Of a DNA stretch of 14,055 nucleotides, positions 1 through 14,055 are shown piece after piece. Every line of letters begins with the position of its first letter. Position 1 is the first letter of the stretch. The DNA is taken from IMG/VR virus record IMGVR_UViG_2778261354_000013, positions 1 to 14,055 of that record. The stretch is one strand, 5' to 3'. The stretch is from a virus. Its lineage: Duplodnaviria > Heunggongvirae > Uroviricota > Caudoviricetes. Below the pieces are notes generated by a model. It made no database searches. It was not told the DNA's origin and saw nothing but the letters and a program-made list of their open reading frames with translations. The translations under genes were made by a program, and so were the position numbers.

Positions 1-1734
1 ATGATTCAGGATGCATTTGTCCGCATAAGAGCAAGACAACTTTACTGGCAAGGGTACACGCCTGCGGAAATCTCGCAACTGATGGGGATCAGTCAGAACA
101 CGATTTACTCATGGAAAAAACGCGATGAGTGGGATGCCACGCCCCCGATCCAGCGTGTCACTCAGTCCATTGATGCGCGGCTGATCCAGCTCACCACCAA
201 AACGGAAAAAAGCGGCAGTGATTTCAAAGAAATTGACCTGCTGACGCGCCAGCTGAAAAAACTGAATGACAGCCAGGGGGAACAGGTTGTTTCCGGTAAA
301 AAGCCCCGCAAGCGCAAACTGAAAAATCACTTCACCGAAGAACAGATTGCCGCGCTTCGTGAAAAAATCCTGCCGTCACTGGCCTGGCATCAACGCGAAT
401 GGTACGAAAACCGCCACCACCGAAACCGCATGATCCTGAAGTCGCGTCAGATTGGGGCGACCTGGTATTTTGCGCGCGAGGCGCTACTGGATGCGCTGCG
501 TGATGACGTCTCCGCCGGGTATCAGCGCAACCAGATATTTTTGTCCGCCTCCCGTCGTCAGGCGTATCAGTTTAAACACTTTATTCAGCAGGCTGCTCAG
601 GAAGTGGATGTCGAGCTGAAAGGGGGCGATAAGATTGTGCTGTCCAACGGCGCAGAACTGCACTTCCTCGGTACGTCAGCTGCCACCGCGCAGTCCTATA
701 GCGGCCATCTGAAATTCGACGAATTTTTCTGGGTCAGTAACTTTGTGAATCTCAGGAAGGTTGCCGGGGCAATGGCGACGCTGGAAGGGCTTACGCGTAC
801 CTACTTTTCAACGCCGTCAGGTGAAACACATGAGGCGTATCAGTTCTGGACGGGGGACCGCTGGAACAGCGAACAGCCACGCTCAAAACGCAGTGAGTTT
901 GATGTTTCACATGCGCACCTGAAGGGGGGCGTGCTCTTTCCTGACGAAACATGGCGGCAGATTGTCACCATTGAGGATGCTGTCGCTAACGGATGGCGGT
1001 ACACCAATATTGGTGTTATTCGCGGCGAAAATACAGAAAGTGAATTTCGTAATCTGTACATGTGCGAATTTGTCCGTGATGGTGAGGCAGCCTTCAGCCT
1101 GAGTGCGCTCACCGGCTGCGGTGTTGACGGCTATGACGAATGGCCGGACTGGAAACCTTTTGCTGCCCGCCCTGTGGGGGTGAGGGAGGTCTGGCTTGGG
1201 TATGACGCCAACGGCAGCAGCGGGAAGGGGGACTGCGGGGCACTGTCGGTGTGCGTGCCGCCCCTTGTTGCCGGTGGGCGTTTTCGCACGGTGGAAACCG
1301 TCAGGGTTCAGGGCATGGAGTTTGAGCAACAAGCCGCCCTGATTGAAGAGTACACGAAGAAATATAACGTGAAACATATTGGTATTGATGTGACCGGCGG
1401 GAACGGGGAAGGGGTTTATCAGATAGTGAAAAAATTCTTCCCCCTGGCTGTTCCGTACAACTTCAATATCGCGTCCAAACGGGCGCTGGTCATGAAGATG
1501 CTTCAGGTGGTCCGTGCCGGACGCTGGGAGTATGACCGCAGCGAGCGCGACCTGGTACAGGCCTTTGCATCGGTGCGAAAAATACAGACGCCCGGCGGTT
1601 ATATCACCTATGACACGGACCGCTCACGCGGTGTCAGTCATGGTGATCTCGCCTGGGCAACCATGCTCGCTGTCATCAATGAGCCAATCGGCGCAGAGCG
1701 CGAGGATAATCGCGGCTTTGCAATGGAGTTCTGA
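1..1734 (+). CDS. Terminase large (ATPase) subunit, P2 gpP-like
   Basis: 577 aa ORF starting at base 1. Terminase-type deviant Walker A (KSRQIGATW); C-terminal acidic nuclease-like segments (LGYDANGSSG, HIGIDVTGGNGEG); followed 5 bp later by the portal gene as in the P2 P-Q operon. The true start may lie at or before the window edge. Confidence 0.8.
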   Translation: MIQDAFVRIRARQLYWQGYTPAEISQLMGISQNTIYSWKKRDEWDATPPIQRVTQSIDARLIQLTTKTEKSGSDFKEIDLLTRQLKKLNDSQGEQVVSGKKPRKRKLKNHFTEEQIAALREKILPSLAWHQREWYENRHHRNRMILKSRQIGATWYFAREALLDALRDDVSAGYQRNQIFLSASRRQAYQFKHFIQQAAQEVDVELKGGDKIVLSNGAELHFLGTSAATAQSYSGHLKFDEFFWVSNFVNLRKVAGAMATLEGLTRTYFSTPSGETHEAYQFWTGDRWNSEQPRSKRSEFDVSHAHLKGGVLFPDETWRQIVTIEDAVANGWRYTNIGVIRGENTESEFRNLYMCEFVRDGEAAFSLSALTGCGVDGYDEWPDWKPFAARPVGVREVWLGYDANGSSGKGDCGALSVCVPPLVAGGRFRTVETVRVQGMEFEQQAALIEEYTKKYNVKHIGIDVTGGNGEGVYQIVKKFFPLAVPYNFNIASKRALVMKMLQVVRAGRWEYDRSERDLVQAFASVRKIQTPGGYITYDTDRSRGVSHGDLAWATMLAVINEPIGAEREDNRGFAMEF

Positions 1735-1739
1735 AAACA

Positions 1740-2783
1740 ATGAGTAAACGTAAAAAATACACCGGAAAGCGCGGCACGGGCTCACTGGCTGATGCACTGA
1801 AATCAGCGCCGTCACTCAGTGCTTTCACGTTTGACGGTCCTTATGAAGCAAGCCGTCTTGATCTTCTTGATAACATGTCGTGCGCCGATAATGGCCGCTA
1901 CTATGACACCCCTGTGGACTGGAACGCCATAGCCCGCGCCTCCCGTCGTGCGTCCTGGCACCAGTCAGCGTTGTACTTCAAGCGCAATGCCCTTAATGGC
2001 TGTTTTATTCCTCATCCGCTCCTGTCACGCCAGGCATTTTCCGCGTTTGCGCTGGACTGGTTTGTGTTCGGTAATGCCTATCTTGAAGTCCGTCGTAACC
2101 GGCTTGGTGAACCCATTGCGCTTCGTCCGGCGCTGGCGAAATACACGCGGCGGGGCAGTGACCTTGATACGTACTGGTATCTCAGTGATGACGGCTCTGA
2201 ATACGCATTCCGGAAGGGGGCGGTGTGTCATGTGCTTAACCCCGATATCAACCAGGAAATCTACGGGATGCCGGAATATATCGGTGGCCTGCTTTCGGTG
2301 AATCTGTCGAACTCGGCGGATACGTTCCGCAAGCTCTACTATGACAACGGCTCACATGCCGGGTGCATTGTCTATGTTGGTGCCGCCCAGGCAAACGCTG
2401 AAAGCGTGGAGGCGGTAAAGAAAACGCTCACGGAATCCCGTGGCAAAGGTGCGTTCCGCAATATCCTTCTGCACGCGCCAGGTGGTGGCAAGGATGGCGT
2501 GCAAATCCTGCCGTTCCAGCAAATCACCGCGAAGGATGAATTCCTGAACATCAAGGGGAGTGCACGCGACGATATCCTTGCTGCTCACCGTGTACCGCCT
2601 CAGCTGATGGGGGCGATGCCTGACGGTAATGCCGCGTTCGGTGACGTTGAGAAAGCGGCGAGGGTGTTTTTCATCAACGAGCTGCAACCTGTCATGGAGG
2701 CCATGAAGCATGTCAATGAATGGCTTGGTGTTGAGGTGATGCGCTTTAATCCCTATGCGCTGCTTCAGGATGACGCCAGCTGA
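1740..2783 (+). CDS. Portal protein, P2 gpQ-like
   Basis: 347 aa ORF immediately downstream of the terminase gene on the same strand; size and position match P2 gpQ (about 344 aa). No single diagnostic motif was read; the call rests on synteny and length. Confidence 0.7.
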   Translation: MSKRKKYTGKRGTGSLADALKSAPSLSAFTFDGPYEASRLDLLDNMSCADNGRYYDTPVDWNAIARASRRASWHQSALYFKRNALNGCFIPHPLLSRQAFSAFALDWFVFGNAYLEVRRNRLGEPIALRPALAKYTRRGSDLDTYWYLSDDGSEYAFRKGAVCHVLNPDINQEIYGMPEYIGGLLSVNLSNSADTFRKLYYDNGSHAGCIVYVGAAQANAESVEAVKKTLTESRGKGAFRNILLHAPGGGKDGVQILPFQQITAKDEFLNIKGSARDDILAAHRVPPQLMGAMPDGNAAFGDVEKAARVFFINELQPVMEAMKHVNEWLGVEVMRFNPYALLQDDAS

Positions 2784-2810
2784 CGCGCTTCGCTTGTCGG
2801 CTGCTTCGCC

Positions 2811-2833
2811 GGGGCATAAAAAATTTATGCCCC
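2811..2833. other. Perfect 10-bp inverted repeat with 3-nt spacer (GGGGCATAAA-AAA-TTTATGCCCC) 28 bp after the portal stop
   Basis: Read directly from the sequence; no U-tract follows on either strand, so it is not a canonical intrinsic terminator. Possible 3' stabilising stem-loop or protein site. Confidence 0.4.
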
Positions 2834-3230
2834 GACTCTCCAGCTCCACCAACATAAAGCACATCTCAGCCCTTAAATTATTAATCATACTTAACATTAT
2901 GTTTTGCCGTGGTTTTTCCTCTACTTCATGCCATGTCTGCGGTGTGATGTCCCCGCGTTTAATCCCGACCCCGTAAAACTCAATCAGACGCCTTCTGACG
3001 GCCTGCTTCTCTGACCATGTTTTGATGTGGTTTTTCAAAACTGGCTTCACTGCGTGCGTATCACGCGCAATACGCCCCCATATAAAGCAACCTGCCTTCC
3101 ACCCCTCAATTCGGGCGCCCTTCCCTCGTCGCCTGCGCGCTGCAATTGCCTCGTTTTTTGTGCACCGTGCAAACCGGCCTCAGCCAGCGCCGTTACTGGG
3201 CTGAATGGGGATGAAACACATAAGAAAAAT

Positions 3231-3260
3231 TGTGCAATTTCGTGCACTTTTGTGCACTGA
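3231..3260. repeat. Three tandem 10-bp units (TGTGCAATTT / CGTGCACTTT / TGTGCACTGA) with helical phasing
   Basis: Direct reading; two further GTGCA(C/A) copies lie at 3160-3172. GTGCAC is itself palindromic. Confidence 0.5.
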
Positions 3261-3264
3261 AACA

Positions 3265-3287
3265 AACGCCCGGAACAGGGCGTTTTT
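3265..3287. terminator. Bidirectional rho-independent terminator between convergent late (P-Q) and early operons
   Basis: Stem AACGCCC / GGGCGTT with loop GGAACA, followed by TTTTT on + and by TGTTTC on -. It sits 2-5 nt beyond the stop of the last minus-strand gene (3289). Confidence 0.6.
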
Positions 3288-3288
3288 C

Positions 3289-3618
3289 TCATTTCTGCTC
3301 TCCCTTGTGTTGTGCGTTCTCCCTGATTATGTCATTGCATAAATCCACGCACTCATTGCAGATCCAAACAGATGGTCCGGCAATAATCTGTCTGACATCG
3401 TACTGGCTTTTGTTGCAGAAGCTGCAATAAAGCGTCTTCCCGACTGAAGTTGGTGTTTTGCTGGGTTCTCCACACACCAGTCGTTCGATGTCTCTTTCGC
3501 GCCGAAGAGCGATCTGGCTGCATACAGCTATTTTTTGCAGGTTGATGTTTTCTTCTTTCGCCAGTGCTTCAATTCGATCAATCAGTCGCTGTGCTTTTTC
3601 TCTGTCAATATATTGCAT
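3289..3618 (-). CDS. Standalone ClpX-type C4 zinc-finger (ZBD-like) protein, 109 aa
   Basis: C-terminal segment [39 protein letters not shown] closely matches the N-terminal zinc-binding domain of enterobacterial ClpX (recalled from memory: [37 protein letters not shown]). N-terminal ~55 aa are charged and helical. Start chosen at the ATG at 3618 (the track's 3627 is a GTG); the SD is weak. Confidence 0.75.
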
Positions 3619-3632
3619 TGTGCCCACTCTGA

Positions 3633-3980
3633 TTACTGGTTTGCGATGACTGGCAGCTCTTCGCCAGCGCCGTAGATAAACAGAATTCGCTTCATGACTT
3701 CGCTGCGCTTACAGGCTTCGATGACTGATTTTTCCTGTTGCCACTCAGCCCGTTTCGCCAGCTCCAGCCGTTCCTTTTCCGTTGGCTTCCGGTAATGCGT
3801 GATTTTGTCCGTGTACCCGTCCACAACCAGCAGCCCTTCGCGTACCATCTTTCCGGCGGCCTGATTGATTACAGTTCTTCTCACACCCAGTTTTTCGACC
3901 AGCTCCGGCGCGGAAAAACGCGGGTGTGTTTCCAGGTGGCGTAAAATGATTTCCTTTCCGGTCATTCTGGTGGGCTTCAT
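3633..3980 (-). CDS. Putative winged-helix DNA-binding protein, 115 aa
   Basis: Start reassigned to the ATG at 3980 ([20 protein letters not shown]...), preceded by GGAG SD; ATGA overlap with the upstream gene's stop. Central segment [34 protein letters not shown] has an HTH-wing pattern. Confidence 0.65.
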
Positions 3981-4147
3981 TGGGCGGCTCCTTCGTTGTT
4001 CCGGCGTTCCCGGAGTTCGGTCAGTGCTGCCAGTAAATTTTCCCACCACGTTTCTTCCACAACCGGATTGTGTCGTGAAAGCAGCTGCTGCGCTGACTCA
4101 ATCATTTTCTTCAGGTCTTTGTCGCTGATCTTCCTGATGTCGTTCAT
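3977..4147 (-). CDS. Hypothetical small protein, 56 aa
   Basis: Start at ATG 4147 (MNDIRKISDK...) with AAGGAG SD 6 nt upstream; its stop overlaps the start of the next gene (ATGA). Confidence 0.5.
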   Translation of the reverse strand: MNDIRKISDKDLKKMIESAQQLLSRHNPVVEETWWENLLAALTELRERRNNEGAAQ

Positions 4148-4182
4148 GGTGTGCTCCTTTGGTTTGCTGTTTCTGGTCATGT

Positions 4183-4599
4183 TCATGGTCTTTGTTGCCT
4201 GCGTGATTGCCTGTTGGCGGCCGAATGCACATAGCGGGCAATTGCCGCTTTTCGGTTAACGGCGGCCAGCGTTCTTGCCAGCTCTTCGTTGAGTTTTCTG
4301 GTCTGTTTTTCCCGGTACTCCGCCATGATTTTTCCGACGGGGGTCAGTGGTTCAGGTTCTGATATGGCGCGACGAGGACGTACGGCAACGATGAATGCGC
4401 TTCTGTCGGCGTTGATTCTTGCAGTCAGGATGTCGGTCATGACGGTATCTGTGCTGCGATCTGGGTTTGCAATCGTGATTTCCAGTTCGTCGCCTGGCTG
4501 TGGTCGAACACTGACGCCGCTCAGCGTCAGTGCCGGAATGCGTCCGCTCATGATGGTGCTGAAATCATGGCGCTGGAGTACGCAATGGAATCGTGTCAT
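4183..4599 (-). CDS. Hypothetical protein, 138 aa, translationally coupled to gene A
   Basis: ATG at 4599 overlaps the A stop (ATGA); GGAGGT SD 7 nt upstream. No recognisable motif; the C-terminus is a basic helical tail. Confidence 0.6.
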   Translation of the reverse strand: MTRFHCVLQRHDFSTIMSGRIPALTLSGVSVRPQPGDELEITIANPDRSTDTVMTDILTARINADRSAFIVAVRPRRAISEPEPLTPVGKIMAEYREKQTRKLNEELARTLAAVNRKAAIARYVHSAANRQSRRQQRP

Positions 4600-7109
4600 G
4601 GGTTCACCTCCGGTTGATCCACTGCCACCAGGCTTCGTGATTTCTCATCCCAGTGCACAATCCGCCCGTCAGGCAGGCGAACGCGTGCACCTCTGTGTAC
4701 GGAAAGCGCCGCGCTACTGTGCAATTCCTCGCCCGTCGTGCTCAGTGCCGACTTGATCACGGTGGTGGTGACGTCATCCAGCGGCAATGCTGTACGCACA
4801 TGTATGACGTCATCGGGCGTAGTGGTGCCGCCGGTTTTCACGGTTTTTGTGTCAGATGGCACATTTTTCAGCTGCCTGGTGAGTTGTTTTCGCTCTGTGG
4901 GGGTCAGTGACCTTAACCACTCGCCCAAATCACCTTCCGGGATGGTCAGCTTCTGCTCTTTCCTCCCTTCAGGTGGTGGGGTTTTGTCTGTTTCGTTGTT
5001 TGTTTTTTCGTCTACCCCACAGTTATTGCCACGAGTCCAAGGTGCGGCGAAGCCGCCCCCAACGTCAAAACCCTCGTCCGTGCTGTTGTCGTTTTTCGCT
5101 TCTTTTCTGACCAGTTTCCACTCGTCCTGATGGGTACAGATGGTGTAGCGCTCTCCGAGCGACGGGGCACAAATTCCGTAGATGCGCTGCGGGAGCTCGC
5201 CGTAGTCGTTGGCCTCACCGGCGGTTTCGTATGCAGTTCGTAGCAAATACGAGTTACGAGGAACAAGCACACCGCCCTGACGGATGATGTAGGAGGCAAA
5301 ACATCCCACGTCTGCGGCGGCCAGAATGGCGTCAATGTCTTCATGGTCGAGGCGCTTCGGTGATGCCGGGTTGCGCTCCATCTGTCCGGCAAGGCGGCGG
5401 AGTTCACGCCATACCTGGCGGGGCGGAATACCGAAGAACTGGAACTGCCGGATGCGGTGGAGGCTTGCCCAGGCAATGGCGTTTTCCACGGTTTCCGCCA
5501 TGGTTTTTCCTGATTCCTCATCGGCGTAAGGTTTGCCGGTTTTCGGGTCATTGCCGTGGAAGGCGCTGGCGTCCAGGTTCTTACCGATATAGGTTGCTAT
5601 GTAGCTTGCTGGCGAGCCTTTTGCCGGGTCGATCTCCTCGCATTTAAAGCGTGGTGAAATGTCGTCACCCAGTTCAGCGCGGTCTGACTTGATTGCAGCG
5701 TTACGCATAATTTCAATGATGCGGTCTTTGTTCTCTGGCGCGGTAAATACCAGCATGTGCCAGTGTGGCGTGCCGTCATGGTGCGGCTCAACGGTGCGCA
5801 CCCCGTACCAGCTCATACCGGCATCCTTCAGGGCATAACGCACGGCTGCAAAGAAGTCGTACACCAGATAATCGCTGGCATCGCGTACGGTGGCACCGTT
5901 GTATTTCGGGTTCAGGCTGCCGTCCTCGTTCACAGTGTGAAAGCGGGAAGGGCAGGTCACTGTCACGAAGAACGCGGAGTCACCGCGCGATTCGGCGATC
6001 TGTTCCATCCCTCTGACGCAGGCCATCATCTCGTTGCGGCGATTGCGTGGATTACCCAGCCCTGACCAGTACACGTCCTCCAGACTCAGGCGTTCACCGT
6101 CTTCGTTTTCAATATCCCAGCTTTTGAGAAAATCACGGGTGCGCTGGCGTTTCTCGCGAAACCCCTGAAGTGATTCATGGCTGATGTAGGGGGATGTCTT
6201 GCGCGATACTCTTCCGGCGGCACGCAGTAATTCCTCCCGCCAGAGATCAGCGAGGTGGCGCAGCTGGCTGTTCCACCAGGTGGCGCAGGTGATGCGCATT
6301 ACCGCACCCGGTACCCGCTCAGGGTCTGGTGCCGTGCGGCGGTCACGTCTGATCTCTAGTGACGGCCAGTATGGTGGGTTCACGCCCAGTTTTAACGCCA
6401 TGCGCGCCAGCTGCTGGTAAGTCAGCAACCAGGTAAACAGGTTATCGTCGCCTTTTCCGGTCCGCTCAATGACTTCATCGCATATGCGTTCCAGTTCGGT
6501 GGAAAATGCCGCCGCCGTCAGTGTGGCAAGTCGCTGAATCTGATCACGGTTGAGTTCCGGCAGCATGAGTAATTCATCAAGACGATGACGTGCCGCTGTG
6601 GCTTTGAATGCTGTCGTGGCGAAGCGTTCATTCACCTGTTTGATGCGGTTGAGGCGTCTGCTTAGCCCACGGCGAACGAAGTTATCTGCTACGTGTGTAT
6701 TGTTGTTTTTCACGCCTTCATTGCGGGCGCTCTGTTGTTTTCTGTTTAAACGCGCCAGATCACGAATGAGCGCGTTGCCAAGAAATGAGGGCAGGGCGCG
6801 AAGTTCTGCCATGGCTTCCGATACCACCGTGGGCGGATTCTCGCGTTTGTGCCGCGCCAGTTTTTCCAGTCTGATCCGACGCTCTTCGTCGTGGTGAAGA
6901 TGCGAATTAATTCGCTTGCCTTCGTCTGTGTTTGTCAGGAAGTCGACGGTTTCTTCATCCAGTCTGGCATCAATGCGAATGTCCTCGTTGATGTAGCTCT
7001 GAATGGCCTGGCGTAATGCGGTTGGCTGTGCTCTGCCGAACGTTTCAGGATCGATAACCGGTAGCGGGGCGTTCCACGGGTACGCCAGTTGTGCGTTATG
7101 GTCGCTCAT
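4596..7109 (-). CDS. Rolling-circle replication initiation endonuclease, P2 gpA family
   Basis: 837 aa. HUH-type metal-binding motif TPHWHMLVF (about 5751-5765) and paired catalytic tyrosines in SYIATYIGK (about 5589-5603). GGGGAG SD 8 nt before the ATG at 7109. Position matches P2 gene A. Confidence 0.85.
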   Translation of the reverse strand: MSDHNAQLAYPWNAPLPVIDPETFGRAQPTALRQAIQSYINEDIRIDARLDEETVDFLTNTDEGKRINSHLHHDEERRIRLEKLARHKRENPPTVVSEAMAELRALPSFLGNALIRDLARLNRKQQSARNEGVKNNNTHVADNFVRRGLSRRLNRIKQVNERFATTAFKATAARHRLDELLMLPELNRDQIQRLATLTAAAFSTELERICDEVIERTGKGDDNLFTWLLTYQQLARMALKLGVNPPYWPSLEIRRDRRTAPDPERVPGAVMRITCATWWNSQLRHLADLWREELLRAAGRVSRKTSPYISHESLQGFREKRQRTRDFLKSWDIENEDGERLSLEDVYWSGLGNPRNRRNEMMACVRGMEQIAESRGDSAFFVTVTCPSRFHTVNEDGSLNPKYNGATVRDASDYLVYDFFAAVRYALKDAGMSWYGVRTVEPHHDGTPHWHMLVFTAPENKDRIIEIMRNAAIKSDRAELGDDISPRFKCEEIDPAKGSPASYIATYIGKNLDASAFHGNDPKTGKPYADEESGKTMAETVENAIAWASLHRIRQFQFFGIPPRQVWRELRRLAGQMERNPASPKRLDHEDIDAILAAADVGCFASYIIRQGGVLVPRNSYLLRTAYETAGEANDYGELPQRIYGICAPSLGERYTICTHQDEWKLVRKEAKNDNSTDEGFDVGGGFAAPWTRGNNCGVDEKTNNETDKTPPPEGRKEQKLTIPEGDLGEWLRSLTPTERKQLTRQLKNVPSDTKTVKTGGTTTPDDVIHVRTALPLDDVTTTVIKSALSTTGEELHSSAALSVHRGARVRLPDGRIVHWDEKSRSLVAVDQPEVNP

Positions 7110-7522
7110 GCGTCACACTCCCCGACAGTTGCCGTCTGAAACGCCGCGCGGTACAGCACGAGAAGGCGCTGGTATTCGCCGATAAAACCTTCTGCGGTGT
7201 ATATACCTTTCACGGCCACGCTGTGGTTTGTCATTTCCAGAACAAGCGCCATCTCTGACGACGACCAGCTGATGGCGGTACTGTCGGTGCCGTTGATGTG
7301 AAATAAACCAAAGCTATCACCATCACCTTTCACGTCCACGCGGTAACGACCGTCAACGGTGAAGGAGAAATCCCCGTATGTGGTGATGCTGCGGGCAGCC
7401 TGTTTACAGGCACGGCGGTAATGGTCGTGCCAGTTGTTCAGACGTGAAGCCAGTCTGGGATCAACCGCCCACATCCAGTTAAAAAAGTCCTGAATATCTG
7501 AAAGTCCCTTAACGCTCTTCAT
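7106..7522 (-). CDS. Hypothetical protein, 138 aa, immediately upstream of A
   Basis: GGAGGT SD 4 nt before ATG 7522; stop overlaps the A start (ATGA). No motif recognised. Confidence 0.6.
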   Translation of the reverse strand: MKSVKGLSDIQDFFNWMWAVDPRLASRLNNWHDHYRRACKQAARSITTYGDFSFTVDGRYRVDVKGDGDSFGLFHINGTDSTAISWSSSEMALVLEMTNHSVAVKGIYTAEGFIGEYQRLLVLYRAAFQTATVGECDA

Positions 7523-7545
7523 GAGAACCTCCGGTAACAGACGTG

Positions 7546-7582
7546 CGGAAGCCTCCCGCGCACGGGTGCGGGATAGCTTCCG
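7546..7582 (-). other. GC-rich nested stem-loop in the intercistronic gap (7523-7590)
   Basis: Outer stem CGGAAGC / GCTTCCG and inner stem CCCGC / GCGGG, read directly. No U-tract, so not a canonical terminator. Confidence 0.3.
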
Positions 7583-7590
7583 GATATGGT

Positions 7591-7815
7591 TTATCGGCGC
7601 TTGTTGTTGATGAGGCTTTGCAGTTCTGCCAGGTCTTCGGCCAGATAGCTGAAGACGGCAGCGCAGTAACGGTTTGACAGCGCGTGCGTGCGCTCATGCA
7701 GCATGTTGATGTGCATGATTTGCGCGACGCGTGTTGCGCGGAAAAGTCTGCGGTTGATTTCGCTGCGGATGTGAATACGCTCAGCGCGGGCGCGCTTTTG
7801 CTTGCGGTTTGCCAT
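7591..7815 (-). CDS. Hypothetical basic protein, 74 aa
   Basis: ATG 7815 preceded by AGAGG SD at 7 nt; N-terminus is Arg/Lys-rich (RKQKRARAERIHIR). First gene after a ~380 bp non-coding spacer. Confidence 0.55.
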   Translation of the reverse strand: MANRKQKRARAERIHIRSEINRRLFRATRVAQIMHINMLHERTHALSNRYCAAVFSYLAEDLAELQSLINNKRR

Positions 7816-8112
7816 GGTGTGGCCTCTTCGTTTGTGAATTTTGAAAACTCACCATCCAGAGCTGCGAAACTGTGGGTGGCGAGACGTACGAGGTTCGCAG
7901 TACCGGCAAACGAAGAAACCGGCCCGACCGAAGTCGGCCCCGTACGCCCCGCCATAATTCTGACGCGAAAAAGACGTGGCGATACAGTACGCACAAAAAA
8001 ACCGCTGGCGCGGCTGTGCGCTTCGTTTGTCAGCAGGCTGCGAAACCCGACACCCGTTTTATGAGATGCAGCGGAAATGTAACCTGACTCAACGAGCACT
8101 GGCAAGCGGTTT

Positions 8113-8140
8113 TTGTGTTGCGTGCTGAAGTATGTATAAT
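8113..8140 (+). promoter_or_regulatory. Candidate sigma70 promoter for the plus-strand membrane-protein gene
   Basis: TATAAT at 8135-8140 with a weak TTGTGT -35 16 bp upstream; strong GGAGG SD at 8191-8195. By-eye prediction only. Confidence 0.3.
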
Positions 8141-8201
8141 CGCGGCGCAAAAATGGAATGCGCCGAAGGATAGCGGCGTTTATTAACAATGGAGGTTGTT
8201 T

Positions 8202-8669
8202 ATGCCTGTTGCTATGGAGCAAGCAGACAAGAAGATTTTTTTCCATCTGTGGTACAGCTACTGGCTGGAAGAGATGGTTTTCATACTCAGCAATAAAGCC
8301 GCTGCCGTGTTGCGCGCCGGGGCACTGATTGCTGCGGTATTGTCCTTTCTTCTCGTAGGTTTTCCCGTCCTGATGAGCCTTTGCGGGCTGGCGTTTTTTG
8401 TTTTTTCCTGGTTTTGCAGCAAGTGTGAATTCGTCGCCGAACTGGCGTGCTGGCAGAAACAGAGCTACCTTCGTCTGATTACGCAAAGGGATTCCATGAG
8501 CACTGAACGCCTCATTGAGCGCATTCTGTATCTGGAAGAAACGAACAGCGCATTCATGAAGGCGTTTGTCAGGCCTGCAAAAAACAAAGCGAGCGCATCT
8601 GTTGGTCTGTCTGCCAGCGAGCATTTGCGTTACTCCGAAAGGTTAATCTGCTGGTTGTGCGGCTTCTGA
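8202..8669 (+). CDS. Predicted inner-membrane protein with two TM helices and a C-terminal Cys-pair domain (CSKC...CWLC), 155 aa
   Basis: ATG 8202 with GGAGG SD at 6 nt spacing (the track's 8196 start is TTG). Hydrophobic segments AAAVLRAGALIAAVLSFLLVGF and VLMSLCGLAFFVFSWF. The only plus-strand gene inside the minus-strand early operon. Confidence 0.55.
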   Translation: MPVAMEQADKKIFFHLWYSYWLEEMVFILSNKAAAVLRAGALIAAVLSFLLVGFPVLMSLCGLAFFVFSWFCSKCEFVAELACWQKQSYLRLITQRDSMSTERLIERILYLEETNSAFMKAFVRPAKNKASASVGLSASEHLRYSERLICWLCGF

Positions 8670-8996
8670 CCGGCGAAGCAGCTGCGCGACGGTTTCGCCG
8701 CCTGCCCGGGCAGACGGGTATGACACTGGCATATTCAGCTTGAGTGCCATTGCGTACTCCGCCCATGCGCCAGCGGACTCTTCCCATCCATCCAGTAAGT
8801 AAATGGCATCGGCACACATGAGCATCGGAATACAAATGCTCATGTACTGCTGTTGGCTCATGAATACCGATGCGCCACCCACAAACGGCTCAACCAGGCA
8901 GTCAGCTTCTGGCAGATGCGCCTTCAGTGTGTTCATGATGCGGCTTTTGCCGCCCACCCATACCAGCGGTGTACCGGATAACCGTTCTTTGCTCAT
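8643..8996 (-). pseudogene. Dam-family N6-adenine methyltransferase, N-terminal remnant (117 aa ORF, truncated)
   Basis: [35 protein letters not shown] matches the Dam N-terminal SAM-binding region (E. coli Dam from memory: [35 protein letters not shown]). The ORF ends after 117 aa with no DPPY catalytic motif, and none was found in any minus frame downstream. AAAGAGG SD precedes ATG 8996. Confidence 0.6.
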
Positions 8997-9205
8997 AACG
9001 CGGCCTCTTTGTTATAGGTTTCGTGCGTTAATAAATCCCATGATGCCCCGTTGTTTTTGCTCAGCAGTCGCCAGCGAAAACCGATTCTTATTACCAGGTA
9101 GTTGTGGGGTTTTATGCGTGAAAAATTCCGCACGCCGTCGCGGAATAAATGCAGCGATGCGCGGGCTTTTCTTTCCACGTTCAGGGGGGGGGCAGCAACA
9201 CACAT
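8993..9205 (-). CDS. Possible small upstream ORF (70 aa) containing a C9 tract, coupled to the Dam-like start
   Basis: Stop overlaps the Dam-like ATG (ATGA), but there is no SD before ATG 9205. A second frame (9012-9221) also spans the homopolymer. Coding status is uncertain. Confidence 0.25.
   Translation of the reverse strand: MCVAAPPLNVERKARASLHLFRDGVRNFSRIKPHNYLVIRIGFRWRLLSKNNGASWDLLTHETYNKEAAL
9184..9192. repeat. G9 homopolymer tract (C9 on the minus strand)
   Basis: Read directly: nine consecutive G at 9184-9192, between the exonuclease stop and the Dam-like gene. Confidence 0.9.
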
Positions 9206-9231
9206 TCAGGATGGCGACCATAGCTTCACAC

Positions 9232-9813
9232 TCATATGCTCAGGAATGGCGTTGGGAAGCGCTGCCAGATTTCTGACACGACCCTTGCCTGGTAAATGGC
9301 ATCGCCCAGTGCAGTGTGAGCAATGGTCTCTTTGCCTGATCGGCCTGGTATTCCCCAGCCGGAGGACTTAGCCATGTCGATAAGCGAGCGCATACAGCGC
9401 TCGTTCCAGTAGCGCCACGGAATACTTTTTTCTCCGGTTGTTCGCTTTATGGCTGATCTCAGGATTGGGAAAACAAAGGATGCGCCCTTGCACCATACGA
9501 TTAGTTGATTGCCCATGGTTTCGTCTTGCATGTTGCGCGAAATGAACGCCAGAAATTCGGTTACTGCCGCAAGTTCTGTTCCCTCTGCGTTGAGCAGGCA
9601 GGATCTGGCCTCCGCGGATTCCCCGGCCCACCATAAGGCGGTTGATGCATTGACGGTTCCGCCGTTGCGCTCTGAATCCACCGGGTCGATGTATTTCTCA
9701 AACTGCTTGCCCAGCTTTCCGGTGAACGGGTCGAAAAACACCGCGCCGATCGCGAATATGACTGCATCCGGTCCGGTACCCAGTGTTTCGGTGTCGATCA
9801 TGAGATGGTTCAC
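9232..9813 (-). CDS. DnaQ-like (DEDDh) 3'-5' exonuclease, 193 aa
   Basis: Exo I motif MIDTETLG and Exo III motif HTALGDAIYQA. Start proposed at GTG 9813 (AAGGAG SD 8 nt upstream; GTGA overlap with the upstream stop); ATG 9801 is an alternative. Confidence 0.75.
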   Translation of the reverse strand: MNHLMIDTETLGTGPDAVIFAIGAVFFDPFTGKLGKQFEKYIDPVDSERNGGTVNASTALWWAGESAEARSCLLNAEGTELAAVTEFLAFISRNMQDETMGNQLIVWCKGASFVFPILRSAIKRTTGEKSIPWRYWNERCMRSLIDMAKSSGWGIPGRSGKETIAHTALGDAIYQARVVSEIWQRFPTPFLSI

Positions 9814-10034
9814 TGTGTGCACTCCTTCTGTTCGGCGTTGTTCGTGAGCGTTGCAATCAGTCGTTCAATGGATGAACATGTTTCCAGCGGGGAGGTGTGC
9901 TTCTCTCTCGCCGTGTTAACCAGGTCACTCAGTAATTCGCAGATATGTGCACGCTCGGCTTTTCTTGCGGCCATGCTGATGTGTGCATGATGGTTAACTG
10001 GTCTGGCGGTTGTTGGTGATTCGACTATTCTCAT
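9810..10034 (-). CDS. Hypothetical protein, 74 aa
   Basis: ATG 10034 with AGGAG SD at 7 nt. Shares short colinear patches with the 7591-7815 protein (AERxHI ... LxNN). Confidence 0.55.
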   Translation of the reverse strand: MRIVESPTTARPVNHHAHISMAARKAERAHICELLSDLVNTAREKHTSPLETCSSIERLIATLTNNAEQKECTQ

Positions 10035-10134
10035 TTGTTGACTCCTGAAAAAAGACAAAGGGAAGCCGAAGGCATGAATGCCTTAATTAATTGTTCGTGT
10101 GTTTTCTGGTGTTATTCCGCGCCTGCTTTCAGCT

Positions 10135-10239
10135 TCAGATTATCCCCAGATTCTTCAGCGCTAACCATATAAGCGCGCACACCTGAAATACCAACCATGC
10201 AGTGGCGATATTCAGTATTATTATTTTCACGTGCTTCAT
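10135..10239 (-). CDS. Possible small hydrophobic peptide, 34 aa (MKHVKIIILNIATAWLVFQVCALIWLALKNLGII)
   Basis: Translated by hand from the minus strand; not in the ORF track (below its length cutoff). ATG 10239 lies 12 nt after the upstream peptide's stop with a weak AGAG SD. One predicted TM segment. Confidence 0.25.
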   Translation of the reverse strand: MKHVKIIILNIATAWLVFQVCALIWLALKNLGII

Positions 10240-10251
10240 AATCTTTTCTCT

Positions 10252-10377
10252 TTATTTACGGCGTTTGTCGCCAGTAAAAAATAATTCGACATCCTTCAGT
10301 GTGTGGATAATTCGCATAACGCCGATTGCCATAAGCACGGATATAATCAGAATTACCCATGAAAGGAATATGCTCAT
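10252..10377 (-). CDS. Small single-pass membrane peptide, 41 aa (MSIFLSWVILIISVLMAIGVMRIIHTLKDVELFFTGDKRRK)
   Basis: Translated by hand; AGGAG SD 7 nt before ATG 10377, whose start overlaps the upstream gene's stop (ATGA). Hydrophobic N-terminal helix and charged C-terminal tail. Confidence 0.45.
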   Translation of the reverse strand: MSIFLSWVILIISVLMAIGVMRIIHTLKDVELFFTGDKRRK

Positions 10378-10616
10378 GCTGCCACTCCTGTGAAGTAAGG
10401 CTCAACAATTTCACCTTCAAACAGTTCTGTCATAATCGACTTTAATTCTTCCAGTGCTTCACGGTCATCGCTGCCCAGCGCGCAGTTATACAGTCCCATA
10501 ATTGCGCCGCGCAGTGAGTTACGAAGGCTTTCATCCTTAGTTACGCCCCGGTTTGCAAGTTCGAAGTGGTAACGCTGCAACGCGTTATTAATAAGTATTT
10601 TGTAGGCTTCGATCAT
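10374..10616 (-). CDS. Hypothetical protein, 80 aa
   Basis: ATG 10616 with AAGGA SD at 7 nt. No motif recognised. Confidence 0.55.
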   Translation of the reverse strand: MIEAYKILINNALQRYHFELANRGVTKDESLRNSLRGAIMGLYNCALGSDDREALEELKSIMTELFEGEIVEPYFTGVAA

Positions 10617-10634
10617 GACTGAATCCTTTATTTA

Positions 10635-10979
10635 TCAGTGCTTACTTCCCGGATACTGAAAACACAGGCCGTTGATTAATCTGTCTGCCGTTCTTAAGGC
10701 ATCAAAAAATGTGAAGTCCTGTCCGAAGTAATCATCTCCGCGAGTCAGAGTAAAATTAAATCGGCCAGTAACAGGGCTGCGAAAACTTTTGTGAATAACG
10801 ATGTCGGTATCACCAATCGTCCAGGTGTGCTTGCCAGTTTGTTTTACCGGGTGACCGTCTGGTGTGGCGTGTATTTCGGTGGTTGCGGTCGCACTATTTT
10901 TACGGAAGTGCTGGCGTGCACCGTGGCGTTCGGTGCCAGTGAAGAATTTTAGTCGTGAGGTACTAGCGTTTTTCTTCAT
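10635..10979 (-). CDS. Hypothetical protein, 114 aa
   Basis: ORF with a weak SD, in operon context directly downstream of the Cox-like gene. No motif recognised. Confidence 0.5.
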   Translation of the reverse strand: MKKNASTSRLKFFTGTERHGARQHFRKNSATATTEIHATPDGHPVKQTGKHTWTIGDTDIVIHKSFRSPVTGRFNFTLTRGDDYFGQDFTFFDALRTADRLINGLCFQYPGSKH

Positions 10980-10999
10980 AGTTATGCTCGCTTCATTGT

Positions 11000-11203
11000 T
11001 TAGCTGTTGGCTATTGCGTCTTTTAACATAGCTATAAGGTTTACTTCTGGTTTTTCCATTTTGACACGTTTGGGGCGGATAATAATTCGACCGTCAGCCA
11101 ACATCTTTTTGCATGTGTTAAGAGGAATGCCTGTTATCTCGGCGTATTTCTTCAGAGATACGTAAGGGGCATTAACGTTGATGTTTATTGTTATACCTTG
11201 CAT
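11000..11203 (-). CDS. Cox/excisionase-like HTH regulator, 67 aa
   Basis: Start reassigned to ATG 11203 (MQGITININVNAPYVSLKKYAEITGIPLNTCKKMLADGRI...) with AGGAGG SD at 8 nt. The PY-HTH-(R/K)M(I/L)xDG(K/R) pattern resembles P2 Cox (recalled from memory). Confidence 0.6.
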   Translation of the reverse strand: MQGITININVNAPYVSLKKYAEITGIPLNTCKKMLADGRIIIRPKRVKMEKPEVNLIAMLKDAIANS

Positions 11204-11207
11204 CCCG

Positions 11208-11426
11208 TTAACCTCCTGAGCATGAAGATTGGCTTTGCTCTTTCTGTGTAACCTCAAGGCCGCGAAGGAAGATCATGCGTGCCATGTTAGAGGATGTGCG
11301 TTGTTCTTTAGCCGCCATTTCATCAATGACGGCTCGCTCTTCTGCTGACAATCGAAGTGCTAGTCGTTGGCCTGTTGCGGTGTTACGCGGAATACGTGAT
11401 CTGGTGCTGTGATTAACTTGTTTCAT
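11208..11426 (-). CDS. Ribbon-helix-helix (RHH) DNA-binding protein, 72 aa; first gene of the early operon
   Basis: RLALRLSAEERAVIDEMAAKEQRTSSNMARMIF has a beta-strand then helix pattern typical of RHH/MobC-like domains. No SD before ATG 11426; sits directly at the divergent switch region. Confidence 0.55.
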   Translation of the reverse strand: MKQVNHSTRSRIPRNTATGQRLALRLSAEERAVIDEMAAKEQRTSSNMARMIFLRGLEVTQKEQSQSSCSGG

Positions 11427-11501
11427 AGTGGTATATTGTGATCATCTAATTGCTCGTTAAGGTATTTTGGTATCAAAAAAGATACCTGTCAAGGTTTTTG
11501 T
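11427..11501. promoter_or_regulatory. Divergent lysis-lysogeny switch region with repeated GGTAT half-sites and a consensus -35 on the minus strand
   Basis: Perfect TTGACA on the minus strand (11487-11492); GGTAT motifs at 11430-11434, 11461-11465, 11469-11473 and inverted at 11482-11486. By-eye prediction. Confidence 0.45.
11469..11486. promoter_or_regulatory. Candidate operator: 18-bp dyad GGTATC-AAAAAA-GATACC
   Basis: Perfect inverted repeat read directly; it abuts the minus-strand TTGACA and lies 16 bp upstream of the repressor ATG. Confidence 0.5.
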
Positions 11502-11906
11502 ATGAAAAATGATATCGGTCAGCGGCTGCGTGAGGAAAGGGAACGGCTGGGTCTTAGCCAAGTCGCTATGAGTGATATTGGTGGGGTTAAAAAGTTAACC
11601 CAACTTAGATATGAGAAAGGGGATAGCTTTCCTGATGCGGCGTACTTATCAGCATTGTCGCGTTTTGGCCTTGATGTTCAGTATGTCGTGTTGGGAATTC
11701 ATTCACCTGAAACTTATAACGATGATGAACAGGAGTTGATCACACGTTTTCGGAGTGCCTCACTAGATGTGAAAAACGCGGTGATTGGTGCTTTGAAAGG
11801 TGCAGTCACTGAAAAGGAGGACCAGTTATCAGGGGGAGAGTTAAATATCTCTGGCGGGAATAACCGCATCGCAGGCCGTGACTATAACGAAACAAAAGGT
11901 AAGTGA
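11502..11906 (+). CDS. XRE-family HTH repressor (putative immunity repressor, C/CI-equivalent), 134 aa
   Basis: N-terminal HTH (IGQRLREERERLGLSQVAMSDIGGVKKLTQLRYEKG); divergent from the Cox-like/RHH genes and upstream of int on the same strand. C-terminal tail carries the NNRIAGRDY motif. Confidence 0.7.
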   Translation: MKNDIGQRLREERERLGLSQVAMSDIGGVKKLTQLRYEKGDSFPDAAYLSALSRFGLDVQYVVLGIHSPETYNDDEQELITRFRSASLDVKNAVIGALKGAVTEKEDQLSGGELNISGGNNRIAGRDYNETKGK

Positions 11907-11921
11907 TAGCAAGGAGGTGGC

Positions 11922-12566
11922 ATGACGGTCAACTCAAACGGTTCAAATAATCGCATTGCTGGGCGAGATTACCAAGAAAAGAATATTCAGATAGAGCGAT
12001 ATGATGGCTCTCATACCGTCAATATCGCAATTCCTTCGAGCAATGACAGTGATCAACGTCCTTTGCTTAAGATTCAGCGGAAGGCGTTAAATAGTTTGGT
12101 CGCTACTATTGTAGATGCCAGCAATACCGAAGCGTTTATTATTTGGCAAAAATTGCATGCAGAGATTGGTGTAGACGGTATTGATGATATAACAATGAAT
12201 CAATATAAGACCGCAGAGAGCTTTCTGTGTGCGATGCTTGAACGATGTAAAGATCATGATGCGCGTAAGGCACTTGTAAGTATTTTACTTCGTAATAGTG
12301 AAGTTGGAGTGCTTCGTCAAAAACTTATCCGCTATTGCCATATCAATTTCGGAACGGGTCGCTTAAACGATCTTACTCGTTCTCAGCTTCAGATGGCTCT
12401 TTCCTGGTTAGACCAACAATCCGTGGAAGGAGAAAAGAAATTAACTGCTAACAATTCTGTCGGTAGTCAATTACAGATGAATTTTCAGCAAATAATTAAA
12501 AAACACCCAAAAGAAACAGGAATGTGTTTCGTTGTTGGTGTTTTATTAGGCAGTGTTCTTTTCTGA
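11922..12566 (+). CDS. Hypothetical tail-anchored protein, 214 aa (C-terminal TM helix MCFVVGVLLGSVLF)
   Basis: Strong AAGGAGGT SD; N-terminus repeats the NNRIAGRDY motif of the repressor tail; AT-rich codon composition suggests acquired cargo. Confidence 0.6.
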   Translation: MTVNSNGSNNRIAGRDYQEKNIQIERYDGSHTVNIAIPSSNDSDQRPLLKIQRKALNSLVATIVDASNTEAFIIWQKLHAEIGVDGIDDITMNQYKTAESFLCAMLERCKDHDARKALVSILLRNSEVGVLRQKLIRYCHINFGTGRLNDLTRSQLQMALSWLDQQSVEGEKKLTANNSVGSQLQMNFQQIIKKHPKETGMCFVVGVLLGSVLF

Positions 12567-12761
12567 TAGATAGTTGTTGGAGAAAGATATTATGGCAAAA
12601 GCTTGCTTTACCGACTTTAGAATAAATGAAAAAGATAAATTAAGCGAGCTGACAAAGGTGGGAGGGGGCTAGTGATGTAAGAAATGGTGTGAGTTACTTG
12701 TCATGGTCTTAAAGAAAAGTAAGTCTTTGTTCATGAGGAAGTCCAAAGAGGTAAATGAATT

Positions 12762-13019
12762 ATGGTAACTAATCCGCAAATTCCATTAACTGGTTTATAT
12801 GTATCTAAAGTTAATCCATCTAATCGTATAGTTGTTACTAATGTTCATATTGTCCAGGGCGATGACGATGAGCCCGGAGATCTTCCTTTCTATTTGGTTA
12901 CTTTTGTAAATGAGGGGGATGAGGATGATATGTCGGCTCCTTCTTGGGAGCTTGATCCTGATGAATGGGAGCAGTTAGTTGATGAAAAGCTCTTTATGCG
13001 GGTTGGGCAACCATCTTAA
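12762..13019 (+). CDS. Highly acidic small protein, 85 aa
   Basis: AAGAGG SD 10 nt upstream of ATG 12762; D/E-rich clusters (GDDDEPGD, EGDEDD, ELDPDEWEQLVDE). Lies between the cargo gene and int. Confidence 0.5.
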   Translation: MVTNPQIPLTGLYVSKVNPSNRIVVTNVHIVQGDDDEPGDLPFYLVTFVNEGDEDDMSAPSWELDPDEWEQLVDEKLFMRVGQPS

Positions 13020-13053
13020 TAACGAAAATTTTCCTTGGTGTGCACTTTTTAAT

Positions 13054-14055
13054 ATGTCTGTTCGTAAACTATCTACTGGTAAATGGCTCTGTGAATGCTA
13101 TCCCTACGGAGCAGCAGGAAAACGCATTCGTAAGCAGTTTGCGACAAAAGGTGAGGCGCTCTCTTATGAGCGCCGTTTAATGAACAGTAATTTAGGGGGA
13201 GAGTTTCAGGATGGTTCTGGTCCCCGTCTTTCCGAGTTGGTTGCTCGCTGGTTTGATATGTACGGTAAAACGTTGTCTTCCGGTGAAGAGCGCAAGGCTA
13301 AACTTGAGGCGGTTTGCTCTAGGTTGGGTGATCCGTTTGCTTCTCAATTTGATAAAAATATGTTTGCCATCTACAGGGAACGGCGGTTATCAGGTGAATG
13401 GAATCCAAAGGGGAAGAAAAAACTTAGTGAAGCAACCGTTAATCGCGAGCAGTCATATTTGCATGCTGTTTTTGCTGAACTGAAGCGCCTTGGGGAGTGG
13501 TCTGGTGAAAATCCATTGACAGGTATTCGCAAGTTTCGTGAGGAAGAAAAGGAGCTGGCGTTTCTGTATGCAGATGAGATTGAACGCCTTCTGATTGCAT
13601 GTGATGAGTCACGGAATAAAAATTTGGGTGTTGTCGTCCGTATTGGGCTTGCGACTGGTGCCAGGTGGAGTGAAGCAGAGGGATTAAAGCAATCTCAAAT
13701 ACTGCCTGGACGAATCACATTTGTTAAAACCAAAGGAAAGAAGAACCGCACTGTACCTATTTCACCTCAATTGCAGGCCATGCTTCCTAAAAAACGCGGG
13801 GCGCTTTTTTCACCATGTTATGAGGCTTTTGACGCCGCTATTAAGAGAGCAAAGATCGAACTTCCTGACGGGCAATTAACTCATGTGCTACGTCATACGT
13901 TTGCCAGCCATTTTATTATGCGGGGAGGAAATATTCTTGTGTTGCAAAAAATACTGGGGCATAGCGATATAAAAATGACTATGCGTTATGCACACTTTGC
14001 GCCGGATCATTTAGAGGCTGCTGTTGAACTGAATCCCTTTGACAATAGAGAGTAA
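13054..14055 (+). CDS. int: Tyrosine integrase, P2 Int-like
   Basis: Start reassigned to ATG 13054 (MSVRKLSTGKW...). C-terminal catalytic signature HVLRHTFASH ... GHSDIKMTMRYAHF; the N-terminus resembles P2 Int (recalled from memory). The stop is the last base of the window. Confidence 0.9.
   Translation: MSVRKLSTGKWLCECYPYGAAGKRIRKQFATKGEALSYERRLMNSNLGGEFQDGSGPRLSELVARWFDMYGKTLSSGEERKAKLEAVCSRLGDPFASQFDKNMFAIYRERRLSGEWNPKGKKKLSEATVNREQSYLHAVFAELKRLGEWSGENPLTGIRKFREEEKELAFLYADEIERLLIACDESRNKNLGVVVRIGLATGARWSEAEGLKQSQILPGRITFVKTKGKKNRTVPISPQLQAMLPKKRGALFSPCYEAFDAAIKRAKIELPDGQLTHVLRHTFASHFIMRGGNILVLQKILGHSDIKMTMRYAHFAPDHLEAAVELNPFDNRE

Follow-up and report, generated by a model that had tools for sequence, protein, structure and literature searches.

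The interval from position 7816 to 8996 of the window (the whole stretch of viral DNA analysed, 14,055 nucleotides long) very probably combines three independent, ordinary features of a P88-type (Xuanwuvirus-like) P2-family E. coli prophage. These are a strain-specific deletion, an accessory cassette carrying a plus-strand gene for a 155-aa protein (ORF155), and an RNA immunity switch. The truncated gene and the gene converging on it had looked like a replacement of one by the other; the comparisons described below point instead to a separate deletion that fused two neighboring genes. The fusion, the ORF155 cassette, and the RNA switch are all of known kinds.

The spacer that precedes ORF155 had been described in the first-pass annotation as GC-rich and non-coding. 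Neither description held. Its GC-content is 53%, versus 51% for the window and 56% for the neighboring genes (ORF155 itself has 50%), and Rfam searches showed that this 386-bp stretch encodes isrK and C4 on the minus strand. The features of this part of the locus, in order of transcription, are as follows:

8105 to 8076, minus strand: candidate sigma-70 isrK promoter, with −35 TTGCCA at 8105−8100, an 18-nt spacer, and −10 TACATT at 8081−8076
8069 to 7995, minus strand: isrK-type sRNA (seqA / a1b1 element) with an intrinsic terminator (RF01394)
7959 to 7872, minus strand: C4 / P4-CI-type antisense RNA (RF01695, in clan CL00128 with the P4 CI RNA)
7871 to 7816, minus strand: leader with the C4 target sites a2 (7870−7861) and b2 (7834−7825)
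7815 to 7591, minus strand: gene for a 74-aa P4 epsilon-like derepression (putative antirepressor) protein (PF25738, phrog_3688)

The isrK match scored 61.2 bits against a gathering score of 50, and the C4 match, which covered the model from end to end (positions 1−87 of 87), scored 83.5 bits against 45. Matches to the two families were found in the window and in eight further loci, and no other Rfam family was found in the window. A tRNA and a retron were also considered as explanations of the spacer; no tRNA was found, and the retron was set aside with Rfam giving only C4 and isrK. The candidate isrK promoter was the only promoter-like site found between 7400 and 9300, and it is conserved in P88 and Shae_phiSM. 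The isrK element has its own candidate promoter and a Rho-independent terminator (a hairpin followed by U7), and lies upstream of a C4/CI-type RNA and a putative antirepressor gene, the arrangement seen at the Gifsy-1 locus. It contains the sites a1 (8046−8037) and b1 (8030−8021), and two of its 10-mers recur exactly in the leader downstream of C4.

The corresponding segments of C4 are the b' loop at 7916−7907 and a' at 7900−7894. They are complementary to both a1/b1 and a2/b2, over 7 nt for the a sites and 9−10 nt for the b sites; the C4 loop UCUUCGUUUG and its target CAAACGAAGA show perfect complementarity over 10 nt. Site b2 overlaps the Shine-Dalgarno sequence GAAGAGG (7829−7823) of the next gene. 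Across six loci the pairing sites showed three-way covariation, with the window having the pairing type CAAACGAAG and KY204 the type CTAGCAAAG.

The 74-aa product of that next gene is 77% identical to the P88 'derepression protein'. Its match to PF25738 was just above the cut-off (28.3 bits against 27, E 1.5e-6), and it resembled P4 epsilon weakly in a tblastn search (E 0.8, with 32% over 50 aa). In P4, the E (epsilon) protein works as an antirepressor, binding and inactivating P2 C (PMC2995052). The present prophage has a 134-aa repressor of its own, encoded at 11502−11906. The gene is followed by a 138-aa gene (7106−7522), for which tblastn gave no match to P4 orf151 or to any deposited phage, and then by replication gene A.

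IsrK is a structural homologue of P4 seqA; it lies upstream of a processed RNA, STnc1160, which the authors likened to P4 CI, and it controls the antirepressor AnrP (PMC4825925). In P1, C4 regulates Ant (PMC8201110). Extending what is known of P1, P4, and Gifsy-1 to this locus, we infer that the isrK promoter would drive transcription first of isrK, with a1 and b1 acting as decoy or processing sites, and then of the C4 RNA, whose a' and b' segments would pair with a2 and b2 in the leader, where b2 covers the ribosome-binding site of the putative antirepressor gene. C4 would in this way block translation of the antirepressor, and isrK would counteract C4. As a part of the account that we consider very probable as a whole, the spacer appears to be an RNA immunity switch of the P1 immI / P4 type.

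The second feature lies immediately upstream of the isrK promoter and reads in the opposite direction:

About 8129 to 8672, plus strand: ORF155 cassette, comprising −10 TATAAT (8135−8140), a 5' leader, GGAGG, and the ORF, with limits set by homology breakpoints
8202 to 8669, plus strand: ORF155, encoding a 155-aa protein with two transmembrane helices, of the orphan family phrog_6315 (PHROGs, E 2e-28)

The GGAGG Shine-Dalgarno sequence noted in the first-pass annotation is at 8191−8195, six bases before the ATG. The TATAAT promoter proposed there has a perfect hexamer but was not called by a simple promoter scan on account of a weak −35 (3 of 6 positions matched). No intrinsic terminator was found downstream of the cassette. 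The two predicted transmembrane helices fit the hydropathy profile, which has a hydrophobic stretch of about 40 residues (aa 33−72) broken by G-F-P, and the AlphaFold model is a helical hairpin (pLDDT 79). The protein is predicted to be a two-helix inner-membrane hairpin with a helical, probably cytoplasmic C-terminal domain. The CSKC (aa 72−75) and CWLC (aa 150−153) pairs are present; the zinc site that they had suggested was rejected, because the cysteines vary across the family alignment.

An exhaustive HMMER search with ORF155 gave 11 clusters and a profile search gave 37 proteins, and family alignments were made. The homologues are all hypothetical proteins of Enterobacterales without Pfam domains. 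The E. coli form has 69 cluster members, one of which occurs on 671 contigs. In a Yersinia phage, the plus-strand translation is homologous to ORF155, unlike the 221-aa CDS that is annotated on the opposite strand of the same region and has no similarity to the window. For ORF155 itself, Pfam, PHROGs, NCBIfam, and PADLOC contained no informative family (in Pfam, none at E 0.1 or better), and no paper turned up when the literature was searched with accession numbers and the PHROG id.

The ratios of synonymous to nonsynonymous codon changes in the ORF155 frame were 22:15, 13:8, and 7:5, and a bias toward synonymous changes was found only in this plus frame. A 371-aa minus-strand ORF extends across 7509−8624, antisense to ORF155. 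It was rejected as a real gene: its ratios were 3:32, 1:18, and 1:10, it runs through isrK, C4, and the derepression gene, and in the Yersinia phage the homology is likewise on the ORF155 strand. Codon changes and homologues together showed that ORF155 is real, conserved, and under purifying selection, which answers, as far as conservation goes, the concern that it might be a spurious ORF.

The limits of the cassette can be placed by comparison with other prophages. Homology of the window to P88 and Shae_phiSM, which lack ORF155 and are otherwise collinear, ends near 8118−8124; the allele in E. coli SCU-172 diverges after 8128 and re-converges just past the ORF155 stop; and the match to E. coli O103 ends at 8682. 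The boundaries are thus near 8119−8128 and 8670−8682. In O103:H2 12009, ORF155 lies beside unrelated genes. Two highly diverged alleles, one of them with TAGAAT in place of TATAAT, occupy the same slot, a variable site just upstream of the isrK promoter, and point against the early lytic operon. Relatives of ORF155 invariably ran antisense to the lytic genes, whether in P2-, 186-, or Mu-like prophages; such antisense contexts were found in a Yersinia P2-like phage, a Salmonella 186-like prophage, Pectobacterium P2-like prophages, and Mu-like prophages. Sharp boundaries and presence or absence among collinear phages are what is expected of a moron. Because ORF155 forms a delimited cassette that includes a −10 element, does not occur in P88 or Shae_phiSM, has two alleles, and is oriented against lytic transcription, the evidence supports the reading that it is a moron-type accessory unit, mobile between prophage types. 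Of the moron-type insertion proposed earlier, the accessory cassette therefore stands, and insertion as the cause of the dam truncation does not.

Our best guess for the function of ORF155 is that it is a two-helix membrane protein that is expressed in lysogens and excludes other phages. Its orientation against the lytic operons suggests that it would be expressed from the prophage in lysogens, and the protein, at the membrane, may exclude infecting phages or abort their infection. Tentatively, ORF155 and its relatives of about 150 aa in phrog_6315 might represent a previously unrecognized prophage membrane exclusion or abortive-infection factor, which in most lineages would share a two-gene cassette with the gene for a tiny FHxLHKPAP peptide. 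A PADLOC search of the window ORF155 against defense and exclusion profiles gave 0 hits.

It is possible, though we doubt it, that ORF155 serves the biology of the prophage itself and not exclusion or defense, for example as a membrane-anchored modulator of lysis or induction, or through convergent transcription that blocks read-through of the early operon into isrK-C4-antirepressor-A during lysogeny. The ORF155 and isrK promoters are back-to-back, with their −35 regions within about 10 bp, and ORF155 transcription would oppose early transcripts heading for gene A. The position of the Pectobacterium homologue, between cox and the C repressor and in the same direction as C and int, also fits a role of this kind. 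Against it, P88-type phages (P88 and Shae_phiSM) do without ORF155, and the homologue in Mu-like prophages adjoins a terminase gene, with no isrK or C4 gene seen. In addition, the occurrence of two such diverged alleles at a single site is a pattern more typical of conflict genes. Since the protein sequence is under purifying selection, a purely RNA-level role would be insufficient.

A third reading, that ORF155 is the toxic membrane part of a two-gene toxin-antitoxin or abortive-infection pair whose small partner was lost in this lineage, seems improbable to us. In every context examined, ORF155 was either a lone gene or was preceded only by an ORF of 26−58 aa. The latter carries the motif FH(V/I)LHKPAP(P/A) and stops a few bases short of the two-helix gene in divergent homologues (Yersinia, Pectobacterium, Salmonella 186-like, and Mu-like prophages, and one metagenomic contig), and none was found in the window. 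There were also weak hints of a relationship to 2TM effectors or SLATT proteins. One family member matched the PADLOC '2TM effector' at E 0.027, and one of ten members matched SLATT_4 at E 0.11, which is not a significant profile match. In a Foldseek search of BFVD, SLATT proteins ranked 2, 8, 11, and 14, with E values of 0.1−0.9 (below significance), TM-scores of 0.28−0.58, and probabilities up to 0.96; searches of PDB structures gave only generic helical hairpins. The short partner ORFs are, however, putative, and because the E. coli form occurs widely and intact without a partner, an unneutralized toxin is unlikely. Returning to the exclusion reading, the anti-lytic orientation and allelic diversity make the phrog_6315 family a reasonable and inexpensive candidate for phage-exclusion screens.

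The third feature is the truncated dam gene, which proved to be a fusion:

8996 to 8643, minus strand: 117-aa fusion ORF, with dam residues 1−46 in frame with DUF4406 residues 46−116
8996 to 8860, minus strand: 5' dam remnant, codons 1−46, including the SAM-binding motif (PF02086, TIGR00571)
8859 to 8643, minus strand: 3' part of the DUF4406 gene, codons 46−116 (PF14359)

The first-pass annotation had correctly recognized a 117-aa Dam-like ORF that retains the N-terminal SAM-binding region. Residues 13−48 matched positions 1−38 of the PF02086 profile (Pfam, E 6e-9), and the motif EPFVGGAS (motif I, FxGxG-like) is present. These 38 of the 253 profile positions fall far short of a full-length D12 domain of about 250 residues, and the match to the TIGR00571 dam model, at 42 bits, was below the NCBIfam cut-off of 115. 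The absence of the catalytic motif was also verified: no [DNS]PP[YFW] (DPPY-type, motif IV) was found in any of the six frames of 7500−9300, and the Dam of the intact relative has DPPY at residue 204. The Dam homology had been thought to end exactly where the plus-strand gene converges. The homology stops at residue 46 (about 8860), a full 190 bp upstream of the 27-bp overlap with ORF155, which was located as described at 8643−8669. From there on, the ORF consists of 71 residues that make up the C-terminal half of DUF4406 (PF14359 positions 44−91 of 91, E 5e-14); the complete 91-position domain is not present, residues 1−45 of the 116-aa relative being deleted. The gene call for this ORF in the source contig bears both Pfam domains. 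Because it has neither the catalytic DPPY motif nor the N-terminal half of DUF4406, the fusion ORF, judged by its sequence, is almost certainly inactive for both functions.

The parental arrangement is found in E. coli SCU-172, with an intact 314-aa dam and a 116-aa DUF4406 gene, and in JNEC-KY204, with a 326-aa dam and a 120-aa DUF4406 gene. ORF155 is annotated next to the intact genes in both. The dam remnant is nearly identical to residues 1−46 of the SCU-172 Dam. Comparison of parental and fusion sequences placed the junction at 8859/8860, where Dam M46 is joined to DUF4406 S46 with a 1-nt microhomology. The missing DNA is 970 bp relative to SCU-172 (a single gap in the alignment, with flanks 93% identical) and 1454 bp relative to JNEC-KY204. 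We propose that about 1 kb was lost through illegitimate recombination at the 1-nt microhomology; this would have taken away dam from codon 47 onward together with codons 1−45 of DUF4406 and left the in-frame dam'-'DUF4406 ORF. Representative genomes for 185,579 species did not contain the 22-nt junction, no contiguous match to at least 80% of the region was present in any of 5,426 complete E. coli genomes, and the exact fusion protein was absent from a collection of 15 billion proteins. Within these genomes and proteins, the deletion was found only in the source contig. The 117-aa ORF is thus not a conserved full-length family in its own right. As the remaining part of the account favored here, the dam truncation would be a strain-specific, clean internal deletion, separate from ORF155. 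An assembly error in this single draft-assembly contig is formally possible; however, the parental dam and DUF4406 genes share no similarity able to cause a collapse.

The fusion is in frame, the dam start is kept (overlapping the stop of the upstream ParE-like gene), and both EPFVGGAS and the C-terminal half of DUF4406 are retained, as might be expected if it were a functional, selected chimera, such as a SAM- or nucleotide-binding regulator that preserves translational coupling in the early operon. We think this very unlikely: the missing catalytic motif and DUF4406 N-terminal half argue against it, as does its occurrence in one contig to the exclusion of the representative, E. coli, and protein collections, and about one-third of random deletions would be in frame by chance. 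Least credible of all is the original proposal, that a moron with the plus-strand membrane-protein gene inserted into dam and replaced its 3' two-thirds: the gene does converge on the truncated ORF with an overlap and no DPPY motif is left nearby, but the C-terminal 71 residues are DUF4406 and not read-through into an insert, SCU-172 and JNEC-KY204 have intact dam and DUF4406 genes beside the same, similarly overlapping plus-strand gene (overlaps of 27 and 40 bp, respectively, at the DUF4406 stop), and the missing DNA is one internal block 190 bp away from that gene. A deletion that fused two neighbors thus remains our explanation of the truncated ORF.

About one-fifth of complete E. coli genomes match some part of the searched region. 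The finding of isrK and C4 should be useful in annotating these genomes, and it suggests that the apparently empty spacer of P88-type P2-like prophages is an RNA immunity switch in the style of P1 and P4.

The closest counterparts of the dam remnant are the loci of P2/186-like prophages in which a phage Dam (a D12-class N6-adenine methyltransferase) gene is followed by a DUF4406 (nucleoside 2-deoxyribosyltransferase-like) gene. The first 46 dam codons are alike, the remnant likewise follows the genes for a 3'-5' exonuclease and a ParE-like protein, and the DNA on either side is 93% identical. Unlike the intact loci, the window lacks the parts of Dam for catalysis and target recognition, as well as the N-terminal half of DUF4406.

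Small inner-membrane exclusion proteins encoded by morons or lysogenic-conversion cassettes include HK97 gp15, T4 Imm, and P22 SieB. ORF155 resembles these in being a lone gene for a small membrane protein, with a promoter-like element of its own, that some collinear phages have and others lack; it is read against lytic transcription or independently of it, and its GC-content is below that of its neighbors. Unlike them, it has no terminator, and it has no sequence or significant structural similarity to characterized exclusion proteins. With the SLATT 2TM effectors it shares two adjacent transmembrane helices flanked by helical segments; unlike SLATT genes, it had no adjacent nucleotide-signaling, reverse-transcriptase, or other sensor partner in any context examined.

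The RNA module most resembles the immunity regions of P1/P7 (immI: c4 - icd - ant), P4 (seqA - CI - seqC ... epsilon ... alpha), and Gifsy-1 (IsrK - STnc1160/orf45 - AnrP). As in these, a promoter-proximal a1/b1 element is present, two single-stranded segments of a C4/CI-type RNA can pair with repeated sites upstream and downstream, and the downstream site covers the ribosome-binding site of a gene in an antirepressor operon. The same strand carries a replication gene farther on, which is also true of P4. Unlike P1/P7, P4, and Gifsy-1, the module is in the early region of a P2-family prophage, and the regulated gene would encode a 74-aa P4 epsilon-like protein in place of icd/ant or orf45/anrP. 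Finally, as in P1 versus P7, different loci carry different, co-varying pairing sites, and this three-way covariation appears to mark different immunity specificities.

The window spans, in reverse orientation, the early and replication region of a prophage of the P2 family, with genes arranged as follows:

1–2783, plus strand: terminase and portal genes
4596–7109, minus strand: replication endonuclease A
minus strand: long early operon
11502–11906, plus strand: HTH repressor
12979–14055, plus strand: integrase

The nearest deposited phages are the P88-type Xuanwuviruses. ORF155, a plus-strand gene (8202–8669) for a 155-aa two-helix membrane protein, has an exact protein match in one E. coli draft contig, NJZR01000002.1 (GCA_002461255.1), whose gene order is that of the window. 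Immediately 3′ of the repressor and in the same direction is a 214-aa ORF (11922–12566, plus strand). Its C-terminus is hydrophobic and one region resembles the Flk N-terminus (NF007987, E 7e-16; PF27202 on the source contig); it may be an accessory gene expressed during lysogeny. A ParE-like toxin domain is encoded by a 70-aa gene (8993–9205, minus strand; PF24732, E 8.5e-18) that overlaps the start codon of dam, and no adjoining antitoxin gene is annotated in the window or its relatives. Between the derepression gene and gene A lies a 138-aa gene (7106–7522, minus strand) that matches phrog_3237 (E 3e-50) and gave no tblastn match in 50,697 deposited phage records; P88 has a different gene, of 121 aa, at this position.

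The 117-aa minus-strand ORF at 8643–8996 has the Dam-like N-terminus reported in the first-pass annotation (PF02086 positions 1–38; TIGR00571), and a DPPY-type motif was absent from all frames of 7500–9300, as also reported. The Dam homology does not extend to the overlap with ORF155, as had been claimed; it ends at residue 46. The protein consists of two Pfam half-domains, Dam positions 1–38 at residues 13–48 and DUF4406 positions 44–91 (of 91) at residues 46–93. Two E. coli relatives have the complete genes: in SCU-172 the order is 3′-5′ exonuclease, ParE-like gene, 314-aa DNA adenine methylase, and 116-aa DUF4406 protein, and JNEC-KY204 (KY204) has two small genes between those for its methylase (326 aa) and DUF4406 protein (120 aa). 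Alignment of the window with SCU-172 showed one clean 970-bp gap with flanks 93% identical; relative to KY204, 1454 bp would be missing. Dam M46 is joined to DUF4406 S46 (...GGASVFM followed by SQQQYMSICIPML...) at window 8859/8860, and the single base common to both sides points to a fusion by illegitimate deletion. The deletion appears to be a recent, private event: the 22-nt junction was not found in the representative genomes for 185,579 species, none of the complete E. coli genomes had at least 80% of the region matched in one contiguous place, and the fusion protein was not found in a 15-billion-protein collection. Lacking both DPPY and the N-terminal half of DUF4406, the product is most reasonably regarded as a remnant.

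The earlier proposal that ORF155 replaced the 3′ part of dam is unsupported, because SCU-172 and KY204 carry the plus-strand gene in the same position beside intact dam and DUF4406 (overlapping the DUF4406 stop by 27 and 40 bp, respectively), and because the deletion is 190 bp from the plus-strand gene. ORF155 is thus not the cause of the truncation, and the first-pass observation was confirmed in part.

The gene itself is as first described, with GGAGG six bases 5′ of the ATG, a perfect TATAAT at 8135–8140, and a 27-bp overlap with the minus-strand ORF. The two membrane helices correspond to a predicted hydrophobic hairpin at residues 33–72 (hydropathy and an AlphaFold model, pLDDT 79), followed in the model by three shorter helices. 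Relative to three close E. coli copies, synonymous:nonsynonymous codon changes in the plus frame were 22:15, 13:8, and 7:5, vs. 3:32, 1:18, and 1:10 in the frame of a 371-aa antisense ORF (7509–8624). That antisense ORF was rejected as a shadow ORF on the basis of its overwhelmingly nonsynonymous changes. ORF155 matches phrog_6315 (E 2e-28). Searched exhaustively with HMMER, 1.8 billion representative proteins yielded only 11 clusters of relatives, and a profile search yielded 37 proteins; all were 150–157-aa hypothetical proteins of Enterobacterales without Pfam domains. Conserved features include F..W.SYWLE in an N-terminal helix, A..A..Q...Y..L following membrane helix 2, and a segment with E..DS...NPA.N.A; the cysteine pairs proposed as a possible zinc site are not conserved in the family. 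We conclude from its sequence that ORF155 is a real gene.

The borders of the ORF155 cassette are sharp in the alignments. P88 and Citrobacter phage Shae_phiSM are both without it, and their homology to the window stops near 8118–8124, just past the isrK −35. SCU-172 diverges after 8128 and re-converges just past the stop codon; its allele, 39–41% identical, includes a TAGAAT element of its own. Unrelated early genes come after ORF155 in O103:H2 12009 and other strains. Distant relatives are always oriented against the lytic genes: in a Yersinia P2-like phage, in a Salmonella 186-like prophage (between Fil and DUF5347), in Pectobacterium prophages (L011/L012 5001–5468, between cox and the C repressor and in the same direction as C and int), and in Mu-like prophages (adjoining the large terminase gene). 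The moron label held up on these grounds, and a moron-type cassette is supported. The Pectobacterium site lies inside the normally compact Pe/Pc switch region of P2-like phages. In Yersinia phage vB_YenM_42.18, a deposited 221-aa "hypothetical protein" CDS (NC_070913.1 2950–3615; L004 3303–3968) seems to have been called on the wrong strand; its product shows no resemblance to the window, and the opposite strand (L004 3492–3959) encodes a 155-aa ORF155 homologue.

Profile libraries assigned no function to ORF155, and solved structures gave only generic helical hairpins. Among predicted viral structures, several best matches were SLATT two-helix effector proteins, none significant (E 0.1–0.9, TM-score at most 0.58); one family member matched SLATT_4 at E 0.11, and one matched the PADLOC "2TM effector" at E 0.027. 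SLATT proteins are described as effectors of defence systems that have two or three membrane helices and are predicted to form pores (PMC9226505); the link is a lead only. The working model, at somewhat worse than even odds, is that ORF155 encodes a protein of the inner membrane that is expressed in lysogens and interferes with phages infecting them; it rests on the gene's orientation, its movement between types of prophage, the divergence of its alleles in a single slot, and the membrane topology of the product. One main rival is that it belongs to a two-gene pair as the toxin-like member. Most of the divergent homologues have before them a 26–58-aa ORF with a conserved FH(V/I)LHKPAP(P/A), which ends a few bases before the two-helix gene and suggests a two-gene cassette there; this ORF is missing in the window and its E. 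coli lineage.

Small FH(V/I)LHKPAP(P/A) ORFs
L004 (Yersinia phage): ~3372–3491
L011 (Pectobacterium prophage): ~4887–5000
L009: ~4920–5000
L013: 4812–4988
L008: upstream of 272

The other main rival is that ORF155 helps to control induction or lysis of the prophage itself. Of all the features here, only this orphan family of membrane proteins offers some potential for discovery.

The 386-bp interval 5′ of ORF155 (7816–8201) had been called an unusually long, GC-rich non-coding spacer. Its GC content is not unusual (53%, vs. 51% in the window and 56% in the genes around it), and it holds two RNA genes above Rfam gathering scores:

7959–7872, minus strand: C4 antisense RNA (83.5 bits)
8069–7995, minus strand: isrK (61.2 bits)

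The sole sigma-70-like promoter in 7400–9300 (TTGCCA, 18 nt, TACATT) precedes isrK, which ends in a hairpin and then U7. Two exact 10-mers, GUUUCGCAGC and ACAAACGAAG, are common to isrK and the leader downstream of C4, and C4 contains a complementary CUGCGAA segment and a UCUUCGUUUG loop. In its downstream copy, the second site overlaps the Shine-Dalgarno of a 74-aa gene starting at 7815, whose product is 77% identical to the P88 "derepression protein" and is a member, by a PF25738 score just over the cut-off, of the P4 epsilon "Derepression" family. Pairing sites were compared in six loci (window, KY204, P88, O103, Shae_phiSM, and PhiR46_1). In all six, the a-type sites vary in concert across C4, isrK, and the leader, as do the b-type sites in four; the O103 leader copy (b2) has one mismatch to its own C4, and PhiR46_1 has no complementary b-type leader copy of at least 7 nt. 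The C4 loop and target sites vary among otherwise close prophages (window CAAACGAAG, KY204 CTAGCAAAG, P88 CAACTACAG, O103 CTACACACG). Differing sites that change together imply several distinct RNA-immunity specificities. By sequence and analogy, the interval would be an RNA immunity switch, which accounts for the long gap. A GC-rich hairpin (CGCCG...CGGCG, 8161–8178) within the ORF155 leader has a terminator-like score on the minus strand, just upstream of the isrK promoter, and might limit early-operon read-through into the module. In SCU-172 the whole isrK-C4-derepression module is in tandem duplicate (L001 2263–2738 and 3092–3567), with two identical derepression genes (WP_000013462.1), two C4, and two isrK copies.

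The module is of an already known kind, with nothing categorically new in the interval, and published work supports the proposed switch mechanism by analogy. IsrK of Gifsy-1, structurally homologous to P4 seqA, controls translation of an antirepressor required for induction; the processed RNA STnc1160 downstream of it was likened by the authors to P4 CI (PMC4825925). In P4, E (epsilon) is an antirepressor that binds P2 C (PMC2995052), and in P1 the antirepressor Ant is regulated by C4 (PMC8201110). The window module has the same design as P1/P7 c4, in which C4 and its target sites change together.

Follow-up and report, generated by a model that had tools for sequence, protein, structure and literature searches.

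A hypervariable poly-C tract in P2-like Escherichia coli prophages is probably a replication-slippage hot spot within a single small gene

The run of nine cytosines on the coding strand of a P2-like prophage operon is most probably a hot spot of replication slippage that lies within one small gene, and no junction of two genes, a reading to which we assign a probability of roughly three in four. The two overlapping minus-strand frames that meet at the run together make up one gene, which a +1 frameshift in the run itself has split. We infer that replication slippage is the cause of its length changes, and that these occur at the rate of a mutational hot spot and not under the control of an evolved contingency switch. 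In this E. coli prophage the homopolymer is hypervariable in nature, roughly one copy in four being out of frame, and it could serve as a convenient natural slippage marker and as a candidate for repeat-based switching in E. coli. On present evidence it is an ordinary hot spot for mutation in a gene without an assigned function; a phage-borne example, rare among enterobacteria, would be gained if switching were both fast and consequential. The literature searches made on repeat-based prophage switches in E. coli found no paper that describes the locus.

The window, by which we mean the whole 14,055-nucleotide stretch of DNA that was analysed, is a P2-like E. coli prophage with an integrase, a repressor-like HTH protein, a GPA replication protein, a portal protein and a terminase. 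Its minus strand carries an early operon composed of DUF4761, DUF4754, an exonuclease, a ParE_like gene and dam (Table 1). The neighbours of the ParE_like gene are the same in all relatives, a 193-196-aa exonuclease upstream and Dam downstream, and the overlap of the native gene's stop with the dam start (ATGA) is conserved across the family. The dam gene has a ribosome-binding site of its own, AAGAGG, placed 7 nt ahead of its ATG, and a search for RNA structure around the dam start found nothing above background that would sequester it.

Table 1. Features of the poly-C locus and of related runs; positions are those of the window unless another sequence is named.
Feature	Coordinates	Strand	Remarks
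3'-5' exonuclease (Rv2179c-like)	9232-9822	-	Pfam PF16473, E 6e-49; same annotation in relatives
Exonuclease stop and ParE_like ribosome-binding site	9222-9234	-	Extra T at ~9230
Split 75-codon gene, frameshifted copy	8993-9221	-	Intact if C8
ORF-A, 69 aa	9012-9221	-	Native start and 13 native codons, then 56 out-of-frame codons
ATGTGTGTTG	9196-9205	-	Just upstream of run; potential start in all three frames
Poly-C tract, C9 (G9 on + strand)	9184-9192	-	Direct reading; relatives have C7, C8, C9 or C10 there
ORF-B, 70 aa	8993-9205	-	Whole ParE_like domain; ATGA overlap with dam start at 8996
Dam'-'DUF4406 fusion ORF	8643-8996	-	Dam codons 1 to ~46 and DUF4406 C-terminal ~70 codons
Interrupted-run alleles	L054 1679-1906; L056 1665-1892		E. 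coli 2013C-3033, JNEC-KY176
Second C8 run, in distant homologue	L018 about 3000-3010 (same contig as L077 9767-9795)		

An earlier note on this DNA had drawn attention to nine consecutive G residues and had called such a run rare. The run is present exactly where that note had placed it, as C9 on the coding strand, and its rarity is borne out: it is the only G or C run of nine or more in the 14-kb window, the mean expectation from dinucleotide-preserving shuffles being 0.11, with at least one such run in 9 of 200 shuffles. Runs of G.C only 8 bp long are already outliers in mutation-accumulation work on E. coli K-12, and the E. coli indel rate rises exponentially with run length (PMC8510543). 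In the native gene the tract runs from the third base of Cys codon 10 through the Pro codons that follow to the first base of Leu codon 13, which in the split frames places it at codons 10-13 in ORF-A and at codons 5-8 in ORF-B.

The two overlapping frames have the geometry claimed for them. ORF-A begins with an ATG 10 nt past the exonuclease stop (9234-9232) and its own stop ends 15 nt ahead of the dam ATG, while ORF-B opens at an internal ATG (9205) with no Shine-Dalgarno-like (AGGAG-like) motif in the 20 nt before it. The proposal that a change in tract length would fuse the two also stands, in that C8 (or C11) joins the start of ORF-A to the body of ORF-B to give a product of 75 or 76 aa. 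The C8-restored ORF matches PF24732 and phrog_1525 and the out-of-frame parts match nothing, which identifies the two frames as one broken gene. The out-of-frame part of ORF-A had no family match in Pfam, NCBIfam or PHROG, and neither did an antisense ORF at 8803-9276 (+) in which the run is read as GGG. One unbroken ORF of ~75 codons, although not found in the C9 window, is present in the C8 relatives and in distant homologues, and this fused frame forms a conserved family of 75-aa proteins. One element of the original description has to be revised: what it called a C-terminal, downstream remnant is the whole conserved domain, with the PF24732 match covering aa 9-66 of the 70 residues of ORF-B. 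For annotation, the overlapping ORF pair is to be read as one frameshifted gene.

The C8-type product and ORF-B both match PF24732 (ParE_like), at 64.2-64.6 bits where the gathering score is 24.4. The 75-position profile of phrog_1525, a phage family annotated without a function, matches aa 4-73 (E 1e-26) and takes in residues encoded upstream of the run. Among 31 homologues the 75-aa length is kept, 18 columns are invariant and the alignment is nearly gap-free; their hosts are prophages of Klebsiella, Enterobacter, Citrobacter, Salmonella and Pantoea, and almost all are exactly 75 aa. An AlphaFold model built from the homologue alignment (pLDDT 84.6) consists of a strand, a helix, four strands and a helix, and the product is predicted on this basis to have a RelE/ParE-type fold. 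Fold comparison was used here after a PDB sequence search with the small protein gave no meaningful match; NCBIfam gave no match to it. The protein differs from RelE/ParE type II toxins in being only 75 aa long with one predicted N-terminal helix, and its sequence identity to solved toxins of the superfamily is 3-16%. Type II toxin-antitoxin systems have an antitoxin-like neighbour, whereas the genes that flank the locus are the exonuclease and Dam; no adjacent antitoxin gene or family was detected and PADLOC gave no match. The locus is not a canonical toxin-antitoxin pair.

The consequences of tract length were followed by simulating C5 to C12. With C5, C8 or C11 an intact product of 74-76 aa is made from the native ATG, and its stop overlaps the dam ATG. 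With C6, C9 or C12 the native start leads to a nonsense peptide of 68-70 aa whose stop lies 15 nt before dam, and an ATG in the ParE frame is found at +16. With C7 or C10 the product is a peptide of 12-13 aa, ending at a TGA right after the run and 184 nt before dam, and the ParE-frame start is a GTG at +20. Just upstream of the run, ATGTGTGTTG supplies start codons in the three frames (ATG, GTG and GTG/TTG), so that a ParE-frame ORF is open at every tract length and the domain could be expressed in every state; no Shine-Dalgarno motif precedes any of these codons. Automated annotation has followed the open frames. RefSeq/PGAP lists N-terminally truncated "ParE family toxin-like proteins" in C7 and C9 genomes, among them the ORF-B form in C9 genomes, with ATG, GTG or later starts and no pseudogene flag, and in a C7 genome the start chosen by PGAP is the GTG of ATGTGTGTTG.

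Gene calls in the region are also inconsistent in other ways. A protein of E. coli ED1a (P0056, MLLPPPERG...) was considered as an independent case of frameshift and rejected once it was decoded as an out-of-frame ORF call on a C8 genome; the ED1a entry CAR07115.1 (ECED1_0913, 62 aa) is the wrong frame annotated across an intact C8 copy. In the 90% protein cluster to which the ParE-like protein belongs, a 193-aa exonuclease is the representative and many other members are exonucleases, and one 125-aa call (P0036) is an exonuclease C-terminus running into the ParE-like frame. Together these suggest read-through or fusion gene calls at the exonuclease/ParE-like junction in some assemblies.

Codons 10-13 of the gene read TGC CCC CCC CTG in the E. 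coli clade, a C8 run, and AGC GCG CCG CTG, without a run, at the same position in distant homologues. The tract was found within the E. coli clade only and, judged from these alignments, is a recent feature of that clade. It occurs there in two allele groups with differing flanks, TGC TGC CCC CCC CTG and TGC CGC CCC CCC CTG. Two E. coli complete genomes, 2013C-3033 and JNEC-KY176, have the interrupted form CGC CCC ACC CTG, in which a Pro codon is changed to Thr and which should be stable against slippage; the protein of this allele (P0002) is found on 40 contigs. A distant homologue with 55% aa identity (L018) has a C8 run of its own, GCA ACC CCC CCC ACG, at codons 4-6, and in its relative L037 that run is broken up (ACC CCA CCC). 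The L018 run may represent an independent origin of an N-terminal poly-C stretch in the same family. An IMG/VR scan found no length variants of it, and two extra matches to the L018-type run were set aside as unrelated chance matches.

In the mechanism that we favour, the native gene is a 75-codon member of the early (lytic) operon, situated between exonuclease and Dam methylase, in which the run built up at codons 10-13 (TGC CCC CCC CTG) within the E. coli clade. Slipped-strand mispairing during replication would then add or remove C residues. In C9, as in C6 and C12, ribosomes are led into the nonsense frame (69 aa), and in C7 and C10 translation halts at the TGA just past the tract. The window carries the +1 allele (C9), and its gene would be OFF or leaky at best. 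Out-of-frame alleles would persist under relaxed selection if, as P2 biology leads one to expect, early-operon genes are silent in lysogens.

Natural variation at the tract is extensive. The pattern that the earlier note had named as telling against a slipped-strand tract, uniform length with no ORF conservation, is not what was found: the comparison of tract length among prophages that it had proposed gives lengths from C6 to C12, near-identical backgrounds included, and the 75-aa ORF is conserved. Forty-eight relatives were pooled, sampled without regard to tract state and with some IMG/VR and metagenome entries perhaps from the same samples, and comprise 35 C8, 7 C7, 5 C9 and 1 C10 copies; 35 of the 48 are in frame and 13 (27%) are out of frame. 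The region was present at 89-93% identity in 29 of 5,426 E. coli complete genomes, 27 of them matching at least 97% of the query. These 27 comprise 19 with C8 (12 read directly and 7 deduced from match length), three with C9 (H1, H8, H12), three with C7 (H19, H20, H22) and the two with interrupted runs. The IMG/VR and metagenome loci (n = 23) are C8 in 16 cases, C7 in four, C9 in two and C10 in one, and products implying C12 (four contigs) and C6 (two contigs) occur in a large protein collection. Outside this set, sequenced phages yielded no megablast match to 8900-9400, and protein-level phage matches, to Klebsiella, Salmonella and Escherichia P2-like phages, reach at most 65% identity and have no run. 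A scan of GTDB representative genomes returned one distant locus only, and a second IMG/VR pattern scan returned known contigs and no new loci.

These length changes have arisen recurrently and independently in natural populations. When the run was normalised, all 41 genes translated at full length and 15 distinct nucleotide alleles remained, four of which carry two to four different run lengths, genes identical outside the tract having C7, C8, C9 or C10. None of the 41 normalised genes, 21 of which have an out-of-frame tract, contains a second disabling mutation, as would fit recent or reversible events, or residual function. Longer flanks tell the same story. A C10 copy and a C8 copy (L029 and L002) differ by 3 mismatches in 3.2 kb, and a C9 and a C8 copy (L049 and L061) by 4 mismatches in 4 kb. 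A C7 copy (L043) differs from a C8 copy (L025) by 1 mismatch in 1.2-kb flanks, the downstream match being split in two over 3.2 kb, and one C8 copy (L064) is identical to two C9 copies (L010 and L046) across 2 kb downstream.

A neighbour-joining tree of 47 sequences was built from 900 nt of flank and the tract states were placed on it by Fitch parsimony, which required at least 15 tract changes (16 stepwise) with C8 at the root. C8 is the commonest state and, by this reconstruction, probably the ancestral one. C8 and C9 tips are intermixed within the clade to which the window belongs, which suggests changes in both directions over longer times. With a tree length of 0.288 substitutions per site, the tract changed at least ~52 times as often as the average flanking site; both recombination and selection confound this figure, which is to be taken as a rough lower bound. 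Few other indels fall within the same 1.2 kb: an A6 run is invariant, and the sole indel in the vicinity of a T7 run is one of 2 bp in two sequences. Three near-clonal genome sets are all C8 (G1/2, G6/7 and G8 read directly; SW0716xx and UCPROB deduced from match length). Slipped-strand mutation is well supported as the cause of the length changes.

The earlier note had treated a sequencing or assembly artefact as an equal alternative. Homopolymers of 8-10 nt are error-prone on several sequencing platforms, and the window's C9 could be a consensus error standing for a true C8: the two sequences closest to the window by flank (L065 and L066) are both C8, and the same assembly has a unique single-T insertion 38 nt away. 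Against this, the exact ORF-A product of the window's C9 state is found on 22 contigs, with the seven places listed coming from seven different samples, and the exact C8 version of the same allele on 19. C9 products of sister alleles are found on 201, 39 and 31 contigs, and C9 is also seen in IMG/VR, in metagenome assemblies and in three complete genomes. Near-identical flanks with differing tracts, and the rarity of other indels at homopolymers nearby, make artefact unlikely as a general explanation. C9 is a real heritable state of the population, whatever holds for the window's own assembly, and for that assembly we regard a miscounted C8 as highly unlikely. The abundance of C9-type products, on at least ~300 contigs overall, is for its part a point against a plain hot-spot reading.

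A different way to account for persistent C9 alleles is that the gene is still expressed from them, by a +1 tRNA-Pro frameshift, by RNA polymerase slippage or from the internal ATG at 9205; frameshifting at CCC-C might be helped by Pro-Pro-Pro stalling, and the lesion could on this view be harmless or even be put to use. Slippage by +1 on CCC-C is documented in E. coli and reaches as much as ~1% at the second codon (PMC4519876, PMC7577736); the motif occurs in the C9 sequence, CCC CCC CCU. Any +1 slip in the CCC CCC CC of C9 enters the ParE frame and restores the native reading, every tract length leaves a ParE-frame start 9-14 nt upstream of the run, and the freedom of OFF alleles from second lesions would suit continued expression. 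However, the two-frame layout is not conserved: C8 is the commonest and probably ancestral state and each of the distant homologues is simply one continuous ORF. Shuffled versions of 9100-9245 (-) fold just as stably as the real sequence (z = 0.68), which gives no sign of a stimulatory RNA structure around the run, and no upstream Shine-Dalgarno-like stimulator was found near it, nor were promoter- or terminator-like sites above background. The ATG at 9205 has no Shine-Dalgarno-like motif, and a product started there would be without the first beta-strand of the predicted fold. The documented tRNA-Pro sites are themselves error sites that slip at ~1% or less (PMC4519876, PMC7577736), and the locus bears no mark of efficient, programmed frameshifting. 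Low-level slippage of ~1% or less is plausible and would amount to leakiness at best. Expression of C9 alleles by recoding strikes us as extremely unlikely to be the explanation.

Slippage at a hot spot also has to be weighed against selection for slippage, that is, against a poly-C tract maintained as a contingency locus in which reversible ON/OFF expression of a toxin-fold protein benefits prophage or host, C7 and C10 also uncoupling translation of the phage Dam methylase that follows. Situated in the 5' coding region, the repeat is placed so that length changes toggle the frame, and it is polymorphic between copies with 0-4 mismatches in 3-4 kb of flank. The C6-C12 polymorphism with its many independent recurrences and the interleaving of C8 and C9 in one clade would fit such a role, as would the retention of the run in two allele groups with different flanks, OFF alleles without second lesions, a stop/start overlap with the next gene that is conserved across the family and the separate C8 run at codons 4-6 of the distant homologue. 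The run is moreover made of CCC, the rarest proline codon in E. coli. Yet ~73% of copies, and the root, have the in-frame C8, where free slippage without selection predicts about one third. The near-clonal genome sets are invariant, the relative rate estimate is modest, most of the family has no run and some E. coli alleles interrupt it. If the lytic early operon is normally repressed in lysogens, as in P2, there would be little lysogen phenotype on which selection could act, and dam has its AAGAGG site with no structure to sequester it. Finally, mismatch repair is active in E. coli, and few switches based on repeats are known in this species. We consider a selected switch unlikely, and the earlier note's term "phase-variable", in the sense of an evolved, fast and reversible switch, finds no support in a tract that is clade-restricted, dominated by a probably ancestral C8, uniform in three near-clonal sets and changing at an estimated rate typical of a hot spot. 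More doubtful still is the fuller proposal of a phage-borne contingency locus that toggles a RelE/ParE-fold early protein and, through uncoupling of Dam in C7 and C10, generates mixed subpopulations of lysogens or progeny; if true, it would be a "phasevarion-like" prophage switch in a species in which switching by repeats is rare.

Comparison with known switches brings out the same differences. Phasevarion mod genes are alike in pairing a simple repeat with a DNA methyltransferase gene, the ORF here overlapping dam in intact relatives, but there the repeat lies inside the methyltransferase gene itself, whereas here it is in the upstream gene and dam has its own ribosome-binding site. Homopolymer contingency loci of Neisseria, Haemophilus, Campylobacter and Bordetella (PMC5084427, PMC1891110) show the same toggling of frame by a 5' poly-G/C tract whose length, as here, differs between closely related isolates. 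Those loci, however, have high measured rates, often within a single culture, mostly serve surface or restriction-modification functions and occur in tract-rich species; the present tract varies in between-strain comparison with clonal sets uniform, lies in a phage early-operon protein and has a dominant in-frame state in a mismatch-repair-proficient E. coli host. Among E. coli prophages the closest analogue is the neuO gene of CUS-3 in E. coli K1 (PMC3046976, PMC13001214), which is likewise prophage-borne and switched in translation by a repeat in its 5' coding region. The repeats of neuO are heptanucleotides, and for neuO expression in the lysogen is known, together with a demonstrated capsule O-acetylation phenotype and experimentally shown switching.

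The window's own copy of the region has further lesions and looks like one in decay. The "Dam-like gene" of the earlier note does begin with a Dam start at 8996, but of the gene itself just 46 codons remain, joined to a DUF4406 C-terminus, with Pfam matches to MethyltransfD12 at aa 13-48 and to DUF4406 at aa 46-93. By BLAST against L001, L002 and L010, ~1,453 bp are missing at a junction near 8858 that has a microhomology of 1-2 nt only; the deletion takes out two small genes together with the greater part of dam and the 5' portion of DUF4406, and leaves the fusion in frame. The closest relatives, such as L010 (97% identical), have an intact four-gene stretch in its place. The fusion product is found on a single public contig, that of the window's own assembly, and the window is identical to GCA_002461255.1 contig NJZR01000002.1 over the 3.8 kb compared. 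Upstream of the split gene, an extra T (~9230) changes the conserved GAGGTGAAGC to GAGTGTGAAGC and breaks the ribosome-binding site GAGGTGA. It is confined to the window and found in 0 of 31 aligned relatives (32-sequence alignment), and may be either an assembly error or a second lesion that inactivates the gene. With C9, a damaged ribosome-binding site and the dam deletion together in one copy, an inactivating hot-spot mutation is favoured over a switch for this window.

Two observations concern neighbouring parts of the operon. In L044 (E. coli STEC17-183, complete genome) a 1-nt deletion outside any homopolymer, at ~1100-1660, shortens the exonuclease and may be another operon lesion or an assembly error. 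In the window, between the dam remnant and replication gene A, Rfam matches at gathering level identify a C4 antisense RNA at 7872-7959 (-; 83.5 bits) and an isrK Hfq-binding RNA at 7995-8069 (-; 61.2 bits), and a 371-aa ORF that overlies both (7509-8624) is probably spurious.

Follow-up and report, generated by a model that had tools for sequence, protein, structure and literature searches.

Introduction

Temperate coliphages encode small products in their early operons, among them Kil of phage lambda (47 amino acids) and Fil of phage 186 (75 amino acids). Bacteria possess small membrane-protein regulators such as AcrZ, MgtS, MgrB, and CydX, which have fewer than 50 residues, one transmembrane (TM) helix, and no catalytic domain, and which act via contacts between the TM helix and a larger membrane protein. 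Type I toxins (Hok/Gef, TisB, Ldr, Ibs, and Zor) are likewise short hydrophobic peptides with a charged end. Phage P88 encodes an ortholog of the gene described here, i.e., gp07 (YP_009113050.1), a protein of 37 residues (MSIFISWLVLIISVACAIGIMRIIHSVKKIERFFTGE) that is listed in RefSeq as "membrane protein". Bacterial small membrane-protein regulators have been reviewed (PMC12648545), and type I toxin systems are, according to the same review, also carried by prophages.

We analyzed a 14,055-nt stretch of viral DNA (the window), which represents a P88-like prophage (genus Xuanwuvirus, family Peduoviridae, P2-type). A first-pass annotation had proposed that its minus strand encodes a small hydrophobic peptide of 41 residues, followed 12 nt later by a possible second one of 34 residues. 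Both ORFs were confirmed, at 10252-10377 (P1) and 10135-10239 (P2). P1 is an ordinary but genuine small membrane-protein gene, and beside it P2 is a weak candidate ORF.

Results

P1 and P2 lie in the early lytic operon of a P2-type prophage

Both ORFs are located within the early lytic operon, so that the early-operon setting originally proposed is real, and the relatives have the P88-type operon order. The rest of the window matches P88-type phages. When the region itself was compared with phage records using megablast there was no match, and hence no near-identical phage record, and its phage relatives were recovered by protein search only. It does match 31 E. coli chromosomes, with 85-92% identity. 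The gene order in these is integrase, C-type repressor, Cox, DUF4761, DUF4754, a 126-nt "hypothetical protein" gene, a gene for a 76-aa protein, 3'-5' exonuclease, ParE-like protein, Dam methylase, and replication endonuclease; the integrase, C repressor, Cox, DUF4761, DUF4754, P1, exonuclease, and replication endonuclease are found in the relatives and also in P88. Based on Pfam and PHROG matches, the neighbors of P1 are DUF4754, DUF4761, phrog_22206, and an Rv2179c-like exonuclease. For the early operon, which runs leftward, there is a promoter-like site at 11492-11464, in a promoter scan whose total was at chance level (3 sites found versus 3.1 expected). For the gene at 9810-10058 (minus strand), the ORF list places the start at a TTG at 10058 (82 aa); PGAP orthologs and an AGGAG at 10043-10047 favor an ATG at 10034 (74 aa).

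P1 is a genuine protein-coding gene

The features at the start of P1 are as follows.

10252..10377, minus strand: P1, predicted gene for a 41-aa single-pass membrane peptide (ORF, orthologs, intact in 96/96 loci, dN/dS)
10374..10377, minus strand: ATGA start/stop overlap of DUF4754 and P1, a signature of translational coupling (96/96 loci)
10385..10389, minus strand: Shine-Dalgarno (SD) sequence AGGAG of P1, 7 nt before the ATG and within the 3' end of the DUF4754 gene
10374..10616, minus strand: upstream partner gene of the DUF4754 family, 80 aa (Pfam PF15946, E = 1e-15; phrog_2549, E = 1.8e-28)
10202..10393, plus strand: antisense 63-aa ORF, rejected as a gene (stops; purifying signal weaker than in the P1 frame)

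The ATG of P1 overlaps the TGA of the 80-aa DUF4754 ORF. This overlap and an SD sequence, both pointed out in the first-pass annotation, were present in all of the 96 related loci, and the encoded peptide (MSIFLSWVILIISVLMAIGVMRIIHTLKDVELFFTGDKRRK in the window) was intact in every one of them. The calculated duplex of the SD with the anti-SD sequence had an energy of -7.0 kcal/mol in the window and a mean of -5.9 over the 96 loci, versus a background of -2.2. A hydrophobic stretch of 19 residues (residues 3-21) has a Kyte-Doolittle (KD) value of 2.74, and AlphaFold2 models a single helix, so the prediction of one TM helix in P1 holds. The window has 44 ORFs of 30-60 aa with an ATG start in its six frames, and only 3 of them reach a KD value of at least 2.3. 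P1 and P2 are two of these three, and they are adjacent; the pair is therefore not typical background. The third is a 40-aa ORF at 4137-4259 on the plus strand (MSFMVCSFGLLFLVMFMVFVACVIACWRPNAHSGQLPLFG; KD 2.94), which is antisense to the operon and partially overlaps a 138-aa gene at 4183-4599. This antisense frame may have arisen by chance.

P1 is conserved under purifying selection. Among its 36 unique nucleotide versions, there were 22, 10, and 33 variable sites at the first, second, and third codon positions, respectively, and the P1 frame had by far the strongest synonymous excess of the six frames (binomial p = 4e-4), being the sole frame with a clear purifying signal. The dN/dS ratio was about 0.1-0.2, with a range of 0.09-0.27 against the P88 clade, a comparison in which synonymous sites were close to saturation (pS about 0.67) and pN was about 0.20. 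P1 is 68% identical to P88 gp07, versus 41% for the adjoining DUF4754 protein. Given the high nucleotide identity, the conservation of P1 across mosaic backgrounds could in part be due to recombination rather than selection. The first-pass annotation had proposed conservation among related phages as one check, with a lack of conservation of both peptides, or conservation of the antisense frame instead, as the outcome that would count against the proposal. The antisense ORF exists, but it is open in only 17 of the 36 unique P1 sequences and interrupted by stops in the other 19, and its synonymous bias is much weaker than that of the P1 frame. The check thus comes out in favor of P1.

The P1 family is compact and confined to Escherichia prophages

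P1 is not new, but is already catalogued under the PGAP label "hypothetical protein" in E. coli genomes. The statement in the first-pass annotation that it was absent from the ORF track is true of that track, where only the length cut-off was responsible; the NCBI pipeline does annotate the 126-nt ortholog, in every E. coli relative inspected. RefSeq "hypothetical proteins" of E. coli that are P1 orthologs include WP_016232595.1, WP_062851068.1, and WP_000021647.1. P1 belongs to a family of small membrane peptides from P88 (gp07) and other Xuanwuvirus phages, with which it shares full-length similarity (profile E-values of 1e-15 to 1e-22). An ATGA overlap directly after DUF4754 was found in 96/96 loci, including the window and P88, and P1 has the single N-terminal TM helix predicted for the family.

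The P1 coding block was found in 154 of 5,426 complete E. coli genomes, and a P1 relative is encoded on 263 IMG/VR contigs; in most relatives, homology extends precisely to the stop codon of P1 and no further. When 5.8 billion proteins were searched with a profile, about 152 clusters of the P1 family were obtained, and those that were named were all "hypothetical protein" from E. coli, E. albertii, or E. fergusonii, with no Pfam domain. In an exhaustive search of 1.84 billion representatives with a HMMER profile, just 20 proteins were recovered; all were close P1 members or fragments, and there were no distant relatives. There was no significant match to P1 among the models of Pfam, PHROGs, NCBIfam, and PADLOC; matches to Pfam DUF6007 (E = 0.02, 15 bits versus a cut-off of 26.7) and NCBIfam TatA (E = 0.15) were set aside as noise due to TM composition. 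A literature search by peptide sequence found no paper containing that of P1. The family is thus compact and restricted to one phage genus in Escherichia prophages. A P88-type P1 locus (L016, NZ_JBQPOM010000071.1) lies on a 226-kb contig labeled Vagococcus sp. WN89Y, i.e., a Firmicute genus. Such a host is unexpected for a family of Escherichia prophages, and the label may reflect contamination or mislabeling of the assembly.

Predicted anatomy of P1

In 76 distinct full-length members, the near-invariant positions were M1, F4, S6, W7, L10, I11, A17, G19, R22, I23, I24, K28, I30, and E31. Position 13 is S or A, which creates a small-xxx-small pair with A17. The helical periodicity of conservation over residues 3-24 was modest, and its significance marginal (moment p = 0.03). 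The AlphaFold2 model of P1 is one continuous helix from residue 2 to 38, with a pLDDT of about 90 over the TM part. The N terminus is uncharged and the C-terminal half is basic; by the positive-inside rule, the N terminus is expected to be outside and the C terminus inside. Alleles of 45 aa with a frameshifted C terminus are common (the E. coli proteins P0055, P0067, P0072, and P0074, ending in ...FFLTNNSTNKTPD), and P0072 alone represents 63 member sequences. From about residue 33 onward, the tail can therefore be replaced and is not strictly required.

P2 is a lineage-specific candidate

Downstream of P1, we considered the following features.

10135..10239, minus strand: P2, candidate 34-aa hydrophobic ORF of uncertain coding status (open frame, weak purifying signal)
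10116..10251, minus strand: insertion/deletion segment of ~136 nt that contains P2, bordered by AATAA microhomology (alignment of the window with loci L002 and L012)
10035..10134, minus strand: conserved 100-nt intergenic block with the palindrome AAGGCATTCATGCCTT (10069-10084), upstream of the phrog_22206 gene (ATG at 10034)

The P2 peptide (MKHVKIIILNIATAWLVFQVCALIWLALKNLGII) has a hydrophobic stretch at residues 6-24 with a KD value of 2.34. It had been put forward only as a possible peptide, and this caution was appropriate; the open frame is real, with a weak purifying signal within a narrow lineage, but there is no SD sequence and most relatives lack P2 altogether. We consider it a lineage-specific hydrophobic ORF that is a candidate gene on weak evidence, and put the probability that it is a translated, functional peptide at roughly one half. 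With about the same probability, P2 is not a gene at all, and the segment is instead a non-coding spacer or an RNA or regulatory element, in which an open hydrophobic frame arose incidentally in AT-rich, T-rich sequence. Several observations support the latter explanation. The mean SD energy for P2 (-1.8 kcal/mol) is at the level of background (-2.2). P2 is also the fastest-evolving piece of the region, with 82-86% identity compared with 92-98% for P1 and 95-99% for the downstream intergenic block, and its total divergence (15/102) is similar to that of P1 at synonymous sites. In 11 of 16 loci, the last 3-5 residues of P2 are altered by a 1-nt deletion, and the single codon indel lies within an ATA repeat, where slippage gives 3-nt steps with or without coding. 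A search of 5.8 billion proteins, with two natural variants of P2 concatenated as the query, gave no match, and thus no prediction by a gene caller; there was also no match in a tblastn search against phages, although the low-complexity filter may mask matches of this kind. Finally, the 136-nt segment, which occurs in about 21 of 5,426 complete E. coli genomes, is cleanly missing from E. coli 2013C-3033 (L012) and from all P88-type phages. P2 is absent in L012 and therefore dispensable in nature.

Other observations argue for a gene. P2 is open in all of the loci having the segment (26/26, i.e., 16 + 10), as 31-34 aa in 7 alleles from two clades. Between the clades there are 7 synonymous versus 8 non-synonymous differences (dN/dS 0.15-0.26), the replacements are conservative and hydrophobic, and a synonymous excess was seen in the P2 frame (binomial p = 0.037, from just 15 substitutions) and in none of the other five. 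Scanning of viral and metagenome contigs with the invariant intergenic hairpin as an anchor added no strength to this test, since it recovered only P2 alleles that were already known; the DUF4754 protein, used as an anchor in genome contigs, gave no confirmed relative, and its alignment was too divergent for seeding scans. The ATG of P2 is 12 nt after the TAA of P1, a distance compatible with re-initiation. Paralogy of P1 and P2 was not supported by protein tests that were controlled for composition (p = 0.12-0.45).

Mosaic junctions and the intergenic block

The 100-nt block is 95-99% identical among relatives, compared with 82-91% for the flanking coding sequences, and it is retained in variants that lack either P2 (L012) or P1 (L013). 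It had no Rfam match, and its fold z-score (-0.39) was not significant. In phage 186, anti-terminated terminators are annotated at the analogous place, and the block may be a terminator, a processing site, or a recombination linker. P88-type phages (L009:2854-2939) and most IMG/VR loci have, after the P1 stop codon, a non-coding spacer of ~85 nt that is unrelated to the segment and different from the intergenic block of the window, with a conserved hairpin (ATCCGCATTCGCGGAG) directly upstream of the ribosome-binding site of the next gene.

A mosaic breakpoint coincides with the DUF4754/P1 overlap (10374-10377). In L018 and L002, the DUF4754 gene has only 54-55% nucleotide identity to the window, whereas P1 just downstream has 92-98%. 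At the same ATGA junction in E. coli SCU-106 (NZ_CP053234.1), P1 is replaced by an unannotated hydrophobic ORF of 34 aa (MSSTLIIIASWVILLASFVVSYFVVKLLTQYLNL; L013:1379-1483; also L113), which is present in four E. coli genomes, near-identical to one another, and in one metagenome contig. This peptide resembles the TM core of P1 (SWVIL; composition-controlled shuffle p = 0.004). The DNA alignment had suggested that it was a P2 homolog, but protein tests did not support this (p = 0.27-0.81), and tblastn against phages gave no match, subject to possible masking by the low-complexity filter. It can be said that a small TM peptide is regularly found at the position following DUF4754.

Discussion

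The explanation that we favor, and regard as probable, is that P1 is a single-pass inner-membrane peptide of the early operon that binds and modulates a membrane protein or associates with itself, with P2 being a lineage-specific ORF for which the evidence of a gene is weak. Residues 3-21 of P1 would form the TM helix, with the N terminus toward the periplasm, and the juxtamembrane MRII motif, an amphipathic stretch, and the basic tail would face the cytoplasm. Translation would be coupled to that of DUF4754 via the ATGA overlap, helped by the SD sequence of P1 itself, and production of the peptide would therefore begin upon infection or induction, when the early promoter becomes active. The nearly invariant polar or small residues within the TM segment (S6, W7, S/A13, A17, and G19) would favor specific helix-helix packing, from which we infer binding of an integral membrane protein of the host or phage, or self-association. 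P1 would thus act as a specific binder of a partner, or of itself, rather than as a generic membrane poison, and its most likely role appears to be modulation of a membrane partner early in lytic growth. If P2 is translated, re-initiation 12 nt after the P1 stop codon would supply a second small membrane peptide. A more elaborate version seems rather unlikely, i.e., that the S6-W7...A17-G19 face of P1 docks on an inner-membrane machine of E. coli (such as a transporter, a component of the divisome or elongasome, or a protease like FtsH) and reprograms the envelope early, with P2 as a re-initiation partner of opposite topology in a two-peptide module.

The first-pass annotation had also suggested a Kil- or Fil-like role, or a toxin-like one, and neither assignment survived comparison with the known families. 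In favor of an inhibitor of host cell division that would resemble lambda Kil or phage 186 Fil in its role and target the divisome from the membrane, one can cite the position of P1 in the early operon, which is analogous to that of fil and dhr in phage 186, and the fact that phage early operons often hold genes for division inhibitors. However, Kil, Fil, and Dhr have no TM segment (best KD values 0.49-1.26, that of Fil being 1.26, against 2.74 for P1), and there was no sequence similarity in shuffle-controlled tests (p = 0.14-0.94 overall); for local alignment with Kil, p was 0.39 for P1 and 0.70 for P2, and for Fil it was 0.14 and 0.49. Lambda CIII and phage 186 Dhr similarly have no TM segment and no similarity to P1 or P2. 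With no pointer specific to the divisome, we judge division inhibition possible for P1, but decidedly unlikely. A membrane-damaging type I or Hok/TisB-like toxin, formed by P1 alone or with P2 and held in check by an antisense RNA, is very doubtful. P1 does have the size, single TM helix, and charged tail typical of type I toxins, and there is an antisense promoter-like site within it at 10326-10353. Of the 96 loci, only 17 have a site that passed the scan, and the P88 clade has lost it; moreover, the number of promoters found in the scan was at the level of chance, as noted above. Type I loci are expected to have a conserved antisense promoter, and their own promoter and structured 5' leader; P1 is instead coupled within an operon, via the ATGA overlap and an SD sequence inside the upstream coding sequence, with neither a promoter of its own nor a long leader. 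There was no Rfam match to an antitoxin RNA and no Pfam match to a toxin, and the polar and small residues conserved in the TM helix point to specific packing.

The small size of P1, its predicted inner-membrane location and early expression, and its restriction to one phage genus and one host genus would also be consistent with a phage-versus-phage function, i.e., an early superinfection-exclusion or envelope-modifying peptide like Imm or Sp of phage T4, which blocks entry of competing phage DNA during lytic growth. Against this, PADLOC defense HMMs gave no match at E <= 10 for P1, P2, or the L013 peptide, there is no homology to any exclusion protein, and a lytic operon that is repressed would not protect lysogens; superinfection exclusion is therefore possible, although unlikely. 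A role as holin or antiholin was rejected, since P1 lies in the early operon between DUF4754 and the exonuclease rather than in a lysis cassette beside endolysin or spanin genes, and has no Pfam or PHROG match to a holin. That the conservation of P1 reflects a function at the nucleotide level, for example an mRNA structure or a linker for recombination between mosaic modules, and not the protein, might be argued from the 92-99% identity of P1 and the downstream intergenic block where the adjoining DUF4754 gene falls to 54%, with the mosaic junction exactly at the DUF4754/P1 overlap. It is nevertheless highly improbable, because against the P88 clade the protein is kept (pN about 0.2) while synonymous sites approach saturation, third-position variation is dominant, and the signal is specific to one frame. 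A host-targeting membrane role, as first suggested, is plausible.

The main yield of this work is a clean-up of annotation: P1 is real and catalogued as hypothetical, P2 is only a candidate, and the labels Kil, Fil, and toxin should not be attached to either. If a target of P1 were found, this would add a phage member to the small list of membrane peptides of less than 50 aa with defined partners, and would provide a function for a gene that about 3% of complete E. coli genomes carry, O26, O111, and other STEC lineages among them. We consider follow-up of P1 and P2 worthwhile only within broader work on small membrane peptides of phages.

How, then, does P1 compare with the systems described at the outset? 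It resembles lambda Kil and phage 186 Fil in being a small early-operon product of a temperate coliphage, in an operon position analogous to that of Fil, but unlike P1 they have no TM segment, and their sequences are dissimilar. With the type I toxins it shares a short hydrophobic sequence with a charged end; it differs in having no antisense RNA gene, no independent promoter or leader, and no match to their families, and in being coupled within an operon. Like AcrZ, MgtS, MgrB, and CydX, it has fewer than 50 residues, one predicted TM helix, and no catalytic domain, and by analogy their action through TM-helix contacts with a larger protein may serve as a working model for P1, which, unlike them, is phage-borne, is encoded in a lytic early operon, and has no sequence relationship to them. 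The closest likeness is to P88 gp07 and the RefSeq orthologs. Like P1, these follow DUF4754 in the early operon with the 4-nt ATGA overlap, and they share with it 54-98% identity over 37-41 aa and the TM core MSIF-SW--LIIS---A-GIMRII; the P88 gp07 type ends in ...FFTGE (37 aa), and the P1 type of the window carries a DKRRK extension (41 aa).

Follow-up and report, generated by a model that had tools for sequence, protein, structure and literature searches.

Matched terminal peptides in a putative prophage immunity repressor and its tail-anchored neighbour

Why should a phage repressor end with the peptide with which the next protein begins? The question is raised by a 14,055-nt stretch of DNA (the window) from a Caudoviricetes record in IMG/VR, IMGVR_UViG_2778261354_000013. 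In it, the nonapeptide NNRIAGRDY forms residues 120-128 of a repressor and residues 9-17 of the protein encoded next. The question touches an older one, still open: how induction is decided in prophages without an SOS-cleavable repressor, those of the P2 type and many others. The pair offers a candidate, testable physical link between an immunity repressor and a membrane protein from the same transcript, with specificity held in about 17 phage-specific residues. Prophages of the window type occur in hundreds of Escherichia coli genomes, O157:H7 strains included, and the hosts of the phages concerned extend to other Enterobacterales, Pseudomonas, Aeromonas, Gilliamella, and Betaproteobacteria.

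The immunity region and the shared peptide

The window covers a P2/186-like prophage immunity region, in which genes for an XRE repressor, a Flk-like tail-anchored protein, a small ORF, and an integrase are accompanied by a divergent Arc/Cox operon. The first gene of this lytic operon (11208-11426, minus strand) encodes a 72-aa Arc-like (ribbon-helix-helix) regulator, matching phrog_3431 (E = 5e-26) and annotated as "Arc-like repressor" in phage 520873. The Cox/Apl-like excisionase-repressor gene (11000-11203, minus strand) matches phrog_575 (E = 2e-26; "Cox-like excisionase and repressor" in phage 520873). A tyrosine integrase gene (12979-14055, plus strand; Pfam Int_N and Phage_integrase, and phage integrase in E. 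coli homologues) ends the module that shares the repressor's strand; these coordinates give the longest ORF, and the true start probably lies further downstream. Repressor and lytic operon are separated by an intergenic region (11427-11501) whose position suggests that it is the switch. It contains a promoter-like site on the minus strand (11492-11464: TTGACA-17-CAAAAT, 10/12) and an inverted repeat (11460-11468 / 11479-11487).

The repressor gene (11502-11906, plus strand) encodes 134 aa. Pfam matches to HTH_31, HTH_19, and HTH_3 fall under the curated cut-offs, RstR/DicA-like NCBIfam matches are likewise sub-threshold, and PHROG matches are to transcriptional regulator and repressor families. 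The gene lies between int and the divergent Arc/Cox operon, as in P2 and 186. This is the CI/Cro-type layout: a helix-turn-helix (HTH) protein divergent from an early lytic (cro/cox/apl-like) operon and adjoining int. The protein comprises an HTH domain (about aa 1-68), two helices (aa 74-109), and a flexible tail (aa 105-134); in the AlphaFold2 model (mbc1fdf53388f), pLDDT is 80-92 over aa 1-104 and below 50 over aa 105-134. A domain search of the 134 residues found no S24 peptidase domain, which places the protein outside the LexA/CI-type SOS-cleavable class. Together, matches, position, and model point to a prophage immunity repressor, with putative operator-binding and immunity functions.

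The repressor ends in ...LNISGGNNRIAGRDYNETKGK, and the 214-aa protein that follows starts with MTVNSNGSNNRIAGRDYQEKN. The nine shared residues are encoded at 11859-11885 and 11946-11972. The sequence-only reading that drew attention to them counted seven of nine codons as different, all at synonymous third positions; this count is exact, and 20 of the 27 nucleotides are identical. At this level of identity, a direct repeat for recombination was rejected. The longest common substring is 9 residues, as against 6 or fewer in 2,000 residue shuffles of both proteins, so chance is excluded, and a six-frame scan of the window found the core [IVL][AS]GRD[IFYVL] at the two motif sites only. The likeness extends beyond the nonapeptide: the repressor "tail" LNISGGNNRIAGRDYNE (aa 114-130; 11841-11891, plus strand) and the partner "head" VNSNGSNNRIAGRDYQE (aa 3-19; 11928-11978, plus strand) are identical at 12 of 17 positions. 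The tail lies in the low-pLDDT terminal segment of the repressor, and the head lies within partner segments of pLDDT below 50 (aa 1-28 and 31-39).

The two genes are separated by a 15-nt spacer (11907-11921, plus strand) with a Shine-Dalgarno sequence, AAGGAGG, at 11911-11917, and no terminator-like site was found between them on the plus strand. Judged from these features, co-transcription is plausible. Both genes share one reading frame, interrupted by TGA TAG CAA GGA GGT GGC; the two tandem stops rule out a fusion through read-through or frameshifting.

Locus-specific matching of tails and heads

The matching is not peculiar to the window. Among 79 related loci of Gamma- and Betaproteobacteria, 35 have a repressor tail that matches the N-terminus of the adjacent downstream protein. 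Cognate tail-head scores at these 35 loci are 30-70, whereas unrelated pairs score about 18 (sd about 5). The peptide differs greatly between loci and covaries within each, as in KQVFKGSVSGVAGRDVVK / KQTFKGPVGDVAGNDVVK at one locus (L017) and GNAQIGQASAGDIVN / GGAQIDQAAAGDINN at another (L025). Over 26 loci, the mean score was 45 for cognate tail and head, as against 22 for tails and 19.5 for heads compared between loci. A permutation test that included all loci, unbiased, with repeated greedy de-redundancy, gave median z values of 5.1-8.3. The result was replicated (z 4.2-5.0) in a separate, independent set of 48 distinct pairs from IMG/VR, most of which have a motif match. Two other ways of grouping were set aside: single-linkage clustering of segments with conserved flanks, which merged nearly all loci and left 4 families; and a regex-defined "tail class," which missed obvious cases.

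What is maintained is the protein sequence, since the same codon is used no more often than at random: among 296 identical residues in 33 distinct matched pairs, 139 same-codon positions were observed and 136.4 expected. The earlier argument from the window alone, that selection acts on the peptide and that the likeness is no recent DNA duplication, thereby gains strong support and holds generally. Codon divergence at conserved residues rules out gene conversion as well as recent duplication.

At least 12 unrelated families are represented among the downstream partners; they have in common the head and, mostly, a strong hydrophobic segment. Since unrelated families share the head, the motif itself is the common functional element. 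In its composition, N, G, H, V, and Q are over-represented and L, E, and P under-represented. The recurrence of a core such as AG[RGN]D[IV] among the heads of many families hints at a constraint beyond matching. Most matched loci have gene spacings of about -50 to +35 nt (15 nt in the window), and many genes overlap by 4 nt. A divergent small ORF adjoins the repressor in 31 of 31 matched genome loci, fitting a genetic-switch layout; the two such ORFs tested both match phrog_925, an HTH DNA-binding family. Some tail-type repressors have no matched neighbour (L020, L033/L034, and L068), and the tail may therefore also act alone. Conversely, a partner homologue in Ralstonia phage RS138 has a head-like N-terminus and an upstream regulator without a matching tail, so not every head has an adjacent tail.

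The window-type head M.VNS.G..NR.[AS]GRD[FY].E is kept in 120 of 120 partner homologues down to 56% identity, with rare single substitutions. About 50 of 120 repressor homologues have the tail type ..INVSGxGNR[VI]AGRD[YF]NENKK, and the tails end in a basic cluster. The sequence-only reading had named homologous phages with the motif in just one gene as a refuting condition; this check came out in favour of the finding, with an upstream tail-bearing repressor at all 80 viral loci that have the Flk-like gene. Families 56-94% identical retain the motif on both sides. Within the enterobacterial motif family, no fine-scale covariation was found: a variable head position (I/V/T/S/A/N) is not tracked by the tail (I/V). 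Strict residue-by-residue identity is therefore not required.

The partner protein and a possible mechanism

The partner gene (11922-12566, plus strand; phrog_5825, E = 3e-90; NCBIfam Flk; PF27202; AlphaFold2 model m719ebd0e4769) encodes the head motif, a flexible region, a Flk/ORF6C-like helical core, and a C-terminal transmembrane anchor. The core, presumably cytoplasmic (aa 45-177; 12054-12452, plus strand), is delimited by pLDDT values of 83-93 and by its homologies. The anchor (aa 196-213; 12507-12560, plus strand) is predicted from a helix at 196-213 and the top hydropathy window at aa 197, and a hydrophobic C-terminus is kept across the family alignment. Alignment and model thus agree on the order typical of prophage Flk-like (PF27202) proteins, helical core and then C-terminal anchor, and a precomputed PF27202 assignment is present on 120 of 120 homologues. 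The NCBIfam Flk profile NF007987 aligns at positions 21-151 of 339 with aa 38-168 (E = 7e-16), at 58.4 bits far below the equivalog cut-off of 353 bits.

Cores homologous to this one sit behind the N-terminal domains of Rha, AntA/AntB, and BRO-N antirepressors. A Pfam search found none of these N-domains in the window partner, which shares only the core. Sub-threshold Pfam matches in the partner family were to GemA (15 of 25 members) and ORF6C (6 of 25), and a BFVD fold search gave marginal matches only, to ORF6C, Bro-N, and regulatory proteins. The corresponding PDB search returned nothing significant (best E = 0.63, to a chain of the SaPI2 Stl/Sak complex). Pfam gave no match for the partner or for eight non-Flk partners tested, and PADLOC gave none for the partner. 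In phage 520873 the Flk-like gene appears disrupted, so the partner may be dispensable for lysogeny.

What, then, might the matched peptides do? We lean towards the view that they bind each other, and that the partner, probably as a built-in, membrane-tethered antirepressor or sensor, controls the free, active repressor. Tail and head would be flexible, beta-prone terminal segments that pair like with like. The tail would be the last part of the repressor to be made, and the head the first part of the partner to emerge as the cistron that follows on the shared mRNA is translated. Pairing would join the DNA-binding module of the repressor to a membrane-anchored protein with an antirepressor-type (Flk/ORF6C-like) core, and the partner would set the amount of free, active repressor in the lysogen. 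Most likely, it would sequester the repressor or drive it to assemble, throwing the switch with no SOS cleavage involved; as noted, a peptidase domain is absent from the repressor. This reading draws on the conserved, locus-specific match and its upkeep as protein sequence, the head shared by unrelated partner families, the flexible termini, the antirepressor-type relatives of the core, the switch layout, and natural fusions of a homologous HTH with a partner domain (Rosetta-stone evidence, described below). What we infer is that the two proteins physically bind, that the contact is of a beta type, and which way, and to what effect, the partner exerts control. In the single-chain AlphaFold models, both motifs are low-confidence terminal extensions beside confident folds, and no strand is formed. 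One counterpoint is puzzling: an antirepressor-like partner would be made together with its repressor, from the lysogenic operon.

The sequence-only reading had offered three mechanisms: a shared partner, a common protease or degron, and strand exchange between the two proteins. The last fits best, since the peptide is diverse between loci and covaries within each; a common host protease, degron, or partner site would be conserved across phages that share a host, and the diversity of the motif argues against a host degron.

A more far-reaching proposal, which we regard as fairly unlikely, is a prion-like switch within the lysis-lysogeny circuit of temperate phages of Proteobacteria, in which a membrane-anchored sensor, bearing a copy of the repressor's tail, would on triggering nucleate an assembly that recruits and inactivates the repressor by cross-beta templating. 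Were it true, the induction signal would be SOS-independent, self-propagating, and phage-specific, each phage having its own motif. It would also be the first amyloid-type signalling to act on a transcription factor, and phage-encoded instead of host-encoded.

Of the alternatives to control by a bound partner, a constitutive two-part repressor survives best, and we consider it unlikely. Here an ancestral repressor, HTH plus C-terminal domain, would have been split into two genes, and the partner would provide in trans the part that oligomerises or anchors. The matched peptides would simply hold the halves together, with adjacent translation aiding assembly; the complex would be the active form, and the partner would be needed for repression and not oppose it. 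Fused forms exist: in the Pseudomonas phage Gregale CI-like repressor (267 aa) and phrog_17822, a homologous HTH is joined by a motif-like linker to the domain of a soluble partner (L073). Moreover, an upstream C-terminus facing a downstream N-terminus across a short or overlapping spacing would suit assembly from one mRNA, and co-expression in a lysogenic operon would be natural. But the fusion concerns the soluble partner family, and no HTH-Flk-like-TM fusion was found among 138 newly returned Flk-like cluster representatives. Twelve or more unrelated partner families, mostly with hydrophobic segments, would be odd for a conserved oligomerisation role; the relatives of the Flk-like core are antirepressor-type proteins; and the apparent disruption in phage 520873 does not suit a partner that is needed.

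It is less likely still that the pair mediates amyloid cell-death signalling (BASS-like abortive infection), in which the repressor, or an oligomer that it forms on some trigger, would nucleate a cross-beta fold in its tail; this fold would template the head and activate the membrane partner as a toxic effector that kills the cell. The genomic signature is the one by which systems of the HET-S/NWD2, Bell/NLR, and Bab/Agp types were discovered, the motifs are rich in G, N, Q, and V, many partners are small with one or two hydrophobic TM-like segments, and an amyloid abortive-infection pair borne by E. coli prophages is documented. Yet the pair lacks both an oligomerising sensor, of the NLR/STAND or any other type, and an effector of the Bell/HeLo type, and the PADLOC search of the partner came back blank. 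With its charges (R, R, D, E), the enterobacterial motif is poorly suited to stacking in register; a large helical regulatory core on a tail anchor does not readily suggest a pore former; and with both proteins constitutive in lysogens, spontaneous nucleation would be costly.

A common third factor (protease, adaptor, chaperone, or other phage protein) that recognises both termini as a shared degron or docking site is improbable. Flexible, conserved terminal peptides are typical of degrons and docking motifs, and the AG[RGN]D[IV]-like core in heads of different families and the basic tail ends would suit such recognition. However, the peptide is radically different between loci, sometimes within one host genus, while matched at each; under a host factor, phages that share a host would be expected to share a single conserved motif. 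A factor encoded by the phage would have to covary, and none is conserved across loci, where neighbours differ and partners are unrelated.

Finally, a relic or a DNA- or RNA-level element is hardly credible, whether as the remnant of a duplicated junction or a split gene or as a direct repeat that serves recombination or regulation. In its favour, the copies are collinear, share a frame, and lie 87 nt apart, and fusion and fission of the gene pair clearly occurred in evolution. The codon analysis, with synonymous sites randomised and residues conserved, largely refutes it. Against it stand also the absence of any nucleotide repeat longer than the 27 partly identical positions, the persistence of the motif in both genes of diverged families, and unrelated partners whose heads each match their own repressor.

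Relation to known systems

Direct control of the repressor by its partner, the reading we prefer, can be set against several known systems. Flk, the tail-anchored flagellar regulator of Salmonella and E. coli (NF007987), has a homologous helical cytoplasmic core and a C-terminal anchor. True Flk proteins differ in length (280-490 aa) and in their start (MQPxSGPG..), and lack the head motif, whereas the window protein is encoded by a prophage, as one of a pair with a repressor.

The c repressors of Casadabanvirus (D3112-like) phages, such as that of Gregale (WWQ71757.1 / phrog_17822), are homologous in the N-terminal HTH (37% identity over 67 aa) and, in the C-terminal domain, to the L073 partner; the linker is motif-like, and a regulator gene is divergent. 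They are single polypeptides with one motif-like linker, whereas the window has two genes with one copy each, and a partner of the different, Flk-like membrane-anchored family.

If the pairing is real, it would show a new way to wire a genetic switch, with a partner that identifies its repressor by bearing a copy of that repressor's tail; the motif pairs, orthogonal by nature, would also make small, portable tags for hetero-association. Repressor-antirepressor systems include P22 Ant, 186 Tum, CTX-phi RstR/RstC, and VP882 cI/Qtip. Antirepressors act on the immunity repressor without cleaving it, some by aggregation or sequestration. To our knowledge, those described are separately regulated and soluble, and recognise folded repressor domains. 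The window partner is like them in its core, homologous to the modules behind Rha, AntA, and BRO-N domains. It differs in being a co-transcribed, membrane-anchored candidate that would recognise its repressor through a copied tail. Literature searches (Flk with prophage repressor; amyloid signalling with helix-turn-helix; PF27202; amyloid signalling with phage since 2024) found no description of the pair.

The closest genomic parallel is with amyloid signalling motif pairs: fungal HET-S/NWD2; BASS1-10 (Bell/NLR); and E. coli Bab/Agp (BASS11), which mediates abortive infection and is also located in prophages. In these, too, motifs of about 15-25 aa are shared between the C-terminus and N-terminus of proteins from collinear genes, the logic on which the screen of Dyrka et al. 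was based. Further points of likeness are the very short or overlapping spacing, a motif that varies between loci and is matched at each, a composition of G, N, Q, and hydrophobic residues, and one partner that targets the membrane. In place of an NLR/STAND- or TPR-type sensor and a Bell/HeLo-type effector, however, the window has an XRE HTH immunity repressor upstream and a tail-anchored Flk/ORF6C-like protein downstream, replaced elsewhere by other small membrane proteins; the BASS paper makes no mention of HTH or XRE. The pair is found in the setting of a lysis-lysogeny switch rather than in a defence island, and its enterobacterial motif carries an unusual amount of charge. The signature resembles that of amyloid-signalling pairs, but in new protein classes. 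If the pairing is real, the logic of matched terminal motifs, so far described for NLR/effector cell death alone, would reach phage transcriptional control.

The shared peptide and its codons

The XRE-family repressor (134 residues; plus-strand ORF 11502-11906) ends in ...LNISGGNNRIAGRDYNETKGK, and its 214-residue partner (ORF 11922-12566), which begins 15 nt after the repressor ORF, starts with MTVNSNGSNNRIAGRDYQEKN. The repressor C-terminal motif (the tail) and the partner N-terminal motif (the head) share the nonapeptide NNRIAGRDY, encoded at 11859-11885 and 11946-11972, respectively, and their likeness runs to 17 residues, 12 of them identical. The nonapeptide copies agree at 20 of 27 nucleotides: seven of the nine codons differ, always at a synonymous third position, just as a sequence-only reading had listed. 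The longest substring common to the two proteins was at most six residues in all 2,000 shuffles, and a six-frame scan found the motif core at only two places in the window, the two nonapeptide copies.

The 15-nt spacer carries AAGGAGG, and there is no terminator-like site between the genes. At 11904-11924, repressor and partner lie in the same frame, two tandem stops and four sense codons apart (TGA TAG CAA GGA GGT GGC; stop, stop, QGGG). The spacer has the look of an earlier in-frame junction, consistent with a history of either fusion or fission.

Codon usage was compared at aligned positions where both proteins have the same amino acid and that amino acid has synonymous codons. Across 33 distinct matched pairs from related loci, the same codon occurs at 139 of 296 such positions, versus 136.4 expected from local codon usage; synonymous sites thus are fully randomised. 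This bears out the earlier proposal that selection acts on the peptide, and excludes recent duplication, gene conversion, or a DNA- or RNA-level role of the repeat as the cause of the match.

Locus-specific matching of tail and head

The genome set comprised 80 loci encoding repressor relatives, one genome per species; each repressor's last 30 residues were compared with the N-terminal 50 of the ORF next downstream. (This set and the viral-contig set described below were seeded with the window's repressor family only, so the counts pertain to relatives of that one family.) The cognate local score was 30-70 in 35 of 79 loci, against a mean of about 18 (standard deviation about 5) for unrelated pairs. 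The peptide is strongly divergent between loci and matched within each: tail KQVFKGSVSGVAGRDVVK with head KQTFKGPVGDVAGNDVVK (locus L017); TVDYGNAQIGQASAGDIVN with TVSFGGAQIDQAAAGDINN (L025); QQINGPISGGVAGRDFVQ with QEINGDVEGGIAGRDIVR (L016); QIFNGDISGQFAGNQIIN with QEFNGTAQGQFSSRDIIN (L015); and GSGSVQIGHIGGDY with GDGGIQVGSVGGDL (L054).

Permutation tests took in all loci, tail-bearing or not, and were run on 30 random greedy draws of 15-26 representatives dissimilar from one another. Median z was 5.1-8.3, and the observed sum usually was reached by none of 5,000 permutations. Among 26 loci, the mean score of a tail with its own head was 45, far above tail-tail (22) and head-head (19.5) scores between loci; by this measure, tail and head evolve in concert within each locus. 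An independent set of 48 distinct pairs from viral contigs reproduced the effect (z 4.2-5.0; 8-9 unrelated representatives) and added further partner families.

All-against-all BLASTP separates the downstream partners into 12 or more unrelated families. The largest, in 18 of 33 loci, is the Flk-like tail-anchored type, found in Enterobacterales, Gilliamella, Pseudomonas, Aeromonas, and others. The remainder are mostly proteins of 140-330 residues with one or two strong hydrophobic segments; a few are apparently soluble. Pfam and PHROGs recognised almost none. Common to all is only the head, usually with a hydrophobic membrane-type segment, which argues that the motif itself is the shared functional element and that unrelated proteins have repeatedly gained a copy of their own repressor's tail. 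Some heads hold two or three successive motif-like units within residues 1-50 (L036, PVGQAIQAGEANIADRSVNIRAGSIGSVAGRDIVN; L073, a locus with a soluble partner, YAAGRDINS..VQTIAGGTNIIGNQGDIHIQ), suggesting that the arrangement in certain partners is repetitive or solenoid-like.

The sequence-only reading had named beforehand, as evidence against itself, a motif carried by one gene and missing from the other; the homologues do not bear this out, and the finding stands. The head M.VNS.G..NR.[AS]GRD[FY].E is kept, with rare single substitutions and down to 56% identity, in 120 of 120 Flk-like database homologues (Escherichia, Klebsiella, Enterobacter, Serratia, Erwinia, and others), and wherever an IMG/VR contig encodes a Flk-like relative, a repressor with the tail motif lies immediately upstream (80 of 80 contigs). 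The tail ..INVSGxGNR[VI]AGRD[YF]NENKK ends about 50 of 120 repressor homologues; remoter repressors have other tails, rich in G, N, Q, and V, with a basic cluster at the end. Few tail-type repressors have no matched neighbour (L020, L033/L034, and L068). In the enterobacterial family, a variable head position does not track the tail; and the core AG[RGN]D[IV] recurs among heads, hinting at an additional constraint on them.

Two further loci have a head without an adjacent tail. In L237 (IMG/VR contig 2675903287_000009), the repressor 3' end reads ...LRLQVVPVSGSLVEIFTRTKSKAREVWHGD, without the tail motif, and the downstream Flk-like head is intact (METNGVRNRAAGRDFHE); the tail probably is frameshifted, which would make this a natural tail-less variant. 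In L165 (Ralstonia phage RS138, NC_029107.1, locus 1735-3088), the 204-residue ORF2 product, a homologue of the soluble L073-type partner, resembles a head in its N-terminal region (APIVNVSGGTVFVGNGNVHNVYTV); no matching tail occurs in the regulator ORF3, which lies 313 nt upstream.

Domains, fusions, and the prophage switch

Pfam and NCBIfam profile searches of the repressor gave helix-turn-helix (HTH) matches only; no peptidase domain was found. Its AlphaFold2 model, from a 29-sequence alignment, is confident for the HTH and two helices (residues 1-104, pLDDT 80-92), and pLDDT is below 50 in the tail (105-134). The partner's helical core (residues 45-170, pLDDT mostly 85-93) is related to the flagellar regulator Flk (NCBIfam NF007987, E 7e-16, at 58 bits versus a cut-off of 353); a C-terminal transmembrane helix is predicted at 196-213, and pLDDT is below 50 at 1-28 and 31-39. 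Both motif copies thus are predicted to lie in flexible extensions at the termini, the usual setting of short interaction motifs. The matched segments show an excess of N (3.6-fold), G (2.3), H (1.9), V (1.8), and Q (1.6) and a deficit of L (0.13), E (0.44), and P (0.6), a beta-prone composition typical of strand-turn-strand segments.

An exhaustive profile search with the Flk-like alignment returned only 139 clusters. True Flk proteins (MQPxSGPG..., 280-490 residues) have no head; among prophage-type members, heads of many motif families occur, in every case no further than 20-60 residues from the N-terminus. In a few proteins, the Flk-like core lies behind Rha (PF09669, E 6e-26), AntA/AntB (PF08346, E 3e-24, plus ORF6C), or BRO-N, which by their domain matches are antirepressor-type architectures. 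Sub-threshold GemA and ORF6C matches of the core, and marginal fold matches in BFVD to ORF6C, Bro-N, and "regulatory" proteins, agree with these; a PDB fold search returned nothing significant.

The phrog_17822 profile matches the window repressor at positions 5-96 and the soluble L073 partner at positions 94-264 (E 2e-27). The 267-residue "CI-like repressor" of Pseudomonas phage Gregale (Casadabanvirus) joins an N-terminal HTH homologous to the window repressor (37% identity over 67 residues, E 1e-8) to a C-terminal domain homologous to the L073 partner, through a motif-like linker, SAVSISGGNFAGFVG... Some phages thus encode the two halves as one protein, and others as a pair of adjacent genes that both carry a copy of the junction peptide; in classical Rosetta-stone fashion, this argues for physical association.

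The window is a P2/186-like (Peduoviridae) prophage, with portal, GpA replication (4596-7109, minus strand), and DUF4761 genes. Cox-like and Arc-like genes on the minus strand diverge from a plus-strand module of XRE repressor, 214-residue partner, 85-residue DUF8087 protein, and tyrosine integrase. The nearest phage record is Escherichia phage 520873 (Xuanwuvirus; 85% nucleotide identity). A search of 5,426 complete E. coli genomes found matches to the module in 524, including many O157:H7 genomes, mostly at about 85% identity over about 64% of the query; at least 80% of the query was present in ten. Nucleotide likeness to the common O157-type prophage of E. coli ends near 12422, within the partner gene: from there to 13000 the partner linker and transmembrane end differ, and the small gene before int encodes DUF8087 in the window versus DUF2511. 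This position is a mosaic or cargo-swap boundary.

A small divergent ORF adjoins the repressor in 31 of 31 matched genome loci, and both ORFs tested against PHROGs match phrog_925, an HTH DNA-binding family, so the loci look like bona fide genetic switches. In the window, a 9-nt inverted repeat (AGGTATTTT / AAGATACCT, 10 nt apart; 11460-11487) is a candidate operator; it overlaps a minus-strand promoter-like site (11464-11492, TTGACA-17-CAAAAT) within the 75-nt repressor/Arc intergenic region. A 45-residue plus-strand ORF antisense to the Arc-like gene (11275-11412), which PGAP calls a hypothetical protein in E. coli homologues (WP_001537127.1, WP_001673482.1), probably is an over-call within the switch region. 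Elsewhere, a 371-residue minus-strand ORF (7509-8624) without a match in Pfam, NCBIfam, or PADLOC resembles PHROG "transcriptional regulator/repressor" families at residues 165-289 (E ~1e-14), its N-terminal half being unassigned, and could be a second regulator or antirepressor of the prophage.

Proposed pairing, alternatives, and known systems

Because the matching is locus-specific, protein-level, and common to unrelated partners, we infer as its best explanation that tail and head pair directly, like with like, as flexible beta-prone peptides. Pairing might take the form of a strand zipper, or possibly of cross-beta stacking, and would link the repressor's DNA-binding module with a partner that is membrane-anchored, of antirepressor type, and the next product translated from the same mRNA. 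The partner then would govern the availability of active repressor: most probably as a built-in, membrane-tethered antirepressor or sensor, through which derepression could occur independently of SOS.

Least secure is the direction of control, and the closest rival reverses it: a constitutive two-part repressor that needs the partner in order to repress. The Flk-like gene of phage 520873 (L001, NC_049344.1, locus 2991-5033) looks disrupted, being unannotated and found by tblastn in three pieces, apparently frameshifted; but the same record has its integrase split into two CDSs, and the breaks reflect either sequencing indels or a decaying prophage. Another rival is amyloid signalling of the BASS type, with a death effector in the membrane as its target. 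A third factor that recognises both termini, the shared partner, protease, or degron site originally suggested, is disfavoured: a host factor would force one conserved motif per host, and the motif does not behave so. A neutral relic or DNA-level repeat is ruled out by the codon analysis.

We found no description of this motif pair in the literature searched. The repressor and partner genes have the genomic signature by which amyloid-signalling pairs were discovered in fungi and bacteria: the upstream protein bears its motif at the C-terminus and the adjacent collinear product at the N-terminus, and the spacing is short or overlapping (Dyrka et al., bioRxiv 10.1101/2020.01.06.895854). One amyloid pair, Bab/Agp (BASS11), which is found at E. 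coli prophage hotspots, acts in abortive infection (Ibarlosa et al., bioRxiv 10.1101/2024.11.07.622273). Unlike these, the repressor and partner include neither an NLR/TPR sensor nor a Bell/HeLo effector, and so fall outside the protein classes; they sit within a lysis-lysogeny switch. In proposed function they resemble repressor-antirepressor systems, and the Casadabanvirus c repressors are their homologues in fused form.

What the first reader, a model, noticed from the sequence alone, without database searches (positions are those of the whole stretch)
11922..13019. Lysogeny-operon cargo between repressor and integrase: tail-anchored 214 aa protein plus a highly acidic 85 aa protein
In P2 the repressor gene is followed directly by int; here two extra genes are inserted on the same strand and would be co-expressed with the repressor in lysogens. 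That is the classic position for superinfection-exclusion or abortive-infection genes (as rexAB and sieB are in lambda). The first protein has a single C-terminal TM anchor; the second is strongly acidic and could be a DNA mimic or partner inhibitor. The region is visibly AT-richer than the replication module, consistent with horizontal acquisition. Neither protein has a motif I can assign.
Basis: inference. Interest (0 to 1): 0.65.

Follow-up and report, generated by a model that had tools for sequence, protein, structure and literature searches.

The report
Repressor partner gene plus swappable cargo
Of the two extra genes between this prophage's repressor and integrase, the first is not cargo but a conserved membrane-anchored relative of the flagellar regulator Flk whose first residues copy the repressor's tail, pointing to an undescribed part of the lysogeny switch, while the small acidic second gene is one of many swappable accessory genes.

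Summary
Both ORFs are real: ORF214 (11922-12566) has one C-terminal hydrophobic anchor, and ORF85 (12762-13019) has pI 4.05 and net charge -13.

ORF214 is not acquired cargo. It belongs to Pfam Flk_N and is 29% identical to E. coli Flk, a proven tail-anchored protein. In about 180 loci it lies just downstream of one family of HTH repressors, in two unrelated backbones (about 150 P2-like, 22 Mu-like).

The repressor's C-terminal tail (NISGGNNRIAGRDYNE) repeats as the N-terminus of ORF214 (NSNGSNNRIAGRDYQE), using different codons. The motif comes in at least three flavours, and the flavour matches within each gene pair. I read this as a two-gene immunity module in which a membrane-tethered protein meets the repressor through the shared peptide. 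The coupling is shown; the mechanism is inferred.

ORF85 (DUF8087) does sit in a hypervariable slot. At least eight cassettes occupy it, including BRCT-WYL and TerB-BRCT proteins and, in Mu-like phages, a TIR protein. ORF85 is truncated in some relatives. No fold or family match gives it a function, so DNA mimic or inhibitor remains a guess.

Low GC covers the whole switch and integrase region, not only these two genes.

The parts
11502..11906 (+). Immunity repressor, 134 aa: N-terminal XRE-type HTH, a conserved helix (DE.EL..FR.A.L..K), a Ser/Gly-rich linker and a C-terminal tail motif.
   Evidence: Pfam HTH_31/HTH_3 and phrog_8. Alignment of 43 distinct repressors.
11841..11891 (+). Repressor tail motif LNISGGNNRIAGRDYNE (aa 114-130; core NRIAGRDY at 11862-11885).
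   Evidence: A regex for the core hits exactly twice in 90 of 99 loci, only here and at the ORF214 N-terminus, in 1.57 million six-frame residues. The motif is kept when the HTH part is swapped: the breakpoint against L002 is at 11865.
11922..12566 (+). ORF214: tail-anchored Flk_N-domain protein, the conserved partner of the repressor.
   Evidence: phrog_5825 E 3e-90. NCBIfam Flk E 7e-16. PF27202 Flk_N. 29% identity to E. coli K-12 Flk, E 5e-11. dN/dS 0.23-0.28.
11928..11978 (+). N-terminal motif VNSNGSNNRIAGRDYQE of ORF214 (aa 3-19; core at 11949-11972), a copy of the repressor tail. It lies in a segment predicted to be disordered.
   Evidence: Tail against N-terminus scores 66, z = 10 against shuffles. 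Seven of the ten identical residues use different codons. pLDDT is below 50 for aa 1-27.
12057..12416 (+). Flk_N helical domain (aa 46-165).
12516..12563 (+). C-terminal membrane anchor (aa 199-214, TGMCFVVGVLLGSVLF) with GxxxG.
   Evidence: Hydropathy. AF2 helix 196-213. G206 and G210 are invariant. GxxxG occurs in 211 of 243 phage-type family members and in none of the 12 long chromosomal-type Flk sequences printed.
12422..13049 (+). Exchangeable block: ORF214 linker and anchor, a 195-bp AT-rich spacer, and ORF85.
   Evidence: Homology to the common E. coli variant (L003) stops at 12421 and resumes at 13050. That variant carries a DUF2511/YebY-like gene instead.
12762..13019 (+). ORF85: DUF8087 (PF26332), an acidic small beta-barrel protein. 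It is an accessory cassette.
13054..14055 (+). P2-type tyrosine integrase, last gene of the operon.
   Evidence: Pfam Int_N and Phage_integrase; phrog_1.
11000..11426 (-). Divergent early operon start: Arc-like (11208-11426) and Cox-like (11000-11203/11257) genes. A sigma-70-like promoter match lies at 11492-11464.
   Evidence: phrog_3431 and phrog_575. Promoter scan (a consensus match only).

Best explanation
The region holds two different things.

(1) ORF214 is the second half of a conserved two-gene immunity module, [HTH repressor with a C-terminal tail peptide] + [the same peptide - Flk_N helical domain - linker - GxxxG tail anchor]. The protein sits in the inner membrane facing the cytoplasm, as its homologue Flk does. 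Its disordered N-terminal peptide mimics the repressor's tail.

Because the peptide flavour changes together in both proteins, the most economical reading is direct contact. Either the two peptides pair with each other, or both fit one pocket on one of the two proteins. This would tether, sequester or buffer a fraction of the repressor at the membrane and so tune maintenance or loss of lysogeny.

Shown: homology to Flk, the tail anchor, universal linkage to the repressor, motif identity and covariation, and purifying selection. Inferred: physical interaction, its direction (stabilising or antagonising the repressor), and any signal sensed.

(2) ORF85 is a dispensable accessory gene in the hypervariable slot before int. 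It would be expressed with the lysogeny operon. Its extreme acidity and small beta-barrel fit a protein or DNA-mimic inhibitor, but no target can be named.
For: Family and topology:
- NCBIfam Flk E 7e-16; PF27202 Flk_N; BLASTP to K-12 Flk E 5e-11.
- Flk is a bona fide tail-anchored, cytoplasm-facing protein (PMC6794478, PMC13344023).
- AF2 model and hydropathy.

Linkage:
- The order repressor, Flk_N gene, variable slot, int holds in all P2-like loci from at least nine genera.
- The same pair occurs in Mu-like phages. About 150 loci are P2-like and 22 Mu-like.
- Where the ORF immediately upstream is not the repressor, a cassette has been inserted and a motif-tailed repressor lies one gene further up. 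This held in 6 of the 11 such loci by the strict pattern, and in a seventh with a degenerate motif.

Motif:
- It occurs exactly twice per locus and nowhere else.
- Different codons are used in the two copies.
- The score matrix is block-diagonal: v1 x v1 32-67, v2 x v2 20-47 (own-pair 46 and 37), v3 x v3 60, cross-flavour 12-33. Own-pair z is 4.4-12.7.
- The mosaic breakpoint at 11865 leaves the tail with the Flk_N gene when the HTH part is exchanged.

ORF85 as cargo: at least eight alternative cassettes, truncation in relatives, and occurrence on either side of int or beside int remnants.
Against: - No interaction was tested. AF2 left the N-terminal peptide undocked (pLDDT below 50), which gives no support to an intramolecular pocket.
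- Flavours v2 and v3 rest on few loci (L100, L102, L103), and the L102 match is weak (z 4.4).
- Co-inheritance of adjacent genes inflates apparent covariation.
- The Flk_N fold matches only generic helical bundles.
- A role in the flagellar export gate, like Flk, or in exclusion is not excluded.
- For ORF85, no homology or structural evidence supports any specific activity.
Confidence: 0.6

Rival explanations
1. One reading: ORF214 (alone or with ORF85) is a superinfection-exclusion or abortive-infection determinant expressed in lysogens. It would be a membrane protein that blocks DNA entry or kills infected cells, as with lambda RexB, P22 SieA or K139 Glo.
For: It is co-transcribed with the repressor and anchored in the membrane. 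The neighbouring slot carries defence-like cassettes: a PDC-S48-like TerB-BRCT protein (E 3e-9), a BRCT-WYL protein, and a TIR protein in Mu-like loci. Lambda rexAB shows that genes in this position can both exclude phages and modulate the switch (bioRxiv 10.1101/2021.04.19.439022; PMC11077077).
Against: ORF214 is invariant across the lineage rather than patchy. No PADLOC model matches. Exclusion alone does not explain why its N-terminus copies and covaries with the repressor tail.
Confidence: 0.15
2. Shared degron or decoy. The motif is a recognition tag for a host protease (FtsH at the membrane, ClpXP or Lon). The membrane protein displays the same tag and competes with the repressor, protecting it as lambda CIII protects CII, or it delivers the repressor for degradation.
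For: Both copies sit at a disordered terminus behind a flexible linker. Terminal degrons on phage repressors have precedents, in integration-dependent immunity and the Mu repressor (PMC3694055, PMC8138137). The CIII-FtsH analogy is from established knowledge.
Against: A conserved host protease would not require the two copies to change flavour together within a module. Flavour v1 occurs in both P2-like and Mu-like backbones.
Confidence: 0.12
3. Flagellar conversion. ORF214 acts like Flk on the flagellar type III export gate (FlhA/FlhB) of the lysogen, altering FlgM or flagellin export. That could reduce motility, immune visibility or infection by flagellotropic phages.
For: Sequence homology to Flk across aa 38-168 and the same tail-anchored topology. 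Flk inhibits late-substrate secretion (PMC13344023).
Against: Identity is only 29%. ORF214 has one Flk_N unit against two in Flk. It scores 58 bits against a 353-bit equivalog cutoff. The repressor-like motif and GxxxG anchor are absent from Flk. The hosts of the Mu-like loci were not identified.
Confidence: 0.08
4. Historical relic. The two motif copies are leftovers of a junction duplication that split one membrane-anchored repressor gene in two, with no present function for the similarity.
For: The genes are adjacent or overlapping, and the motif sits exactly at the junction.
Against: Both copies are conserved at protein level with different codons, across lineages whose Flk_N domains are only about 30% identical. 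They diverged into matching flavours. Unconstrained relics would have drifted apart.
Confidence: 0.05

Closest known systems
Flk (Fluke/RflH), regulator of the enterobacterial flagellar type III secretion switch
   Same: Homologous Flk_N helical domain (E 7e-16, 29% identity). Cytoplasm-facing protein held in the inner membrane by one C-terminal anchor.
   Different: ORF214 is 214 aa with one Flk_N unit, against about 331 aa with two. ORF214 has an N-terminal repressor-like peptide and a GxxxG anchor that Flk lacks. It is encoded in a prophage repressor operon rather than next to pdxB. No flagellar role is shown.
Lambda cI-rexA-rexB operon
   Same: Genes co-transcribed downstream of the immunity repressor. 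One partner is in the membrane. They are reported both to exclude phages and to bias the lysis-lysogeny switch (10.1101/2021.04.19.439022, PMC11077077).
   Different: No sequence or fold relationship. RexB is reported as polytopic (from memory). There is no shared terminal peptide between CI and the Rex proteins.
Amyloid-signalling gene pairs (HET-S/NWD2; bacterial BASS; E. coli Bab/Agp)
   Same: A roughly 20-residue G/N-rich motif behind a flexible linker sits at the C-terminus of one protein and the N-terminus of the adjacent gene's product, and matches within each pair.
   Different: The partner domains here are an HTH repressor and a tail-anchored Flk_N protein, not an NLR and a pore-forming effector. 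The motif is rich in charged residues. Neither amyloid formation nor a match to a BASS family was tested.
Accessory and defence hotspots of P2-like phages; K139 glo near int and the control region
   Same: A variable lysogen-expressed gene slot next to the control region and int of a P2-like phage. Glo is described as a periplasmic 'immunity gene' in PMC4870250. That glo and orf2 lie between cI and int is from memory of Nesper et al. 1999, which was not available.
   Different: This slot (between the Flk_N gene and int) is not among the P2 hotspots I know of (memory: Rousset et al. 2022). No homology between ORF85 and Glo was tested.
Small acidic DNA-mimic or inhibitor proteins (Ocr, ArdA, Ugi, CarS)
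   Same: ORF85 is 85 aa with net charge -13 in clustered acidic patches on a small beta-barrel. CarS is an acidic SH3-like operator mimic (memory).
   Different: There is no sequence or significant structural match to any of them.

Membership tests
Flk_N domain family (Pfam PF27202) | Significant match to the Flk_N / Flk profile | tested here: met
   NCBIfam PRK10715 E 7.3e-16 over aa 38-168. Precomputed PF27202 on all homologues. BLASTP to K-12 Flk E 5e-11.
Flk orthologue (NCBIfam PRK10715 equivalog) | Score above the curated cutoff, with full-length two-unit architecture of about 330 aa | tested here: not met
   58.4 bits against a cutoff of 353. One Flk_N unit in 214 aa, against two stretches in the 320-490 aa proteins.
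Flk orthologue | Inhibits late-substrate (FlgM) secretion by the flagellar T3SS | not testable with these tools
   Needs genetics or secretion assays.
Tail-anchored inner-membrane protein | A single hydrophobic helix at the extreme C-terminus and no N-terminal signal or other TM segment | tested here: met
   The only segment with Kyte-Doolittle above 2 is aa 199-214. AF2 helix 196-213. 231 of 243 family members have a C-terminal hydrophobic stretch. The segment is short (15-16 aa), and insertion was not shown experimentally.
Superinfection-exclusion / Abi cargo (moron) | Patchy presence among otherwise related phages; replaceable | tested here: not met
   This row is for ORF214. It is present in all roughly 180 related loci and linked to the repressor.
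Superinfection-exclusion / Abi cargo (moron) | Patchy presence among otherwise related phages; replaceable | tested here: met
   This row is for ORF85. It is one of at least eight cassettes in the slot, is truncated in some relatives, and lies on either side of int in others.
Known anti-phage defence systems (PADLOC) | Match to a defence-protein model | tested here: not met
   No family at E <= 1 for ORF214 or ORF85.
Amyloid-signalling motif pair (BASS-like) | The same short motif at the C-terminus of one protein and the N-terminus of the adjacent gene's product, matching within pairs | tested here: met
.
Amyloid-signalling motif pair (BASS-like) | NLR-type receptor plus cell-death effector domains | tested here: not met
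   The domains are HTH and Flk_N-TM.
Amyloid-signalling motif pair (BASS-like) | The motif forms a cross-beta or templating assembly | not testable with these tools
   Needs peptide fibrillation, ThT or GFP-foci assays. The match to BASS1-11 profiles was not tested.
DUF8087 (PF26332) | Match to the family profile | tested here: met
   Precomputed PF26332 on all 23 homologues, and the RefSeq product name. The model is absent from the local Pfam copy.
DNA-mimic protein | A surface charge pattern imitating DNA, with a structural relative among known mimics | tested here: inconclusive
   Acidity is confirmed. No structural relative was found.

The most novel reading that the evidence does not exclude
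The shared peptide is a templating (amyloid-like or beta-solenoid) signalling motif. Clustering of the tail-anchored Flk_N protein in the membrane would nucleate a beta assembly of its N-terminal peptides. That assembly would recruit and inactivate the repressor through its matching tail. The phage lysis-lysogeny switch would then be flipped, or locked, by prion-like recruitment rather than by cleavage or a soluble antirepressor. The flagellar regulator Flk would be a domesticated descendant of this phage gene.
Probability: 0.15. Interest if true: 0.9.

Novelty: new variant of a known kind. Interest (0 to 1): 0.7.

Why it matters
- About a tenth of complete E. coli genomes matched this region at DNA level (524 of 5426), and many Klebsiella, Enterobacter and Serratia prophages carry homologues. 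Yet the gene next to their repressor has no assigned role.
- If the tail-anchored protein controls repressor availability through a copied peptide, that is a new way to wire a phage switch to the cell membrane.
- It would also give a handle for controlling induction of very common P2-like and Mu-like prophages, and a functional lead for the poorly understood Flk_N domain.
- Separately, the slot before int is a compact, easily recognised place to mine for new accessory and defence genes.

Tried and rejected
- PADLOC gave no hits for ORF214 or ORF85.
- The local Pfam copy gave no hits for either protein. The relevant models (PF27202, PF26332) are newer than that copy.
- Rfam found nothing on 10000-14055.
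- Profile searches of PDB sequences with both families found nothing below E 0.28.
- tblastn of ORF214 against isolated phage genomes found only phage 520873, where the gene is broken into three pieces, plus one marginal Ralstonia phage hit.
- The UniRef label 'DUF1292' on some ORF85 homologues was not reproduced by Pfam scans of all 23 members.
- A second internal repeat of the motif in the ORF214 N-terminus was found in only 14 of 193 distinct N-termini, so I dropped it as a general feature.
- Gene conversion as the cause of motif identity is rejected because of the synonymous differences.
- A fusion protein made by stop-codon readthrough is rejected. There is a TGA TAG double stop, and ORF214 has its own strong RBS.
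- The Nesper 1999 K139 paper could not be retrieved.

Full report
**What is in the window.** The window is one end of a P2-like prophage.

- Terminase and portal genes lie on the + strand (1-2783).
- A gpA-type replication gene (4596-7109) and the early operon lie on the - strand, up to the Cox-like and Arc-like genes (11000-11426).
- A rightward operon holds an XRE-type HTH repressor (11502-11906), ORF214 (11922-12566), ORF85 (12762-13019) and a P2-type integrase (13054-14055).
- No terminator-like site separates the four rightward genes, and Rfam finds nothing there.

**Observation check.**

ORF214 has a strong RBS (AAGGAGG).
- ORF214's only strongly hydrophobic segment is its last 15-16 residues, which AlphaFold2 models as a terminal helix.
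- ORF85 has pI 4.05 and net charge -13.
- ORF214 is under purifying selection, with dN/dS 0.23-0.28.
- ORF85 has homologues at 45-60% identity in Yersinia, Serratia, Klebsiella, Raoultella, Edwardsiella and Izhakiella.
- GC is 0.40 in both ORFs. The repressor, cox and int are at 0.39-0.46, and the drop begins near 10000. Composition therefore marks the whole control and integration region rather than two inserted genes.

**ORF214 has an assignable family.**

- It matches phrog_5825 (E 3e-90) and the NCBIfam model for the flagellar regulator Flk (E 7e-16, aa 38-168).
- All database homologues carry Pfam PF27202, named Flk_N.
- It aligns to E. coli K-12 Flk at 29% identity over 123 residues (E 5e-11).
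- Flk is an experimentally established tail-anchored, cytoplasm-facing inner-membrane protein (PMC6794478). It holds the flagellar type III export apparatus in early-substrate mode (PMC13344023).
- ORF214 shares that topology but is not an Flk orthologue. It scores 58 bits against a 353-bit cutoff and has one Flk_N unit instead of two. Its N-terminus and anchor are also different.
- The AF2 model has pLDDT about 90 for aa 45-170. It shows a disordered N-terminus (aa 1-40), a helical domain, a variable linker and the terminal helix.

**ORF214 is not cargo.**

- I collected about 180 related loci from E. coli genomes, other Enterobacterales genomes and viral contigs.
- In every P2-like locus the order is repressor, Flk_N gene (9-18 bp later), a variable stretch of 320-1900 bp, then int.
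- The hosts include Escherichia, Klebsiella, Enterobacter, Kosakonia, Erwinia, Mixta, Rosenbergiella, Izhakiella and Symbiopectobacterium.
- The same pair also occurs in Mu-like transposable phages, which have transposase, MuB-like, Mu gp27 and a lysis cassette but no integrase. There the two genes may overlap by 4 bp.
- About 150 loci are P2-like, 22 Mu-like and 11 unclassified.
- A pair of genes that moves together between unrelated phage backbones is a module.

**The unexpected feature: a copied peptide.**

- The repressor ends ...ELNISGGNNRIAGRDYNETKGK, and ORF214 begins MTVNSNGSNNRIAGRDYQEK.
- A regex for the core occurs exactly twice in 90 of 99 loci, always at these two places. It occurs nowhere else in 1.57 million six-frame residues.
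- In the window, seven of the ten identical residues use different synonymous codons. The identity is therefore maintained at protein level, not by recent gene conversion.
- Repressors with different HTH regions (different immunities) keep the tail.
- Against the L002-type prophage, homology is lost across the HTH part and resumes at 11865, exactly where the tail begins. The tail is thus genetically tied to the Flk_N gene.

**The motif covaries between the two proteins.** A profile search of 1.84 billion representative proteins found only 144 clusters. These are short phage-type proteins (185-225 aa) and long chromosomal Flk proteins. The short ones carry N-terminal peptides of several flavours. 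Looking up their contigs showed that the upstream repressor's tail carries the same flavour.

| Locus | Flavour | Repressor tail | Flk_N N-terminus |
|---|---|---|---|
| L100 | v2 | QQFNGPVGTVTTGDVVN | QQFHGAVEQVAAGDIKN |
| L103 | v3 | SQTFNAPISGGEFAARDIVNH | TQEFNNQIHDGQFAGRDIVNN |
| L102 | weaker v2 | VGQYIEGSVNQAG | VGQVAEGDINNFG |

- A tail-against-N-terminus score matrix is block-diagonal.
- v1 x v1 scores 32-67. v2 x v2 scores 20-47, with own-pair values of 46 and 37. v3 x v3 scores 60.
- Cross-flavour scores are 12-33, and own-pair z-scores are 4.4-12.7.
- In 11 loci the ORF just upstream is not the repressor. In 6 of them a cassette has been inserted and a motif-tailed repressor lies one gene further up, and in a seventh the motif is degenerate.

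**Mechanism.**

- Only two genes are common to the P2-like and Mu-like contexts, and the flavours change together within the pair. A conserved host partner alone does not explain the pattern.
- The simplest account is direct coupling. Either the two peptides pair with each other, or both fit one pocket on the Flk_N domain or on the repressor.
- Since ORF214 is membrane-anchored, the consequence would be tethering, sequestration or buffering of the repressor at the inner membrane. This would make it a switch component, not a passenger.
- The phage-type anchor carries a conserved GxxxG, in 211 of 243 family members and in none of the 12 long chromosomal-type Flk sequences I printed. That suggests specific helix-helix contacts, possibly oligomerisation.
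- I hold the functional coupling with fair confidence. The direction of the effect and any signal sensed are inference.
- AF2 did not dock the peptide onto the domain, so an intramolecular pocket has no support from that model.

**Rival explanations.**

- Exclusion or Abi remains possible, as lambda rexAB shows for this operon position. It does not explain the copied peptide.
- A shared protease degron has precedents. It does not predict within-pair covariation.
- A Flk-like action on flagellar export is supported by homology only.
- A junction-duplication relic is contradicted by long-term protein-level conservation.

**The most novel reading.** One motif at the C-terminus of one protein and the N-terminus of its neighbour, behind flexible linkers, is the genomic signature used to discover amyloid-signalling pairs. 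Examples are the BASS families and the E. coli Bab/Agp Abi system. The partner domains here are entirely different and nothing about aggregation was tested. I give this about 15%.

**ORF85.**

- ORF85 belongs to DUF8087/PF26332 and phrog_17127.
- Its AF2 model (pLDDT 76) is a small beta-barrel plus a helix, with acidic loops.
- It lies in a truly variable slot. Alternative occupants are:
  - a DUF2511/YebY-like secreted protein (most E. coli);
  - BRCT-WYL proteins;
  - TerB-BRCT proteins resembling PADLOC candidate PDC-S48;
  - a two-gene zinc-ribbon plus membrane coiled-coil pair;
  - several secreted or membrane proteins.
- In Mu-like loci a lipoprotein and a TIR protein follow the module.
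- ORF85 is cut down to 41 codons in the L002-type prophages.
- In Serratia it lies after int in a prophage that lacks the Flk_N gene. In Yersinia it sits beside an int remnant.
- Against the common E. coli variant, the exchanged block is 12422-13049, which includes ORF214's own linker and anchor.
- ORF85 is therefore the part of the finding that fits the 'lysogeny-operon cargo' idea. Its activity is unknown, and an acidic mimic or inhibitor is a reasonable but unsupported guess.

**Verdict.** The finding is worth more than its original framing, for two reasons. It exposes a widespread, uncharacterised repressor-partner module with a covarying copied peptide. It also reveals a compact hotspot for accessory genes.

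Noticed in passing
window 12422-13049 and 11479-11864: Mosaic breakpoints coincide with domain boundaries. The exchangeable cassette block begins inside ORF214, at the end of the Flk_N domain, so it takes the linker and membrane anchor with it. The immunity swap replaces only the HTH part of the repressor and stops where the tail motif starts.
   Followed up: partly
L009, L118, L132, L156, L143, L178 (between the repressor and the Flk_N gene): There is a second insertion slot between the repressor and the Flk_N gene. It holds, for example, a YebY/DUF2511-like secreted protein in Erwinia and 114-154 aa proteins elsewhere.
   Followed up: partly
L099:5951-6946 (E. coli K-12 flk) against the short phage-type family: Chromosomal Flk looks like a tandem duplication of the unit found singly in the phage proteins, and it lacks their N-terminal peptide and GxxxG anchor. 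The short form occurs in both P2-like and Mu-like phages. Flk may therefore be a domesticated prophage gene. The taxonomic spread of the two forms was not examined.
   Followed up: partly
window 3633-4049 (-): A 138-aa protein matches the PHROG 'Ren-like exclusion protein' (phrog_142, E 5.6e-28). It lies in the stretch between gpA and the packaging genes, in the region where I recall P2 carrying tin and old.
   Followed up: no
window 8643-8996 (-): A short ORF has adjacent matches to a DNA methyltransferase PHROG (aa 9-46) and a nucleoside 2-deoxyribosyltransferase PHROG (aa 47-98). It looks like a chimeric or remnant gene.
   Followed up: no
window 11208-11426 (-), against RefSeq annotation in L001 2876-3013 (+): RefSeq annotates a 45-aa + strand ORF where the - strand encodes a clear Arc-like protein (phrog_3431, E 4.7e-26). 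This is probably a strand mis-call in the public annotation.
   Followed up: no
L104:2-944: In one short contig the Flk_N protein has a different N-terminal extension (QDERLARLAELLKDE). It resembles an internal segment (DSDRLARIVDLLESL) of the upstream, non-repressor protein. This may be another flavour of shared peptide.
   Followed up: no
L004 (Escherichia phage 520873, NC_049344): In the only sequenced phage isolate carrying the module, the Flk_N gene is split into three tblastn pieces and left unannotated, and int is annotated in two parts. The cause is either sequencing errors or decay.
   Followed up: no
L180:4451-6503: In the Serratia prophage that has DUF8087 downstream of int, an AAA_15/AAA_21 ATPase and a 206-aa protein follow at the prophage end. 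This is a defence-like pair.
   Followed up: no
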